In this document: piece by piece, positions 1 through 30,793 of the stretch
How the letters are laid out: every line of letters begins with the position of its first letter
Position numbering within the stretch: position 1 is the first letter of the stretch
NCBI GenBank assembly: GCA_963633785.1
Contig: CAVHAH010000001.1
Coordinates: 1 to 30,793 of the forward strand
Direction of reading: 5' to 3'
DNA from: a bacterium
GTDB lineage: Bacteria > Bacillota > Clostridia > Christensenellales > Aristaeellaceae
DNA length: 30,793 nucleotides
Position numbers and translations under genes: made by a program
Notes under the pieces: generated by a model
The model's database searches: none
The model's input: only the letters and a program-made list of their open reading frames with translations
Told to the model about the DNA's origin: nothing

Positions 1-1
1 G

Positions 2-2479
2 GTGCTCACGGCGAAACTGCGGCAGCCCGTGGACCGCACGGTTTATATGCTGGACGAAAACGGACAGCCCACCCTGCAGGATGCCGAGAAGAAGGAATGG
101 GCGCTTCGATTCGACTATGATTACGAATGGCTCTGGATCACGCAATCCGCTCAGGCGATGCACCTGAATGTCCGTGCGGGCGGCGATGTGAACATCGAAG
201 AAACCGACGGCGATATGGGTCTGGGCGTGATTACAGCCACGGGCGGCGTGCATCTGGAAGCGACCGACAACATCACGGACACCCGAACGGACGCACAGAC
301 CGAGCCGAATCTCACCGCAGGCGGCGATGCATCGCTGAATGCGAAGAACGGAACCGTCGGTTCGCCCGATGCGCGCATCATTACCGATGTTGACGGAACG
401 ATTATCGCAGATGCGAAGGGCGATATCAGCATCGGCGACATCCAAACGCTTGATTTGATTGCCCAAAGCAAGGAAGGACAGGTGAATGCCTCCGCAAAGG
501 AGAATCTGAATCTGAGCAACAGAAGCGGCGATTTGATTGTCGGCCCCATTCAGGCGGGCAAGGATGCCGCCGTTACCGCACAGGGAAGCATCGTTGCGGG
601 CGACCGACTGGGCGAGGATGCTCAGGTGAAGGCGAACAGCATTGTGCTGAATGCGAAGAACGGCGATATCGGCACACCGCAGGAAGCCTTCCGAGTGGAC
701 ACCGATTCCGAAAACGGCGGAACGCTCTCGGCAAACGGCAGCTATCTGAATATTCTCGAATTGACGGACAATCTCATTCTCAAGAAGATTACCGCTCAGG
801 GCGATGCCGTTATCACCGCCCCCGAAAGCATTCTCGACGGCAACGACACCCCGATTGATCAGGCGGCACAAGCGCAGAAGCAGGCGGACAACGCCAAAGC
901 GCAGGCCGAATCGGCGAAGGCGGATGCGTATGTCCGGCGTGAAGAGGCGAACATGGCGGATTCGGCGGCAGAGGAGATTCGCAATCGGCTTGATTTGCTG
1001 AATCAAAACCCGAAGGCCACCGAAGAACAGAAGGCATTGCTGCAGCAGCAGCTGAACGAAGCGGAGCAAAAGCGGGCGGAAGCCGAAGCAAACGCAAAAG
1101 CCGCCGAAGAAGAAGCACAGCGCAAACAGCAAGCCTATGAAGCGGCGCAGAAGAACGCCGATTCGGCAAAGCAGAATGCGCTTGACGGCGAAACCACCGT
1201 TTCCGCAGGCGGCAATCTCACGCTGAATGCCCTCGGCGATATCGGTTCGGACAATCACGGCCTGTCGCTCAAGGTGCAAGGCGAAGTGGATGCCAACACG
1301 CAAAACGACCTGCACCTCTCCGCCAAGGGCGATTTAACGCTCAAGGATGCCGTAACGGGCGGCGATATCACCCTGAATACGCTGGATGGCGATATCCGTT
1401 CAAACGGCACGGTGAAGGGCGATACGCTCGATGCCAATGCGATTTTCGGCGATGTTGATTTGAATACGCAGGTCGATTCCCTCTCGGCGAAGGGCGAAAA
1501 CGTCACGATTCACAACAACGGCGATGTCACCATCGGCCAAATCACCGCTCAGGACAAACTGCACCTGGATGTGAACGGCAATGTGAATGCCGATTCCGCC
1601 GTTAAGCCCAACATCATGGCGCAGGATGCCACCCTGAATGCCGATAAGAACATCGGCTCGAAGGACAATCCCGTGGATACCGTAATCGGCAATCTCCACG
1701 GCAGCGGCAAGAAAATCTACATCGAGAATCATTCCGAGAATCTGGATATCAACGATGTAAACGCCAAGACGCTGGATGTGAAAACGCAGGGCAACGTCAC
1801 GGGCCGTGATATCACCGTCAGGGACATCACCATTCACGCCAACGGCAATGTCGGCACCCGAACGGAACCGCTGACATTCAAGGCATCGGGGCGCGTGGAC
1901 ATCCGCGCGGGACTGCTGCTCAACTACCGCAATCTCTACCGTGCACCCGAACAGGGAACGCCGATTCACTGCCTGATGGTGCTGAAATTCGACCTCGGCG
2001 AGAATGCCCTGTATGTGCTTATCGGCATGGATGCCAACGGCAAACTCAACATCATGGGCATCTTCCTCGGAGAACGGGAAACGGACGAAGCCTTCTGGAC
2101 GGAGGTATTCACGATTCTCTCCCGAAATCCGAATGCCGAAGGCATCGAATGGATTTGCTTCAGAGACATCAACGGCCTGACGGAAGCGGCGCGGAAATTC
2201 TACGAAACGCCAATCAACCTTTGCGATTTGACCGACATGGAGGAAATCCCGAAAGCCGAACGCATTGCGCAGGTGCTTGAATCCTATGTATCCGACGCCC
2301 GCCCCGTGCTCGAAGCCATCGATTTGTTCCGCGGGGATTTCGCCGAAGGATTGGAAACTTTCGTGAATCTCGATGCCGAATGTGCCGAATTCCTGAAGGA
2401 ATACATCAAGAACGATGTCATCTGGAACGAAAGCACAAAAGCGGAACTGACTCCGCAGAGAATCGGAGAATCCGCTTAA
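2..2479 (+). CDS. 5'-truncated large surface/secreted protein with filamentous-haemagglutinin-like beta-helical repeats, a coiled-coil insert and a C-terminal IS256-transposase-like domain
   Basis: 825-aa frame open from the window edge. G/N/D/T/V-rich repeats recur (LNAKNGTVGS, LNAKNGDIGT, LNALGDIGS, LNADKNIGS, IHANGNVGT). A/Q/E/K-rich helical stretch at about 851-1190; composition changes after about 1960. Stop TAA 2477-2479. Confidence 0.75.
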   Translation: MLTAKLRQPVDRTVYMLDENGQPTLQDAEKKEWALRFDYDYEWLWITQSAQAMHLNVRAGGDVNIEETDGDMGLGVITATGGVHLEATDNITDTRTDAQTEPNLTAGGDASLNAKNGTVGSPDARIITDVDGTIIADAKGDISIGDIQTLDLIAQSKEGQVNASAKENLNLSNRSGDLIVGPIQAGKDAAVTAQGSIVAGDRLGEDAQVKANSIVLNAKNGDIGTPQEAFRVDTDSENGGTLSANGSYLNILELTDNLILKKITAQGDAVITAPESILDGNDTPIDQAAQAQKQADNAKAQAESAKADAYVRREEANMADSAAEEIRNRLDLLNQNPKATEEQKALLQQQLNEAEQKRAEAEANAKAAEEEAQRKQQAYEAAQKNADSAKQNALDGETTVSAGGNLTLNALGDIGSDNHGLSLKVQGEVDANTQNDLHLSAKGDLTLKDAVTGGDITLNTLDGDIRSNGTVKGDTLDANAIFGDVDLNTQVDSLSAKGENVTIHNNGDVTIGQITAQDKLHLDVNGNVNADSAVKPNIMAQDATLNADKNIGSKDNPVDTVIGNLHGSGKKIYIENHSENLDINDVNAKTLDVKTQGNVTGRDITVRDITIHANGNVGTRTEPLTFKASGRVDIRAGLLLNYRNLYRAPEQGTPIHCLMVLKFDLGENALYVLIGMDANGKLNIMGIFLGERETDEAFWTEVFTILSRNPNAEGIEWICFRDINGLTEAARKFYETPINLCDLTDMEEIPKAERIAQVLESYVSDARPVLEAIDLFRGDFAEGLETFVNLDAECAEFLKEYIKNDVIWNESTKAELTPQRIGESA

Positions 2480-2485
2480 ACCGCA

Positions 2486-2522
2486 AATCGGGCAACGCTC
2501 TCATCGAAAGCGTTGCCCGATT
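2486..2522. terminator. Bidirectional intrinsic terminator between convergent genes
   Basis: 14-bp perfect inverted repeat AATCGGGCAACGCT...AGCGTTGCCCGATT followed by T-rich sequence on +. Confidence 0.85.
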
Positions 2523-2534
2523 CTTTATTGATTT

Positions 2535-5471
2535 TTACAGCGGCTGAATGGAATCGTACGTCAAACCGATAATGTTCATAACGTCCGAGAAATACCGATT
2601 CATATCGCTTTCGGAAAGATTCAGCGTGGAATCGTATTTCAGGAATTGCAAAAGCCTGGTCGGTCGGGTTTGCGCATAGCTGATTAGAATCTGCAATGCG
2701 CTGTTGTATTTGCTTTCGCTGAAATCCCAACGCTCGAAATGGTCGGGAAGAACGGTCATCAAAAGATTATACCGCTCTTGGAACATGCTCAGGATATTTT
2801 CGGTGGTCATATTGGTGGCGAGCTGTGTTCCGAAATACGTCAGGAATCGGTCTTTGAAGGTATCGTTTTTCATGGCTGCGATGAACAGCGTGTTGTCGGT
2901 GCGCTTGTTGTTGCCCACGCCGCCCGGCGCAAGCCAGCGGGCGATGGAATTCGTGTCCTGCAAAAACGCCCAGTCGATATCATACAGCACCCAGCGCCAT
3001 TTGCCGTCGGCGTTTGCGTTGCGATAGCGCTTCACGTTGCTCGGGTCGGTGTTTCCGGAGAAAATCTCGATGGCCATGTATTCAATGTAATTCTGAATGT
3101 CGATGTTTTCATCCAGCACCTGATACGCCTCATCGGTGTTCGGATCGTGGGTCGTGAGGTAATCGAGCAGTTCCGTGAAGCTCTCGTTTGAACCCTGCCG
3201 CACGATGTCGTTTTTCACAATCAGATCCAGCGAATCCTCCTGACCTTCCCAGCCTTCATGCTGACAAATCAGCGTGGGGCTGATTGCCTCGCGGATATTG
3301 TACTGCCCCCAGTATTCGCCGTTCAGGTAAACGATGCAAACCTCCGTTTCCTGATACAGAACGCTCGTGTCCTTCGCCAATGTAACCAAAACGGAATCGC
3401 GCATTCGGGTTTTGTTTGCGTCGTCGCTGGAATTGCGAATCAGAATCGCGTGCGCCGTGTCGTAATCACGGTTGGAGAAGATGTGCCCCCGAATCAGGGA
3501 ATCGCCGTATTCGCTGCGGGCAATCAGCTTGAAACACTGCTGCGGTTCGCTTCGGCAGGTTTGCCCCTGCTGCGCCATGCCCACTTCCTGCGAGGTAATC
3601 TGATTGCCGCCGCAATCATAGATTTCAACGTGGGCTTCCCGCTCCCATTCCTGATCGTAGTTCGCCACGCTGCCCGTTCCCGCAACCAGAATGCCCGATT
3701 CGTCGCTGAAAAGGTTGTCCGGATCGGACACGATGGAAACGGTATACACGCTGCCCGAACCGTTTTTCGCATCGAAGATATAGGTTTGCGTTTCCATATA
3801 GGAGGGCATACAGCCGTCCTTGTATGCGCGCGCCCGCAGAACCGTCTGTTCGCTGATTTGAATGGGCGAGGTGTACAGGGCAGACGATTCCGAAGGGTCG
3901 GTGTTGTCGGTGGTGTAGTAAATGCGGCAATCGCTCGGTGCGCTGATGGAAACGGTAATCACATCGCCCGTTGTGAACAGTCCGCCCGAAACGGAGAATT
4001 CAGGCGTTTGCGCACGCCCGAGATAGCTTTCCGAACGGTTTTCGCTCCCCGGCGTCATCGTTTCCAGATACAGACAATCCGAGGAATCGCCCAACCGCCC
4101 GTAGCTGATATCCCGATACTGTTGGGGCACATACACGCGGTCCACAATCGTTCCGTCCGATTGCGCCAGCACCACGGAATATTCGCCGCTTGCCGAAAGG
4201 TTGAAATCGGCCACATTGTAAGCGGAGGATGCGAGAAGCTCGGCATTCACTTCCGTTGAAGTATCGCTGCTTGCGAACACGCACATGTATTCGCCCGCCT
4301 GAATCACCGTTCCCGAAGGAAACTGCCATTTGCGGGGACGTGAGGCATTGTCGGAAAGCCCCCAGCCCGAAAGATCAACGGCGCTGTCGGAGGTATTCAC
4401 AATTTCAATCCAGTCCGCCGAAGAAGAGGAGCTGGCAACGATTTCGCTGATGTGAACGGAATAGAGCGTTTCCGCCGAAGCCACCGCATCCGCACCGTAA
4501 ACCGTGTTGGCGGCGTTCGGCGAGGGCGCAAGTGCGGTTGTCCAGCCGGATTCCGTTCGGGAATAGGCCTGATCCGCCTGCAATTCGGGAACGGTAACGC
4601 TTGAAATAACGGTTCCGTCGCTCTTCGTCAGATACAAACTCACGCCCGAGGAGAGCAATTTGAAATTCGCATGAATGTGCCCGTCTTCCACTTCGTCCAA
4701 TCCCGACATATGCACCGTAAGATATTCATCCGGCTGAAGGGTCACATCGGGAAACGCCCAGCGCTTCGGCTTTTGCTCCTGATTGGAAAGATACATTCCG
4801 GAGAGATTCACCGCTTCGTCCGACTTGTTGTGAATCTCGACATAATCGCTGATTTCGCCGTCTTCATCGGGAAAGAAGGTGCGGTTTTTCGTAACGACCT
4901 CCGTGATTTCCAAATCCCCCGACGATTCAACCGCCGATTGCGAGGAAATTGCTTCGGGCGTGTCCGTGATGCTGTTTTGAGCGTTCGGCGTGGCGGTATA
5001 GCTGAGCTGCCACGAGCCGTTTTCATCCAGCGCATAAACCTGATTGTCGCCCAAACCGGGCACCGTTACGCTGTCGATGGTGTTCCCGTTGGCATTCAGC
5101 AGGTAGATTGTCGAGCCGCCCGAGGAGAGCTTAAACGGCGCATGGTATCCGCCCTCTTTCGAACCGTCCGCCGTGATAACCAGAAACCCGCCCGCTTCAA
5201 TCGTGCAGTTCGGGAACACATAGGATTTCTTCGGTTCGGCGGCGCTCATCAGCGCATAACCGTAAAGACCGATGTCCGAATCCGAGGTATTCTCGATTTC
5301 AATCCAATCGGAATCGCCGACCTCCGAATCCGCCATCACTTCGCTGATGCGCAGTCCCGATGCAACGGCCGTTTGCGCATTGTTTTCCAACATCCACGCC
5401 GCCGCACAGGCCACCAACCCGATTATCGCCATTATGATTACCGTTTTCCACGGGAATCTCGATTTTTTCAT
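2535..5471 (-). CDS. CotH-family kinase with N-terminal signal/TM segment, three lamin-tail (LTD) domains and an Fn3-associated/chitobiase-like domain (paralog 2)
   Basis: LTD motifs (LRISEV..DWIEIEN, LEITEV..DYVEIHN, VHISEI..DWIEIVN); IYYTTDNTDP motif; CotH motifs VYLNGEYWGQY, GNTD, KWRWVLYDIDW. Start set to ATG 5471, which follows GGAGG. Confidence 0.85.
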   Translation of the reverse strand: MKKSRFPWKTVIIMAIIGLVACAAAWMLENNAQTAVASGLRISEVMADSEVGDSDWIEIENTSDSDIGLYGYALMSAAEPKKSYVFPNCTIEAGGFLVITADGSKEGGYHAPFKLSSGGSTIYLLNANGNTIDSVTVPGLGDNQVYALDENGSWQLSYTATPNAQNSITDTPEAISSQSAVESSGDLEITEVVTKNRTFFPDEDGEISDYVEIHNKSDEAVNLSGMYLSNQEQKPKRWAFPDVTLQPDEYLTVHMSGLDEVEDGHIHANFKLLSSGVSLYLTKSDGTVISSVTVPELQADQAYSRTESGWTTALAPSPNAANTVYGADAVASAETLYSVHISEIVASSSSSADWIEIVNTSDSAVDLSGWGLSDNASRPRKWQFPSGTVIQAGEYMCVFASSDTSTEVNAELLASSAYNVADFNLSASGEYSVVLAQSDGTIVDRVYVPQQYRDISYGRLGDSSDCLYLETMTPGSENRSESYLGRAQTPEFSVSGGLFTTGDVITVSISAPSDCRIYYTTDNTDPSESSALYTSPIQISEQTVLRARAYKDGCMPSYMETQTYIFDAKNGSGSVYTVSIVSDPDNLFSDESGILVAGTGSVANYDQEWEREAHVEIYDCGGNQITSQEVGMAQQGQTCRSEPQQCFKLIARSEYGDSLIRGHIFSNRDYDTAHAILIRNSSDDANKTRMRDSVLVTLAKDTSVLYQETEVCIVYLNGEYWGQYNIREAISPTLICQHEGWEGQEDSLDLIVKNDIVRQGSNESFTELLDYLTTHDPNTDEAYQVLDENIDIQNYIEYMAIEIFSGNTDPSNVKRYRNANADGKWRWVLYDIDWAFLQDTNSIARWLAPGGVGNNKRTDNTLFIAAMKNDTFKDRFLTYFGTQLATNMTTENILSMFQERYNLLMTVLPDHFERWDFSESKYNSALQILISYAQTRPTRLLQFLKYDSTLNLSESDMNRYFSDVMNIIGLTYDSIQPL

Positions 5472-5502
5472 GATTTGCCTCCGCATTCATTGCAATGACC
5501 TT

Positions 5503-5531
5503 ATTGTAGCGCAAAATGCTTGAATGAGCAA
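5503..5531 (-). promoter_or_regulatory. Putative sigmaA promoter of CotH paralog 2
   Basis: TTGCTC (5531-5526), 17 bp, TACAAT (5508-5503). Confidence 0.55.
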
Positions 5532-5545
5532 TCTCATTCAAGCAT
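5516..5545 (-). terminator. Intrinsic terminator after CotH paralog 1
   Basis: 13-bp perfect inverted repeat ATGCTTGAATGAG/CTCATTCAAGCAT followed by TTT on the minus strand. Confidence 0.7.
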
Positions 5546-5559
5546 CGTTTATTAAATGT

Positions 5560-8448
5560 TTATAAAGAGGGAATCTGATTGTAAGTCAGACCGACTGCCT
5601 CCATTGCGCCGCCGAAATACTTTTCCATATCGCTTTGGGAAAGATTCAGCGCCTGTGAATCCTTCGCGAATTGCAGCAATCGAGTCGGCCTGCTCTGCGC
5701 ATAATCCACCAGTTCGCTCACTTCTTTATTGTATTTCTTCTCGCTCACGCCCCAGCGCTCGAAGTGGTCGGGCAGAATGGTTGATAAAAGATCGTAGCGC
5801 TCCTTGAATCGGGCAACCACCTGTTCGCTCGACAGGTCATTCGCCAGGCGATTCCCGAAATACGTCAGGAAGCGATCGCGGAAGGTGTCGTTTTTCATGC
5901 AGGCGATAAAGAACGTGTTGTCCGCCCTCAATCCGTCGCCCTTGTTGCCCGCCGTGAGCCAGCGCTGGAACGAATTGGTGTCCACGCTGAATCCCCAGTC
6001 CAAATCATACAGAATCCAGCGCCATTTGCCGTCGGCATTCGGGTTGCGATAGCGCTTGATATTCAAGGTATCGGTGTTGCCGGTGTAAATCTGAAGGGTC
6101 ATGAATTCGATGTAGTTTTGAATGTCGATGGCGGAATCGATTCGCTCATAGGCCTCCTGCGTGTTCGGATTGTGATTCGCAAGATAGTCTGTCAAATCCA
6201 GATAGGTTTGATCCGAACCCTGCAAAACGTTCGCCGTGCCCGCAACCAGATCCAGCGCATCTTCATCGCCTTCCCAGCCCTCGTGCAGGCAAATCAATTC
6301 GGTATTCACCGCTTCCCGAAGGTTGTAGTGCCCCCAGTATTCGCCGTTCAGATAAACCACGCAAACCTCTGTTTCCTGATAGAGCACGCTCGTGTTCGAA
6401 GCAAGCGAAGTCAAAACGGAATCACGCATGCGGGTTTTGTTGATGTCGTCGCCCGAATTGCGCAGAAGGAACGCCTTGCAGGTGTCGTATTCACGGTTGG
6501 AAAACAGCTGTCCCGAAAACAGGGCGTCTCCGTATTCCCGCCGTGCAATCAGCTTGAATCCCTTCTGATTTTCGTTGCGCGTGGCGTTTCCCTGCAAGCG
6601 AACGGAACATTCCTGCGAAAGCAGGGAATTGCCCTCGCAATCGAAAACCTGCGCATTCGCCTCGTATTCCCATTCCTGATAATAGTTCGCCACACTGCCC
6701 GAACCTGCCACCAGAATGCCCTTTTCATCGCTGAAGAAATTGTCGGGATCGGATACCAGCGACACCGTATACACCGCTCCCGAACCGTTTTTCACGTCAA
6801 ACAGATAGCTCTGTGCGGTTGCGAACGAGGGCAGGAAATCATCTTGAAAAGCCCGCGCCCGCAAAACGGTCTGCGATGTAATGGTGATGGGGGAGGTGTA
6901 CAGCTGTGAAGACTGCGTGGGCAGGGTGTTGTCGGTGGTATAGTAAATGCGCGCGCCCGAATTCGCCGAAAGCGCAACCGTTATCGTATCGCCCGTTGTG
7001 AACAATCCGCCCGAAACCGAGAATTCGGGCGATTCGGCGCGCCCCGAATACGATTGCGAGATATTCTCCGCCTGCGGCGTCATGGTTTCCAGATACCGCC
7101 CGTCTGCGGAATTTCCCTGCCGACCGTAGCTGATATCCCGATACTGCTGCGCAATAAACAGCCGATCCGTGATTTCGCCGTCGGGCTGTGCGAGCACCAC
7201 GGAGTAACCGCCTTCGGCCGACAGGCAGAAGCCCGTTGAAAGCATCGAATCCGTTTCGCTTTCGCTTGCCAGCACGCACAGGTATTCACCTGCCCCGATG
7301 ACCGTTCCCGAAGGGAATTGCCATTTGCGGGGCCGAGCGGAATTGTCCGAAAGCCCCCAATCGGAGAGATCCACCGAAACGTCCGAGGCGTTTGCGATTT
7401 CAATCCAGTCCACGTTCGAAGAGTTGGTTGCGGAGATTTCGGAAATATAAACGTCGGGCAGAACCGCCTGCGATTCAGAGGAATCGGCGGTGTTTTCGCG
7501 TTGCGGCGTGGGCGCAAGCGTGCTCTTCCAGCCCGATTCGGTAAGCGAATACACCTGATCCGCCTGCATTTCGGGAACGGTCACCGCCGAAGCGATTTCG
7601 CCGCCTTCGTTCGTTAAAAACAACTGCGTGCCCGAGGCTTTCAATTTGAAATTCGCATGAATGTGATCGCCCTCTGTGCGATTCAGCCCCGATAAATGCA
7701 CGCACAGGTATTCATCCGCCGCAAGCTCTACCGACGGAAACGCCCACATCTTCGGGTTTTCACGCTCGTCCGACAGATACCACCCCGCCAGATTCACGCT
7801 TTCGCCGCTCGTGTTGTGAATCTCCGCATAATCATAGAATTCGCCGTTTTCATCCGGGAAATAGGTGCGGTTCTTGGGCGATACCTCCGTGATTTCCAAA
7901 TCCCCCGCAACCACGTCAATCTCCTGCGCGCGCAGTTCATCAACGGAAGCAATTCGGTTTTCTTCGTTCGGCGTGGCGATATAGCTGATTTGCCAAGCGC
8001 CGTCTTTGTCCCGAACGGCGGATTGACCGCTTGCCAATGCGGGAACGGCGGCGCAATCAATCGCCTCGCCCGAGGCATTCAGAAGATACAGCGTATCCTC
8101 GCCCGAAGAAATGCGAAACGGCGCATGAAAATCGCCCTGCGTGCCGTCGGCGGTGACCACCGTGAATCCGCCCGCTTCAAGCGTGTGATTTCCGAATACA
8201 AACGATTTTTGCGGATGATCGGCACTTGTAAGCGCATAACCGTACAGCGAAACGGCTTCGGAGGATGTGTTTTCGATTTCAATCCAATACGCATCCCCTT
8301 CGCCCGAATCCTGCGCAATCTCGCTGATGCGAAGCGGCGATGGCGAATCCTCCCGTGAACGGCTCTCCAGCAGCCACGCCCCCGCACAGGCCATCAGACC
8401 GATGATTGCAATCAAAGCAACCGTTATTCGCAGATTCTGTCTGTTCAT
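5560..8448 (-). CDS. CotH-family kinase with LTD domains (paralog 1)
   Basis: Same architecture as and colinear with 2535..5471 (e.g. KTRMRDSVL, VYLNGEYWGHY, NADGKWRWILYDLDW). Start set to ATG 8448 (MNRQNLR then a hydrophobic segment). Confidence 0.85.
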   Translation of the reverse strand: MNRQNLRITVALIAIIGLMACAGAWLLESRSREDSPSPLRISEIAQDSGEGDAYWIEIENTSSEAVSLYGYALTSADHPQKSFVFGNHTLEAGGFTVVTADGTQGDFHAPFRISSGEDTLYLLNASGEAIDCAAVPALASGQSAVRDKDGAWQISYIATPNEENRIASVDELRAQEIDVVAGDLEITEVSPKNRTYFPDENGEFYDYAEIHNTSGESVNLAGWYLSDERENPKMWAFPSVELAADEYLCVHLSGLNRTEGDHIHANFKLKASGTQLFLTNEGGEIASAVTVPEMQADQVYSLTESGWKSTLAPTPQRENTADSSESQAVLPDVYISEISATNSSNVDWIEIANASDVSVDLSDWGLSDNSARPRKWQFPSGTVIGAGEYLCVLASESETDSMLSTGFCLSAEGGYSVVLAQPDGEITDRLFIAQQYRDISYGRQGNSADGRYLETMTPQAENISQSYSGRAESPEFSVSGGLFTTGDTITVALSANSGARIYYTTDNTLPTQSSQLYTSPITITSQTVLRARAFQDDFLPSFATAQSYLFDVKNGSGAVYTVSLVSDPDNFFSDEKGILVAGSGSVANYYQEWEYEANAQVFDCEGNSLLSQECSVRLQGNATRNENQKGFKLIARREYGDALFSGQLFSNREYDTCKAFLLRNSGDDINKTRMRDSVLTSLASNTSVLYQETEVCVVYLNGEYWGHYNLREAVNTELICLHEGWEGDEDALDLVAGTANVLQGSDQTYLDLTDYLANHNPNTQEAYERIDSAIDIQNYIEFMTLQIYTGNTDTLNIKRYRNPNADGKWRWILYDLDWGFSVDTNSFQRWLTAGNKGDGLRADNTFFIACMKNDTFRDRFLTYFGNRLANDLSSEQVVARFKERYDLLSTILPDHFERWGVSEKKYNKEVSELVDYAQSRPTRLLQFAKDSQALNLSQSDMEKYFGGAMEAVGLTYNQIPSL

Positions 8449-8479
8449 TCCGCCGACCCCCGATAAATCATATATGAAT

Positions 8480-8508
8480 ATTGTATCGCAAAAATCCCGA
8501 GGACGCAA
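8480..8508 (-). promoter_or_regulatory. Putative sigmaA promoter of CotH paralog 1
   Basis: TTGCGT (8508-8503), 17 bp, TACAAT (8485-8480). Confidence 0.55.
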
Positions 8509-8547
8509 CCCGAAAGAAGCGTTTACAGAATTTCAACCTGCGCGCTG

Positions 8548-8576
8548 TTCGCAATAACGTTATTTTCGATTATAAT
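8548..8576 (+). promoter_or_regulatory. Putative sigmaA promoter of the alarmone synthetase operon
   Basis: TTCGCA, 17 bp, TATAAT (8571-8576). Confidence 0.55.
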
Positions 8577-8609
8577 AAGAATAATCACAATCAGGAGAGA
8601 AAAACGGCA

Positions 8610-9299
8610 ATGAAACATGATGAGATATCGCCCCTGAAGCACGCCTTGATGACCCGCCTGAATAACGGCGAAATCAAGAACTGGCTGAAAGAATACGCCA
8701 TGCCCTATAAGGAGCTGATGGCGTATTACCGCTGTGCAATTATGGAGGTCGAAACGAAATTCAATGTGCTCAACGAGGAGCTTTCCCTGCGTTACGACCG
8801 CAACCCGATTGAATCCGTGAAATCACGCCTGAAATCGCCCGAGAGCATCGTGGACAAAGCGGTTCGCAAGAATATACCGCTCACTGTGGAAGGCATCGAG
8901 CAGTATATGCACGATATTGCGGGCCTGCGGGTAATCTGTTCGTTCCCCGGCGACATTTACATGCTGGCGGATGCCCTCTTGCGTCAGGACGATGTGACCC
9001 TTCTGGAGCGCAAGGATTATATTCGCAATCCCAAACCCAACGGCTATCGCAGTTTGCATCTGATTATCGAAACGCCGATTTTCCTGCACAATCAAACCAG
9101 AAAAATGAAGGTGGAAGTGCAGCTGCGCACGATTTCGATGGACTGGTGGGCGAGCTTGGAGCATAAGATTCGCTACAAGAAGGATTTGGAAAACGATGCG
9201 CAGATTGCCAAAGAGCTGTTTGAATGCGCACAAATGGGCGCCGAGCTGGACAATCGCATGGAAGAAATCCACAAACGGGCCAACGCCGACGAAGAATAA
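8610..9299 (+). CDS. Small alarmone synthetase (GTP pyrophosphokinase, RelP/RelQ-like)
   Basis: Synthetase motifs SRLKSPESIVDK, DIAGLRVIC, KDYIRNPKPNGYRSLH, EVQLRTISMDWWASLEHKIRYK; AGGAG RBS before ATG 8610. Confidence 0.92.
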   Translation: MKHDEISPLKHALMTRLNNGEIKNWLKEYAMPYKELMAYYRCAIMEVETKFNVLNEELSLRYDRNPIESVKSRLKSPESIVDKAVRKNIPLTVEGIEQYMHDIAGLRVICSFPGDIYMLADALLRQDDVTLLERKDYIRNPKPNGYRSLHLIIETPIFLHNQTRKMKVEVQLRTISMDWWASLEHKIRYKKDLENDAQIAKELFECAQMGAELDNRMEEIHKRANADEE

Positions 9300-9304
9300 C
9301 CGCC

Positions 9305-9991
9305 ATGGAAACGAAAGCAAGATTGCAAAGGGCATTCACCGCCGTTCTGTTGATCGGCTGGGTTGTGCTGGTGGCATTCGCCATTCAGCAGAAGGATGAA
9401 ATCACCGTAGACAGCATTGTGCAAATGTCTTCGGAAAATTCGCTGCTCACGGCGCTGATGATGCTGTGCCTGTTCGCATTCAAGAGCATCACGGTGGTAT
9501 TGTGGAGTGCGCTTCTGTATGCGGCAAGCGCGATACTCTTCCCGCTGCCGTGGGCGATGCTGGTGAATTTTCTGGGAACGGTGGTAATGATAAGCGTGCC
9601 GTATTGCATCGGATTGCATATCGACGTTCACAGAATTCGCGAAAAGGTGGAGAATCACAAGCACGCTTCCGTAACGAAAATGCTGAACAATCAAAGCACG
9701 GTGATGTTCGCATTTTTCTCCAGAATAATTGCGCTTGTTCCGAGCGATTTGCTGGGCATGTATTGCGGCGCAATGCGAAAGCGATTCCTTGATTTTCTGC
9801 TGGGTTCGATTCTGGGAATGCTTCCGAGCATGCTGGCGTACACGCTCATGGGCGATGCCCTGACCGACCCGACCGGCCCGCAATTCATATGGAGCATGAT
9901 TTCGCAGGTGATTCTGACCGTCGCTTCGCTGATTCTGTATTGGATTCTTCAAAAGAAACACGCGGGCGAAAAGAAAACCGCAGAGGGATAA
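9305..9991 (+). CDS. TVP38/TMEM64 (DedA superfamily, VTT domain) membrane protein
   Basis: Several hydrophobic segments; motifs YAASAILFP and SRIIALVPSDLLGMYCG..FLLGSILGMLP; starts 5 nt after the upstream stop. Confidence 0.8.
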   Translation: METKARLQRAFTAVLLIGWVVLVAFAIQQKDEITVDSIVQMSSENSLLTALMMLCLFAFKSITVVLWSALLYAASAILFPLPWAMLVNFLGTVVMISVPYCIGLHIDVHRIREKVENHKHASVTKMLNNQSTVMFAFFSRIIALVPSDLLGMYCGAMRKRFLDFLLGSILGMLPSMLAYTLMGDALTDPTGPQFIWSMISQVILTVASLILYWILQKKHAGEKKTAEG

Positions 9992-10151
9992 GGCAACCCC
10001 GCACAATTCGGCGGCGACGCTGAATGCGCCTTTTGCGGTATCTGGAAGCTGCAGAAATCTCGATTTACCTCCAGTAAACCTTCGATTCCTGCAATTCCAT
10101 CTACCGCAAAATTCACTATTCATCGTACCACCTCATTTGTGTGGTGTTACC
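9992..10151. repeat. 160-nt long imperfect hairpin element, copy 1
   Basis: Folds back on itself over its whole length; ungapped match (121/160 by manual count) to 17259-17418. Confidence 0.9.
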
Positions 10152-10164
10152 GTTACCAAACAAA

Positions 10165-10195
10165 TCGGAGTGTTTCCGCAAAGGAAGCACTCCGA
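10165..10195. terminator. Bidirectional intrinsic terminator
   Basis: TCGGAGTGTTTCC-gcaaa-GGAAGCACTCCGA with T-rich tails on both strands, between convergent genes. Confidence 0.85.
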
Positions 10196-10209
10196 AGTTT
10201 TTTATCTTA

Positions 10210-13200
10210 TCAGATTTCCAAAGTTCCCTCGAAGACCTGTTCCGCCGTTCCGTGAAGCGTTACGCCGCTGTCGGAATAGCGAACGGTGAGCGTTCCGCCG
10301 GGCACCTGAACGTCGATGTCCGTATCCCGACGGCACAAGCCGTTTTCAACCGCAGCAACCACTGCGGCGCAAGCGCCCGTTCCGCAGGCTTTGGTTTCAC
10401 CGCTGCCGCGCTCGAAACAGCGCATTCTCAGCGTGGTTGCGTTTACCGCGCGCACGAATTCGGTATTCACCCGTTCGGGGAAGATTTCGGCCGTTTCGAA
10501 TTTCGGCCCCAGCCGATCGAGCTTCAGCGTTTCAACGGAATCCGTGAATACCACGCAATGCGGATTGCCCATGGAAACGAGGTTGATGAAATACATCTGC
10601 CCGGCGATTTTCGCAGGATAGTGCATCGCGCGGTCGGCCTGAATGGTGCAGGGCAGGCTTGCGGGATTCAGATTCGGCTGTCCGATATCCACCGATACCG
10701 AGCTGACCCGACCGGACTGCGTGTAGAGCTGCAAATGGTGAATGCCGCTCGCCGTTTCGATGTTCATTTCCGTTTTCGCAACGATGCCCTTATCGTAGAG
10801 ATACTTGCCCACGCAGCGAATGCAGTTGCCCGCCATTCGCCCTTCGGAACCGTCACGGTTGTACATGCGCATTTTCGCATCCGCCACGGAGGAATTCTCA
10901 ATCAGGGCGATGCCGTCCGCACCCACGCCGTAATGGCTTCTGCACAGCTTCACGCACAGCGATTCGGGATATTCAATCGCATTGTCGCGGTTGTCAATCA
11001 GAATGTAATCGTTGCCGGTAGACTGCATCTTTGAGAATTTCAGGGTCTGACGTTCATGGCGCAGATGCGCAATGTCCACCAGTTCGGTGTTGAGCTGCGT
11101 GTAACGGCTGGCGATGATGTCCGCCAGTGCGTTTGCGGTATCCAGCGATGTCAGGCAGGCGATTCTGTGCAGCACCGCCAGGCGATGCAGGTGAATGTAA
11201 TCCTCCATCGTGGCATCCATAAGCGCACCCGTGTAGATGATATAGTGAATCACGCCGCTTTCAAGCAGATTCTGCGTGGCGTCGTAATCGTGAATGTCGG
11301 GAACGGTATTCACCGCAATGCCCATCGTTGCGAGCACCTGCGCCGTGCCGACCGTCGCATACAGCCGACAGCCCAAATCGTAGAACTTCCGTGCAATCGA
11401 AACGATTTCGGGGTAATCGTATTCATCCACGCTCAGCATAACGCCCGTTTCCTGTCCCGCTTCGGGCGTGCGGAAGCCGGCGCTCACCAAGCCCTTGAAC
11501 AGCGCTTCGGATTTATCCCGACCCAGACCGAGCACTTCGCCCGTGGACTTCATTTCGGGGCTCAAATAGCTGTTTGCGTCCAGCAGCTTTTCAAACGAGA
11601 ATACCGGCACCTTTACCGCACAATACGGCGGCGCCTGATGCAGACCCGTTCCGCAGCCGATTTCACGAAGCGATTCGCCCAGCATCACCCGCGCGGCAAT
11701 GTCCACCATCGCCACGCCCGATACCTTTGAAATATACGGAATCGTGCGCGATGCACGGGGGTTGACCTCGATAACATACAATTCGCCGTCGTAAATCAGA
11801 TACTGAATGTTCACGAGACCCTTCGTGCCCAAAGCCAACGCCAGCTGTGTGGAGCTCTTCACGATGTTCTGAAGCATTCTGTCGGTGATGTTGTACGGCG
11901 GATACACCGCAATGGAGTCGCCCGAATGCACGCCCGCGCGCTCGATATGCTCCATTACGCCGGGAATCAGAACATCCGTGCCGTCGGAAATCACGTCCAC
12001 TTCCAGTTCCGTTCCGGACATATACTTGTCCACCAGAACGGGATTCTCGATGCCGCCTGCGAGAATGCGATTCATGTAGGTTTCAACATCTTTCTTCGCA
12101 TGGGCAATCACCATGTTCTGACCGCCGATAACATAGCTCGGACGCAGCAGCACGGGATAACCCAGCGTTTGCGCCGCATTCAGGGCTTCTTCCATCGTGC
12201 GAACGCCCATGCCCTTCGGACGGCGAATCGAGAATTTCTCCAGCAGCGCATCGAAGCGTTCACGGTCTTCGGCAATGTCGATGCCCTCTGCGGAGGTGCC
12301 CAGAATCGGAACATTCGCGCGGCTCAGCGCACCCGTTAAGCGAATGGCGGTCTGTCCGCCGAACGCAACCACAACGCCGATGGGCTTTTCAACCTCCAGA
12401 ATCCGCATCACGTCTTCATCCGTGAGCGGCTCGAAATACAGCCGGTCGGCGGTATCGTAGTCGGTGGAAACGGTTTCGGGGTTGTTGTTGATGATGACCA
12501 CATCGTATCCCAGCCGCTTGAGCGTCCATACGCAATGCACGGAGGAATAGTCGAATTCAATGCCCTGACCGATGCGAATCGGGCCCGAACCCAGTACGAC
12601 CACCACGGGTTTGCCCGAACGGGGGAACGCACGGGATTCACATTCGGAATCAAAGCTCGAATAGAAGTAAGGCGTTTCGGCGGCGAATTCCGCACCGCAG
12701 GTATCCACCATTTTGAATACGCTGTGGCATTCGGGCAGCGATTCCGCTCCCGAAAGACGCTTGATTGCGGCGTCGGGATAGCCCAGCTTCTTGCCTTTCA
12801 GATAATTCTCCTCGGTAAGACCGTTTGCGATTTCGGCTTCGTAATCGGCGAGCTTTTGCAATTTGGCGATGAACCACTTGTCGATTTTCGTGATTGCGTG
12901 AATTTCATCCACCGTCACGCCGCTCTTCAGCGCTTCAAACACGGTAAACAGCCTGTGGTCGTCTGCGATTTTCAGCCGTTCACGAATGGGCGCGGAGCTG
13001 TTCGGCGTGCGGTTGAGCGTATCCATGCCGATTTCCGCACCTCGAACGGCTTTCATCAAAGCCATTTCGAATGTGGGCGCAATGGACATCACTTCGCCCG
13101 TCGCCTTCATCTGCGTGCCCAAACTGCGGCTGGCTCCGGCGAACTTGTCAAACGGCCATTTCGGGAACTTGACCACCACATAGTCGAGCGTCGGCTCAAA

Positions 13201-14235
13201 GCAGGCGCAGGTCTTGCCCGTGATTTCGTTTTTGATTTCATCCAGCGTATAGCCCAAAGCGATGCGGGTGGTGACCTTTGCAATCGGATAGCCCGTGGCC
13301 TTGCTCGCCAATGCCGACGAACGGGACACGCGCGGATTCACCTCGATAACCGCATATTCGAAGCTGTCGGGATTCAGGGCGAACTGGCAGTTGCAGCCGC
13401 CGACAATGCCCAGCGCCGAAATGATATTCAGCGATGCGCTTCGAAGCATCTGATATTCCTTGTCCGAAAGCGTGAGTGCGGGCGCAACCACAATGGAATC
13501 GCCCGTGTGAATGCCCACGGGATCGAGATTCTCCATCGAGCAAACGGCAATCACGTTGCCCACGGAATCGCGCATCACCTCGAATTCGATTTCCTTCCAG
13601 CCCGCCACGGACTTTTCAATCAGAACCTGCGTAATCGGCGAAGCGTCCAGACCGGTCTGCGCAATCAGGCGCAATTCCTCTTCATCCGCCGCAGAACCGC
13701 CGCCTGCGCCGCCCAATGTGAATGCGGGGCGAACGATTACGGGGTAACCGATTTTCGAAGCGATTTCCAGCGCCTGATTCACGGTGTTGGCGATGCCCGA
13801 GGGAATCACGGGTTCGCCGATTTCGGTCATGGCGTCTTTGAACAGCTGTCTGTCCTCCGCCTTGTCAATCGCCTCGGCATTTGCGCCGATCAGGCGAACG
13901 TTGTGTTCCTGCAAAAAGCCGTCTTTGGAAAGCTGCATCGCAAGCGTCAGACCCGTCTGACCGCCAAGACCCGCCAGAAGGCTGTCCGGCTTTTCGTGCA
14001 GAATAATGCGCTTGAGCGTTTCAACGGTCAGGGGCTCCAAATAAATTTCATCCGCAAGCGCCTTGTCGGTCATGATGGTTGCGGGGTTTGAATTCACCAA
14101 AACCACATTCACGCCCGCATCCTTCAGAATTCGGCACGCCTGCGCACCGGCATAATCGAATTCGGCGGCCTGACCGATTACGATAGGACCGGAACCGATC
14201 ATCAAAACCTTGTGAATGGACGGATTCAGCGGCAT
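10210..14235 (-). CDS. carB: Carbamoyl-phosphate synthase large subunit fused to a C-terminal diaminopimelate-epimerase (DapF) domain
   Basis: GSGPIVIGQAAEFDY, duplicated ATP-grasp domains (EVNPRVSRSS, EVNPRASRT), MGS-like domain; last ~277 aa are DapF-like (FSKMQSTGNDY, GVGADG, SMGNPH, FERGSGETKACGTGA). Confidence 0.95.
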   Translation of the reverse strand: MPLNPSIHKVLMIGSGPIVIGQAAEFDYAGAQACRILKDAGVNVVLVNSNPATIMTDKALADEIYLEPLTVETLKRIILHEKPDSLLAGLGGQTGLTLAMQLSKDGFLQEHNVRLIGANAEAIDKAEDRQLFKDAMTEIGEPVIPSGIANTVNQALEIASKIGYPVIVRPAFTLGGAGGGSAADEEELRLIAQTGLDASPITQVLIEKSVAGWKEIEFEVMRDSVGNVIAVCSMENLDPVGIHTGDSIVVAPALTLSDKEYQMLRSASLNIISALGIVGGCNCQFALNPDSFEYAVIEVNPRVSRSSALASKATGYPIAKVTTRIALGYTLDEIKNEITGKTCACFEPTLDYVVVKFPKWPFDKFAGASRSLGTQMKATGEVMSIAPTFEMALMKAVRGAEIGMDTLNRTPNSSAPIRERLKIADDHRLFTVFEALKSGVTVDEIHAITKIDKWFIAKLQKLADYEAEIANGLTEENYLKGKKLGYPDAAIKRLSGAESLPECHSVFKMVDTCGAEFAAETPYFYSSFDSECESRAFPRSGKPVVVVLGSGPIRIGQGIEFDYSSVHCVWTLKRLGYDVVIINNNPETVSTDYDTADRLYFEPLTDEDVMRILEVEKPIGVVVAFGGQTAIRLTGALSRANVPILGTSAEGIDIAEDRERFDALLEKFSIRRPKGMGVRTMEEALNAAQTLGYPVLLRPSYVIGGQNMVIAHAKKDVETYMNRILAGGIENPVLVDKYMSGTELEVDVISDGTDVLIPGVMEHIERAGVHSGDSIAVYPPYNITDRMLQNIVKSSTQLALALGTKGLVNIQYLIYDGELYVIEVNPRASRTIPYISKVSGVAMVDIAARVMLGESLREIGCGTGLHQAPPYCAVKVPVFSFEKLLDANSYLSPEMKSTGEVLGLGRDKSEALFKGLVSAGFRTPEAGQETGVMLSVDEYDYPEIVSIARKFYDLGCRLYATVGTAQVLATMGIAVNTVPDIHDYDATQNLLESGVIHYIIYTGALMDATMEDYIHLHRLAVLHRIACLTSLDTANALADIIASRYTQLNTELVDIAHLRHERQTLKFSKMQSTGNDYILIDNRDNAIEYPESLCVKLCRSHYGVGADGIALIENSSVADAKMRMYNRDGSEGRMAGNCIRCVGKYLYDKGIVAKTEMNIETASGIHHLQLYTQSGRVSSVSVDIGQPNLNPASLPCTIQADRAMHYPAKIAGQMYFINLVSMGNPHCVVFTDSVETLKLDRLGPKFETAEIFPERVNTEFVRAVNATTLRMRCFERGSGETKACGTGACAAVVAAVENGLCRRDTDIDVQVPGGTLTVRYSDSGVTLHGTAEQVFEGTLEI

Positions 14236-15296
14236 ACCTTTTCGCCTCCCATCATGGCAATAAAGCGATCAAACAGAAATGCGGTGTCGTGCGGACCGGC
14301 ACTCGCTTCGGGGTGGAACTGAACGGTGAATGCGTTCAAATCGGGGTAATCAATGCCTTCACAGCTGCCGTCGTTGGCGTTGACATAGCTGATTTTGCCC
14401 GTGTGAACGGATTCGCTGACCACAGCATAGCCGTGGTTCTGACTGGTGATATAGCAGCGCACGCCGTTGACCTCTTTCACGGGCTGGTTTGCGCCGCGAT
14501 GGCCGTATTTCATTTTTTCCGTGCGTCCGCCCGCCGCCAGAGCGGTCATCTGATGCCCCAGGCAAATGCCAAACATCGGCACCTTCCCCAGCATCTTAGC
14601 GATTTGCGCAATGCAGAATGTGTTTTCTTCGGGATCGCCCGGGCCGTTGGAAAGCATAACTCCGTCGGGATGCGATTCGAGCACCGTTTCGGCAGGCGTG
14701 TTCGCGGGATAAACCGTAACCGAACAGCCCCGCTTTTGCAATTCACGAACGATATTGCGCTTGGCGCCGTAATCCATCAGTGCCACGTGATATTTTGTTT
14801 CGCCGATTGCGGGATATTCGTTTTTTTCTTTGCACGTTACCTGATTGACCACGCCCCGAACGGCATAGCCCTGAACGGCGCTTAAATCCTTCGGCACTTC
14901 GCGGCAGATCATTGCGTTGATAACGCCGTGTTCGCGGATTCTGCGCGTGATGGCGCGGGTGTCCAGCCCGCAGATGCCGGGAATGCCGTGCGCTTTCAGA
15001 AACGCATCCAAATCTCCCTGCGATCTGAAATTGGAAGGCGCATCGCACCATTCGTGAACCACATAGCCCCGCGCGCTGCATTCGCCTTCGAAATCCTGTT
15101 CAATCACGCCATAGTTGCCGATTAACGGAAATGTTTGCAGAATAATTTGCCCCGCATAACTTTCGTCCGTGAGCGTTTCCAGATACCCTTCCATACCGGT
15201 TGTGAATACCAGCTCACCGATGGAATCACAGCTTGCGCCGAAACCGTCGCCCTCGTAAACCGTTCCGTCCGCAAGCACCAAATAGGCCTTTGGCAT
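14226..15296 (-). CDS. carA: Carbamoyl-phosphate synthase small subunit
   Basis: GELVFTTGM, LSNGPGDP, GICLGHQ, SQNHGYAV, QFHPEA; AAGGAG RBS before ATG 15296; overlaps the carB start. Confidence 0.96.
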   Translation of the reverse strand: MPKAYLVLADGTVYEGDGFGASCDSIGELVFTTGMEGYLETLTDESYAGQIILQTFPLIGNYGVIEQDFEGECSARGYVVHEWCDAPSNFRSQGDLDAFLKAHGIPGICGLDTRAITRRIREHGVINAMICREVPKDLSAVQGYAVRGVVNQVTCKEKNEYPAIGETKYHVALMDYGAKRNIVRELQKRGCSVTVYPANTPAETVLESHPDGVMLSNGPGDPEENTFCIAQIAKMLGKVPMFGICLGHQMTALAAGGRTEKMKYGHRGANQPVKEVNGVRCYITSQNHGYAVVSESVHTGKISYVNANDGSCEGIDYPDLNAFTVQFHPEASAGPHDTAFLFDRFIAMMGGEKVCR

Positions 15297-15309
15297 AATT
15301 TGTCTCTCC

Positions 15310-16299
15310 TTAATTGAGTCCCTTGAGTGTTGCATACATCACCGCTTTGATGGTGTGCATGCGGTTTTCCGCCTCGTCAAACACGATGGAAGCGGGCGAT
15401 TCGAACACCTCGTCGGTAACCTCCATGGCGTCGATGCCGAATTTGTCGTGAATCTTTCGGCCGATGCCGGTGTTCAAATCGTGGAATGCGGGCAGACAGT
15501 GCATGAACACGCACTTTTCGCCTGCGGCCGCCATCAGCTTCGCATTCACCTGATAAGGCATCAGATCGTGAATGCGCTCCTCCCATACCTCGTCCGGCTC
15601 GCCCATCGAAACCCAAACGTCCGTGTAAACGGCATTCGCACCCTTCACGGCCGTGAGCGGATCGGTGGAGAATTCAAGCGTTGCGCCCGTCTGAGCGGCG
15701 ATTTTTTCGCATTCGGCAACCAGTGCGCTGTTCGGGAAATACTTTTCGGGCGCACACGCCACGAAATGCATGCCCATTTTCGCACAGCCCACCATCAGCG
15801 AATTGCCCATGTTGTAGCGGGCATCGCCCATGTAAACCAGCTTCTGCCCCTTCAATTCGCCGAACTGTTCGCGCAGCGTCAGGAAATCCGCCAGAATCTG
15901 CGTGGGATGGAATTCGTTGGTCAGACCGTTCCAAACGGGAACGCCCGCATACTTCGCCAGCGTTTCCACAATCTCCTGACCGAAGCCGCGGTATTCAATG
16001 CCGTCATACATTCTGCCCAACACCCGCGCGGTGTCCGCAATGGATTCCTTCTTGCCGATTTGGGAGCCGCTGGGGTCGAGATAGGTCACCTGCATGCCCA
16101 AATCATGCGCCGCAACTTCAAAACTGCAGCGCGTGCGCGTGGAGGTCTTTTCGAAAATCAGGGCGATATTTCTGCCCTTCAAATCGGCATGGGGAATGCC
16201 GTGCTTCTTCTGCTGCTTGAGGGACGCAGCCAGATCCAGCAACGCGGAAATTTCTTCGGGCGTAAAATCCAGAAGCTTCAAAAAGCTCTTGTTTTTCAT
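15310..16299 (-). CDS. argF: Ornithine carbamoyltransferase
   Basis: [41 protein letters not shown] motifs; exact start is slightly uncertain. Confidence 0.95.
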
Positions 16300-16333
16300 G
16301 ATCCATCTCAACTCCGTTTTCAAATTTGCACCT

Positions 16334-16362
16334 ATTATAGTACAAAATCAATTTCAATGCAA
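16334..16362 (-). promoter_or_regulatory. Putative sigmaA promoter of argF-carA-carB
   Basis: TTGCAT (16362-16357), 17 bp, TATAAT (16339-16334). Confidence 0.7.
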
Positions 16363-16369
16363 CTGATGA

Positions 16370-16437
16370 AATGTAAGTTTATGCGTTAATAATTGAATAA
16401 AAGGCGTAAAAACCTGTATAACATGAATATTTAACAA
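16370..16437. promoter_or_regulatory. Possible degenerate ARG boxes (ArgR/AhrC sites)
   Basis: AT-rich region with partial matches to TGnAT-N4-ATnCA (TGTAAGTTTATGCG at 16372, TGAATATTTAACAA at 16424) between argF and the amino-acid binding protein gene. Confidence 0.3.
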
Positions 16438-16446
16438 TAAAAAAGA

Positions 16447-16475
16447 TTGACATTCGAAAATTCGGGTGATAGAAT
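16447..16475 (+). promoter_or_regulatory. sigmaA promoter with extended -10
   Basis: TTGACA, 17 bp, TAGAAT with upstream TGn. Confidence 0.8.
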
Positions 16476-16508
16476 ATGCACAATTCAAACGGCAGGGAGG
16501 AAATGAAA

Positions 16509-17258
16509 ATGAAAAAGACATTGATTTGTGCGGTTCTGGCTTTGATGCTTTTGTGTTCAACGGCATTTGCGGACACGCTGACCATGGGTTCGAGCATCGA
16601 CTTTGCGCCCTATGAGTATTACGACGACGAGACCGGCGACATCGTGGGCATCGATGTTGAGATTGCGCAGGCGGTTTGCGATGCGCTGGGCTACGAGCTG
16701 GAAATCACGGATATGCAGTTCGATTCGATTATTGCGGCGGTGGTTCAGAACAAAGTGGATTTCGGCATGTCCGGATTCACCATCACCGAGGAGCGCAAGC
16801 AGAGCGTGAATTTCTCCACGCCCTACACCACAACGGCGCAGAAAATTATCGTTCCCGAAGACAGCTCGATTACATCGGTTGACGATCTGTTCAACACGGA
16901 AAACAGCTTCTCCATCGCCGTGCAGCAGGGCACGACGGGCGACCTCTACATCACGGATGATGTGGAAGCCAACGGTCTGAAGCATGATATTCAGCGCTTC
17001 AACAAGGCGCCCGATGCCGTGGTTGCGCTGCTGGCGAACAAGGCGGACTGCATCATTATCGACGGCGAGGTTGCCGAATCCTTCGTGGCGGCGAATGAAG
17101 GCCTGAAGGTTCTGGAATCCGCATACGCCTATGAAGAATACGCCATCTGCTTCTCCAAGGACAGCGCCATCTACGAGGCATTCAACACCGAACTGGAAAA
17201 GCTGATTGCCGACGGCACGGTGCAGAGCATTATCGATAAATACATCACGGAAGACTAA
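16509..17258 (+). CDS. Polar amino-acid ABC transporter substrate-binding protein (family 3)
   Basis: Signal peptide ending AFA; motifs DFAPYEY, GIDVEIA, SGFTITEERKQSVNFSTPY, VQQGTTG; GGAGG RBS. Confidence 0.92.
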   Translation: MKKTLICAVLALMLLCSTAFADTLTMGSSIDFAPYEYYDDETGDIVGIDVEIAQAVCDALGYELEITDMQFDSIIAAVVQNKVDFGMSGFTITEERKQSVNFSTPYTTTAQKIIVPEDSSITSVDDLFNTENSFSIAVQQGTTGDLYITDDVEANGLKHDIQRFNKAPDAVVALLANKADCIIIDGEVAESFVAANEGLKVLESAYAYEEYAICFSKDSAIYEAFNTELEKLIADGTVQSIIDKYITED

Positions 17259-17418
17259 GGACACACTGATTAATTCGGCGGCGAATCTGAGCGTGCCTTT
17301 CACGGCATCTGCTTCTTGCAAAAATCTCGATTTACCTCCAGTAAACCTTCGATTTCCGCAATCGCATATGCCGCAAAATTCACTGCTCAGCTTACCACCT
17401 CATTTAATCAGCGTATCC
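17259..17418. repeat. 160-nt long imperfect hairpin element, copy 2
   Basis: Same length and fold as 9992-10151; shares the 33-nt identical core AAATCTCGATTTACCTCCAGTAAACCTTCGATT. Confidence 0.9.
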
Positions 17419-17435
17419 CTAAATCCAAAAAACCG

Positions 17436-17476
17436 AAAAGTGCGTTCCCGAAAAAAACAAAGGGAACGCACTTTTT
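17436..17476 (+). terminator. Intrinsic terminator (probably bidirectional)
   Basis: AAAAGTGCGTTCCC...GGGAACGCACTTTTT. Confidence 0.85.
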
Positions 17477-17493
17477 GAATGCAATGAAACCCG

Positions 17494-17527
17494 AAAAAAA
17501 GGAGCTCTTTCCGTTCGGAAAAAGCTC
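17494..17527 (-). terminator. tRNA terminator
   Basis: Hairpin GAGCTTTTTCCG-AA-CGGAAAGAGCTC then a T7 run on the minus strand, directly after the tRNA CCA. Confidence 0.75.
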
Positions 17528-17530
17528 ACA

Positions 17531-17604
17531 TGGCAGGGGCAGTAAGATTCGAACTCACAACAAAGGTTTTGGAGACCCACGTGTTACCATTACACCATGC
17601 CCCT
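17531..17604 (-). tRNA. tRNA-Trp (anticodon CCA)
   Basis: Acceptor stem AGGGGCA/TGCCCCT, G73, encoded CCA; D-stem GTGT/ACAC; anticodon loop CTCCAAA; T-loop TTCGAAT; 74 nt. Confidence 0.97.
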
Positions 17605-17625
17605 ATATTCTCAACAACGAAAACA

Positions 17626-17654
17626 ATTATAACAGATTCAACGCGAATTGTCAA
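17626..17654 (-). promoter_or_regulatory. Consensus sigmaA promoter of tRNA-Trp
   Basis: TTGACA, 17 bp, TATAAT with extended -10 TG. Confidence 0.9.
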
Positions 17655-17909
17655 TACCCTCCGCTCAAGAATAATGAATAGTGAATTCCGAAAGTAAATG
17701 CCGCGGTGGCGGCTTCGGACGATGAAAAATTATTTTCTGCGGCATTTGTGCAGGAAATGCACGTTTCTTCGGCGAATTACGAGGCGAGGGAGCGCGAAGC
17801 AACGAAACGCCATATTCCGAAAGGCGTTGTGCCTGCCGAAGAGAGAGAAGCAATCGCGGCAGAAGCATTGCGCCTCGTTTGCGAAGTCGGACAAAAGGAG
17901 AGAACTACA

Positions 17910-18830
17910 ATGAAAAACAGCAATCTGCACTTTGAAGTGCCTTTTGGGAAGCAGTATCGCGTGATTGTGGATACCGATGCGAAGAACGAAGCCGACGATC
18001 AGTTTGCCATTGCGCATCACCTGATGACGCCGATGTTTGATGTCAAGGGCATCATCGCCACGCATTTCGAACACAAAGAAAACGAATACAACAGCCGCAA
18101 GACCATGATGAAGAGCTACGATGAAATCAATCTCGTGCTCGATTTGATGGGGCTCACGGGCGAATATCCGGTATTCAAGGGCTGCGTCACGCCTTTGGAA
18201 GATGAAACGCATTTCGTTGAATCCGAAGGCTCGCGATTCATCGTTGAAGAAGCGATGAAGGACGATCCGCGTCCGCTGGTGGTGGCGCTGCAGGGCGCAA
18301 TCACCAATCTGGCGAGCGCACTGCTGATGGAGCCGAAAATTGCCGATCGCATTATTGCGGTGTGGATTGGCGGCGAAGACTATCCCAAGGGCGGCTGGGA
18401 ATTCAACCTCTCGCAGGACGTGGCGGGCGCGAATGTGGTGTTCGCGTCGGGCTGCGAAATCTGGCAGGTTCCCAAGAGCGTTTACAAACAGGTGAATGTT
18501 TCGCTGGCGGAACTGCAAAGCCGAGTGGCGTGCTGCGGAAAAATCGGCGCCTATCTGTTCAAGCAGATGGTTGAATTGAACGATGCCTGCGCAAATATGC
18601 CGTGGCCGCACGGCGAAACCTGGTGCATCGGCGATCAGCCGACCATCGGCGTGTTCCTCGAAGACAAGGAGCGCATGAACTATACCATGCGGCATGCACC
18701 GCGCGTGCGCGAGGATTTCACCTATGAAGAACGCCCCGACGGCAAGCTGATTCGCGTGTATTATACGATAGATGTCCGCCTGCTTCTGGAAGACTTCTAT
18801 GCAAAGCTGCGCCTGAATTACGGCGATTGA
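17910..18830 (+). CDS. Nucleoside hydrolase family protein (IU-NH)
   Basis: VIVDTDAKNEADDQFAI Ca-binding motif, GAITNLASAL, WIGG, EFNL; AAGGAG RBS before ATG 17910. Confidence 0.88.
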   Translation: MKNSNLHFEVPFGKQYRVIVDTDAKNEADDQFAIAHHLMTPMFDVKGIIATHFEHKENEYNSRKTMMKSYDEINLVLDLMGLTGEYPVFKGCVTPLEDETHFVESEGSRFIVEEAMKDDPRPLVVALQGAITNLASALLMEPKIADRIIAVWIGGEDYPKGGWEFNLSQDVAGANVVFASGCEIWQVPKSVYKQVNVSLAELQSRVACCGKIGAYLFKQMVELNDACANMPWPHGETWCIGDQPTIGVFLEDKERMNYTMRHAPRVREDFTYEERPDGKLIRVYYTIDVRLLLEDFYAKLRLNYGD

Positions 18831-18852
18831 CAACGCATGGAAGGAGAAACAC

Positions 18853-18890
18853 AAAGAGGCGGTGAATCCGATGAGATTCACCGCCTCTTT
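18853..18890. terminator. Bidirectional intrinsic terminator
   Basis: 16-bp perfect inverted repeat AAAGAGGCGGTGAATC/GATTCACCGCCTCTTT between convergent genes. Confidence 0.88.
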
Positions 18891-18918
18891 ATCAATCAAG
18901 AAGGGAAGGGGCTGCGCA

Positions 18919-20352
18919 TCAATACTCTGCGCTGTCGATTACAGAGGAAATAAGGTCTGCGATTTCGGGGAACTGCTCCTGAAGCGTTGCGCCCACTTCG
19001 CCCAGAACGCCCATCAATCCCATCTGTGCGCTCTGAATATCGGAATCACTCAGCGTTGCGATATCCAGAGAATCCGCATAGGAGAGCGCCCATTCTTCGC
19101 TGTCCAACTCCGTGCGGGATTCAATCACGCGCATCGAGAAATCCGCGGACTCGTCTTCGGTTCTGTAGCCTGCGAAGATATAGCCGTCACGATAGCCCGA
19201 ATCATCATAGCCGTTATAGGTGAAGTGCAAAAGCAGATTCGCATTATCCAAAGACTGCGATGCATCGCCCGTGCTTACGGAAAAGGTAAACGCCCAGCTG
19301 TGGTCTATATCCGTGTCATAATCGGTGAAGGTCATCAAATCGATGTTGAAATCCTCCGAACCGTCCTCGGCCTCTCCGAAAACGGTAGCGGCCCATTCCG
19401 TCTGATAACCGGTTTCGGGCTCGTAGGCTTTCAGGAACTCGATATAGCCGATATTATATCCGTTCTCGGAAACGAGAATGACATGGTCTTCCGTAACGGT
19501 TTCGTTCTCGTTCTCGTAGGGAGACAGCGTGTACAGAATTTCCTCGCCGGATTCATCGGTGACTTCGAAAGTGCCATACATCGCCTCATCGGAAATATCG
19601 CTTTCGAGCGTATAGGAGGCGGTTGCGCCGTCTGCGGTCAAGGTGCCGCTCAGAGAAACGGTGTAAGACGTGAATGCGTCGTCACTGCCGTAAACCGTAA
19701 TCTGACCGTCGGCACTGACGGATTCGAGACTCGTTTCCAAATCGTATTGCGAATACATCTCGGTCACTTGTGCGATGAATGCGCTGCTCTCTTCTTCGGA
19801 GACATGCACGGGAAGCACGCATTCGCCGTTTTCATCAAACGAAATCGAATCGCTCAAAGCCAGAACGGGAATCCAGCGCCAGGAAAGCGAACCGATCTGT
19901 GCGAAAACTTCGCCCATTTGTGCGGAAGCGGAATCAAGCGTCGAACGCAGATTGAGGTTCGCAAGAATGCCCGGCAGAAGGGAAGCGAAATCAAAGCCCA
20001 AATCGTCGCCGAGCAGTTCGGAGAGCGTTTCATACGACAAGCAATAGGTGTTGCTCATGCCGTCCAGCGACAGCACAACGCCTTCCTGCGAAAACTGCAC
20101 CTGAAGCGAGGTCAGGTAGCTGTAATCCTCGCCGCCGTACAATTCAAGGCGCAGGGCCTGATCGCCGCCGTCGGTCACGAGCATTGTGGGATCAACGGTC
20201 ATGCCGGTCAGATCGAACACGGTTTCGTCGTTCACACTCAGCGTAGGATCGCAGAAGGAGAGTGAATAGTAGGTGCTCTCCTGTGCAAGGGCGCAGGGGA
20301 GAATCATGGTAAGCATCATAAGAATCGCCAATACAATCGAAAGTTTCTTCAT
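18919..20352 (-). CDS. Hypothetical secreted, highly acidic protein
   Basis: GGAGG RBS; Sec signal peptide MKKLSIVLAILMMLTMILPCALA; D/E/S/T/Y-rich mature part; no family recognised. Confidence 0.8.
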   Translation of the reverse strand: MKKLSIVLAILMMLTMILPCALAQESTYYSLSFCDPTLSVNDETVFDLTGMTVDPTMLVTDGGDQALRLELYGGEDYSYLTSLQVQFSQEGVVLSLDGMSNTYCLSYETLSELLGDDLGFDFASLLPGILANLNLRSTLDSASAQMGEVFAQIGSLSWRWIPVLALSDSISFDENGECVLPVHVSEEESSAFIAQVTEMYSQYDLETSLESVSADGQITVYGSDDAFTSYTVSLSGTLTADGATASYTLESDISDEAMYGTFEVTDESGEEILYTLSPYENENETVTEDHVILVSENGYNIGYIEFLKAYEPETGYQTEWAATVFGEAEDGSEDFNIDLMTFTDYDTDIDHSWAFTFSVSTGDASQSLDNANLLLHFTYNGYDDSGYRDGYIFAGYRTEDESADFSMRVIESRTELDSEEWALSYADSLDIATLSDSDIQSAQMGLMGVLGEVGATLQEQFPEIADLISSVIDSAEY

Positions 20353-20381
20353 ACCCATCCTCCATCGTTTTTTTCTCTTCA

Positions 20382-20410
20382 AGTATATCCGATTGCACGG
20401 TTAAAATCAA
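20382..20410 (-). promoter_or_regulatory. Putative sigmaA promoter
   Basis: TTGATT, 17 bp, TATACT upstream of the acidic protein gene. Confidence 0.55.
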
Positions 20411-20528
20411 GCATTCCGACAGATATTCGCATTTTAATGGAAGGAAGGGTGGAAAAAAGCGATTGAATCCGCTAGAATATAACCGAGGGATTCACCGTGA
20501 ATCCGAACGCCGCAGAGGAGTGAACGGT

Positions 20529-22415
20529 ATGGAAATTCAGTTTGAATGTTTGATTCCCAAGCAAAAAGAGCGCACCTATTTTACGATTCCCTTCGAGGTT
20601 TCGGAAAATGTGGAGCGCATGGATATCTATTATGAATATCCTCGGCATATTCAATATGAAAAAAACGGTGTTCGCTATGACGAAGAGGCGAATATCATCG
20701 ATTTGGGCGTGATTGCCGCAGACGGTGAATATATCGGCGCTTCCGGCTCGAATCGCAATCATATATTCATTTCGGCCTATGAAAGCTCGCAGGGCTATGC
20801 GGCGGTGCCCATTGTTCCGGGCAAGTGGGAAATTGTCGTGGGTGCGTATAAAATCGCCCCGCAGGGCGTTACGGTGAAATACCGCGTTGTATTCGAAATG
20901 AAGCGGCTTCGCCTTTTTTGCGGCGATACGCATATACACACAAAGGGTTCGGACGGTGCGCTGGACAGCGAAGAAGTTGTGGAGCTTTGCCGCAAACAGC
21001 ATCTGGATTATGCATTCATTACCAATCACAACAATTATTCGGAAAACGATTTTCTTCCCCGACCGGCGGATATCACGGTTCTGCCCGGCACGGAATGGAC
21101 GCATTACAAGGGGCATTCGGGCTTTCTGGGCGTGAAACGGCCGTATAAGAATCCGTTTTGCGTGAATTCGGAACAGCAGGCCGCCGCCATTATCGAGGAG
21201 GCCCGTTTCAACGGTGCGATGATTGTATTCAACCATCCCTTCGACAGCCCCGATTGCGGCTGGAAATGGGGCTTTGACATCGCTCCGTTCGATGCGGTGG
21301 AAGTCTGGAACAGGGCGTGGATGCATGAAAACAAGAACACCCGCTGCCTGTCCTGGTGGCATGAACAGCTTTGCGGCGGCAGGAAAATCCCCGTAATCGG
21401 CGGAAGCGATTTTCATCGCATAGGTCTGAACAGCCTGCCGGGCATTCCGTGCACCTGCGTTTATGCCATGTCACGAAGCCCCGAGGATATTCTGTCGGCC
21501 CTGCGAAGCGGTCACACCTATATCAAAATGACGCCCGAAATGCCAAACGCCGAAATAACGGAAACGGAATGCCTTTTCGGGGATACGGTTTGCGAAGGCA
21601 CGGCGATAACGGTAAAATTCACCCGCCTTCGCAGCGGCGATAAAATCCGAACCATCACGGATAAAAATCAAACGGAAACCGTCACGCCCGAAAACGGACG
21701 GGAAATGCAGCTTTGTTTTCAAGAGAACGGCGTGAAATTCGTTCGCTATGAAATTCTGCGCAAAGTCGACGACTGCGCCCCCGAAGTGCGCATTCTGCTG
21801 ACCAATCCGATTTATTTTGAAAAGCGCATCCCGAAGGGAGAAAAATTCACGGCGAATGCAGACGGGAAACCGAGGTGCTGCTGGGCCAATCCGAAAAACG
21901 AGCGATACGTTCGCTATCACGACCTGGAATGGGGCGTTCCCGTTCATGATGATTCCAAGCTCTTTGAAATGCTGATTCTCGAATGCTTTCAGGCGGGATT
22001 ATCGTGGGAATGCGTGCTGAATAAACGGGAAGGCTTTCGCGCGGCGTTTGACGGTTTTGATTTGCAAAAGGTCTGCGCCTATGACGAAACCAAGCTGGAA
22101 TCCCTCGGAAACGACCCGTCCATTATCCGAAACCGTTTGAAAATACAGGCCGCCGTGACCAATGCGCAGGTGTTTCGGGCGATTCAAAAGGAATGCGGCA
22201 GTTTCTCGGATTATCTGTGGCATTGGACGAACAATCGGGTTGTGTTTGAAAACACGAAAACAAGCTCTCCGCTTTCCGATGAAATATCAAAGGATTTAAA
22301 AAAACGCGGCATGAAATTCGTGGGGACCACCGTGATTTACGCCTATCTGCAAGCCGTCGGAATCATCAATTCACATGAAGACGGATGTTTCCTGGCAAAG
22401 GAGGTCAAACGATGA
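20529..22415 (+). CDS. PHP (CehA/McbA-like) metallohydrolase fused in frame to DNA-3-methyladenine glycosylase I (Tag)
   Basis: PHP motifs GDTHIHT..SDG, TNHN, GTEWT..GH, NHP, GGSDFH; from 21861 Tag motifs RCCW..YHDLEWG, LECFQAGLSW, IIRNRLKI, GMKFVG, HxxxC; GAGGAG RBS. Confidence 0.85.
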   Translation: MEIQFECLIPKQKERTYFTIPFEVSENVERMDIYYEYPRHIQYEKNGVRYDEEANIIDLGVIAADGEYIGASGSNRNHIFISAYESSQGYAAVPIVPGKWEIVVGAYKIAPQGVTVKYRVVFEMKRLRLFCGDTHIHTKGSDGALDSEEVVELCRKQHLDYAFITNHNNYSENDFLPRPADITVLPGTEWTHYKGHSGFLGVKRPYKNPFCVNSEQQAAAIIEEARFNGAMIVFNHPFDSPDCGWKWGFDIAPFDAVEVWNRAWMHENKNTRCLSWWHEQLCGGRKIPVIGGSDFHRIGLNSLPGIPCTCVYAMSRSPEDILSALRSGHTYIKMTPEMPNAEITETECLFGDTVCEGTAITVKFTRLRSGDKIRTITDKNQTETVTPENGREMQLCFQENGVKFVRYEILRKVDDCAPEVRILLTNPIYFEKRIPKGEKFTANADGKPRCCWANPKNERYVRYHDLEWGVPVHDDSKLFEMLILECFQAGLSWECVLNKREGFRAAFDGFDLQKVCAYDETKLESLGNDPSIIRNRLKIQAAVTNAQVFRAIQKECGSFSDYLWHWTNNRVVFENTKTSSPLSDEISKDLKKRGMKFVGTTVIYAYLQAVGIINSHEDGCFLAKEVKR

Positions 22416-23338
22416 AAATATTGGTTTTGGGAGCGGGCGTGCTCGGATGCAATCTCGCAATGAATCTGTTTCTTGCGGGAAAAGACGTTGCGCTGTTGGC
22501 ACGGGGCAACTGGGGCGAGCATATAGAGAAGAACGGCCTGACCGTTAAATACCGCTATTCTTTCAAGAAAAAGAATGCGAAAATTCCCGTTGTGCATACA
22601 TTGAATGCGCAGGATGCTTACGACATGATATTCGTTGCCGTGCGCTTCACACAGCTTGATTCCGTTATGCCGATGCTTCGGGAAAACGTTTCACGCAACA
22701 TCGTATTCGTCGGCAACAACACGAGAGCGGAGCAGTGCGCCGCCGCACTCCCCGATAAAAACGTGATGTTCGCCTTCGCAAGTTCTGCGGGGCACAGAGA
22801 AAAGGAATACGTCGCTTCGCTTGATTTGAAGAAAATCACCATCGGACAGCTGAAGAACGCTCCGTCCAATGAACGGCTGATTCAATCGGTCTTCGCCGAC
22901 ACGCCCTACAAAATCGCATACGAGCCGAACATGAACGACTATCTCCTTTCCCACGCCGCATTTATTATTCCCTGCGTTTTTGCATGCTACTACACAAACG
23001 GAAATCTGAAGAAAATCGGCAGAAACAAAGCCTATATCGAGCGCATTATCCGAGCGAACATCGAGGGCTATTCGGCGCTTGAAAAAGCGGGGCATGAAAT
23101 TCTGCCGTCCGGCGATAATAATTTCCGCTCCGAAAAGTATCATAAAACCTGCTGCAAAGTCTATAAGCTGATGTGCAGAACCTCCATCGGAAAAATCTGC
23201 GCCTCCGACCACGCCATGAATGCGGTCGGGGAAATGTCTGCGCTGAACAAAGATTTGAAGGCGATTTTCGCGAATGCAAATGCGCCCTTTGAAGAATGGA
23301 AACGCCTTGAATCGGAAGTTTCCGAATATTTGAAATAA
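22412..23338 (+). CDS. Ketopantoate reductase (ApbA/PanE)-like oxidoreductase
   Basis: N-terminal Rossmann motif MKILVLGAGVLG, LLARG, YDMIFVAVR; AAGGAGG RBS; ATGA overlap with the upstream stop. Confidence 0.75.
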   Translation: MKILVLGAGVLGCNLAMNLFLAGKDVALLARGNWGEHIEKNGLTVKYRYSFKKKNAKIPVVHTLNAQDAYDMIFVAVRFTQLDSVMPMLRENVSRNIVFVGNNTRAEQCAAALPDKNVMFAFASSAGHREKEYVASLDLKKITIGQLKNAPSNERLIQSVFADTPYKIAYEPNMNDYLLSHAAFIIPCVFACYYTNGNLKKIGRNKAYIERIIRANIEGYSALEKAGHEILPSGDNNFRSEKYHKTCCKVYKLMCRTSIGKICASDHAMNAVGEMSALNKDLKAIFANANAPFEEWKRLESEVSEYLK

Positions 23339-23339
23339 A

Positions 23340-23367
23340 GCAATACCGCCGAATTCGGCGGTATTGC
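23340..23367. terminator. Perfect 28-bp palindrome, likely terminator between convergent genes
   Basis: GCAATACCGCCGAATTCGGCGGTATTGC; no long U tail. Confidence 0.65.
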
Positions 23368-23375
23368 CCGTATCA

Positions 23376-25277
23376 TCAATTCAGCGGCTTCAGCATCAAT
23401 GCAAACAAACCGCCCTGTACGCTTCGCGCAATGAAATGCTCGTAGCGTCCCGTCTTGGTGTCGTACCAGTCGGAGAAGGCCACTCGGGATTGGGTTTCAC
23501 GCAGGTAAACGGCAATCGGCTTGAGCAGTGCATCGCGAACCTCTCGCTCCTCGCTCATGGCCGCCGTCCAGCAAATCCAGTCGGACTTCGTGTAATCCGC
23601 GCGGGAATCCAGGGGCAGACCGTAGCGGTTAATGCGCTTCACATAGCTCTCGGTTTCGTTGCGGTAGAATTCATCCGGGAACAGATTCAGCTTCAGAACG
23701 CGGTCCCAGAGCAGATTGTACTTCATGCTCCAGCCCTTGCCGTCGAGCGTCAGCGGCGCATCGCCGTTCGTGCCGACCTTTTCAAGCAGACCCTTCGCCA
23801 TTTCCTTGGCCTTTTCCAGATAGCTTTCATCGCCCACCAGACGTGCATAGCAGGCAACGCCCACAACCGCCTTGAATGCGAGGTTGATATTGTGTGCGAG
23901 ATGTCCCGCAAAATCGTCCGTGCAGAGCTGTTCGCCCGGATCCGAACCGTATTTCAGAAGGTACTGCACCCACTTTTCGGTGAGGGGGCGATATTTGTCG
24001 GCCAGTGCGCTGTCTGCGCCGTATTCACGCGCGGCTTCCAGCATAATCAGCATATTGCCCGATTCTTCAACGGGCATCTGATAGCGGTCGTCGTAAATAT
24101 CTTCGTTTTCGGGATACAGATAGATATAGGGATAGGTATCGCCGTTCTGCGCGCGCACATGGTTGAGCGCATACACCTGACCCAGCACATTCGGATAACG
24201 GCCCACATCGTGCGGAGCGAAATCAAACTTCCAAACCGGCAGGGAAGCGAATTCAAGCACCGGACGGCAGAGCGCATTCACCAATTCGGGGCAGTATTTC
24301 AGGAAAATCGGAATGGACGGATAGCTCACGTCCACCGTGCCGATGCAGCCGTTGGAATCGTTTTCCTTGGAAAGCAGCGCCATTTCGCCTGCGGGCGTGG
24401 CAATCAGCTTGTGTGCGCAGAAGGTATGCCGCCAGGCCGCCGCAATAATCTTTTCATACGCTTCGCCCTCGGCGGAAGCATCCTTCAAAACGCGCGCATC
24501 CATCGTTTCACAGCGGGAAAGCAGTTCGTCAAAGTGATTCACGCCGTAGCGAATGGCATCCGTAATCTGAAGACCGTTTCTGCGATACCATGCCTTGCAG
24601 AAATCGCCGAAATAATTGATGGAGGCAAGATCGTCATAGGCAATCACGGCAGAAGCGGCGCCCTTTGAAACATCGGCATCCAGCGCAAGGCCGTTTCCGA
24701 GCACCGAAACTTCGCAGGCGGAGGCGAGATACAGATAGCCCCAGTCGATGGTGATATGGTCGCCCGAATTGCTCAGCGGCTTCTGACATGCCTGACCGCG
24801 CCAAGCGACATTCGTGCCGTCCAGAACCAGCTTTCTGCCGATCATACGCGGGGCGATATCGCCGTCATAGCAAATGCGGTCGGAGAGCGTGAAATGCACA
24901 TGCGTTTCGTGTTCCTTTCCGTCCGTATTCTTGGCGGTAAAGCGAACGAGGGTAATCGGCATGCTCAAAACGTCCAAATCATCGGGCAGGGCGGGCGTAA
25001 CGAACTCGGTTAGAAGCTCCACGCCGTTGAATGCGCAGGTGAATGCGGTTTTCGTGGGGGAGACCTCCAAAGAAGTCATTTCCGCAGGCTCGGCTTCACC
25101 CGCGCCCAGGAAACGTGCCGTTGCGCCGTCAACGGTGAATTCGCCGCGGATGGGCTTAATCGGGCCGCACCAGTGCGTGCTGTCCGTTTCGTTCATGGTG
25201 TCGGCGGGCATCCAAATGGAGAGATACGGGTCGGTCGCAATCAGCGGCACGGCGGGAAGACGGTCGATTCTGTTCAT
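23376..25277 (-). CDS. Glutaminase-A-like protein (DUF4965/DUF5127/DUF1793 type)
   Basis: PAVPLIATDPYLSIW, SKENDSNGCIGTVDVSYPS, APHDVGRYP, MPVEESGNM, QLCTDDFAG, WSMKYNL, YTKSDW, ARSVQGG. Confidence 0.85.
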   Translation of the reverse strand: MNRIDRLPAVPLIATDPYLSIWMPADTMNETDSTHWCGPIKPIRGEFTVDGATARFLGAGEAEPAEMTSLEVSPTKTAFTCAFNGVELLTEFVTPALPDDLDVLSMPITLVRFTAKNTDGKEHETHVHFTLSDRICYDGDIAPRMIGRKLVLDGTNVAWRGQACQKPLSNSGDHITIDWGYLYLASACEVSVLGNGLALDADVSKGAASAVIAYDDLASINYFGDFCKAWYRRNGLQITDAIRYGVNHFDELLSRCETMDARVLKDASAEGEAYEKIIAAAWRHTFCAHKLIATPAGEMALLSKENDSNGCIGTVDVSYPSIPIFLKYCPELVNALCRPVLEFASLPVWKFDFAPHDVGRYPNVLGQVYALNHVRAQNGDTYPYIYLYPENEDIYDDRYQMPVEESGNMLIMLEAAREYGADSALADKYRPLTEKWVQYLLKYGSDPGEQLCTDDFAGHLAHNINLAFKAVVGVACYARLVGDESYLEKAKEMAKGLLEKVGTNGDAPLTLDGKGWSMKYNLLWDRVLKLNLFPDEFYRNETESYVKRINRYGLPLDSRADYTKSDWICWTAAMSEEREVRDALLKPIAVYLRETQSRVAFSDWYDTKTGRYEHFIARSVQGGLFALMLKPLN

Positions 25278-25308
25278 TTTTTATTACCTCGTTTCTTTAA
25301 TTTATTAT

Positions 25309-25818
25309 TTAAGACACTGATGCTTTTGACAACAGCATTATCAAAAGCCCTACCGGCAAGGCAATCACGGCCTGGGTGAACATTCCGATTACCGCATATT
25401 TGATATGGTGCCAATAATCGTGATAGGCCTCCGTCAAATCCTCGGTTCCGGGAATAATCATTCGCTTGCTGTGGCAAAACCAAAGGCAATCCACGACCAA
25501 CGCATCAAACCACATTTCCGCCACCCACATGATATAGCCGTGAAGCCATCCTTCGAAGAATGTGCGGGCGCCGCCGATAAAATACGCCAATGCCGTTTGC
25601 AGAAAGATGTATCCGATGAAGAACCCCAGCTTGCCGATGGTTGCCCTTTTCGTCAGCTTCCCGGAGTTTTCCCGTATCAAACCAAGCTCCCTGCAACGGT
25701 CCTGTATGGCCTTCGGGTATTCCTGAATGATGCCGAGCTTGCCCTTTTTCGCCATGTTGATTCCGCAAATCGTGAAAACGACAATATTAAAAATCACTAT
25801 TTCAACGAAGTAATTCAT
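25309..25818 (-). CDS. Hypothetical membrane protein (about 4 TM segments)
   Basis: AAGGAGG RBS; hydrophobic helices; YPKAIQ and WFCHSKRMIIPGTED..YHDYWHH segments. Confidence 0.75.
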   Translation of the reverse strand: MNYFVEIVIFNIVVFTICGINMAKKGKLGIIQEYPKAIQDRCRELGLIRENSGKLTKRATIGKLGFFIGYIFLQTALAYFIGGARTFFEGWLHGYIMWVAEMWFDALVVDCLWFCHSKRMIIPGTEDLTEAYHDYWHHIKYAVIGMFTQAVIALPVGLLIMLLSKASVS

Positions 25819-25864
25819 ATTGCCTCCTTGCTTCAACCGTTTCGAAATCTATCGGGCGGTTTGA

Positions 25865-26098
25865 TTATTCTTCGAATGCAATGGCCGCCGCCGCAGTATT
25901 CAGATAATTCATCAGATCCTCTTCGGAAAGGAGACTGCTTGAATCGTTCACATAGAAACTGATAATGCAGGCAACGTAACAGGAATCGTCAATCGGGAAA
26001 TAGCAAATGAGCGATTGCTCATAAGCCGTTCCGCCCTGCTCGTCTTCATAACTGCAGGAATAATGGAAGTAAGAAGCATCTTTTCCGGCAACGGCCTG
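25865..26098 (-). pseudogene. Headless 77-codon gene remnant (3' end of an acidic protein)
   Basis: Open frame QAVAGKDASYFHYSCSYEDEQGGTAYEQSLICYFPIDDSCYVACIISFYVNDSSSLLSEEDLMNYLNTAAAAIAFEE-stop with no 5' start codon or RBS, abutting the purF stop. Confidence 0.6.
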
Positions 26099-26099
26099 A

Positions 26100-27521
26100 T
26101 TATTGATCCTCGATCACGCTGCGCTCGAACAGGCTTCTCTGATTCTGTTTGGGCGGCTCGCAGGGATAGTTTCCGTCAAAGCACGCACAGCAGAAGCCGC
26201 AGGTATTATCCGCCAGCTTGCGCGCGTTTTCCACGGAGAGATAGCCCAGCGAATCCACGCCGAGCATTTGGCGAATCTCTTCCAACGAATGATTGCTTGC
26301 AATCAGGTTTTCCTCGCTGTCGACATCGATGCCGAAATAGCAGGGATGTTTGAACATCGGTGCGGACGAGCGCATATGCACTTCCGTTGCGCCCGCCTTG
26401 CGAAGCAGTTTCACGATGCGCATGGCCGTTGTGCCCCGCACAATGGAATCATCCACCAGAACCACGCGTTTGCCCTTCACGGTTGCGGAAATCGGATTCA
26501 GCTTGATGCGCACCTTCAATTCTCGGTCTTCCTGGGTGGGCTGTATGAATGTTCTGCCGATGTATTTGTTTTTCAGAAATCCGATGCCGTAGGGAATGCC
26601 CGAAGTGCGAGCATAACCGATTGCGGCATCGATGCCCGAATCCGGCACGCCGATAACCACATCCGCCTGTGCGGGATGTTCCAGCGCCAGAAAACTGCCC
26701 GCGCGCTGCCGTGCCCAATGCACGCTCGAACCGTCGACCATTGAATCGGGTCGGGAAATATAGATGAATTCAAACACGCACAGCGATTTGTCGCATTTGC
26801 CCACACGGGAGGTATCGCTGCGAAGGCCGTTTTTGTCCACAACCACAATCTCGCCCGGCTCGATATCCCGAACGAAGGTTGCGCCCACGCAATCCAGCGC
26901 ACAGCTTTCCGAGGCGAACACGATTTTTCCGTTCATTTCGCCCATGCACAGCGGACGGAAACCGTGCGGATCACGGGCGGCAATCAGCTTTGTGGAAGAC
27001 ATGATTACCAGCGAATACGCCCCCTGCAAACGATCCATCGCATGCCCGACCGCCTCTTCAATGGATGCACAGCGCAGGCGTTCACGGGTTATGATATGCG
27101 TTATGATTTCCGAATCGCTCGTCATGTGAAAGATTGCGCCGTTCATTTCCAGCTCTTCGCGCAATTCGCCCGCATTGGTCAGGGCGCCGTTGTGCGCCAT
27201 CGCCATAAGGCCTTTGATGTGGTTGACCACAATCGGCTGGGCGTTCTGTCTGGGATTCAAACCGGTGGTGCCGTAGCGCACATGCCCGACCGCAATCTGC
27301 CCGCACCCCAGCGATCGGAGATTTTCGGGCGTGAATACATCGTTGACCAATCCGGCGTCCTTATGGCTTCGGATAATGCCGTTTTCGTTCACGGCAATGC
27401 CCGCGCTTTCCTGCCCCCGATGCTGCAGTGCAAACAAACCGTGATAGCAAATCGGCGCAATGTCGCACACTTCGGGACTGTATACGCCGAAAACACCGCA
27501 TTCCTCGTGAATACTGCTCAT
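26100..27521 (-). CDS. purF: Amidophosphoribosyltransferase
   Basis: Propeptide then CGVFG, LQHRGQESAG, GHVRYGT, HNG, PRPP motif VLVDDSIVRGTT, Fe-S cysteines (FCCACF); AAGGAG RBS. Confidence 0.97.
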   Translation of the reverse strand: MSSIHEECGVFGVYSPEVCDIAPICYHGLFALQHRGQESAGIAVNENGIIRSHKDAGLVNDVFTPENLRSLGCGQIAVGHVRYGTTGLNPRQNAQPIVVNHIKGLMAMAHNGALTNAGELREELEMNGAIFHMTSDSEIITHIITRERLRCASIEEAVGHAMDRLQGAYSLVIMSSTKLIAARDPHGFRPLCMGEMNGKIVFASESCALDCVGATFVRDIEPGEIVVVDKNGLRSDTSRVGKCDKSLCVFEFIYISRPDSMVDGSSVHWARQRAGSFLALEHPAQADVVIGVPDSGIDAAIGYARTSGIPYGIGFLKNKYIGRTFIQPTQEDRELKVRIKLNPISATVKGKRVVLVDDSIVRGTTAMRIVKLLRKAGATEVHMRSSAPMFKHPCYFGIDVDSEENLIASNHSLEEIRQMLGVDSLGYLSVENARKLADNTCGFCCACFDGNYPCEPPKQNQRSLFERSVIEDQ

Positions 27522-27558
27522 GCCCTGTTCTTCTCCTTTTCGAAAAAGTATAGAAGGC

Positions 27559-27587
27559 ATTATAGCATTCCCATATTACATCATCAA
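27559..27587 (-). promoter_or_regulatory. purF sigmaA promoter
   Basis: TTGATG, 17 bp, TATAAT with extended -10 TG. Confidence 0.75.
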
Positions 27588-27619
27588 GAAAAAAGCGATT
27601 ATAAAATAGATATTTTGGA

Positions 27620-27697
27620 TTATTGTTCGTAAAAACAGTATAAAGCACGGAACAACAAATCGTGATTGCACTGCAATGGCGCAAAAACCCGAACATT
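27620..27697. promoter_or_regulatory. PurBox-like motifs upstream of purF
   Basis: TTTTACGAACAATAA (minus, 27620-27634) and AAACCCGAACATT (plus, 27685-27697) resemble the Firmicute PurR box AWWWCCGAACWWT. Confidence 0.45.
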
Positions 27698-28374
27698 CAA
27701 ACGTTTGAATCGCTTTTCTTCAGAACGATGCGGTTTCGGTTGTATTCGAGAAGCCCTTCCTTCTGCATTTTCCCCAGTTCGGCGGAAAGGCCGCTGCGCT
27801 CTACGCCGAGATAATCGGCCATCTGCTGGCGGGAAAACGGAATCTCGAATTCAAAGCTCCCCTTCTTGCGCGCCATCATCGAAAAATACGACATCAGCTT
27901 CGCCCGAGTGGTGCGCTGACCCATGTGGGTGAGTTTCTCGTTGAACCGCAGATTTTTTTGAGCGAGGTCGCCTAAGAGATTATAAACCACCTTGCTGTGA
28001 TGCGTGCAGGCGGAGGAACACACGGTCAAAATTCTGCGCACATTCAAAAACAGCACCGTGACCGGCGTATCCGCCACCACGCTGACATTCAGAACCGCAC
28101 CGGGCGCGCAGGCGAATGCCGTTGCGAAGGTCTGCGACGGGTTGATTCTGGAAAGAATGTTGCGGTTGCCCCAGATGTCCTCCTGAACCACCAGCACACT
28201 GCCCGAAAGCACCATGCCGATGGACGAAGTAATCTGCCCCTCGCGAAGCAGAAAAGCGTCCTTCGGGAAGGTTTCCCGTTTCGCATCCAGGCATTGAAGC
28301 ATCACCGGAATTTCGGATTCGTCCACGCCCGCAAAAAGCTCGGACGCATGAATGATTGACAAAAATTCATCCAT
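27697..28374 (-). CDS. Crp/Fnr-family transcriptional regulator (HcpR-like)
   Basis: cNMP-type beta-roll (LFAGV..GMVLSGSV..WGNRNIL) and C-terminal HTH SRQQMADYLGVERSGLSAELGKM; divergent from the hcp operon. The 5' extension of the ORF to 28950 overlaps the Fe-S gene and was discarded. Confidence 0.9.
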   Translation of the reverse strand: MDEFLSIIHASELFAGVDESEIPVMLQCLDAKRETFPKDAFLLREGQITSSIGMVLSGSVLVVQEDIWGNRNILSRINPSQTFATAFACAPGAVLNVSVVADTPVTVLFLNVRRILTVCSSACTHHSKVVYNLLGDLAQKNLRFNEKLTHMGQRTTRAKLMSYFSMMARKKGSFEFEIPFSRQQMADYLGVERSGLSAELGKMQKEGLLEYNRNRIVLKKSDSNV

Positions 28375-28388
28375 AAAATCACCTGTTT

Positions 28389-28430
28389 GTTGAAAATTCA
28401 ACCGACTTATCGGTTTCATTGTACTATAAT
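28389..28430 (+). promoter_or_regulatory. Class II Crp/Fnr-type site plus -10 box for the Fe-S/hcp operon
   Basis: Palindrome GTTGAA-AA-TTCAAC (28389-28402); TATAAT at 28425-28430; no good -35. Confidence 0.65.
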
Positions 28431-28464
28431 AGCGTTGAAAAGGCAAGAGGGGTGGTTTAGGAAT

Positions 28465-29172
28465 ATGAAGCGCAGAATTATCGAAATCGATCGGGAGAAA
28501 TGCAACGGCTGCGGCGCATGTGCGGCGGCGTGTCATGAGGGTGCGATTGCCATGGTGGACGGCAAGGCGCAGCTCATGCGTGATGATTATTGCGACGGTT
28601 TGGGCGATTGCCTGCCCGCATGCCCCACAAACGCCATCTCCTTTGTGGAACGCGAAGCCGTTGCCTACGATGAGAAGGCCGTTATGGAACACAAGCAGAA
28701 GAAGATGCAGGCGGAAGGAAAGAAACTGCCCTGCGGCTGCCCCGGAACGCAATCGAAGATGCTGCATCACGAATCGCATGAAAGCGTTGCGGTGAATGCC
28801 GAACAGCCCAGCCGACTGGCGCAGTGGCCCGTTCAGATTAAGCTCGTTCCCGTGAAGGCACCGTATTTCAAGGGCGCAAAACTGCTGATTGCGGCGGATT
28901 GCACGGCGTATGCGTATGCATCGTTCCACGAGAAATTCATCAAGGGACACATCACGCTCGTCGGATGCCCGAAGCTCGACAGCGTGGACTATTCCGAAAA
29001 GCTCACGGAGATTATTCGTGAAAACGACATTCAGAGCGTGACCATCGTGCGCATGGAAGTTCCCTGCTGCGGCGGGTTGGAAAATGCGGCGAAGAAGGCA
29101 TTGATGAACAGCGGAAAATTCATTCCGTGGCAGGTTGTTGTGATTTCGACCGACGGAAGGATTTTGGAGTAA
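28465..29172 (+). CDS. 4Fe-4S dicluster ferredoxin-domain protein associated with hcp
   Basis: CNGCGACAAAC and CDGLGDCLPACP motifs, plus GCPG, QWPVQ, LLIAADC, GCPKLD, MEVPCCGG. Confidence 0.9.
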   Translation: MKRRIIEIDREKCNGCGACAAACHEGAIAMVDGKAQLMRDDYCDGLGDCLPACPTNAISFVEREAVAYDEKAVMEHKQKKMQAEGKKLPCGCPGTQSKMLHHESHESVAVNAEQPSRLAQWPVQIKLVPVKAPYFKGAKLLIAADCTAYAYASFHEKFIKGHITLVGCPKLDSVDYSEKLTEIIRENDIQSVTIVRMEVPCCGGLENAAKKALMNSGKFIPWQVVVISTDGRILE

Positions 29173-29186
29173 GGAGGATTTCGACC

Positions 29187-30779
29187 ATGAATGAGATGTT
29201 TTGCTTCCAGTGTGAACAGACTGCAGGCTGCCGCGGTTGCACGGGCAAGGCGGGCGTTTGCGGAAAAACGGCGGATGTCGCCAAACTGCAGGACGAACTG
29301 ACGGGTGCGATGATCGGCGTGGCGCGTGCGGCAGGCAACAGCGCAGACGTGAACGACGGCACCTACGCTTTGCTGATTGACGGATTGTTTACCACCGTGA
29401 CCAACGTGAATTTCAACAGCGAAACCATTCTCGCACTCACGGAAAAGATGCATGCGGAGAAGAATCGCCTTTCTCCGAACTGCTCCGCCTGCGAAGCGCA
29501 TTGCGGCCGCACGGATGATTACGACATGAACGACCTTTGGAATGCCGATGAGGACATTCGCAGTTTGAAATCGCTGATTCTGTTCGGCATTCGCGGCATG
29601 GCGGCGTATGCGCACCATGCAATGGTTCTGGGCTATACCGACAAGGAAGTGAATGCCTTCTTCGCAAAGGCCCTCTGCGCCATCGGCGATGATTGGGACA
29701 TGGCGGGTCTGCTGCCCATCGTGATGGAAGTCGGCGAAAAGAATCTGAAGTGCATGGAACTGCTCGATAAGGCGAATACCGAAACCTACGGCACGCCCGA
29801 ACCGACGAGCGTATCGCTGAATGTGGAAAAGGGTCCGTTCATCGTGATTTCCGGCCACGACCTGCGGGATTTGAAACTGCTGCTCGAGCAAACGCAGGGG
29901 AAGGGCATCAACATCTACACCCACGGCGAAATGCTTCCGGCGCACGCCTATCCCGAATTGAAGAAATACGCCCATCTGAAGGGCAATTTCGGAACGGCAT
30001 GGCAGAATCAGCAGAAGGAATTCGCCGATTTGCCCGCCCCCGTTCTGTTTACCACCAACTGCCTGATGCCGCCGAAGGGAAGCTATTCCGATCGTGTGTT
30101 CACCACCGCGCTCGTTTCCTATCCCGAAATGAATCATATCGGCGAGAACAAGGATTTCACGCCCGTGATTGAAAAGGCGCTCGAATTGGGCGGTTATTCC
30201 GAGGATAAGGCATTCACCGGCATGAACGGCGGCAGCAGCGTGATGACCGGCTTCGCAAGAGGTACGGTTCTGGGCGTGGCAGACAAGGTAATCGATGCGG
30301 TGAAAGCCGGCGCAATCAAGCATTTCTTCCTGGTTGCGGGCTGCGACGGCATTCGCGCGGGACGCAATTATTACACCGAATTCGTGAAGCAGACGCCTGC
30401 GGATACCGTTGTGCTCACGCTGGCCTGCGGCAAATACCGCTTCAACGATCTGGATTTGGGCACAATCGGCGGACTGCCCCGACTGATGGATGTCGGTCAG
30501 TGCAACGATGCATACAGCGCCATTCAGATTGCGGTTGCGCTGGCAAACGCATTCGGCTGCGGCGTGAACGATTTGCCGCTGTCGATGGTTCTGTCCTGGT
30601 ATGAACAGAAGGCGGTTTGCATTCTGCTGACGCTTCTGTATCTGGGCATCAAGAACATTCGCCTGGGCCCGACGCTCCCCGCATTCGTATCGCCCAATGT
30701 TCTGAATTATCTGGTGGAGAATTTCGGCATTGCGCCGATTTCCACGCCCGAAGAGGACCTGAAGGCACTTTTGAAATAA
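29187..30779 (+). CDS. hcp: Hybrid cluster protein (hydroxylamine reductase, prismane)
   Basis: MFCFQCEQT..GC..GVCGK, SGHDL, YTHGEMLPAH, TTNC, GCDG, ACGKYRFN, GQCND, SWYEQKA; AAGGAGG RBS. Confidence 0.97.
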   Translation: MNEMFCFQCEQTAGCRGCTGKAGVCGKTADVAKLQDELTGAMIGVARAAGNSADVNDGTYALLIDGLFTTVTNVNFNSETILALTEKMHAEKNRLSPNCSACEAHCGRTDDYDMNDLWNADEDIRSLKSLILFGIRGMAAYAHHAMVLGYTDKEVNAFFAKALCAIGDDWDMAGLLPIVMEVGEKNLKCMELLDKANTETYGTPEPTSVSLNVEKGPFIVISGHDLRDLKLLLEQTQGKGINIYTHGEMLPAHAYPELKKYAHLKGNFGTAWQNQQKEFADLPAPVLFTTNCLMPPKGSYSDRVFTTALVSYPEMNHIGENKDFTPVIEKALELGGYSEDKAFTGMNGGSSVMTGFARGTVLGVADKVIDAVKAGAIKHFFLVAGCDGIRAGRNYYTEFVKQTPADTVVLTLACGKYRFNDLDLGTIGGLPRLMDVGQCNDAYSAIQIAVALANAFGCGVNDLPLSMVLSWYEQKAVCILLTLLYLGIKNIRLGPTLPAFVSPNVLNYLVENFGIAPISTPEEDLKALLK

Positions 30780-30793
30780 GCTATGATAGAAAA

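Follow-up and report, generated by a model that had tools for sequence, protein, structure and literature searches.

How does a giant bacterial repeat protein come to end in what looks like the core of a transposase, and what might such a domain do there? The question is raised by the first gene of the window, the whole 30,793-nucleotide stretch of DNA analysed here. An earlier note had read this gene as encoding an adhesin-like protein whose repeats give way to an IS256/Mutator transposase core, which had been exapted to serve a large exported protein as its C-terminal module.

The open reading frame at positions 2 to 2,479 of the forward strand encodes 825 residues and forms the 3' end of a giant repeat-protein gene that is open at the contig edge. 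From collinear matches we infer a full gene of about 8,500 residues, with the rest lying on contigs C20 and C104. More specifically, protein P0002 (2,355 aa) matches C20 at 96.6% and the window frame at 98.9%, and proteins P0007 and P0011 span C104, C20 and C1 in that order. Within the window, all on the forward strand, the protein starts with Gly/Asn/Asp/Thr-rich repeats (2–850), whose sequence makes a beta-helical stalk likely, and continues with an Ala/Gln/Glu/Lys-rich insert (851–1189), likely a coiled coil, with a weak TolA-like match in P0002 (E 0.006). The last repeats follow and close on a conserved stalk-end motif (1190–1939), defined by alignment; the final five residues of this motif (1925–1939) bring the stalk to its end, and the motif is common to the scaffold family under every tail type. 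A short Pro-rich linker (1940–1960), with Pro in 12/12 short-form tails, leads into the terminal domain, hereafter the tail. As the earlier note had stated, the frame passes from the repeats into the tail without a stop or frameshift.

Contig C104, with the putative 5' part of the gene, shows a signal-like start preceded by a TPR gene, and also a LuxR-type regulator (labelled from its sequence). A frame change occurs near position 2436 of that contig, which may be real or an assembly error and because of which the window copy of the giant protein may not be made in full. A basic-plus-hydrophobic N-terminus, judged by hydropathy rather than by a signal-peptide predictor, is present at all 16 of the 5' ends examined, and the giant protein is likely exported by Sec. 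Neither an LPxTG motif nor a C-terminal membrane segment was found in the window protein, in agreement with the earlier observation. In the N-terminal 4,184 residues of the relative G1165, LktA tandem repeats gave a match that stays short of the cut-off (46.3 bits, with 50 required; E 3.4e-12), and LktA_tand_53 (NF012206) repeats gave no match in P0002 or in the C-terminal 4,000 residues of G1165.

The assignment of the tail (1961–2476, forward strand) to the IS256 family is supported by several comparisons. The 172-residue tail matches Pfam Transposase_mut (PF00872) with E 8.8e-5 and 22 bits, just above the cut-off of 21, and reaches 27.8 bits against the NCBIfam IS256 family (NF033543), for which the cut-off is 150. 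A phmmer search of the PDB returned the ISCth4 transposase 6xg8 (E 3.8e-5) as its sole match at E<=10, and a profile-profile comparison with IS256 transposases gave a probability of 98.3% (E 2.3e-14). The best AlphaFold2 (AF2) model, built from a 10-sequence alignment, has a mean pLDDT of 88.7 and a pTM of 0.86; the remaining four of the five models reached pLDDT 68.6–74.6. With the best model, the top five Foldseek matches are all ISCth4 chains (E 5e-6), and VIA ranked 6xg8_A first (Z 11.8, rmsd 3.5, 150 residues aligned), followed by integrase cores (Z 11.1). The predicted fold is RNase H-like, with the last helices packing back on the sheet. Sequence profiles, single-sequence search and predicted fold all agree with the transposase identity first proposed from the letters, and the matches start at the catalytic domain, with stalk upstream of it, so the N-terminal DNA-binding region is indeed absent.

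Homology to IS256 extends beyond the first 90 residues of the tail to the end of the protein. In the VIA alignment, model residues 1–156 correspond to ISCth4 168–389 with about 66 residues skipped, and the ISCth4 insertion domain is reported as residues 261–325, that is 65 residues (PMC7780238). We examined the C-terminal half with sliding profiles, using motifs picked after viewing the alignment. An aromatic-x6-Trp terminal motif (2402–2425, forward strand) corresponds to the final pair of conserved Trp residues in IS256 transposases, where it scored highest among 397 placements (z 5.0). The preceding helix scored best of 400 placements at the matching upstream helix (z 4.1), and the next helix upstream came second of 397 placements at the catalytic Glu helix. 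We read the window tail as a whole catalytic domain from which the insertion domain of about 65 residues would have been cut out. A global profile alignment instead placed the short-form helices on the insertion domain, and the helical part of the tail alone had no significant match to any transposase segment; the mapping of the C-terminal half is less secure than that of the N-terminal half. Our first guess, that the short-form helices derive from the insertion domain, is disfavoured by both VIA and the sliding profile test.

The linker is likely the fusion junction: it starts with Arg/Gln-Pro, in alignment with the Arg-Pro at the opening of the transposase catalytic domain, and tails of a second, longer form retain more of the transposase motif preceding this point. 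Around the tail, between positions 1700 and 2800, no pair resembling terminal inverted repeats was found, as the earlier note had also reported; only pairs of 10–17 nt occur, and the longest is a 17-bp hairpin at 2486–2522, just beyond the gene and followed by a short T-rich run (repeat search). Folding energy is about -29 kcal/mol for the first 70 nt. The next gene is a convergent LTD-CotH gene, and the hairpin is likely a terminator between the two convergent genes. In a consensus terminator scan, 2486–2522 was not flagged. No intact IS256 gene was found in the window's assembly, which is 80% complete.

To place the tail in a wider context, we searched for other proteins with the same ending. 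The searches brought together 21 IS256-derived tails, all of them forming the C-terminus of one and the same repeat scaffold, in open frames of up to 10,594 aa; the tail is therefore no one-off insertion. Among 1.84 billion representative proteins, phmmer returned 17 hits, ten of which are fusions following the same stalk end (with lengths up to 5,884, 7,055 and 7,912 aa), the other seven being ordinary transposases or fragments. A scan of genome contigs added one locus, a 7,602-codon frame from an uncultured Oscillospiraceae. A profile of the short form, the type found in the window, detected tails in 3/401 genomes of the family, including the window genome, and in 1/399 genomes of the class, with none in the 398 other class genomes (two of them unscored). 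In 401 genomes of the order it matched 13 other genomes, in frames of 98–425 aa that are transposase-sized or smaller. A word-index protein search with the single tail scored 0/394 candidates, and the same search with a profile returned only two already-known members; two metagenome-contig scans yielded no relative, and a plasmid collection no match.

The stalk-end profile proved more revealing. It matched 21/401 family genomes, in frames of up to 13,007 aa, and 1/301 phylum genomes, and the stalk was not found in the 300 other phylum genomes. After removal of two duplicates and one match without a stalk end, 27 stalk matches left 24 C-termini. Half of these (12/24) are IS256-derived, four of the short form and eight of a long form that keeps the insertion domain and aligns with transposases over 221 columns at 99.9% probability. 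All eight long forms lie above the Pfam cut-off; the short-form profile missed them at E<=1e-13, and they were found only via the stalk profile. The other 12/24 C-termini are a beta-sandwich in two related versions, unrelated to the IS256 tail, with no transposase match in the nine of these tails that were scanned. A single genome can hold two paralogues with different tails, as in G000, G823, G860 and G021.

Could the tail nonetheless be a neutral, decaying IS256 remnant, or even an assembly chimera? Such a reading would draw on its patchy distribution, with no tail in ten other genomes of the genus (68–97% complete, queried with the window tail), on the moderate dN/dS and on the frame change in the 5' part of the gene. 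Against it, tails of 154–237 aa are intact and in frame in 21 proteins, the short forms being about 26–30% identical to the window's, and the same junction occurs in independent assemblies, without inverted repeats or an intact IS256 gene in the window's assembly. Furthermore, dN/dS (Nei-Gojobori) is below 1 in 7/7 pairs of IS256-type tails, ranging from 0.31 to 0.60 with bootstrap upper limits of 0.49–0.84, although these pairs are interdependent and the three that involve the window gene have nearly saturated dS. The adjacent stalk falls in a similar range (0.24–0.63); constraint is stronger in two beta-sandwich pairs (0.15 and 0.18). We consider a neutral relic or chimera hardly credible.

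In a tree the 21 tails lie on one side of a branch from 13 transposases with support 95/99, a result weakened by long branches and a narrow outgroup. The stalk tree needs a minimum of three changes for four tail types, and the stalk and tail trees have matching main groups. By these comparisons the tail is under purifying selection and co-inherited with its scaffold; recurrence, selection and co-inheritance together uphold the exaptation proposed earlier. As to its history, the terminal Trp motif survives in the short form and is missing from the long form, which for its part retains the insertion domain. Because each retains a part missing in the other, both descend from a fuller domain, and because they share the junction at the catalytic-domain Arg-Pro, one capture with reciprocal losses would be the simpler reading; two separate captures are also conceivable. 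We hypothesize that an ancestral giant gene received an IS256 element close to its 3' end and that the element's sequence, from the point where the catalytic domain begins, joined the reading frame and ceased to be catalytic; one lineage would then have deleted the insertion domain and another trimmed the C-terminus.

That catalysis was lost is evident when 21 tails (12 short forms, among which P0002 represents the window protein, eight long and one divergent) are compared with 13 transposases, aligned from 16 collected after three near-duplicates were dropped. All four catalytic positions are intact in 13/13 transposases. The first catalytic Asp is kept in none of the 21 tails, the second in seven, and the His of the CxxH motif in none, as the earlier note had suspected for the window; the third position is acidic in four. 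ISCth4 loses its activity on mutation D175A, and for the C/DxxH motif an important part in catalysis is described (PMC7780238). In the window, the site of the first Asp (ISCth4 D175; 1976–1984, forward strand) holds, according to the aligner used, Met, Leu or a two-residue gap, and never Asp. By alignment, the site of the second (D241; 2162–2164, forward strand) is Arg; the likely site of the third, Glu (E348; 2321–2323, forward strand), is Asp according to alignments and the sliding profile. The two aspartates previously put forward as catalytic do not hold up: that at 1991–1993 aligns with His/Lys three to five residues after the first catalytic Asp, and that at 2165–2167 falls one residue after the second site. 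A Cys at 2222–2224, considered as the Cys of CxxH, does not align to that position.

Residues conserved in the tails are mostly core Gly, aromatic and aliphatic positions common to transposases, and most of the basic residues conserved in transposases are gone. All tails are acidic (net charge -4 to -41), against +1 to +8 for the catalytic parts of transposases. Judged by these residues, the tails are dead enzymes.

An active nuclease serving as a polymorphic-toxin tip, as the earlier note had offered among its options, or an extracellular DNA-binding module, would be consistent with the RNase H-like predicted fold, with three acidic positions nearly invariant in the short form and with the window's Asp at the third catalytic position. 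Yet these three acids align to non-catalytic positions, the first Asp and the CxxH His are lost in 21/21 tails, the window has Arg at the second position, and the tails are acidic with most basic residues lost. Furthermore, no conserved small downstream gene was seen by inspection across 13 loci. Directly after the window's giant gene there is no small gene, the next being convergent, so the absence of an immunity gene noticed earlier is confirmed, and two folds occupy the same slot. We judge a nuclease or DNA-binding tip very improbable. The tail is, to all appearance, a domesticated pseudo-transposase and not a nuclease toxin tip.

What, then, would a dead catalytic domain do at the end of a giant exported protein? 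We favour, with somewhat better than even confidence, an end-piece without enzymatic activity, which would close the rod and help to hold it at the cell envelope, a reading close to the anchoring option of the earlier note. Monoderm surface proteins usually carry their anchor at the C-terminal position, which emerges last. The giant protein would leave through Sec, N-terminus first, so that the tail emerges last; carrying no LPxTG, SLH or membrane segment, the tail would fold into an acidic, compact globule, bring the repeats to an end and dock non-covalently at the cell envelope. In sister proteins the beta-sandwich fills the same terminal slot. An acidic surface is ill-suited to direct binding of the negatively charged wall, so that a partner or cations would be required for docking. 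Few surface residues are common to the short and long forms, which also have no joint conserved surface patch, and a plain cap therefore fits better than a specific dock. That the dN/dS of IS256 tails is above that of the alternative tails also counts against the proposed end-piece. For the processing role once suggested for the tail, no evidence was found.

The alternative tail offers limited guidance. Its model is confident (pLDDT 89.6), and its best matches include ZU5, FIIND and GAIN domains (Z 4.5–5.9), tied with glycosidase domains; Foldseek gave no match at E<=0.001, and its Atlas neighbours are all unnamed. A ZU5-like identity is a lead only, suggested by the model; ZU5-like domains have been reported in large bacterial surface proteins (PMC3482391).

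That two modules alternate in one slot also suits a different arrangement, in which the dead domain is a distal ligand-binding tip, the rod is held by its N-terminal part, for example by a TPR partner, and the tails are interchangeable adhesin heads. RTX adhesins carry a variable C-terminal head, and the layout resembles theirs. Paralogues with different tails in one genome would fit as well. So would the gene order: a TPR gene lies directly upstream in 14/16 of the 5' regions, all tail types included, and an anchor need not involve the tail. Only two unrelated folds are seen, however, each inherited with its stalk clade and with no sign of frequent swapping, and no conserved surface patch is common to short and long forms. 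We regard a distal tip as unlikely, albeit the likeliest of the alternatives.

The same neighbourhood raises the question of whether the exported TPR protein encoded alongside recognises the tail as its specific signal and serves the giant protein as chaperone or tether. TPR proteins bind helical C-terminal parts, and besides the upstream genes there is a TPR gene directly downstream of the tail in G1051 and G827. On the other hand, one TPR subfamily (35–44% identical) accompanies short IS256, long IS256 and beta-sandwich tails alike, and the two loci of 16 that are without an upstream TPR gene (G860 C4 and G021 C5) both have IS256-type tails; each of these genomes has a second, TPR-linked giant locus elsewhere. 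Such a signal seems to us distinctly improbable. Returning to the end-piece, we propose, as a tentative idea falling slightly short of an even chance, that it belongs to an undescribed monoderm giant-adhesin system, an exported TPR protein plus a rod of 7,000–13,000 residues, in which the dead DDE domain would be an extracellular retention or binding module interchangeable with the ZU5-like sandwich.

If this is true, a transposase fold has been domesticated for an extracellular job independent of nucleic acids, with natural excision of its insertion domain. The DDE domain, kept dead and acidic on a likely exported protein in half of the surveyed members of the giant family, widens the known fates of transposon debris, and the forms with and without the insertion domain constitute a natural test of whether the RNase H fold carries it as a module that can be taken out. 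What also emerges from the survey is the outline of a surface system, TPR plus giant protein, that is apparently uncharacterised. For annotation, a Transposase_mut match on such giant proteins does not signify an IS element.

Compared with known systems, the tail stands closest to the IS256 transposase (ISCth4 TnpA, 6xg8). It shares the catalytic domain of RNase H-like type from the opening Arg-Pro to the last conserved Trp, and the long-form tails, in contrast to the window form, keep the helical insertion domain as well. Unlike the transposase, the tails have no N-terminal dimerisation, DNA-binding or HTH domains, no DDE triad, CxxH motif or inverted repeats, and they are acidic and sit on a giant protein with a signal peptide. 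The scaffold may resemble LktA-type filamentous proteins (NF012206), giant signal-peptide proteins whose repeat is weakly matched in one relative. It differs from them in falling below the curated cut-off on the half scanned, in its paired TPR genes and in its pseudo-transposase or ZU5-like C-terminus. This likeness implies no toxin activity. With polymorphic toxins, as they are described in PMC3482391, the family shares a signal peptide, a long repeat stalk and a variable C-terminal domain, but it has no catalytic tip or conserved immunity gene, and its few tail types are each inherited with the stalk. Giants of Clostridia that carry other repeats are mentioned in a survey of giant genes, in whose main text the word 'transposase' is absent (10.1101/2023.11.21.568195). 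No prior description of the transposase-tail fusion was found in the literature searched, a scope that mostly left out subscription papers and preprint supplements.

The window tail is, then, neither an IS256 element nor a polymorphic toxin, and in the features tested it corresponds to a domesticated transposase. Plant MULE-derived FAR1/FHY3 and MUSTANG are domesticated transposon proteins, and like such proteins, some of which are nuclease-dead, the tail is fixed in a host gene and under purifying selection. Domestication has also led from casposase to Cas1 and from an IS200/605 nuclease to Cas9 (PMC8987985), from TnpB to TldR (PMC10705468) and from IS110 to Nop5 (10.1101/2024.06.21.599552). 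Whereas these four work inside the cell on nucleic acids, the tail is carried by a likely exported protein and has shed the basic, DNA-binding character of its ancestor.

In 14 of 16 5' regions (DNA stretches L040-L042 and L070-L082), one or two genes for predicted exported TPR proteins lie directly 5' of the giant signal-peptide gene, and the giant genes preceded in this way have open frames of 6,765-13,007 aa. A regulator-like gene is found upstream of the TPR gene at some giant-gene loci. Together, the TPR and giant signal-peptide genes form an apparently uncharacterised system.

The 5' part of the window's own giant gene, on contig C104 of the same genome (L041), has a frame change near position 2436, either real or an assembly error, with frames of 832 and 823 aa. 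On contig C5 of genome G021, a stop interrupts the giant gene after about 1,690 codons (L075:3690-8765, then the following frame). This gene is without a TPR gene upstream, its IS256-type tail (154 aa) is the shortest and most divergent, and it may be decaying.

Beside the giant gene, domain scans of the window identified two tandem paralogues on the minus strand (2535-5486 and 5560-8508), both encoding predicted exported LTD-CotH proteins with three lamin-tail domains plus Fn3-associated and CotH kinase domains. The same type of scan detected a 1,341-aa in-frame fusion of carbamoyl-phosphate synthase large subunit and diaminopimelate epimerase (10210-14235, minus strand).

A second giant paralogue in the window's genome, preceded by two TPR genes, probably spans contigs C120 and C137, which we link because of their similarity to contig C5 of genome G823. 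It likely carries, on C137, the alternative C-terminal module of the giant scaffold, a predicted beta-sandwich (L010/L065 on C137; also L046-L052, L055, L057, L064 and L066). This module has no Pfam match. In fold comparison, its predicted model weakly resembles ZU5/FIIND/GAIN (Z ≤5.9). A Cys-rich version of the module terminates in Gly-aromatic-Thr, at the site that is His in autoproteolytic members.

Follow-up and report, generated by a model that had tools for sequence, protein, structure and literature searches.

What is a 160-nt hairpin that occurs twice in one stretch of DNA, in two different spellings, and why should its fold be kept? The question is raised by the window considered here (the whole 30,793-nt stretch of DNA that was analysed), in which an initial annotation had inferred a multicopy structured RNA or single-stranded DNA element, selected for its fold and assignable to no named family. 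Its measurements are confirmed: the two copies, A and B, occupy 9992-10151 and 17259-17418, are each 160 nt long and align without gaps at 121/160 identity; all nine of the double changes that it listed are Watson-Crick pairs in copy A and in copy B; the 33-nt apical segment has the same letters in both; and on the + strand each copy folds into a single rod (z = -7.20 and -7.35, a value equalled by 0/200 shuffles). One rod per copy therefore stands, but the conserved fold sits on the minus strand rather than on the + strand, with predicted RNA energies of -85.7 (A) and -87.5 kcal/mol (B) on the minus strand versus -59.2 and -52.2 kcal/mol on the other, a gap of 26 and 35 kcal/mol. The features of the window that bear on the two copies are the following.

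9224..9991, + strand: gene for a VTT-domain membrane protein; copy A begins directly past its stop codon.
9992..10151, - strand: copy A, subfamily a, a putative 160-bp non-autonomous IS5-type element with its stable rod on the minus strand.
9992..10006, + strand: type-a left terminal inverted repeat of copy A, 14/15 against one end of L450:1501-2632, a complete IS5 element.
10020..10123, - strand: conserved rod core of copy A, recognised by core models R1 and R2, with covariation, and common to families with other ends.
10055..10087, strand not given: apical 33-nt segment, invariant between A and B.
10137..10151, - strand: right terminal inverted repeat of copy A, 13/15 against the same L450 IS5 end.
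10165..10195, + strand: terminator-like hairpin 3' of copy A (pattern match only).
16476..17258, + strand: gene for a solute-binding protein (SBP_bac_3); copy B begins directly past its stop codon.
17255..17258, + strand: left CTAA target duplication of copy B, containing the stop codon of the upstream gene.
17259..17418, - strand: copy B, subfamily b, a putative 160-bp non-autonomous IS5-type element.
17259..17273, + strand: type-b left terminal inverted repeat of copy B, 13/15 against the left end of the IS5 element L074:1257-2492.
17287..17390, - strand: conserved rod core of copy B, a core model match.
17404..17418, - strand: right terminal inverted repeat of copy B, 13/15 against both ends of the IS5 element L071:737-1974.
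17419..17422, + strand: right CTAA target duplication of copy B.

The ends give the first part of the answer. The initial annotation had set the copies apart from ordinary MITEs because the latter conserve their termini, whereas here the termini seemed among the most diverged parts. The divergence is real, with 15 of the 39 A/B differences falling in the terminal 15 bp, but within each subfamily the termini are conserved, match IS5 elements and are accompanied by 4-bp duplications; the argument against a MITE fails because A and B represent two separate subfamilies, each with its own kind of IS5 end. Both a and b have GG...CC ends with 15-bp terminal inverted repeats conserved inside the subfamily, and in contrast to the 14/15 and 13/15 agreement of the left ends of A and B with L450 and L074, cross-matches reach 6-11/15. 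The existence of two kinds of IS5 end thus accounts for the four double changes in the termini. The split between a and b partners is not sharp, the left end of A scoring 11/15 against one L074 end, and a/b hybrids occur.

The partner elements, which we take to belong to the "IS5 subgroup" with its 4-bp targets, were found in relatives and on one viral contig. L450 (1132 bp, TTAA duplication, 310 bits to NF033581) and L074 (1236 bp, CTAA duplication, 299 bits) are joined by L071 (1238 bp, without duplication) and by the truncated, end-matching L076, and the NF033581 scores of the four span 221-310 bits against a curated cut-off of 140. Because no PF01609, PF13751, PF01797 or PF13586 transposase was found in the 80%-complete assembly of the element's own genome, the partner transposase is known from relatives and the viral contig only; PF13751 was likewise not found in five high-copy relatives.

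Target duplications were counted over 50 full-length copies, 10 from the own genome and 40 from relatives, truncated and edge copies and four aberrant loci having been dropped beforehand. An exact 4-bp duplication flanks 32 of them, compared with a mean of 4.4 and a maximum of 12 for shuffled flanks, and no length other than k=4 gives a signal in this set; nine of the remaining 18 match at 3/4 positions. The target is AT-rich and often overlaps a TAA or TAG stop codon. Copy A itself, with flanks ATAA/GTTA that agree at 2/4 positions, has no target duplication. As for the middle of the element, the core has no similarity to the interior of the partner IS elements. Judged from sequence comparison, the family is best read as non-autonomous IS5-family MITEs that carry a structured cargo, a reading to which we give a probability of roughly 0.7. 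An IS5 DDE transposase acting in trans would bind both ends, cut the target with a 4-nt stagger and insert the element, and copies A and B would carry the ends of two IS5 lineages. What survives of the proposed fold-selected RNA or single-stranded DNA element is that it is multicopy and that its fold is conserved; the window copies themselves are elements of MITE type.

The multicopy character was borne out by the genome-wide search that the initial annotation had called for: BLAST and nhmmer (E<=1e-3) found 77 family loci in the assembly (2.07 Mb, 80% complete), of which 27 lie where a contig ends; a (copy A-like) and b (copy B-like) are the two subfamilies. Length is tightly held, at 159-161 in 47 of the 50 full copies, and symmetric internal deletions are frequent, down to 27-48 bp. 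Such minimal derivatives (G000:C154:124-150, C169:55-81 and C16:7297-7344) keep both ends, some with duplications. Two hybrids, G000:C40:5435-5539 and C10:13455-13501, combine one a-type end with one b-type end, and the former retains a 4-bp duplication. At L140, L165 and L171 the b-type right arm is replaced or interrupted by a different GC-rich hairpin. An insert of about 79 nt, consisting of three adjacent hairpins, occurs in the apical loop of family a and in an arm of families b and c (family c is described below), at G000:C57:6422-6500, C48, C15, C3, C8, C233:1024-1102, C7 and C123:3571-3651; the insert sequences differ, the three-hairpin plan is constant and an obvious duplication is absent. 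This module might be another mobile unit, one with these rods as its target.

Among 40 relatives queried with copy A, six have matches, nearly all of 160 nt and at 71-76% identity, and 34 have none; three of the six have 20 scored matches with this query. The 33-nt apex is found exactly at 67 loci of the genome collection, mostly in uncultured Clostridia or Christensenellales. Against plasmids, copy A and the metagenome locus L281 had no match, and L104 gave two short chance matches. Five unannotated gut phage records (MT837850.1, MT838197.1, MT835684.1, MT836030.1 and MT839783.1) carry full or partial copy A-like DNA, which might be a way for the element to pass from host to host or might be contamination with bacterial DNA.

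In four congeners, no element follows the best homologues of the gene upstream of copy B; these are distant empty sites only, because their downstream context differs too. Composite transposons between close copies were considered and set aside, the intervening genes being ordinary-looking by eye. Elsewhere in the window, two tandem paralogues of about 980 aa (2535-8508, - strand) are encoded by DNA that is about 72% identical, the first having lamin-tail, Fn3-associated and CotH kinase domains. A 1341-aa ORF (10210-14235, - strand) presumably resembles a carbamoyl-phosphate synthase large subunit with a diaminopimelate epimerase-like C-terminal extension. The 650-aa ORF at 20463-22415 (+ strand) has a methyladenine glycosylase domain at residues 474-643 and an N-terminal part with no Pfam match at 1e-3. 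An adhesin-like ORF rich in repeats (2-2479, + strand) has DUF5649, below threshold, as its only Pfam result, and by eye its last ~170 residues resemble a fragment of a mutator-type transposase.

If the ends are those of IS5 elements, what is the middle? It is a rod of about 100-130 nt on one strand, with purine-rich internal loops, that is not derived from the IS, and it also occurs between quite different ends. Family c is exactly 160 bp long and has ends unrelated to those of a and b, a TA duplication, and an inner register in common with a and b; it has matches in 31 of 150 genomes at the level of the family. There are mosaics in both directions, b ends with a c apex and c ends with a b apex. 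At G000:C133:2177-2336 a family-c element lies in hairpin three of the insert that an a-type copy carries, and C133 and C57 form a filled/empty pair for family c with a TA duplication. The search for a family c partner transposase found none, the nearest candidate being L523, where a PF13586 fragment lies between similar ends flanked by TA, and six matches to the end of family c on viral contigs proved not to be transposon ends.

Further afield, core model R1, built from Clostridia only, has matches in 20/149 genomes at the level of the order, 16/149 at that of the class and 6/149 at that of the phylum; the broader model R2 has matches in 11/149. Some of the distant matches carry a or b ends and 4-bp duplications, some have different ends and some lack clear ends; where the ends are clear, they measure 157-174 bp. 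Of 166 flanking ORFs listed around them, 56 were selected and checked: these genes are unrelated, with one resolvase domain among them, no transposase or reverse transcriptase at E<=1e-15 and no conserved neighbour. The loop motifs keep their collinear order in families whose ends are unrelated and in distant taxa.

Covariation was examined over more copies than the original two, and it holds inside the core as well as at the ends. In the whole element, 30 of 61 pairs are doubly changed among 17 minus-strand copies, a count that 0/500 shuffles reach and that collapses in slid registers; since the sequences are related, however, such shuffle controls and p-values overstate the case, and we treat covariation as support and attach no probability to it. 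The two inner helices contribute 12 and 7 doubly changed pairs in the same 17 copies, and across end types (the R1 alignment of 25 sequences) 24 of the 34 core pairs are doubly changed. The minus strand is the more stable in 50/50 copies as RNA and in 48/50 as DNA. When 21 representatives were aligned to themselves in a strand-neutral manner, the stable strand had 187 A-G mismatches versus 9 C-T, and 113 G-T versus 38 A-C, which assigns the fold to a single strand.

Such a core is probably not confined to the Clostridial elements. In 2009, Aklujkar listed for Geobacter metallireducens 24 intergenic "predicted short RNA elements", Gmet_R1001-R1024 (Additional file 4 of PMC2700814); the Gmet_R1 legend there gives no fold model, ends or mobility. 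A pattern drawn from the Gmet_R1 alignment found at least 124 metagenome loci, which are Geobacter-type by sequence pattern and not by taxon, and the Clostridia-only model R1, run on 60 of 80 motif-selected metagenome loci, gave 24 matches at E<1e-3. One locus, L281, is by eye two positions off Gmet_R1017 and scores E = 3.4e-7 with R1. Moreover, 66 of 72 Geobacter-type loci are more stable on the strand that is also favoured in the Clostridial core. The central palindrome of Gmet_R1 is absent from the window copies, which have a different apex, and was seen in 2 of the 229 loci compared, one being the core-bearing L104. The common IS-like end is absent in 40 of 58 scored Geobacter-type loci, whose own ends vary yet still pair, while the other 18 sit within another IS-like end. 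At L254, L264, L267, L279 and L282, Geobacter-type cores are enclosed by or adjoin a further IS-like inverted repeat, and there is often a second, nested end. A relationship between the Clostridial core and the Gmet_R1 repeats is, in our opinion, very likely.

A more distant resemblance leads to ERIC. Thirteen E. coli K-12 ERIC copies were mapped, and the models R1 and R2 were both built without ERIC. On the whole E. coli K-12 chromosome each model gave a single match, to the same ERIC copy, at E = 0.014 (R1) and 3.4e-5 (R2), with two candidates past the filters. The aceF-lpd location of this chromosome is one that we take to hold an ERIC copy. Its sequence was taken as ERIC by eye, against the consensus given in Table 1a of PMC2759123. 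When run unfiltered on the 13 ERIC loci, R2 had as its top three matches ERICs on the stable strand (E = 3.8e-7, 1.3e-3 and 0.01), with two further weak scores and eight loci without any (5/13 at E<=10); R1 unfiltered gave one, at E = 0.037. Profiles of the arms beat structure-keeping shuffles (<=2/300) in 3 of 5 ERIC copies with either training set, and reached <=13/300 in 5/5 with the broad set, a result favoured because the five copies tested were those that the model had scored. In the covariance-model alignments, the arm motifs GAUUU, CAAGG, AACGC and AAAGA of ERIC and the core are collinear; the CAAGG/CGCAG loop is kept in family c and lost from the window-type a/b copies. The comparison of the ERIC apex with the core apex stayed mostly at chance level (shuffles beaten in 1/5 and 0/5 copies), and a sequence-only HMM of the core was not significant on the 13 ERIC loci (best E = 0.13). 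The own ends of five E. coli ERIC copies vary but still pair. On balance we lean towards homology of the core with ERIC, with convergence of purine-rich rods as the alternative.

What, then, might the core be for? We put slightly less than even odds on its being an ancient selfish module that owes its retention to a single-strand fold aiding spread or persistence, and that different IS ends have captured repeatedly; the fold might, for example, snap back to bring the two ends together, or bind a host factor. Instead, the core could act as RNA on host transcripts, in the manner proposed for ERIC in Yersinia (mRNA decay or termination), the IS ends merely dispersing it. Such a role would suit the intergenic position of the copies (by the gene calls of this analysis, an inside-gene position was assigned to 1 of 93 a/b/c loci), many of which lie directly behind stop codons: for a-type elements, 20/44 weak-strand ends adjoin a stop versus 7/35 strong-strand ends, with no orientation bias for b or c. 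The G-U and tandem G-A mismatches are also RNA-like, the energy gap between the strands is larger as RNA than as DNA, and ERIC is reported to have orientation-dependent effects on mRNA (PMC2229807). We nevertheless consider this role rather unlikely, as the stable strand is mostly antisense to its neighbours: by our gene calls it is on the mRNA in 40 of 119 gene relations and the weaker strand is on the coding strand in the other 79 (about 2:1), and at 64 of 93 loci the weaker strand agrees with the contig's majority strand. Moreover, the insertion sites are species-specific, with unrelated neighbours, and a promoter pattern search of copies A and B revealed no promoter-like site in either. 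The apex as an outward promoter or Shine-Dalgarno sequence was a separate candidate, rejected for want of a promoter match and for its varying loop. As for a stand-alone multicopy ncRNA gene, 6S-like or other, the rod shape, the size and the strong covariation would be in keeping, but the absence of any Rfam match, of a large central bubble and of a promoter-like site, together with the transposon ends, the duplications and the lack of the element in 34/40 relatives, leaves very little room for it.

Another alternative, also unlikely, is that the core is mobile in itself, a single-stranded DNA hairpin moved by a structure-recognising enzyme as REPINs are by RAYTs, with the IS ends being later additions. 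The 40/58 Geobacter-type loci without the common IS-like end and the five E. coli ERIC copies, all with varying ends that still pair, argue for it, and a strict strand asymmetry would suit a single-strand substrate; the fixed IS5 ends and 4-bp duplications of the own-genome copies argue against it, as do the lack of a conserved neighbour gene and the distribution of Y1 transposases, which are absent from the own genome and matched in 1/5 high-copy genomes (these assemblies being incomplete). Finally, the fold could be without function, these being plain MITEs with an inherited palindromic middle whose paired changes come from template switching. Hairpin pairing can be created and kept in that way (PMC8794818), symmetric internal deletions are many, and rod-forming MITEs are common (PMC2229807, PMC10969869). 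Template switching should, we infer, erase mismatches equally on both strands, whereas here a single strand retains purine-purine and G-T mismatches; the collinear loop motifs across unrelated ends and distant taxa and the near-constant length of 47/50 copies also speak against it, making a functionless fold quite improbable.

Returning to the captured selfish module, ERIC, Gmet_R1 and the Clostridial elements may tentatively be seen as one old superfamily of single-strand rods that crosses phyla and has fixed loop motifs, the rod being a mobility enhancer or enzyme substrate captured repeatedly by unrelated IS ends; we think this plausible but would bet somewhat against it. As merely one more MITE family in uncultured gut Clostridia the elements would be of minor importance, and the interest lies in their middle. 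The interiors of MITEs are usually seen as family-specific filler; here one core is found under at least three end types, at a fixed 160 bp and class-wide, and it appears to join two long-known orphans, the 2009 Geobacter repeats and ERIC. If this is true, the IS5-bounded copies would be the first tractable system in which to study the spread of ERIC-like repeats and the reason for which their fold is kept. Since the a and b ends have a matching transposase, what the core does is directly testable by swap and mutation.

How does the family compare with systems already described? No Rfam family matches the window copies or the family at the 21 loci scanned; across the window and these loci Rfam gave nothing beyond tRNA, a single unrelated enterobacterial sRNA and miRNA or snoRNA scores at chance level. 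The claim of an undescribed family is thus upheld as regards Rfam and qualified by the resemblance of the core to the 2009 Geobacter repeats and, more distantly, to ERIC. In the literature searched, which was thin on subscription journals and lay outside the primary papers on ERIC and Chunjie, this family is undescribed, and there is neither a report of one core under several IS ends nor a link of ERIC to Clostridial or Geobacter repeats. Integron attC sites have a core consensus, with which we compared the element ends; they misfit it, and the elements carry duplications, so the attC reading was rejected.

The closest known relatives by the ends are the IS5 family (NF033581) and its MITE derivatives, which have the same GG...CC ends, 15-bp repeats agreeing at 13-14/15 positions and a 4-bp AT-rich duplication; unlike IS5 elements, the family has no transposase, and its interior is dissimilar and common to families with other ends. 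Rods with compensatory changes are known from other MITEs (PMC10969869, PMC2267715), among them bcr1 of the Bacillus cereus group, a mobile repeat of about 155 bp with direct-repeat flanks (PMC3184786); by its description, bcr1 is set apart by a cruciform double hairpin and 5-bp repeats. REPINs, which depend on RAYTs, are similar as dispersed intergenic hairpins of comparable size, but here no Y1 transposase is found nearby or in the incomplete genome assembly, and the ends and duplications are of DDE type. Gmet_R1 shares its outer motifs and apical hairpin plan with the Clostridial core; it differs in its length of ~112-115 nt, its extra inner segment and its many relatives without IS ends, the Clostridial a and b elements having 160 bp and IS5 ends. 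ERIC (also IRU or RU-1) is, like the core, a long imperfect rod with one stable strand, purine-rich loops and an intergenic position. Table 1 of PMC2229807 gives it as a 127-bp element with TA ends and a 7-bp repeat, and the same 2007 review describes its mobilisation by a transposase as hypothesised, without experimental support. The a and b elements depart from ERIC in their GG...CC IS5 ends, 4-bp duplication and 160-bp length, while their sister family c duplicates TA.
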